Shown here: positions 1 through 22,838 of the stretch, piece after piece | Layout of the letters: every line of letters begins with the position of its first letter | How positions within the stretch are numbered: the stretch's first letter is position 1 | NCBI GenBank assembly: GCA_029974275.1 | Contig: JARKSN010000144.1 | Coordinates: 1 to 22,838 of the forward strand | Length of the DNA: 22,838 nt | Origin: Candidatus Hydrogenedentota bacterium | GTDB lineage: Bacteria; Hydrogenedentota; Hydrogenedentia; Hydrogenedentales; SLHB01 | Direction of reading: 5' to 3' | The notes under the pieces: model-generated | The model's input: the letters and a program-made list of their open reading frames with translations, nothing else | Databases searched by the model: none | What the model was told of the DNA's origin: nothing | Translations under genes and position numbers: made by a program

Positions 1-875
1 GCCTCGCGCAGCTTGCCCGCAAGCAAGTACACTTCGCCCGCGCGCGCCATGTTTCCCGCGGTTTTGTACAATTGCGCGGCGAGATCGTAGCGTTTGGATT
101 GTTCAAAACGCGCGGCGACATGCGCCAGCAACGCGACGCGCTGCTCGTCGGCGATCTTGGACTGGGCCTTGGGGTCTTGCAGCAGCGCAAAACAGTCGTC
201 TGCGGCATGCGCCTGCACCTCGACCGGATCGCGCGGCGCCTCAAAATATTCCGCGAATCGCGCCACGGCAAGAGCCGTCTTGCCCGCCTTGGCGTACGCC
301 GCCGCGGCAAACGCCATGCTTCCCATTTTTTCGAACGCCAACGCCGCCTTGTCAAAACGCTTTATCTCGGAAAAAAACCGGGCCGCCGTCGCGAAATCGC
401 CCTGTTTCATCAAAAGCTTGGCCGCCTTCATGGTTTCGCCGGCCTGCGCCAGCGACATCGCCGCGCGTTTGAGGTCCTTGGCCTTTTTGAACCATTTCGC
501 CGCTTCCTTGTGCTTCCCGACCGCGGCATACGCCTCGCCGATGTGGGCATAGTCCTTCACGCGCTTGAGCGCGGCGACAGTGCCCTCCAGATTGCGCGAC
601 GCCTCGATCGACAACGCGAATTTCTTGTCCTTGGCTTGGTTGATCTCGCCGACGCGCGCATCTTCGAGCAGGGAATCGGATTCGAACAGCCGCTTGATGC
701 GTTTCCAGGTGTCGGAGACAAGCAAATACAAAAGAAACAGCGCGAGAAGAAGCAACGCAACCTTGGCCAACGGGAATAGCAGCGGCGACGGCCCCAAGCC
801 AAGCATCGAGAACGCATAGTTCACCGGGGCGTCCAACCATCCCCACACCAGCCACCACCAACCCATCACGCGCAT
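1..875 (-). CDS. Membrane-anchored TPR/alpha-solenoid repeat protein, N-terminal part (runs off the left edge of the window)
   Basis: Absent from the ORF track because it has no stop in the window. Manual translation from ATG 875 gives MRVMGWWWLVWGWLDAPVNYAFSMLGLGPSPLLFPLAKVALLLLALFLLYLLVSDTWKRIKRLFE...IGEAYAAVGKHKEAAKWFKKAKDLKRAAMSLAQAGETMKAAKLLMKQGDFATAARFF..., open to base 1. GGGGGAG lies upstream. Hydrophobic N-terminus followed by Ala-rich helical repeats. Confidence 0.8.
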   Translation of the reverse strand, partial: MRVMGWWWLVWGWLDAPVNYAFSMLGLGPSPLLFPLAKVALLLLALFLLYLLVSDTWKRIKRLFESDSLLEDARVGEINQAKDKKFALSIEASRNLEGTVAALKRVKDYAHIGEAYAAVGKHKEAAKWFKKAKDLKRAAMSLAQAGETMKAAKLLMKQGDFATAARFFSEIKRFDKAALAFEKMGSMAFAAAAYAKAGKTALAVARFAEYFEAPRDPVEVQAHAADDCFALLQDPKAQSKIADEQRVALLAHVAARFEQSKRYDLAAQLYKTAGNMARAGEVYLLAGKLRE

Positions 876-962
876 CACGCTCCCCCCCATTCGTTATGGT
901 TGTCCGCATGCGAGCCGCGCGGGCAGTGCCGCCGCTCCTGCTCGCGACGCAGCCCGGCGCCT

Positions 963-1736
963 CTACGCGCCCGTCTTCCGGGCTGCACGCTCGCGCAACG
1001 CGCACCGGGCGTCGCGGCTGGCGATGCGATCCGGATGGTCCGCAGGCAACGCCTTCTCCTGAATGGAAACGGCTTTGTCGTACAAACAGAGCGCTTCGTC
1101 GTCGCGGCCCTGCTCCGCGCAAAGCTTGGCCAGGTTCGCCAGAGTCGCGGCCATGTGCGGATGGGTGCGGCGATCCGCGCGTTCGTGCACGCCGACGGCC
1201 CGGCGCAGCAACGCCTCCGCCTCCACCGTTTTCCCTTCATGCCCATACAGCGACGCAAGGCCGTTCAGGCTGCGGCATACGTACAGGCTGGTCTGATCCG
1301 TCGCAAGGATGAGCAACGCATGCCGGTATTCGCGCGCGACCTTGTCGTACTGGCCGCTGGCAAGATACAGATCGCCTAGATTCACGACCGTTTTGGGGAT
1401 CTCGCGCTGGTGCGGGCCCAGAACATTCTTCTTCATGACCAGCGCGGCGGCAAGAGACTTCTCGGCCTCGTCATAGCGGCCCTGCGCCGTGTACGCCTGA
1501 CCGAGCGCGTCAAGCGTCCACGCCAGCCGGAAATTTTCCTGCGGCAAGGCAATCGCCGCTTCGCGCTTCGCGGCCAGCAGCAATGTCTCGGCCTGCGCAT
1601 ACCGCGCGGCGTCGAGGGCGTCCACGCCCTCGTAGTAATACTTCATCCACAAGGTCAATTCCGCATGCGCCGACGCCGCACAAACGCCGATCGCCGCAAG
1701 CGCCGACAGGAACACAACCGTGAACGGTGTACGCAT
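963..1736 (-). CDS. Secreted tetratricopeptide repeat protein (kinesin-light-chain-like TPR), about 257 aa
   Basis: Start reassigned to ATG 1736 (RBS GGAGGGG). Signal peptide MRTPFTVVFLSALAAIGVCAASAHA. Repeats LDALGQAYTAQGRYDEAEKSL, VVNLGDLYLASGQYDK, LNGLASLYGHEGKTVEAEALL, LANLAKLCAEQGRDDEALCLYDKA, with LGPHQ/LPADHP linkers. Confidence 0.88.
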   Translation of the reverse strand: MRTPFTVVFLSALAAIGVCAASAHAELTLWMKYYYEGVDALDAARYAQAETLLLAAKREAAIALPQENFRLAWTLDALGQAYTAQGRYDEAEKSLAAALVMKKNVLGPHQREIPKTVVNLGDLYLASGQYDKVAREYRHALLILATDQTSLYVCRSLNGLASLYGHEGKTVEAEALLRRAVGVHERADRRTHPHMAATLANLAKLCAEQGRDDEALCLYDKAVSIQEKALPADHPDRIASRDARCALRERAARKTGA

Positions 1737-1854
1737 GGCCCATCCCCTCCAGGTTCGCCGAACACACGCACGAAGCCCCTCTCGCCTGGCCTCGCCGCAC
1801 CGTCCGGTCATTTCTTCCAAAAACCGCCCATCGCGAGCCAAACCCTTCCGCCAC

Positions 1855-1883
1855 AGAATAGTCCGCGCGCAAAAGACTGTCAA
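1855..1883 (-). promoter_or_regulatory. Sigma70-type promoter for the TPR genes
   Basis: Minus strand reads TTGACA-N17-TATTCT, about 120 nt upstream of ATG 1736. Confidence 0.65.
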
Positions 1884-1910
1884 CACGGCGCTTCCCCCGC
1901 GCCTGCCTGA

Positions 1911-1940
1911 TTGCGCGCGGGCAACGGCATGAGGTATAAC
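1911..1940 (+). promoter_or_regulatory. Possible divergent sigma70-type promoter for the UroD-family gene
   Basis: TTGCGC-N18-TATAAC upstream of GTG 2029. Confidence 0.4.
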
Positions 1941-2028
1941 AACCCACCATGTCCAGCGTGAACGCTGGGCCGTGTTTCCGAAAACGCCCGTGCTTGTGTG
2001 CCGCTTCACCCAAAAGGAAATCGACGCC

Positions 2029-3033
2029 GTGACGCCACGCGAACGTTTTGTCAAAGCCTTGACCTTCGACCGGCCCGACCGCGCCCCGCGCGACTTGTGG
2101 GCCTTGGCAGGAATCGGAATGTTCCGGCAAGCGGAATTCGACCAATTGCTGCAACGTTATCCGCTCGACTTGACCAACGTCGGCTCGCCATTCCCCAAGT
2201 CGCCGCGCGTTCAAGGCGCGCCCTCCACGAAGGGAATCTACATCGACGAATGGGGCACGGAATGGGTCTCCGCCGAAGACGGCGTCATCGGCGAAGTGAA
2301 AAATCCGATCCTGGCGGATTGGGACAAGCTGGCCGATTGGCAGCCGCCGCACGAATTGATCGATGGCGCGGATTGGGACGCCTTCAACCGCAAATGCGAA
2401 GCGACCGACGTCTTTCGCATGGCGGGCGGCGAGGTCCGGCCGTTCGAGCGCATGCAGTTTTTGCGCGGCACGGAAAACATTCTGCTGGACGTCGCGTTTC
2501 AGTCGCCGGAATTTTTCGAGCTGCGCGATCGCATCCACGCGTGGAACGTGCGCTATTTCGAGGGGCTTGCAAAATCGAAGGTCGACGCCTTCTTCATGAT
2601 GGACGACTGGGGGTCGCAGACAAGCCTGCTGATCTCGCCGGATATGTGGCGCGAACTGTTCAAACCCCTCTACAAAGAGTACTGCGACATCGCGCATGCA
2701 AACGGCAAGTTCTTCATGATGCACTCCGACGGCTACACGGAATCGATCATTCCCGATCTGATCGAGATCGGCGTGAACGCCCTGAACACGCAGATATTCT
2801 GCATGAACATCGAAGAACTCGCGAAACAGTTCAAGGGAAAAATCACGTTCTACGGCGAGATCGACCGCCAAAACATCCTGCCGTTCGGCACGCCCGACGA
2901 CGTGCGCGCCGCGGTCCGCCGTGTCCGCGCCGCACTCGACGACGGCACGGGCGGCTGCATCGCCCAGTGCGAATGGGGCAACACCGATCCCCGCGAAAAT
3001 ATCGAAGCCGTGTTCGAGACGTGGATGGAATGA
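2029..3033 (+). CDS. Uroporphyrinogen decarboxylase / MtaA-CmuA methyltransferase family protein
   Basis: Typical N-terminus (M)TPRERFVKALTFDRPDRAP (GTG 2029, AAAGGA upstream). Motifs DEWG, FERMQFLRGTENILLD, DDWGSQTSLLISPDMWRELFKP, HSDG, FYGEIDRQ, GTPDDVRAAV, ENIEAVFE. Confidence 0.88.
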   Translation: MTPRERFVKALTFDRPDRAPRDLWALAGIGMFRQAEFDQLLQRYPLDLTNVGSPFPKSPRVQGAPSTKGIYIDEWGTEWVSAEDGVIGEVKNPILADWDKLADWQPPHELIDGADWDAFNRKCEATDVFRMAGGEVRPFERMQFLRGTENILLDVAFQSPEFFELRDRIHAWNVRYFEGLAKSKVDAFFMMDDWGSQTSLLISPDMWRELFKPLYKEYCDIAHANGKFFMMHSDGYTESIIPDLIEIGVNALNTQIFCMNIEELAKQFKGKITFYGEIDRQNILPFGTPDDVRAAVRRVRAALDDGTGGCIAQCEWGNTDPRENIEAVFETWME

Positions 3034-3041
3034 AATAAGCA

Positions 3042-3186
3042 AGCGGGGGAAACCTCTTTGGAAAAAAGGTTTCCCCCGCTCCCCCTTCCAGAAACTTTTG
3101 TGTGCTGCGCAACCTACGCGCGAAGCGCCAACAAACGTTCTTGGGAAGGGGCGTGGGGATCCCTTCTTTCAAGAAGGCTTTCCTCA
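3042..3186. repeat. Pair of inverted REP-like palindromic units (REPIN/BIME-like)
   Basis: Perfect 14-bp stem AGCGGGGGAAACCT (3042-3055) / AGGTTTCCCCCGCT (3067-3080) with tail CCCCCTTCCAGAAACTTTT. A degenerate copy in the opposite orientation lies at about 3133-3186 (AAACGTTCTTGGGAAGGGGCGTGGGGATCCCTTCTTTCAAGAAGGCTTTCCTCA). Confidence 0.6.
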
Positions 3187-3208
3187 AATTCCCCAAGAGG
3201 ACCAAAAC

Positions 3209-3871
3209 ATGGTCGTGATGGAGAAATGCCGACGACGGCTTGGGCCGGGCGTCGAGTTCCACTGTGAGGCGTTTCGCGCGCCGAGCGGGTCGCAGATTGC
3301 CTTGTGGGGACCGAGCGGCTGCGGCAAGTCGACGATGCTGAATCTGATCAGCGGCTTGTTGCGACCCGACTCCGGCGTGGTCCGGGTCGACGATGTCGAG
3401 ACCCAAACCTTGTCTGAGGGCCAACTCGACCGGTTCCGCGGCGAACGCGTCGGCCACATCTTCCAGACCTTCAACCTTCTCGCGCCCTTCACCGCATTGC
3501 AGAACGTGCTGCTCGGCATGCGCTTCAGCGACACCGTGCCACAATCCGAATGGAAGAAACGCGCGACGCACCTGCTCGAACGCGTCGGCCTCGGCCACCG
3601 CGTGCACAGCAAACCCAACACAATGAGCGTCGGCGAACGGCAACGCGTCGCCATCGCCCGCGCACTGGCCAATAAACAAAAACTGGTCGTCGCCGACGAA
3701 CCGACCGGCAGCCTCGATCCCAAAAGCGCGAAGGCCGTCATGGACCTGCTCCTCGAACTCTGCTCGGAGGAAGACGTGACGCTGCTGCTCGTGACGCATG
3801 ACATGGGCATCGCCGAACGCTTGCCGGAACGTTTCGACTGCACGCACCTCGCGCGCGAGGTGACGTCATGA
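3209..3871 (+). CDS. ABC transporter ATP-binding protein (LolD/MacB-type, ZrgB-like)
   Basis: ATG 3209 after AGAGGA. Walker A GPSGCGKS, Q-loop IFQTFNL, signature MSVGERQRVAIARAL, Walker B VVADEPTGSLD, H-loop VTHD. Confidence 0.93.
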   Translation: MVVMEKCRRRLGPGVEFHCEAFRAPSGSQIALWGPSGCGKSTMLNLISGLLRPDSGVVRVDDVETQTLSEGQLDRFRGERVGHIFQTFNLLAPFTALQNVLLGMRFSDTVPQSEWKKRATHLLERVGLGHRVHSKPNTMSVGERQRVAIARALANKQKLVVADEPTGSLDPKSAKAVMDLLLELCSEEDVTLLLVTHDMGIAERLPERFDCTHLAREVTS

Positions 3872-5253
3872 GTCTCTGGCACATCGCGTGGAGTTACCTC
3901 TGGAACCGCAAGCTGACGACCGTGCTAACGATTCTGTCGGTCGCGTTGGCGGTGGGGATGATCTCCGCCGTGCTGACATTACGTGAAGAAACAAAGAAAC
4001 GTTTCGAGGAAGAGAGCCAGGCATTCGATCTCGTCGTCGGCGCGAAGGGCAGTCCGCTCCAACTCGTATTGAGCAGCGTGTATTTCATGGACACGCCGAC
4101 CGGCGCAATCCTCTACTCCGATTACGAGAAACTGAAAGCCCTGCCGGACGTAACGGCGGCCTTTCCCATCGGCTTGGGCGACACGGTGAAGGGGTTTCGC
4201 ATCGTCGGCACGGACAAGGGGCTGTTGAGCCACCGTTGGATCAACGCCATCGGACAGGAGAAGGCTCCATTCCGGATTGCCGAGGGGCGCGTGTTCGAAA
4301 AACCCATGGAAGCCGTGCTGGGAAGCGTCGTGGCGCGGAAGACGGGCCTCAAGGTCGGCGACTCGTTTACCGGCACGCATGGATTCACCGAAGGCGTCGC
4401 AGGATCGGGACACGACCACAGCAACCAGCCCTATACGGTCGTGGGCCTGCTCGCGCCGTCAGGCACGCCGATGGACCGCGCCGCGTTCTGCGATCTGCGC
4501 TCCGTGTGGGAAGTGCACGGCCACCATGACGGCGAGGCAGAGGAAGAGCATCATCACGACGACGAGGCGGAAAGCGATCACGATCACGCCGATCGCCACG
4601 ACGGCGAACACGATCATGCCGCCGAAGCAACCGCCGGGAACGAACGCCCCGATGAAGACCATCATGACGACGGCGACGAAGAACCCGCCGACGGCACGGC
4701 GCGCGGCGATCAAGTGACGGCGATCCTGGTGCAGCTAAACAGTCCCGCGGCCCGCTTCCCCATGCGTCCGTACATCAACAAACACTTCAACGCGATGGCC
4801 GCCGTGCCGACCGACGAGATTCAAAAACTCTACAACCAGCTCCTGGGCGCCGCCAAGACCGTGTTGTTGACCATCGGCTATCTCGTAGTGGCCATTTCCG
4901 CGTTGTCGATCTTGATTGGCCTATACCTGTCGATCCTGCAACGCCGCCGCGACCTCGCCATCATGCGCGCGCTCGGCGCATCGGCGTATGAGATCGTCGG
5001 CGCGGTGCTCATCGAAGCCTTCTGGGTCACCCTGCTTGGAATCGGTTCTGGCTGGATACTGGGGCGCGGCCTCACCTTCGCGCTTGGGCAATACATGACC
5101 GAACGCTTCGGCATGACCATCAACGCATTCTCCTATAACGCCGAAGAGATCGGCGCCTTCGCGACCATCGCGCTCGTCGGCCTCATCGCGGGCATAGTCC
5201 CCGCGTGGCAGGCCTACCGCACCGACATCGCCCGCGACCTCGCGGAAAATTGA
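3868..5253 (+). CDS. FtsX/MacB-family ABC permease with His/acidic-rich extracytoplasmic insertion (ZrgC-like)
   Basis: ATGA overlap with the ATPase gene. One N-terminal TM, a large soluble domain with GAKGSPLQLVLSSVY and PIGLGD..KGFRIVGT, then RRRDLAIMRALGAS and three C-terminal TMs ending PAWQAYR. Confidence 0.9.
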   Translation: MSLWHIAWSYLWNRKLTTVLTILSVALAVGMISAVLTLREETKKRFEEESQAFDLVVGAKGSPLQLVLSSVYFMDTPTGAILYSDYEKLKALPDVTAAFPIGLGDTVKGFRIVGTDKGLLSHRWINAIGQEKAPFRIAEGRVFEKPMEAVLGSVVARKTGLKVGDSFTGTHGFTEGVAGSGHDHSNQPYTVVGLLAPSGTPMDRAAFCDLRSVWEVHGHHDGEAEEEHHHDDEAESDHDHADRHDGEHDHAAEATAGNERPDEDHHDDGDEEPADGTARGDQVTAILVQLNSPAARFPMRPYINKHFNAMAAVPTDEIQKLYNQLLGAAKTVLLTIGYLVVAISALSILIGLYLSILQRRRDLAIMRALGASAYEIVGAVLIEAFWVTLLGIGSGWILGRGLTFALGQYMTERFGMTINAFSYNAEEIGAFATIALVGLIAGIVPAWQAYRTDIARDLAEN

Positions 5254-5265
5254 GCCGCTGTTTGG

Positions 5266-5295
5266 TTGACACGCCTCGGATCAGATTGATACAAT
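5266..5295 (+). promoter_or_regulatory. Sigma70 promoter of the tRNA pair
   Basis: TTGACA (5266-5271), N18, TACAAT (5290-5295) with extended -10 TGn; ends 10 nt before tRNA-Gln. Confidence 0.8.
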
Positions 5296-5305
5296 GCCTC
5301 TGCAC

Positions 5306-5381
5306 TGCCGGATGGCCAAATTGGTAAGGCACCTGGCTCTGGACCAGGGGATTCTAGGTTCGAGTCCTAGTCCGGCAACCA
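5306..5381 (+). tRNA. tRNA-Gln (anticodon CTG)
   Basis: Acceptor stem TGCCGGA/TCCGGCA, anticodon arm CCTGG-CT-CTG-GA-CCAGG, T-arm CTAGG-TTCGAGT-CCTAG, encoded CCA. Confidence 0.97.
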
Positions 5382-5390
5382 GCTTTTCAG

Positions 5391-5416
5391 ACGCGGCAAC
5401 GCCGCGTGGTTTTTTT
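5391..5416 (+). terminator. Intrinsic-terminator-like hairpin in the tRNA spacer
   Basis: ACGCGGC-AAC-GCCGCGT followed by GG and T7. Confidence 0.5.
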
Positions 5417-5420
5417 GTGC

Positions 5421-5496
5421 GGCCCGTTCATCTAGGGGTCTAGGATGAAGGATTCTCAGTCCTTTCACAGGGGTTCGAATCCCCTACGGGCTGCCA
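5421..5496 (+). tRNA. tRNA-Glu (anticodon CTC)
   Basis: Acceptor stem GGCCCGT/ACGGGCT, anticodon arm AAGGA-TT-CTC-AG-TCCTT, T-arm AGGGG-TTCGAAT-CCCCT, encoded CCA. Confidence 0.97.
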
Positions 5497-5927
5497 TTGT
5501 TACCCCAATGACGTAGAGACTGTGCCCAAGCCGTCCCCAAACGGCGCCCAGTCCATCCCGCTGCGCCGGCACGTCCGCACCGGGCGTCCCGTGGGCGATC
5601 CCGATTTCGCCGCATCGTTCGAACCCATCCCGCGCTCCCCGCCAAACGAAAACCCAGGCCCAAAAGCTCGGAACGTCCGAACAGGAGACCCCGCAACAAC
5701 GAATGACGCATTGCGTCCCTATAATTCTCGCGATTCCCCAATACGCACAAGCCGCTTGCGTATTACAGAATGCTATGGCAAACTGACACACCGGGCGAAG
5801 CGGAGACGGGCAATCCTGTGTTGACACGTCGTGAAGCATCTTCCGGATCGCATTGGGCATGTGCGCCTTTTCTCGGCGGGGTTGGAACATGGGGGGCGAT
5901 CCGTCTTTGCGGAAAGGCGCGCGTGAA

Positions 5928-6110
5928 TCAGGCGGCGGGCGAGGCGGATTTCACCCCGGAAAGAGACGCATGGAGTTCCGCAAAGGCGGCCTCCGCGCAT
6001 ACGGGACAGTATCCGTGGCTGATATGACAACACGCACTCAACGGGGATGTGATGTCAACCCAGCGCTTTCCTTTTCGTATTTTCTTGCAAACGCAGCATT
6101 GAACGAGCAT
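5928..6110 (-). CDS. Small stand-alone zinc-ribbon protein (CxxC...W...SHGxCPxC), about 60 aa
   Basis: MLVQCCVCKKIRKGKRWVDITSPLSACCHISHGYCPVCAEAAFAELH... from ATG 6110, with GAGGTG RBS just upstream. Confidence 0.78.
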   Translation of the reverse strand: MLVQCCVCKKIRKGKRWVDITSPLSACCHISHGYCPVCAEAAFAELHASLSGVKSASPAA

Positions 6111-6308
6111 CTTGCGCACCTCGCCTTTCCTAGGTTGTGTGCCTCGTATGACGCTCATATGCAGACCTCGTGCCAGCGCGCCCGCTGCAGGGCGCGCTTG
6201 ACTAAACAGATTGTAAACATTACAGTTATGCCCAGGAAACGTGAAACTTTCCAGGGGCAGTCTCTGCCGCCTTGCCGATGCAAGCGGAAGAATTTGCCTC
6301 GTACATTA

Positions 6309-6337
6309 ATTATTGACCAGACGGCTCGGGTTGTCAA
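6309..6337 (-). promoter_or_regulatory. Candidate sigma70 promoter for the zinc-ribbon gene
   Basis: Minus strand TTGACA-N17-AATAAT, implying a leader of about 190 nt. Confidence 0.5.
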
Positions 6338-6407
6338 GTGTTTCTGCGCGAGATGACGCTGCGATCAACCCGTTTTCACCGGGGCATAATGCAAAAGCGG
6401 GGCGTTT

Positions 6408-7331
6408 ATGATTGAAGTCGAAGGACTTACAAAATACTACGGAGCCAGCCCAGCAATCCGTGACCTTTCTTTTCGCATCGAAAAAGGAGAAATCGTTGGG
6501 TTTCTTGGCCCCAATGCCGCCGGAAAAACCACGACCATGCGCATCCTGACGGGTTTTTTCCCGGCCACAAGCGGCACGGCGCAGGTGGCGGGCTTCGACG
6601 TAGCCGAGGCGCCCATCGAGGTGAAACGCCGGGTCGGCTATCTCCCCGAAAGCGTGCCCCTATATACGGAGATGCTCGTAAATCGATTTCTATCGTACGT
6701 GGCCGAAATCAAAGGCGTTTCCCGCTCAAACCGAAAACGGGAAGTGGGCCGCGTGTTGGAGAGGTGCGGCCTCGACACCGTGCGCGATCGCATTATCGGA
6801 CATCTGTCGAAGGGATATCGGCAACGCGTCGGCCTGGCCCAGGCATTGGTAGGCGATCCGCCCGTGCTCATTCTCGACGAACCCACGGTGGGGCTCGATC
6901 CAAAACAAATCATCGAGATCCGCCAAACCATCAAGGACCTCGCCAACGATCACACCGTTCTGCTCAGCACCCACATCCTGCCCGAGGTGGCCATGGTGTG
7001 CCAACGCGTCCTCATCATCCACCGGGGACGGATCGTTGCCGAAGACAGCATGGATCGCCTGACCGGCGCATCCGACACGATCGAGATAGAGGCGGAAGGC
7101 CCCGTCGAGACGGTTTTGACGGCGATCCGGTCCGTGGCGGGATCGCTCCAGGTCGAATGCACGGGCCGAGGACAATACAAGACGCATGGCGCCGCAGACG
7201 CCGCGACGCGCCGGCAGTTGTCGGAGGCGCTCGTTTCGGCGGGATGCGGCATCTCGTTGTTGCGCCCGGTCGGCCGCACCTTGGAAGACGTCTTCGTCGA
7301 AGCCACTTCGGGTCAGGAGGACGCCGCGTGA
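6408..7331 (+). CDS. ABC-2 transporter ATP-binding subunit (GldA-like)
   Basis: GFLGPNAAGKTTTMRILTG, GYLPE, LSKGYRQRVGLAQAL, LILDEPTVGLDPKQI, LSTHILPEV, C-terminal TLEDVF. Confidence 0.93.
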   Translation: MIEVEGLTKYYGASPAIRDLSFRIEKGEIVGFLGPNAAGKTTTMRILTGFFPATSGTAQVAGFDVAEAPIEVKRRVGYLPESVPLYTEMLVNRFLSYVAEIKGVSRSNRKREVGRVLERCGLDTVRDRIIGHLSKGYRQRVGLAQALVGDPPVLILDEPTVGLDPKQIIEIRQTIKDLANDHTVLLSTHILPEVAMVCQRVLIIHRGRIVAEDSMDRLTGASDTIEIEAEGPVETVLTAIRSVAGSLQVECTGRGQYKTHGAADAATRRQLSEALVSAGCGISLLRPVGRTLEDVFVEATSGQEDAA

Positions 7332-8158
7332 AGAATGCATGGCCGGTGTTCCGACGCGAATTCACGAGTTACTTCGTGACGCCGATGGGGTATGTCGTCG
7401 TTGGCGTGTTCGCCGCGATCATGGGCATGGGTTTTACACTGCAATTCGTGATGTACTCCTGGCAATCCCAAGCCCCAAGCGCGTATGGACTGACCGCCGT
7501 GCCCGATTTCGAGGAACAGATGCTGGCCCCCTTCATGATTTTCTGCGGGTTCCTCATCATGTTTCTCGGGCCGCTCGTGACGGGCCGCCTGCTCGCCGAA
7601 GAACGTCACCACGGCACCATGGAACTGCTCTTGACGCATCCCCTGCGCGACGGCGAGATCATTTTCGGCAAATACCTCGCGGCGCTGGGAATGCTCGTGG
7701 TCATGATGTCCCTGCTTGCCGTCCCGTCGCTCATTCTCATCCACTTCACGGACGTCGAGCCCGCCGTATTGGGCATGGGCGCACTCGCCGTCTTTCTAAT
7801 GGGCGCGGCGTTCTTGAGCTGGGGCTTGTTCATCTCGGCCATGGCGAACAATCAGGTGACGGCGGGCGTATTGACGTTCGGCCTATGGTTCGTCTTCTTC
7901 ATCCTGGGCAAAATTGGCGACGGCATGCCCGAAAAGATCGCGACGCCTTCGGCATGGCCCACGACGGTGACGCACAGCGTCCTGTTTTTGTACGGCATCC
8001 TGCGCGGGCTCGTGCGCGAATTGCCCCTGGACGCGCACGCCGCCCACATGGCCCAGGGCGTCGTCGAGCCGCGCGACATCGCCTACTACCTCCTGTTCAC
8101 GGCCTTCTTCCTGTTCCTGACGTTCCGCGCGTTCGAATCGCGCCGGTGGAGGGGGTGA
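7328..8158 (+). CDS. ABC-2 permease (GldF-like)
   Basis: GTG 7328 overlaps the upstream stop (GTGA). (M)KNAWPVFRREFTSYFVTPMGY, LLAEERHHGTMELLLTHP, IIFGKYLA, GLFISAMANNQVTA, DIAYY, ESRRWR; six hydrophobic segments. Confidence 0.9.
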   Translation: MKNAWPVFRREFTSYFVTPMGYVVVGVFAAIMGMGFTLQFVMYSWQSQAPSAYGLTAVPDFEEQMLAPFMIFCGFLIMFLGPLVTGRLLAEERHHGTMELLLTHPLRDGEIIFGKYLAALGMLVVMMSLLAVPSLILIHFTDVEPAVLGMGALAVFLMGAAFLSWGLFISAMANNQVTAGVLTFGLWFVFFILGKIGDGMPEKIATPSAWPTTVTHSVLFLYGILRGLVRELPLDAHAAHMAQGVVEPRDIAYYLLFTAFFLFLTFRAFESRRWRG

Positions 8159-8159
8159 C

Positions 8160-9821
8160 ATGTCCCGAATCCGCGCCATCGCAGGAATTGCCGCGCTGAT
8201 CGCCACCGCCGCCGGCCTCAATCTCCTCGTGCTCACGGACGACCCCTTTGGTCCCGCCGTGTACGCGCCGTTGGCGCTTGCCGTCGCGCTGGGACTCGTC
8301 TGGCTGGCGTTGACAACCCTCGAACTGGCGCGCGGCCTTCGACGCGGGCGATCCCTTCACGGGATTGGCGCGGCAGCGGCGACGCTGGCGTTCCTAGGCA
8401 TCTGCATCGTGCTCTACGCCTTCAGCGCACAATGGCGCGTCTCCTGGGACCTGACCGCGGAAGGCCGCCGCTCCCTGTCCGACCAGACCATCCAGATTCT
8501 CAGCATGTTGGACAAGGACGTTGCGACATATTGTTTCTTCACGACCTCGGACGATCCCCAACTCGCCATCACGCGCGAGAAAACACGGCGCTTCCTGGAA
8601 CACTGCCAACGCTTCAGCCGCCACGTGACATTCGAATTCATCGATCCACAGGTCGACCAGTCCAAACTCGATTCGTTCGACATCCAACGCGTGCCCAAAC
8701 AGGGGGCCATCGCCGTGCAATGCGGATCGCGCAAACGCCTGATCCCCCTCTCCGAACGGACCGCGCGTCTCGAAGAGCGCGATTTCATCAATGCCCTGGT
8801 GAACGTCGTACGCAACACCGATCCCAAAATCTATTTCCTGACCGGCCATGGAGAACGGAACGCCCTCGACACCTCCACCCCCGAGGCGACAGGCCTTTTC
8901 CGAGCGCTCCTCGCGCGCGAATCCTACGCCACGGACACGCTCAACATTCCGGAAACCGACGCCAGAATCCCCAGCGACGCATCGGCGATTGTCATCAACA
9001 ACCCCACGAGCGACCTCCTGCCGCACGAGATCCAGGCCCTCGACGCCTACGTCGCCTCCGGAGGACGGCTGCTCACGCTGCTGGACGCCTGGTGGAAGGT
9101 GGCGGGAGACAGCGCAAGCGGAGAACAGCTGCGCCCTTGGCTGCGGCAGCGGTTCGGAATCGTGTTTGGCGACGACATCGTATGTTCGAAAGAAGCCGGA
9201 GCCACGGTCGAGTTGTACCCAGACTTCGGAGCCCTCAACTTCGATCAGGAAGACCTGACCCAGCGCGGCTCGTACGACGACGCCCATCCCATTACGCGCG
9301 GCTTCGACAAGCGAATGGCCTTGAAAGCGGCGCGAAGCGCAACCTTGTCCTCGCCCATGCCTCCCAAGACGGCTGGCGCGGTTCTGCTGCGCTCCCTGCC
9401 GCAATGCTGGGCCGAAACCAATCTGCTTCGACTGCAACAGGAGAAAGCCGCGGAGAAAGACCCCGGCGAACTCGCCGGCCCCGTAGGCATCGCCGTCGCC
9501 GTCGCCATGAAAACCGACGCGCCGCTAGGCGATACGGGCAACACGCGCGACGCACGCGTCGTGGCCATCGGCAACTCCTTCCTATCGACAAATGAGCAAA
9601 TCAAATTCGTGGGCCACCTCAACTTCCTGCTAAACGCGGTCGCGTGGCTGACGGAAAACGAGGAACTCATTGCGATCCGCCCGATCGGCAAGGAAGACCC
9701 GCCGCTGCTGCTTTCGCGCGGCGAACAGCGCGCCGTCGCGTGGATATCCATCCTGGGCATCCTGCAGGCCATTGTCGCGGCCGGACTCCTCGCCCATTTC
9801 CTCCGGAGAAAACGCCAATGA
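8160..9821 (+). CDS. GldG-family ABC auxiliary (extracytoplasmic) component
   Basis: N-terminal TMs, WDLTAEGRRSLSDQT, FEFIDP, KIYFLTGHGE, LDAYVASGGRLL, HPITRGF, RVVAIGNS, NFLLNAVAWL...LIAIRP, C-terminal TM followed by RRKRQ. Confidence 0.88.
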   Translation: MSRIRAIAGIAALIATAAGLNLLVLTDDPFGPAVYAPLALAVALGLVWLALTTLELARGLRRGRSLHGIGAAAATLAFLGICIVLYAFSAQWRVSWDLTAEGRRSLSDQTIQILSMLDKDVATYCFFTTSDDPQLAITREKTRRFLEHCQRFSRHVTFEFIDPQVDQSKLDSFDIQRVPKQGAIAVQCGSRKRLIPLSERTARLEERDFINALVNVVRNTDPKIYFLTGHGERNALDTSTPEATGLFRALLARESYATDTLNIPETDARIPSDASAIVINNPTSDLLPHEIQALDAYVASGGRLLTLLDAWWKVAGDSASGEQLRPWLRQRFGIVFGDDIVCSKEAGATVELYPDFGALNFDQEDLTQRGSYDDAHPITRGFDKRMALKAARSATLSSPMPPKTAGAVLLRSLPQCWAETNLLRLQQEKAAEKDPGELAGPVGIAVAVAMKTDAPLGDTGNTRDARVVAIGNSFLSTNEQIKFVGHLNFLLNAVAWLTENEELIAIRPIGKEDPPLLLSRGEQRAVAWISILGILQAIVAAGLLAHFLRRKRQ

Positions 9822-11674
9822 AATTGCGCGGCACAATCCTGCTGATCGGCGTGTTTGCCGCCTTGACCGCCGCATATTTCTACATGCTGCACGCCCAGAA
9901 GACATCGCGCCAGACAGCCGCCGAAGCGAAAAAAATGTTCGTCGCCCTCGCGCCCGAAGATGTCGTCGCGCTCCGCATCGAACAAATCGATCAACGCCCC
10001 GTCGTCGGCGTTCGCGGCGAAAACAACCAATGGACCATCACCGATCCCGACGCCTCGATCGCCGCAAGCCAACCCGTTTGGGACTACGCCGCCGCGGGAA
10101 TCGCGAGCCTCATGAACGAGCGCACCATCGAGGAACAGCCCGCAAGCCTCAAACCCTACGAATTGGACGAACCGCGCCTCGCCGTTGAGGCGCAGACAAG
10201 ACCGGGCCAAAAGATTCGGCTGATTTTCGGAAAAATGGAGCCGACCCAGCAATGCCGGTATGCGCAACTGGACGGCGGCCCGGTGTTTCTGGCGAAAGAA
10301 GACGCCTTCTTCCTGCTGAACCGATCGCTGCTGGAATTGCGCCAACGGTATATATTCACTTTCGACGAAACAGGGCTGATGCGCGTCGAATTCGTGCGCG
10401 TGCGCCGCGTAACGCCCGCCGCGCCCGAGGAAACACGCGATCCCGCCGCCTCGACTTCCATCGAAACCGAAGAATCCATCCCCGTCGTATTGGAGCGATC
10501 CCCCAGGAACGCGTGGAGACTCGTCAAACCCGTGGAAGCCCCCGCCGACCAGGAAGCGGTCAACGAGTTCGTGCGCCAGCTCCAATTCGCGACCGCCCTA
10601 CGCTACATCGAAACGCCGGAAAGTCTCGCCGACTACGGGCTCGATCCCCCCCTGGCGCGAATATCCGTATGGACCGACCTGGACGGCCCGCCGCAAACGG
10701 TCTTTCTCGGAGCGGTCGAGCACGAACAAAAGGGAGGCGGGTTGTTCATGCGCCGTTCGGATTCGACCGCCGTGTTCACGGTCGATCGCATGATACTCGA
10801 CAAAATGCCCAAAAGCCCCGAAGCTTTCCGCGAAAAGCGCCTGTTTTCGAAAAGCGCCGGTTCGCTCTCGCGCATCCGATACCAAGACAACAACGGAACC
10901 TTCACCCTTGCCAAGGACCCCGTCAAAGGATGGCGGATGATCGAGCCCCCCGCCGACGACACGGACCAATTCGCCGTGTCGCAGTACATCGCGTTTTTGA
11001 CAACCCTCGACGTCATGGGATTTCCCGGCGACCCGCAGCCCGCGTTCGGACTCGACCCGCCCACTTCCCAGTTCACTTTCGCATTTGACGATGGCTCCGA
11101 GTCCTCCATCAAACTCGGCGCCGCCACCGCCGACGGCTTGGCATATTACGCAACGCAGGACACCGGCCAGGTCGTGACCCTCTCCTCCGCGACAGGAAAA
11201 ATACTGGTGCGCACGCCTTTCGATTTCCGGGGCAAAACCCTCCTCGCGTCCGACCCGGAGACGGCGCGAAGCCTTGCGTTGACTCTCGATGGCGAGGAAT
11301 ACGCCTTCGAACGGGCAGCGGGAGGCTGGCGTGTCCGCGCGCCCGCCAATAAGGTATGGGACAGTCCCAGCGACATGCAGGCCCTGCTCGAAGCCATCGC
11401 CACGGTCAAGGCCGAACGCCAGGAAACCGAGACGACTCCCGATGACCTCTCCCCTTATGGCCTCGACGCGCCCACCCTTGCGCTACGCGTCGCCAGCCTT
11501 TCAAAAGATGGGAAACAAAGCGTTTCGATCGGGCCAATCGCCATCGGCGCGCCCGCGCCTGACGACCCCCGCGCCCGCTTTGCCACGGCAAAGGACACGC
11601 CGGGCGTCTACCGCGTCTCTCAAGATGTCCTCGACAACATCCGCGAAGCCCTGAAGGGATTACGCACGCGATAG
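9818..11674 (+). CDS. DUF4340-type repeat protein (membrane-anchored), about 618 aa
   Basis: ATG 9818 overlaps the GldG-like stop (ATGA). N-terminal TM, then four W...(Y/F)(G/E)LD.P units (PYELDEP, DYGLDPP, AFGLDPP, PYGLDAP). This is the usual fourth gene of GldAFG-type operons. Confidence 0.8.
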   Translation: MKLRGTILLIGVFAALTAAYFYMLHAQKTSRQTAAEAKKMFVALAPEDVVALRIEQIDQRPVVGVRGENNQWTITDPDASIAASQPVWDYAAAGIASLMNERTIEEQPASLKPYELDEPRLAVEAQTRPGQKIRLIFGKMEPTQQCRYAQLDGGPVFLAKEDAFFLLNRSLLELRQRYIFTFDETGLMRVEFVRVRRVTPAAPEETRDPAASTSIETEESIPVVLERSPRNAWRLVKPVEAPADQEAVNEFVRQLQFATALRYIETPESLADYGLDPPLARISVWTDLDGPPQTVFLGAVEHEQKGGGLFMRRSDSTAVFTVDRMILDKMPKSPEAFREKRLFSKSAGSLSRIRYQDNNGTFTLAKDPVKGWRMIEPPADDTDQFAVSQYIAFLTTLDVMGFPGDPQPAFGLDPPTSQFTFAFDDGSESSIKLGAATADGLAYYATQDTGQVVTLSSATGKILVRTPFDFRGKTLLASDPETARSLALTLDGEEYAFERAAGGWRVRAPANKVWDSPSDMQALLEAIATVKAERQETETTPDDLSPYGLDAPTLALRVASLSKDGKQSVSIGPIAIGAPAPDDPRARFATAKDTPGVYRVSQDVLDNIREALKGLRTR

Positions 11675-11711
11675 ATCCCATTTTTCAAGGGCGTATGCGT
11701 GTTTGGCGAAC

Positions 11712-13178
11712 TCAAAACCCTTCAACGCGAACGCCCAACGGCGGCGGCGCCGTCGGGGATTCGCGCGTGTCGAGGAAATGCGCGAGGACGGCGCAGCGGT
11801 CCGCATCGATCAGATGATCGTTGCCCTTCTCGTAGACGATCTGACCGTTCGCGTTGGTCGAGTAGGTGTGCGACGCATATTGCTGTTCGCGCTCGGCCAG
11901 GCGCGGAAACACCAGGGCACGGTCCGCCATGCCGCGTTGCAGCAGTTCGGTCATGAACGCCTTGGCCGGGCGGCGATGCGGCGTCCCGTCGGGGAATGGC
12001 TCCAACTCGACGCTCCCGCCGAACTCGAACGCCCGCACCTTCTCGCACCAATCCGCGCCCAATGCCATGAGATTATGCGCGACGGCCCGGCCACTGTTGC
12101 CGCAGTCGATGCCCACCACGCGGAAATCGTAGGCGCGATCGAGTTCTTGGAGGATTGCCTGTTGCCGCGCATAGTTAACGCCGCGAAGATGCACGCGCAG
12201 GACATTGATCAAGTGCGGCGGCTCGGAGCGGTACACGACATACTCCGACGGATCCCGCGCATAGCCCAGATCGCAACCCAGATAGTGCGCGCCCGGCGCC
12301 ACGCCAAACGGCGCGACAAAGGCATCGCCCTCATTCAAAAAAATGTCTTCGAATGCAACGCCGTCCTGCACGCATTCGAGGTAATCATCGAGGTTGAACA
12401 CGGCATGCGCGGGCGAACCGTGCAGGCCCAGCACACGATGCACGTAGCCCGGCGAGTCCTTGCCGCCGTAGAGCAACGTCAACTCCGCGTCCTTCTCCGC
12501 CGTGAACGACGGATTCAACGACGACGGCCAGTTGTACTGCTCGGCGTCCTTCATCTGCGTCATGCGATGGAACGTGTTGCGCAGGCCGTTCGGCACGCCA
12601 TAGACCCAGCGCCGACCTCCGCCGTTCAGCGCTTGATACAACTCGCCCCAGGCGCTCTCGGTCATCTCCTGCGCTTCATCGACGATCTGCCAATCGACGT
12701 GCAGGCCTTGGAAGTTGATCCCGCGCGGCCCCGCGATGCGGCCCCACAACACAAAGCCATTCGAGAACCGCAGAAACCACGACGGCGACCGCTTCATCTC
12801 GACGAGACTCGACGCGAATTCCGGCGTTGTCTGGAACCGACGTACGAGACGGTGCATCAACGGAAACAGATGGTTCTCGCACTGCGCGGCGATGAGCATC
12901 TCGGTGTTCGGTCGCGCGACCATCGCCCACGCCGCGATCAACTCGATCTCCGCCGTCTTGCCCACGTCGCGTCCGTCGCAATGCACCTTGCGCAACACGT
13001 GCGATTCGAGCGACCCCGCCTGGTACGCACGCGGCGTCCACGATTTCCCCGCGCCGTCCCGGATATACCGCTGGGCGAACGCCGCGCGGTTGTGGAGACC
13101 CAACCAGCCCTCTATCTCCTCGCGCGACATCCCTCTGCCGCACAACAACCCCGCCGCACGCGGTTTATTCAGCTTCAT
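11712..13178 (-). CDS. terL: Phage-type terminase large subunit (ATPase plus RNase H-like nuclease)
   Basis: Adenine-binding PRAYQ, Walker A DGRDVGKT, QGLHVD then Walker B WQIVDEAQ, coupling-motif position YGVPNG, NP motif SSLNPSF, nuclease YLGCDLGYARDPS, VGIDCGNSG and C-terminal NDHLIDADR. Alternative start at ATG 13130. Confidence 0.88.
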   Translation of the reverse strand: MKLNKPRAAGLLCGRGMSREEIEGWLGLHNRAAFAQRYIRDGAGKSWTPRAYQAGSLESHVLRKVHCDGRDVGKTAEIELIAAWAMVARPNTEMLIAAQCENHLFPLMHRLVRRFQTTPEFASSLVEMKRSPSWFLRFSNGFVLWGRIAGPRGINFQGLHVDWQIVDEAQEMTESAWGELYQALNGGGRRWVYGVPNGLRNTFHRMTQMKDAEQYNWPSSLNPSFTAEKDAELTLLYGGKDSPGYVHRVLGLHGSPAHAVFNLDDYLECVQDGVAFEDIFLNEGDAFVAPFGVAPGAHYLGCDLGYARDPSEYVVYRSEPPHLINVLRVHLRGVNYARQQAILQELDRAYDFRVVGIDCGNSGRAVAHNLMALGADWCEKVRAFEFGGSVELEPFPDGTPHRRPAKAFMTELLQRGMADRALVFPRLAEREQQYASHTYSTNANGQIVYEKGNDHLIDADRCAVLAHFLDTRESPTAPPPLGVRVEGF

Positions 13179-13650
13179 CGTCGCGCACTCCCCCGTCTTC
13201 TTCGCCGAGCGACGCCTCGTACACCCCTTCGGCCTTCATCAGCAACGGACGAAAAAGATCGGCCACGCCGAAAGTTTGGCGCGCGGGCTCGGCGCGGTGC
13301 AGCGCCGATTCGAGTTCGGTCAATGCCTTGCGGAGCCGTTCGCGCGCTTTGCCTGCAGCTTCGAGGGCGGGATGGGCGGTCGCGGGTTTGGCGGCGTCGC
13401 CGGCTTTTTCCAGCATCACGCCCTCGTTCCACAGCAATGATTCAAGCCGCCCCACCAACCAATACGACGCGAGCACATCCTCGATGCGCATGAGCAGAAT
13501 CGGCGCAGCCCCCCCATCCCTTTCGCCGCACGCCGCGACCACCTCGCGCACAAACCGCCGCCCAAAGGCTTGTTCGCGCGGCGTGAGCGGTCCCGCGCCG
13601 CGCCAGATGCCGCACTGCCGCATCGGCAGTGATTCGAATGCGACCTTCAT
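13165..13650 (-). CDS. Putative terminase small subunit (P27-family-like), 161 aa
   Basis: ATG 13650 with GGAGG upstream; lies directly upstream of terL and overlaps its first ATG by 14 nt. Helical segment LASYWLVGRLESLLWNEGV...AHPALEAAGKARERLRKALTELE resembles the EG...(N/H)PA...L.EL pattern of P27-type TerS. Acidic C-terminal tail. Confidence 0.6.
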   Translation of the reverse strand: MKVAFESLPMRQCGIWRGAGPLTPREQAFGRRFVREVVAACGERDGGAAPILLMRIEDVLASYWLVGRLESLLWNEGVMLEKAGDAAKPATAHPALEAAGKARERLRKALTELESALHRAEPARQTFGVADLFRPLLMKAEGVYEASLGEEDGGVRDDEAE

Positions 13651-13697
13651 TTTGTTTTTGCCTCCGCGTTTTTGCGTCAAGCAGTCTCTTGTATCTT

Positions 13698-13709
13698 GAA
13701 CATTGGTTC
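13698..13709. promoter_or_regulatory. GAAC-N4-GTTC palindrome (LexA/Cheo-box-like) upstream of terS-terL
   Basis: tGAAC-ATTG-GTTCt, about 48 nt upstream of ATG 13650 in the intergenic region. Confidence 0.5.
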
Positions 13710-13852
13710 TGTGCGCGCTTCGGCGGCGCGTGGCAGACACAGCCCTATCTGTAAGGGGCGCTCTGTTGCATGGCGTTTGCGCATCGTGTTGCGCCGCTTC
13801 TGAAAGGCGGCAAAATGAAATGGCGTGAACGGATAGAGGCGCGCGCGCGTTC

Positions 13853-13894
13853 CAAAACGACATCGGCGCCATCCCTTTCGGGACGGCGCCGATG
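13853..13894 (-). terminator. Hairpin terminator after the FNR gene
   Basis: Minus strand CATCGGCGCCGTCCC-GAAA-GGGATGGCGCCGATG (15-bp stem with one G-U pair) then TCGTTTT, starting 25 nt after the stop at 13919. Confidence 0.7.
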
Positions 13895-13918
13895 AATTTC
13901 AGAAAAGGGATCGCGGCG

Positions 13919-14779
13919 TTAGTAAAGCAGTTCGAACCAGCGCTTGGCGCCTTTGAGTTCGTTTTTCTTCTGCTCCCATTGCAAGTCCGATCCGGCGATC
14001 TTGGCCATGGCCTTGTCGAAGAGCGCGCCGACTTTTTCGAGTCCGCCAAGGTAGACATAGGTCTTCGGGTCTTGGAGCATGCCCCACACTTCGTCGCCGT
14101 TCGCTTCGATGGCTTTGTCGAGAGCGACGTTCGGATCGACGAAGGGGCGAGCGCTGAGGGCTTGGAAGGCTTGGAACGTCTTTTGATCATAATACAGCGC
14201 GAAATCGTTGCGCTCGTCGTTCATATAGATGAGATCAAATCCGTGCTGTGCGCCGAAGAAGAGCCTTACCTTCCCCTTCCAGCCGCCGACGCTCTCGTAG
14301 ATGTGCTTGACGAACGCGCGGAACGGGGCGATGCCCGTGCCCAAGCCGATCATCAGGATGTTGCAGGTGGTGTCTCCGGGAACGACAAAGGCGCTGCCGT
14401 AAGGCCCCGCCATCTGGAGGGTGTCGCCCTCTTTCAGATTGCAGATGTAGTTCGAGGCGATGCCGGGACGCTCCTCGCCGCTGAAATCGTCGATATACCG
14501 GCACCGGCGAACGCACAGCGAAATCATGTTCTGGCCTCGCTCTTCCTTGCGTGTGCTGGCAATCGAATACAGGCGCACATGATCCTTGTTTCCGAATTCG
14601 TGCGGGCCGGGAATCATCACCGCGACGCTCTGGCCTTCGACGAAATCCAGGGGCGTTCCCGTAATGTCCAGATCGATGTGCCGCACTTCCTCTTTGGACT
14701 CGGGCGGCGTGATGCGCTCCGAGGACACCACCGTGGCGGTGAATGCGTTGCTGATGTCATATTCTTCCAGTCGCGCCAT
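13919..14779 (-). CDS. Ferredoxin-NADP+ reductase, plant-type (PetH/BoxA reductase-like)
   Basis: EGQSV, RLYSIAS (FAD binding), GIASNYICNL, GPYG, MIGLGTGIAPFRAF, LFFG, ALS, YVYLGGL, C-terminal Tyr. GGAGGAG RBS. Confidence 0.9.
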   Translation of the reverse strand: MARLEEYDISNAFTATVVSSERITPPESKEEVRHIDLDITGTPLDFVEGQSVAVMIPGPHEFGNKDHVRLYSIASTRKEERGQNMISLCVRRCRYIDDFSGEERPGIASNYICNLKEGDTLQMAGPYGSAFVVPGDTTCNILMIGLGTGIAPFRAFVKHIYESVGGWKGKVRLFFGAQHGFDLIYMNDERNDFALYYDQKTFQAFQALSARPFVDPNVALDKAIEANGDEVWGMLQDPKTYVYLGGLEKVGALFDKAMAKIAGSDLQWEQKKNELKGAKRWFELLY

Positions 14780-14946
14780 GATTACTCCTCCATCTCAGCC
14801 GGTTCTATGTTGGATTCCCTGTTTGCGGGCGCAACCGCCCGCGGCGGGGAAACACGTGGCTATGCATGCGAATAGCCGCCGAAACACCGGAAACCTCCGG
14901 ATTCGACGGAGCGTAAGTATCGCTCCGGAACGCGCATGAAGTCAAC

Positions 14947-14974
14947 CCAGGTCTTTGGGCCAGGTCTTTGGGCC
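14947..14974. repeat. Perfect 13-bp tandem direct repeat upstream of the FNR gene
   Basis: CCAGGTCTTTGGG twice (14947-14959, 14960-14972) plus CC, abutting a minus-strand TTGACT at 14945-14940. Confidence 0.7.
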
Positions 14975-15041
14975 TCGAATCCGGCGCTCGCACACGAACG
15001 ACGCGATGGCGAATCCCCGTGCGCGCTGCCCGTTTGGGCGG

Positions 15042-16271
15042 CTATTCGTCCACGCGAACCACGCACAAGAGACTGTGTCCGCACCCGATGCCATCCGGAA
15101 GGTTATATTCCAAGTTGCGCAGGACGCACGCAACCTGCGGACCCATCACGCTGGCCCAAAAATCCGACACCGGAAAACGATCCGCATTGCGATAAAGCCA
15201 AGCGAGCATCTTGAGTTCCTCGGATAGGCCGCCTTCGCTCGATTCAATCACCTGCTTTACGACATCATTGGCATCTTGCATCAACGCTTCCAGAACGTCG
15301 ACGACGGCAATCCATTGACGGTAGTAGGAAAAGATCCGGGCCCAGGCGTCCGGATGTTCCTGCCGCTCCTTGTCGAGGTACGCCACATCCGGTCTCATGC
15401 CCTCCACATCCCCTCGATACCCGCGATCGAACAAGCGGTTCACCTGTGTCCTGAGTTGAAGCCGCTGCGGTTTGAAAAGAGCGGTGTCCATGTGGCGTCC
15501 AACGAGAACGGAACGGTCCTTGCGCACCAGGACCGAAATCGTCTTGCCCGTCGCCACGGCGGCCCGACGGATCGTGCGCTCCAGTTCTTCGCCGCTCCAA
15601 AACGTCACCGGAAACCAGTCTATTTTCACCGGGTCTTGCTGCTCCAAAGGCAGCAGATAGGCCATGGTGTACGGCAAGGGATGGGCTGCGGTTCTGTTCC
15701 AGTATCCCGGCCACTCGGGCGAACACCTCCCGTAAACGTCGTATACGATGATGCTTCCCTTTCCTGCGTGCGCCAATAGCTGCGTCGAAAGGCGCTCGAG
15801 ACCGACCTGCGACAAATGCGACAACGAACAATACGAAGAAAAATAAACATCGTAGGGGGGCTCATCCTGACGCGGAAAGCCTTTTGAAAGATCGGCCTCC
15901 ATGAAACGGACGTTCGGCTTGCCTTGATAGTTGGCGCGGCCCTGCGCCACCATGCCGGGCGAAATATCCACGCCCTCGTAGACGCGGATTTGGTCTTCCC
16001 GGACCACAAAGGGATCGGAAGATTTTACGGGGTGAGAAGGGGGGATATGCGTCAATAGATCGTAGCCCTCGCCGCTTCCCGAACCTAAGTCGATGATGCG
16101 GAGTCCTTCCCGGCTCGCAACCAGGTCTTGAATCGCCGATCGAACCGCCACACGAATGAAAGTGTCTTCCCAGTATTTTCGTACATTGTCCTTCTTGCCC
16201 GAAAGTCCGCTCGTTTCGATCCCGTAAAATCCCGATTTTACCGCCACTTCGTAGAACTCGGTTCGCTTCAT
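15042..16271 (-). CDS. Class I SAM-dependent methyltransferase with C-terminal extension, about 409 aa
   Basis: ATG 16271 after GGAGGAG. Motif I IIDLGSGSGEG, motif II GVDISPGMV, FMEADLS, PYDVYFSSY. Confidence 0.85.
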   Translation of the reverse strand: MKRTEFYEVAVKSGFYGIETSGLSGKKDNVRKYWEDTFIRVAVRSAIQDLVASREGLRIIDLGSGSGEGYDLLTHIPPSHPVKSSDPFVVREDQIRVYEGVDISPGMVAQGRANYQGKPNVRFMEADLSKGFPRQDEPPYDVYFSSYCSLSHLSQVGLERLSTQLLAHAGKGSIIVYDVYGRCSPEWPGYWNRTAAHPLPYTMAYLLPLEQQDPVKIDWFPVTFWSGEELERTIRRAAVATGKTISVLVRKDRSVLVGRHMDTALFKPQRLQLRTQVNRLFDRGYRGDVEGMRPDVAYLDKERQEHPDAWARIFSYYRQWIAVVDVLEALMQDANDVVKQVIESSEGGLSEELKMLAWLYRNADRFPVSDFWASVMGPQVACVLRNLEYNLPDGIGCGHSLLCVVRVDE

Positions 16272-16516
16272 GATGCATCTCCTCCGGTTCGCGCATCTGC
16301 GTCCAAAAAAGGACGCGGCTCCTGTTCCGGCTCGAATTTGCCCGGTTGGCCAACGAGGCACGGCGCCTGCCGCCCTATAAGGCCTTCAACACGCTGAAAT
16401 AGATGGGCTCAGGCCTTCTGAGAAACCGGGCGGAAGAAAACCCGGCGGCAACCTGGCCCCTGCGTCTAGGAAGAATTTCGGACACTTCGTCGCGCAATGT
16501 CGCGCTTTTCCCTTGC

Positions 16517-16546
16517 AGTATAGTAAATTTCGTTTTTCCCAGGCAA
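16517..16546 (-). promoter_or_regulatory. Candidate sigma70 promoter for the methyltransferase
   Basis: Minus strand TTGCCT-N18-TATACT in an AT-rich patch. Confidence 0.5.
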
Positions 16547-16676
16547 GTGAGCGCCCTGTTTTTCCGGCAGCGCCCAACAAGAAATGCGGAAAAGAACGCC
16601 TTGATGCGGCAGGTGGACTCATCCATAATCAAGCGTCCGCCGCCCTTCGCCTTGTTCCGGCGAAAACGATTTTGGC

Positions 16677-16703
16677 GAACCTTCGCTCTTTTTTGGTGTC
16701 GGA
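16677..16703 (+). promoter_or_regulatory. Candidate ECF (sigmaE-like) autoregulatory promoter
   Basis: GAACCT-N16-TCGGA, close to the established sigmaE-type GAACTT-N16-TCTGA, about 50 nt before the sigma factor start. Confidence 0.55.
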
Positions 16704-16754
16704 CAACTATAGGGGCAAGCGCGATCCCTGGCTTGCGACGAGAAACGGGAATTC

Positions 16755-17354
16755 GTGGCACGGTTGCGAGAAACGCGAACACAAACGGATGCCGGCCTGG
16801 TGGCGGAATGCCAGCAGGGCGATGCGGCCGCATTTGATGAGCTTGTCCGGCGTTACAAGGATCGGGTGTATCATGTAGCGTACCGGTTCGTAGGCAACCA
16901 CGAGGACGCGCTGGATGTCGCCCAGGAGGTGTTCCTCCGGGCTTACCGAGGCATCGACGGGTTCCGGGGCGCGGCCCAGGTGTACACTTGGTTGTATAGC
17001 ATCGCGGCGAACCTGGCGAAGAATTGGTTGCGCGACGGCAAACGGAAAGGTCGGGACCGCGCCACGCCGCTCGATTCGGCGAGATCTTCCGACGAGCCGT
17101 CGCCGGAGCGCGCGGTGAGTTCCGATACGCCCCGGCGGCAGGCCATGAGCCATGAGTTAGAGGAAACCCTGCAGCGGTGCCTGGATGAATTGCCGGAACC
17201 CTGCAGGATGACCTTCGTATTGCGGATATACGAGGACATGAGTTACGAGGAGATCGCCGAAGCGATGGGGTGTCCGACGGGCACGGTGAAATCGCGTCTC
17301 AATCAGGCGCGCGCCATGCTGCGCGAACGGCTACGGGCCCTGTCGCTGGCATAG
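16755..17354 (+). CDS. ECF sigma-70 factor (RpoE/SigW-like)
   Basis: DAGLVAECQQGDAAAFDELVRRY, DALDVAQEVFLRAY, YTWLYSIAAN, region 4 LDELP...MSYEEIAEAMGCPTGTVKSRLNQAR. Confidence 0.95.
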   Translation: MARLRETRTQTDAGLVAECQQGDAAAFDELVRRYKDRVYHVAYRFVGNHEDALDVAQEVFLRAYRGIDGFRGAAQVYTWLYSIAANLAKNWLRDGKRKGRDRATPLDSARSSDEPSPERAVSSDTPRRQAMSHELEETLQRCLDELPEPCRMTFVLRIYEDMSYEEIAEAMGCPTGTVKSRLNQARAMLRERLRALSLA

Positions 17355-17360
17355 GGGAAC

Positions 17361-18413
17361 ATGAGCGACGAAGCAGACGATATGCGCGAGGACTACTCGC
17401 CGCTGCTCGACGGGGAACTGTCCCCGGAACGCCGCGCGGCCATCGAGGCGCGCCTGGCCGAATCGGCGGAGGAGTTGCGCGAGTTCGAAGCGTTGCGGCG
17501 CGTGGACGAGTTGTTTCGTGCATTGCCGCGCCATGCCGCGCCCCCGGCATTCGAGGCAAGCGTGCGCGAGGCCATTGCGTCGCAGTCGGCGCCGCCGGTC
17601 CTTCGAATGCGGCGCAAAACCGTGTTTCCGCGGGTGGGTCTCGCGGCGGCGGCCCTGTTGCTCGTCGTGAGCGGCGTGTGGTTTTTCGTCCACGCACCTC
17701 GTGAGGATCGCTTCATGACCGCCTCTACGAAATCACGCGATTCCTCCTCCTATCAGACCCAATCGCCGGAAAACCATCTCGCCGGAGACGCCGGCGCCGC
17801 GCGCATGGAAACGGAAAAATCGGATGAGAATTTTTTCTTTTCGGACAGATCCCCCGCGCCCCGCGCCGAAACTCAAGCAGACTCGCTTGCCGCATCCACC
17901 GCCCCGCCAACCGCCGCATTCGCGAAAACGCCCCCTGCGTCAGCGCCGCCGGGAATTGCCGTTCGAGCGGATCCAGAGCCTCCCGCCTCGCAGACAACGA
18001 CCTTGTCTGCGCCGCCGGCGTCGCCGGTCGCCGTGGAAGCCCCCCTCTCGCACCCTAGCAACCCGGAAATCGTTTCGCGAGAAAAGACGGACGGAACGAT
18101 TCACGACATCGAGGCGTTTACGATAGGGGCACAGGAAGGGAAGGCCTCGCGTGGGGCAGGAGGGCTGAACGCGCCGCAGACAGAGCAGACGGCCAAACGC
18201 GTTTTTGTGTTGCGGGAGAACGCATGGGTGCAACAAGAATACGCCCAGGAACCGGCGAAAACCGTCGCGCGCGATTCGTCCGTCGTGCGCGCTCTCATGG
18301 AGCACGACGAAGACCTGCGCAATCTACTGGACCTCCTGGAGGCCCCTGTCATCGTGCGCGTCGACACGACGTGGTATCATATCCAGGCAAAGAAATCGCC
18401 CGTCCCAAAATGA
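17361..18413 (+). CDS. Transmembrane anti-sigma factor
   Basis: Follows the sigma gene after 6 nt. N-terminal SPLLDGELSPERRAAIEARL (anti-sigma domain pattern), single TM GLAAAALLLVVSGVWFFV, Pro/Ala/Ser-rich linker, small globular C-terminal domain. Confidence 0.85.
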   Translation: MSDEADDMREDYSPLLDGELSPERRAAIEARLAESAEELREFEALRRVDELFRALPRHAAPPAFEASVREAIASQSAPPVLRMRRKTVFPRVGLAAAALLLVVSGVWFFVHAPREDRFMTASTKSRDSSSYQTQSPENHLAGDAGAARMETEKSDENFFFSDRSPAPRAETQADSLAASTAPPTAAFAKTPPASAPPGIAVRADPEPPASQTTTLSAPPASPVAVEAPLSHPSNPEIVSREKTDGTIHDIEAFTIGAQEGKASRGAGGLNAPQTEQTAKRVFVLRENAWVQQEYAQEPAKTVARDSSVVRALMEHDEDLRNLLDLLEAPVIVRVDTTWYHIQAKKSPVPK

Positions 18414-18494
18414 AGGAAACGTCCGACCGGGGCTCAAGGGCGCGGATCGCGTGCGCAATGGGGTCCGCCGTTTGGCGCAGGGAGGGGAAACGTG

Positions 18495-19385
18495 ATGCAG
18501 AGGGCGTCTGCCATTGCCGTGAAGCGCTATCATTACGACATCAGCGATTGGCGGCTTCGCTACCCCAACCCCGCGACCATTGAGGCGCAGCCGGGGCCTC
18601 GCACATACGTGCGGAGGCTTTTTCCTGCCGCGCTCGTCATGATTCTTGCGGCCGTTTTGCTGCATTCCGCGAAAGAGATCAACGACCCCGCTTTTCAAGG
18701 GCCCCTACAGTTCACCGCAGGCCTATTGGTCTTGCTTGGCGCGCTGCATCCCGTCAGCGCCTTGTGGCAACGCCTCCGGATTGCACGCGAAGATGACCGT
18801 TTCGTGGTGCATGCCCGGCGGTTCACGCCGCACACGCGCGCCTGCCCGCTGTCCGCTCTGACCGGCATGAACGTCCTGGAACGCGAAGTTCGCACGTCGC
18901 GAAAAAGCGGACGCCGGCTCGTGGGGTGGCATTGGCAGACGCTGCTTCACACAGACGGAGCCGTTTTCGAATTCTGCTGCGATCGCCGTGGCGATATGTC
19001 CGGCACAACGCGCAGTCCGCGACGCGTCGCTGAATTCGTGCGTCACCTCGAAGGCATGACCGGCCTGTCCTGCCCGCCTCCCCAACGCGTTGCGTGGCAT
19101 TCCGGCCTGCAAGGAGCCTGCCCCACGGGGCAACGCGTCGTAACGACAAGCGCCCCTCGCTATGCCCATCGCGCCTACGATTCGCTGGACGCTATGCCGC
19201 CCGCTCTGCGCCAAAACGTGGAAGAGCACATCGCCCGCATGCGCGTTCAGGGCATAACATCCTTCGAGGTCCAACAGTTCACCGTCGCCGATAGCGACGG
19301 GAATCTGCACGCCTACGACTCGCTCGACGAGATGCCCCCGGAGCTTCGCGCCCGTTTCGAGGCCATGCGTCATCAGTCTCGGTGA
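18495..19385 (+). CDS. Hypothetical membrane protein with two TMs and a duplicated YDSLDxMPPxLR motif
   Basis: GGAGGGG RBS; hydrophobic segments LFPAALVMILAAVLL and FTAGLLVLLGALHPVSALW; C-terminal repeats AYDSLDAMPPALR and AYDSLDEMPPELR. Confidence 0.72.
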   Translation: MQRASAIAVKRYHYDISDWRLRYPNPATIEAQPGPRTYVRRLFPAALVMILAAVLLHSAKEINDPAFQGPLQFTAGLLVLLGALHPVSALWQRLRIAREDDRFVVHARRFTPHTRACPLSALTGMNVLEREVRTSRKSGRRLVGWHWQTLLHTDGAVFEFCCDRRGDMSGTTRSPRRVAEFVRHLEGMTGLSCPPPQRVAWHSGLQGACPTGQRVVTTSAPRYAHRAYDSLDAMPPALRQNVEEHIARMRVQGITSFEVQQFTVADSDGNLHAYDSLDEMPPELRARFEAMRHQSR

Positions 19386-20578
19386 TCTGCGGCGAGGGTC
19401 TGCACGATGCGCGTCTCGATGCGTTGAGCGACCGCGTCCCATGTCAGATCGCGATCGGCGCGCGCCCTGCCCGCCTGCCCCATGCGAAGACGCAGCGCCG
19501 GGTCGTCCAAGAGCGCGACAACCGCGCGCGCGGCATCCTCGGGATCCTCCGGATCGACCAGAAAACCGGTCTCGCCGTGAACGATCGCATCGGGGACGCC
19601 GCCCGCCCGGCCCCCAATCACTGGCAGGCCATAGTGCCCGGCCTCGACGTAAACAATCCCAAACCCTTCGACGCTGCGTCCCGGAATCATACGGCTGGGC
19701 ATCGCGAACACATCTGCGGCGCAATAATACTGCGCCAGCAAATCGTCATCGAACACGCCCTCGAAACGAACCTGCCGCGCGCATCCCGTTTCATCCGCCA
19801 GCGCCTTGAGGCGATCGAGGTCCGGCCCTCCGCCTGCAACCACATAGGTGATGTCCGGATGTCGGCGCGCGATCGAGGGCAGTGCGCGGATCATGATATC
19901 GACGCCCTTTCGCGGCACCAAACGGCACACGCTGAGCAGAACAGGGCCATCGCCCAAACCAAGGCGTTCGCGCGCGGCGCGCTTCGTCACTGCAGGGGCC
20001 AGCCGTTCCGGACTGATCCCGCAGCCAATGACGGCGGGATTGGCCCGCGTTCCATACCACTCGCGCACGCGTTCTGCCGTAAACCGGCTATTGCAATATA
20101 TGTCCCGCATGCTGTCCAACGCCTTGCGAAACATCCATTGCCTGTGCGGGCGCATTTTGGCCACCTGCAGAATGTCCATGCCGTGAAACACCACGCCGCA
20201 CGGACAGCCCAACGCGCGCAATGATCGCCCCAGCCAAAAACCGTTGCCATGACGCAAACGCAGGTTTTCCGTAAAAAGAACATAGGCAATGCCGCGCTCA
20301 CGGACCGTCCGCGCCAAGCGTTTCCGGATCGCGCACACCTGGCGCGCCCCCTGCACGCCGCGCCACATTCCCTCGCGCCCCTCAGGAAGGGCCCGGACCA
20401 CCTCGAATGGCATGGCCAAGGGAACGTCCGCAGACGCGCCCTCCCGCGCGAACACCGTCACGCCCCATCCGCGCCGATGCAACGCGTCGGCCACGCTATA
20501 CGACAATTCCGCCGTTCCGCCAAGGTCCGGCTTGAACTCGTAGCAGAAAAGCAGAATCGGTTTCGTCAACGCAGCCAT
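19373..20578 (-). CDS. Glycosyltransferase family 4 (GT-B fold, PimB-like), about 401 aa
   Basis: ATG 20578 after GGAGAGG. EFKPDLGGTA, FHGMD, NSRFT, LLSVCRLVPRKGVD, ADVFAMPSR, EGFGIVYVEA (EX7E), GGVPDAIVHGETGFLV. Confidence 0.92.
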   Translation of the reverse strand: MAALTKPILLFCYEFKPDLGGTAELSYSVADALHRRGWGVTVFAREGASADVPLAMPFEVVRALPEGREGMWRGVQGARQVCAIRKRLARTVRERGIAYVLFTENLRLRHGNGFWLGRSLRALGCPCGVVFHGMDILQVAKMRPHRQWMFRKALDSMRDIYCNSRFTAERVREWYGTRANPAVIGCGISPERLAPAVTKRAARERLGLGDGPVLLSVCRLVPRKGVDIMIRALPSIARRHPDITYVVAGGGPDLDRLKALADETGCARQVRFEGVFDDDLLAQYYCAADVFAMPSRMIPGRSVEGFGIVYVEAGHYGLPVIGGRAGGVPDAIVHGETGFLVDPEDPEDAARAVVALLDDPALRLRMGQAGRARADRDLTWDAVAQRIETRIVQTLAADHRD

Positions 20579-20678
20579 CCCCTCTCCAGGCGCCCCGTGG
20601 AACCAACGCCCCGCGCCGCATCGGACACGGGCAGCCTCTGATACTCCTTTCCCTGTCGCGAAACCTCGAGGCATCCCG

Positions 20679-22601
20679 TCATTGGATATACCCCAACGTT
20701 TTGAGGCTTTCCTCTTTTCCGCGCAGATCGTCCGTCGAAGCAGGCGGCGCGGAGCCATGAAGCGGACGGAACCATGCGCCCAGCACGGTGAACAACACGT
20801 CCGCATCCGCGATATCCACCGTAATCCGGCACGGGGCTTGGCGGATGCGGGCTAGACCCAGCCGCAAAAAAGTGGAGTTGGGCGTGGAAGGAAGTTTCTG
20901 CTCCACGCGAGGGGTATCCTGCAACGAAACCCCGGCGATTACCGGCTCTTCTCTTCCGGCTCCGGCCGTATGCATCGCCATCACGTCAAGATCCACCTCG
21001 TAGTCCCCGTCGGGCACGGAAAAGGCAAACGTCGCCCGTCGCGGCGTTTCGCCCGCAGGGCTCGCTTCTTCGAGAACCGCGCTGTCGATGCGCTCCAGAA
21101 ACGGCGACGCCGGCGTCACGCGGGGCAGCGCGTCGTAGGCCTGCCACAACGGCGCCATGTCCCGTTCGAGACGCTCCCGCATCATCGCGGCAATATGCGG
21201 CGCCGAGGTCAACGCTTCGCCGCGCGTAAGAATGGAATCGGGCAGCGGCCAAAGCAAGTCCTCCTCCCCCGGAATGCCCATGGAGTATTTGTACTGCGCA
21301 TCCCGCGCGATAAAGCGCGGCGTGGCATCCAGTCCATACGACGTATCGCGGCAGAAAACGTACTCGTGCACCGATCGCGTCGGTTCCGCGAAAAGCGTCC
21401 GCAAACTCTTGCCGTCAAACCGCGCCGACGTCTTCATCCCAAGCATATCGAGCAACGTGGGCAAAATATCCGCATTCTGGGTGAGCGCCTTCACGCGCAA
21501 GCCCTCCGGAAGACCTGCTCCGGCCATGATCAGCGGGACATGACACACTTCGTCGTGGGTGTAGCAAGGATTTTGCATCGTGACGCGGTCGGGGAAGGGA
21601 CCGCCGAGGACATAGTGGCTGAAGTGGTTGTATTGCGCATGCCCGACGAAATCGGCGTTTTCGCCGATCAGTTCGCCGTGATCGGAAGTGATCAACACGA
21701 TCGCGTCGTCGAGCGCGCCCTCCGCATGAAGCAAATCGAGAAGCCTGCCCACATAATCGTCGGCTTTGAGAATGCCGCCGTCATAAAAGCCGCGCAACAA
21801 CTCGATGTCCTGCGGCGAAAACCGGTTCCCGCTGTACTGTTTCGGATAACCGTCCCCAATGAGGTCGCTCGTGTAATCGATATCGATCCACCGCCGGTAC
21901 TCGGGTTCGAGCACATGGGGAAAGTGCGTTTCCATCGCGTGGATATACAGAAACAACGGCTTGCTCTGTTCCTTGCGCAATACCCGTTCGACCGTCTCCA
22001 CGATGCGCGAGAACGGCGCATACGGCTCGACGGTGTCAAACTGCCGCGCCGCTTTCGCCGGACCTTCGGAAGACTCCCCGCCGGCGGATCGCGTAATCAC
22101 CTTGTGCGGCAAGAAATACGTCCGATCGAACCCCCGTCCCAAACGGCTGCGCGACGGAAAAAATTCCTGCGTGCCGATCATCACGGAGTAGTACCCATTC
22201 TCCGAAAAAATCCGCGGGGCCAGTTGCTCTTCTTCCGGAGGAACGCGGGACGCCTCGCGCCATTCACGGGTCTCGGCGTAACAGACAGGGAAATGGCGGC
22301 CCGTCAAAAACTGGGACACCGAAATCGGGGTATTGAACGCTTGGGAAAAGTTCTGTTCAAACAGCACGCCGTGAGCGGCCAGCCGATCGATATTGGGCGA
22401 AGTGGGACGATCGTATCCATAACACGACAAATTCTTGGCGCGGCATGCATCGAGGCAAATCCAGATGACGTTGGGACGGGCGGGCGAAGCGGCATGGCGA
22501 TCGGGGGATGCGGGCGCGCCGCAGTTTGTCGCCACGATCGCCACCCCCGCGGGCAACAACGCCAATAACGGCAACAAGACAAAAAAACGCATCGATCTCA
22601 T
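20679..22601 (-). CDS. Exported sulfatase-like (alkaline phosphatase superfamily) hydrolase/transferase
   Basis: Start is probably ATG 22601 or 22592, followed by a hydrophobic signal. PNVIWICLDACRA, YGYDRPTSPNID, AFNTPISVSQFLTG, FLYIHAMETHFP, YDGGI, ITSDHGE, HVPLIM, DILPTLLD, DGKSL, C-terminal LKTLGYI. Confidence 0.88.
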   Translation of the reverse strand: MRSMRFFVLLPLLALLPAGVAIVATNCGAPASPDRHAASPARPNVIWICLDACRAKNLSCYGYDRPTSPNIDRLAAHGVLFEQNFSQAFNTPISVSQFLTGRHFPVCYAETREWREASRVPPEEEQLAPRIFSENGYYSVMIGTQEFFPSRSRLGRGFDRTYFLPHKVITRSAGGESSEGPAKAARQFDTVEPYAPFSRIVETVERVLRKEQSKPLFLYIHAMETHFPHVLEPEYRRWIDIDYTSDLIGDGYPKQYSGNRFSPQDIELLRGFYDGGILKADDYVGRLLDLLHAEGALDDAIVLITSDHGELIGENADFVGHAQYNHFSHYVLGGPFPDRVTMQNPCYTHDEVCHVPLIMAGAGLPEGLRVKALTQNADILPTLLDMLGMKTSARFDGKSLRTLFAEPTRSVHEYVFCRDTSYGLDATPRFIARDAQYKYSMGIPGEEDLLWPLPDSILTRGEALTSAPHIAAMMRERLERDMAPLWQAYDALPRVTPASPFLERIDSAVLEEASPAGETPRRATFAFSVPDGDYEVDLDVMAMHTAGAGREEPVIAGVSLQDTPRVEQKLPSTPNSTFLRLGLARIRQAPCRITVDIADADVLFTVLGAWFRPLHGSAPPASTDDLRGKEESLKTLGYIQ

Positions 22602-22838
22602 GGATCGTTCGATTCGGCAACGCATAAGGTCCTCATTGTACCACAGGCGTCGCGCCTCCCGAAAAAACGGAACCGTTTCGCGCAACAACAGCCGTCTACC
22701 TTTCAGAAGGCCGCCACGAGTAAATAATTCTTGACAACATAGCCCCAGGGCCATTGCACTAAAATTCTGAGCCATTTGGACTTTTCGGCCCCATATACGT
22801 CCCGATTTTACCGTTTGGCGCACGATTTCGTTTTTGTA

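Follow-up and report, generated by a model that had tools for sequence, protein, structure and literature searches.

Two adjacent genes of a Hydrogenedentota genome, one encoding a large terminase (TerL) and the other a small protein directly upstream, probably make up the DNA-packaging part of a dispersed and domesticated particle system resembling gene transfer agents (GTAs): ancient genes of phage origin, now inherited vertically by their hosts. A first-pass annotation of the window (the whole stretch of 22,838 nucleotides analysed here, which is the entire 22.8-kb contig C145) had read the pair as a packaging motor that the host has kept as its own, possibly one site of a dispersed GTA-like system, in preference to random prophage decay. 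This main inference is upheld: almost every genome of the phylum has TerL, the TerL tree agrees with taxonomy, dN/dS is low, the genome has head genes on a second contig and a promoter-like motif is common to the two operons. The synteny with the Gld-like operon and the ferredoxin-NADP reductase (FNR) gene that was to be tested with it did not hold up, being absent at all 12 loci compared in other genomes.

The terminase gene and its small upstream partner

TerL is encoded on the minus strand at 11712..13178 by an intact ORF of 488 aa, in which all six terminase motifs read earlier from the DNA are present and in order: YQ (52-53), GRDVGKT (69-75), IVDEAQ (165-170), GCDLG (301-305), GID (356-358) and DHLIDAD (454-460). 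The small ORF, likewise intact, occupies 13165..13650 on the same strand and specifies 161 aa from an ATG at 13650 preceded by GGAGG, within a frame that spans 13165..14190 (-); its end overlaps the TerL ATG by 14 nt, as a small gene directly upstream of TerL should be placed if it is a TerS. Beyond TerL a DUF4340 ORF ends at 11674, leaving the 37-nt gap noted before, and the upstream neighbour is indeed the FNR gene (13919-14779, -). Directly past the FNR stop is a terminator-like hairpin (13861..13894, -; a 15-bp stem and T run, called by consensus scan only), which is predicted to divide FNR from the small-ORF/TerL transcription unit. Among the 28 further window ORFs, Pfam recognised none as belonging to an integrase, portal, capsid, tail or lysis family, in agreement with the first reading of the flanks, and the neighbour-like codon style then judged by eye is borne out by codon distance to the genome mean: TerL stands at the 33rd percentile among 3301 long ORFs and, with a GC3 of 0.81, is host-like.

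An assembly chimera at either junction had been named as a way in which this reading could fail. Both junctions recur in another sample from the same study, where one contig spans 10800-12050 and a second 13587-14692, each with 0 differences; among contigs of other studies none spans either junction. The sole RNA run matching any of the stretch yielded a single contig, at 13812-14057, not over TerL.

The AF2 model of TerL (pLDDT 84) comprises an N-terminal ATPase, with Walker A at G69-T75 and Walker B at D167-E168, and a C-terminal RNase H-like nuclease with acidic residues D303, D358 and D454/D458/D460. Foldseek comparison with the PDB placed T4 gp17 first (3.4e-18), followed by the D6E, HK97 and Sf6 terminases; the nuclease part matched nuclease domains of G20c, P74-26, P22 and SPP1, and the ATPase part those of T4 gp17 and P74-26. 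A phmmer search aligned residues 49-201 with 4zni (E 0.0087), and across 30 sequences G69-K74, D167-E168, D303, D358, D454, D458 and D460 are invariant. TerL has, then, the paired Walker motifs of the ASCE ATPases and the acidic residues of an RNase H-like nuclease that mark large terminases. Family models are nearly blind to it: no Pfam family was returned at E ≤0.01 and no NCBIfam family at E ≤0.1, PHROGs gave weak matches, the best being terL at E 0.0018, and distant homologues show weak Terminase_6N/6C matches and inteins. Judged by the modelled fold and the invariant residues, TerL is a large terminase with both domains entire, and one that selection has maintained.

Homologues of the small ORF, 31-45% identical, precede TerL, with both genes on one strand, in 32 of the 44 genomes examined and conserve the motif GKARERLRKAMKELE...GLAD..KPLL. 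The AF2 model consists of four long helices (pLDDT 77). The P27-TerS-like pattern seen in it at first was not recovered: the window protein has no match in Pfam, NCBIfam or PDB, and its Foldseek search returned nothing at E ≤0.001, HK97 TerS appearing in the list at E 3.5 (TM 0.40/0.50). Other comparisons were set aside. A PDB profile search returned designed helical proteins and nothing specific, VIA-align gave generic helical bundles (Z ≤8.4, inside the noise range for helical models), and hhalign against HK97 gp1 was negative (probability 0.1). One of 18 family members matches PF05119 weakly (E 0.0053), and language-model features place the small ORF at 0.92 to a Terminase_4 cluster, a recognition below the usual level. 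We regard it as a candidate TerS, by position only.

Head genes on a second contig and a common promoter-like motif

The search proposed earlier for separate portal, capsid, protease and tail genes was productive, and TerL is not the orphan it had seemed: another contig of the same genome, C163, carries matching genes for a portal (phrog_3753, 5e-49), protease-like and scaffold-like proteins, an HK97-type major capsid protein (MCP; phrog_3922, 2e-52), p147, a Dit-like protein (PF22768) and p580, a tip protein with an SNase domain. The order portal-p275-p295-MCP is held in 25 of 29 other genomes and is split or interrupted by contig ends in the remaining 4. The p275 protein had no match in a PDB profile search; its position, the conserved His/Ser/Cys columns of its alignment and motifs known from such enzymes suggest that it is a prohead protease. 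The conserved head block contains no gene for a tail tube, tape measure or terminator, and no holin was identified among the genes of the two loci examined. Pfam and PHROGs searches of the window and C163 likewise revealed no integrase, replication or lysogeny genes, so that structural and packaging genes stand without those of integration, replication and lysogeny, as in a GTA.

A promoter-like bipartite motif, TGCAAC-N16-GATAGG, lies at 13743..13770 (-), 92 nt before the small-ORF ATG. The pattern occurs twice in the window against 0.05 expected and 46 times genome-wide, once before the portal gene on C163, and TGCAAC-N14-17-TA is common to the starts of the TerL and head operons. TGCAAC is found upstream of the small ORF in 15/23 genomes and of the portal in 12/26, over a background of 3.4-5.4%, and the motif marks 23/44 operon heads against 9/157 other system genes, being rare before internal genes—figures to be read with the motif's post hoc definition from the very upstream regions scored. 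The sites before both operons are putative promoters, and expression may be under host control.

The motif scan also brought up candidates for further parts. A MuF-RNase fusion has full-length orthologues in 3/135 genomes (G000, G117 and G092) and domain-only matches in 16 more, and an Amidase_2 gene is present in 3/135; both were rejected as core parts and are lineage-specific accessories. Hsp20, a BlaI-like repressor, PTS EIIA and others with a loose form of the pattern are probably chance matches.

Inheritance, coupling and rival readings

TerL was found in 123/135 Hydrogenedentota genomes (83/86 of high quality), about as often as the RecA control (126/135), rather than being absent from close relatives as a relic was expected to be; the portal was found in 121/135. 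Compared with the window genome, TerL is 53-75% identical, the portal 48-83% and RecA 66-86%, and TerL is mostly single-copy. Set against taxonomy, as had been suggested, the TerL tree of 44 genomes follows it: family labels can be placed on it with 9 changes, as few as there can be, against a mean of 18.6 when shuffled (0/200 shuffles as low), and genera g18, g30, g9, g57 and g53 are each recovered as a single group. For the portal+MCP tree (23 genomes) the figure is 9 changes against 14.4 shuffled, again with 0/200 as low. G002, of another class, nests within family f1 on this head tree with weak support, a placement from which some horizontal movement is possible. Nei-Gojobori dN/dS was 0.03-0.13 in 13 within-genus pairs, not near 1 as decay would have it. 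The vertical inheritance and purifying selection expected of a GTA are thus both seen, the G002 head-gene placement being a possible exception.

The distance from TerL to portal varies greatly, from 0.8-2 kb in G084, G118 and G034 through 9 kb (G063), 53 kb (G113) and 138 kb (G107) to about 1 Mb in G092 and 1.5 Mb in the closed genome G069, and host genes are interleaved between the loci. TerL and portal occur together in 110 genomes against 110.2 expected if independent, no sign of coupling. The head module is kept in all four genomes of families f9, f13 and f14 (three of them at least 95% complete), in which no TerL was found even by profile search; G072 (97% complete, 40 contigs) has the small ORF, TerL and the 3D protein, and no portal or MCP was found in it. 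Pairwise divergences of TerL and head genes are weakly correlated (Mantel r 0.32; 103 of 2000 permutations as high), and several genomes have extra TerL copies and one portal.

Such observations would fit exaptation of TerL and its small partner for a capsid-independent job, as an ATP-driven host nuclease or translocase acting, for example, in DNA processing or defence, the link with head genes being historical only. The intact TerL locus of G072, the three families with heads in which TerL was not found, the surplus TerL copies, a co-occurrence not above chance and the weak divergence correlation all lean that way, and some weight stays with such a role, since a few lineages retain TerL without heads or heads without TerL. 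We nevertheless consider it improbable: the promoter-like motif is common to the TerL and portal operons, the genes are contiguous in G118, G034, G084 and a viral contig, TerL and portal are both near-universal, both terminase domains are retained with all their catalytic residues, and the extra TerL copies lie beside a transposase or are broken.

A prophage remnant, or the trace left by a common family of temperate phages that infects the phylum again and again, is suggested by the phage origin of the genes, by the odd tree placement of the G002 head genes and by true prophages of the phylum with related TerLs (34-46% identity). The TerLs that real prophages carry beside integrases are paralogues just 34-35% identical. 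No close viral relative was found: a search of 2.9 million viral contigs returned one relative only, at 38% identity. On viral contig L122 (41% GC) TerL, portal and p275 are contiguous, at 33-38% identity, in the ancestral order; the same adjacency of TerL and portal, usual for a large terminase, is seen in G118, G034 and G084 and not in the window genome, whose portal is on C163. Integrase, att sites, replication or lysogeny genes, contiguity and patchy distribution, by which a prophage would be known, do not describe these loci; TerL is instead mostly single-copy at a frequency close to that of RecA, under purifying selection on a tree that tracks taxonomy, neither locus of the window genome has an integrase, replication or lysogeny gene, and host genes separate loci up to 1.5 Mb apart. 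The prophage reading is largely refuted and hardly credible. A head block without tail tube or tape measure, in a phylum infected by related phages, could also belong to a defence device in which a host terminase competes for or jams incoming phage proheads or DNA, or serve a capsid-forming satellite that borrows helper tails. This is very unlikely, given that the system owns portal, capsid and tip genes, that, within the window, no neighbour of the locus was recognised as a defence gene and that the element, because its loci are scattered, cannot mobilise itself. The prohead-jamming and repurposed-nuclease ideas of the first-pass annotation are not needed but keep a low probability.

A probable dispersed particle system and its known counterparts

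The dispersed GTA-like system that we favour would work as follows. A common signal would cause both operons to be transcribed, and the portal, protease, scaffold and capsid proteins would assemble into proheads. The small protein would bring DNA to TerL, which would dock on the portal, cut the DNA with its nuclease domain and pump it in by ATP hydrolysis, after which a short, tube-less tip (p147, the Dit-like protein and p580) would seal the particle. The genes being scattered, such a particle could not carry its own full blueprint as one unit, self-packaging of this kind appearing impossible with loci up to 1.5 Mb apart; it would therefore act as a GTA or other host-serving DNA-carrying particle, not as a virus. 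We can imagine, more speculatively and with rather little confidence, a phylum-wide, tube-less DNA-packaging particle of origin independent of all known GTAs, its scattered operons forming one regulon on a dedicated promoter (TGCAAC-N16-TAnnG), with a nuclease-bearing tip and lineage-specific accessories: a 3D-domain or Amidase_2 wall hydrolase and, here, the MuF-ribonuclease fusion, which could ride in the capsid. If so, the particle might deliver DNA plus an effector, blurring the line between gene transfer agent and killer particle.

Gene transfer agents are, to our knowledge, known from a handful of lineages only, and our literature searches found no report of a Hydrogenedentota packaging or capsid system. 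Such a system, domesticated on its own and spread throughout the phylum, would be a new case of virus-to-organelle-like exaptation, unusual in its tail-less build and its detached, apparently co-regulated loci. It carries a warning for annotation too: 'orphan' terminases without a Pfam match can be core host genes. Hydrogenedentota are common in wastewater and digesters, and the phylum is uncultured.

TerL shares the two-domain fold of T4 gp17, D6E, HK97, Sf6 gp2 and P74-26 (PDB 3cpe, 5oea, 6z6d, 4idh, 4zni) and, with tailed-phage large terminases, a Walker A containing arginine (GRDVGKT), the Walker B DE and RNase H-like acidic residues. Unlike the solved phage terminases, to which it is 12-19% identical, it matches no Pfam Terminase family at E 0.01, and unlike phage terminases it is chromosomal and near-universal in its phylum, with no portal gene after it in the window genome. 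Capsid-forming phage satellites (cf-PICI) are mobile islands with an integrase, dependent on a helper and without tails; the Hydrogenedentota system resembles them in that it has genes for head and packaging and none for a tail tube; its genes, however, are scattered, vertically inherited and without an integrase.

GTAs have newly been reported beyond Alphaproteobacteria, for example in gut Faecalibacterium (PMC12946183), so that domesticated elements which move host DNA in capsids are found in other phyla as well; the Faecalibacterium GTA differs from the present system in belonging to another phylum.

RcGTA of Rhodobacter capsulatus (Alphaproteobacteria) is a host-owned, phage-derived set of genes running from TerS, TerL, portal, protease and capsid to Dit-type proteins, at more than one chromosomal locus, without integrase or replication genes, and inherited vertically over a large clade under purifying selection. 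The system described here, known from genes alone, is like it in its host-owned packaging, head and Dit-type genes, its lack of integrase and replication genes, its several loci, its vertical inheritance and its purifying selection. It differs in having arisen independently, with a portal of Mu type (PF06074) and a TerL missed by every Pfam model; in a head block that lacks genes for tail tube, tape measure and terminator, with an SNase domain in the tip protein; and in a packaging operon detached from the head operon, at a variable distance.

The terminase pair and its setting

The pair formed by the 488-aa large terminase (TerL) and the 161-aa small ORF probably serves as the packaging operon of a particle system derived from a phage, domesticated, dispersed over the genome and conserved in the Hydrogenedentota. 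The window, 22,838 bp, is the whole of contig C145; the genome, 4.38 Mb in 342 contigs, falls in Candidatus Hydrogenedentota by the names of homologues. TerL (11712-13178, minus strand) overlaps at its ATG, by 14 nt, the 3' end of the small ORF (13165-13650, minus strand), whose own ATG is preceded by GGAGG. All six terminase motifs quoted in the first-pass annotation are found in TerL, and the neighbours are as described there: a convergent DUF4340 gene, the last of a row encoding ABC-ATPase, ABC-2 permease, GldG-like and DUF4340 proteins, stops 37 nt from TerL, and a ferredoxin-NADP reductase gene lies upstream of the pair, followed by genes for a methyltransferase, an ECF sigma factor, a GT4 glycosyltransferase and a sulfatase. 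The reported lack of integrase and virion genes in the flanks also held, none appearing among the window ORFs in Pfam, PHROGs and NCBIfam. As to assembly chimerism, both junctions are spanned, with 0 differences, by contigs assembled from another sample of that study. A strong terminator-like hairpin (13894-13861) lies 3' of the reductase gene, and the small ORF and TerL would thus form a separate transcription unit. The ECF sigma factor gene, 3 kb from the TerL operon, is followed by a 350-aa ORF lacking a Pfam match, possibly an anti-sigma factor gene; the two together take up 16755-18413 on the plus strand.

Neither ORF is matched by Pfam or NCBIfam, and the PHROGs terL matches of TerL are weak. 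An AlphaFold model of TerL (30 homologues in the alignment, pLDDT 84) has the large-terminase fold, matching full-length T4 gp17 (E 3.4e-18), the D6E, HK97 and Sf6 terminases, and isolated terminase ATPase and nuclease domains. Residues invariant among homologues are those of Walker A (of terminase type, G69-R-D-V-G-K-T75) and Walker B (D167 E168), together with the acidic D303, D358, D454, D458 and D460. Searched with a profile, a set of 1.84 billion representatives yielded 1,493 relatives, and a Pfam scan of 38 of these gave weak Terminase_6N/6C matches in nine and inteins, which phage terminases carry, in three.

In 32 of 44 genomes TerL has a homologue of the small ORF upstream of it, 31-45% identical and with the common core GKARERLRKAMKELE...GLAD..KPLL; the small ORF is a genuine conserved gene. 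Its predicted fold has four long helices, comparison with solved structures and HMMs gives no significant match, and Terminase_4 leads number only three, all weak; its position makes it a fairly good candidate for TerS. At 12 loci outside family f1 a 3D-domain protein gene separates small ORF and TerL, and at nine loci from several families of the phylum (L021, L022, L027, L028, L037, L041, L042, L047 and L049) a BD-FAE-type esterase gene of opposite orientation is interposed, with TerL on one side and the small ORF or the 3D-domain gene on the other. Either this esterase gene is an insertion of long standing that has been conserved, or it is a component of the system not yet recognised as such.

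TerL across the phylum and the head block

The description of TerL as an orphan has to be abandoned: it is present in 123 of 135 Hydrogenedentota genomes (83/86 high-quality genomes; 60/66 genera) at 53-75% identity, and a portal gene and head block are found on contig C163 of the window's own genome. RecA, a control searched for by the same method, is found in 126/135 genomes at 66-86% identity. The TerL tree (44 genomes) follows taxonomy: GTDB family labels need nine changes, the minimum possible, as against a mean of 18.6 for shuffled labels (as low in 0/200), and each multi-species genus forms one group. Nei-Gojobori dN/dS of TerL is 0.03-0.13 in 13 within-genus pairs; one further pair is saturated and two between-genus pairs give 0.14 and 0.22. 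Synteny with the window's neighbour genes, also raised in the first-pass annotation, was seen at 0/12 TerL loci of other genomes.

The closed genome G034 has a Mu-type portal gene 2 kb past TerL; in the window's genome the homologue of this gene belongs to the head and tip block on C163 (locus L033, 208-8063). This comprises seven genes, all on the minus strand and with no integrase: portal (6627-7901; PF06074; phrog_3753, 5e-49); p275 (5803-6630; phrog_16951), with conserved His/Ser and CxxC...CxH columns, a motif we take to be protease-like; p295 (4883-5770), without a match and by position a putative scaffold; the major capsid protein (MCP; 3368-4396; phrog_3922, 2e-52); p147 (2660-3103), without a match; a Dit-like protein (1970-2656; PF22768); and the 580-aa p580 (208-1950), with an embedded staphylococcal-nuclease (SNase) domain. 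No tail tube or tape-measure gene lies within the block. A URO-D-like host gene stands beside it, and GC3 of MCP (0.87) and portal (0.81) is extreme, in the 96th percentile or higher among own-genome ORFs.

The portal is found in 121/135 genomes, nearly always single. Portal-p275-p295-MCP order is retained in 25 of 29 other genomes, the remaining four being truncated at contig ends or split, and the block continues to p580 in 18, with insertions of 1.5-2.3 kb in some. TerL and portal are about 1 kb apart in G118 and G084; in G118 a stretch of about 12 kb takes in the small ORF, the esterase on the other strand, TerL and the genes from portal to p580. The separation is 9 kb in G063, 53 kb in G113 and 138 kb in G107, and it reaches about 1 Mb in G092 and 1.5 Mb in G069, a closed genome. 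The only relative found among 2.9 million viral contigs, of 41% GC, has TerL, portal and p275 contiguous at 33-38% identity and so displays the order of the ancestral phage. In a genome of another class (L073, G002:C101; RecA 66%) the head genes are 66-75% identical to those of the window's genome; on the tree they nest, with weak support, within family f1, and horizontal transfer of the head block may be responsible.

A promoter-like motif and its other carriers

A promoter-like motif, TGCAAC with a TA-containing element 14-17 nt further on, is found 5' of the small ORF (window 13770-13743, minus strand; TGCAACAGAGCGCCCCTTACAGATAGGG) and of the portal (C163, minus strand; TGCAACACGCTGGGCCAGTAGATACAG). 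TGCAAC occurs in 15/23 genomes at a distance of at most 250 nt, and mostly 30-120 nt, before the small ORF and in 12/26 at 20-80 nt before the portal, its background being 5.4% of 250-nt locus windows and 3.4% (138/4015) of own-genome ORF upstream regions. Recounted by operon position, the motif is present at 23/44 operon heads (small ORF 11/18, portal 12/26) and before 9/157 of all other system genes. Since it was defined from these very upstream regions, what gives it weight is that it recurs from genome to genome. A loose pattern has 46 own-genome matches, two of them in the window (0.05 expected); the second (20478-20503, plus strand), which falls within the GT4 glycosyltransferase gene in antisense orientation, is probably due to chance.

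The motif is also carried by an endolysin-type Amidase_2 wall hydrolase gene (C222 55146-55790, plus strand; L119), present in 3/135 genomes and situated, in the nearest relative G117, 2 kb upstream of the portal. It likewise precedes a 212-aa fusion of Phage_Mu_F and barnase-type ribonuclease (C315 9605-10243, minus strand; L096 1498-2136), full-length in 3/135 genomes (besides this one, only G117 and G092); we liken it, presumptively, to MuF polymorphic toxins, and the 114-aa ORF 3' of it could be an immunity gene. The evidence that these two genes are system members is suggestive, but they are lineage-specific.

Prophages, grounds for caution and known systems

True prophages of the phylum encode TerL paralogues of 34-35% identity adjoining integrases, primases and portals of their own. 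Prophage-like locus L077 (G132:C5) has an integrase, phrog_2 TerL, phrog_2739 portal, 1567-aa minor head protein, primase, helicase and methyltransferase; L082 (G006:C1) has an integrase, the same TerL and portal types, a methyltransferase and an endolysin. Second TerL copies of ~68-72% identity occur at L079 (G106:C42) and L080 (G107:C24), one adjoining an IS200-like transposase and one in three pieces; the portal is not duplicated in either genome.

Reading TerL and the head block as parts of one system calls for caution on several counts. They occur together (TerL with portal) in 110 genomes, against 110.2 expected for independent genes; families f9, f13 and f14 have heads, with no TerL found in them, profile search included; and G072, 97% complete, has TerL, with portal and MCP not found. 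TerL and head divergences are weakly correlated (Mantel r 0.32; 103/2000 permutations as high), the head genes of G002 are oddly placed, and some genomes have extra TerL copies.

Literature searches for Hydrogenedentes with 'gene transfer agent' and for Hydrogenedentota with terminase returned no description of the system; among the matches listed for the wider gene transfer agent (GTA) literature none was on Hydrogenedentota by title, and PMC13626063 contains neither 'hydrogenedent' nor 'terminase'. It is GTAs that come nearest in organisation to the Hydrogenedentota system, as read here from its genes, which differs from them in its independent origin and apparently tube-less build.
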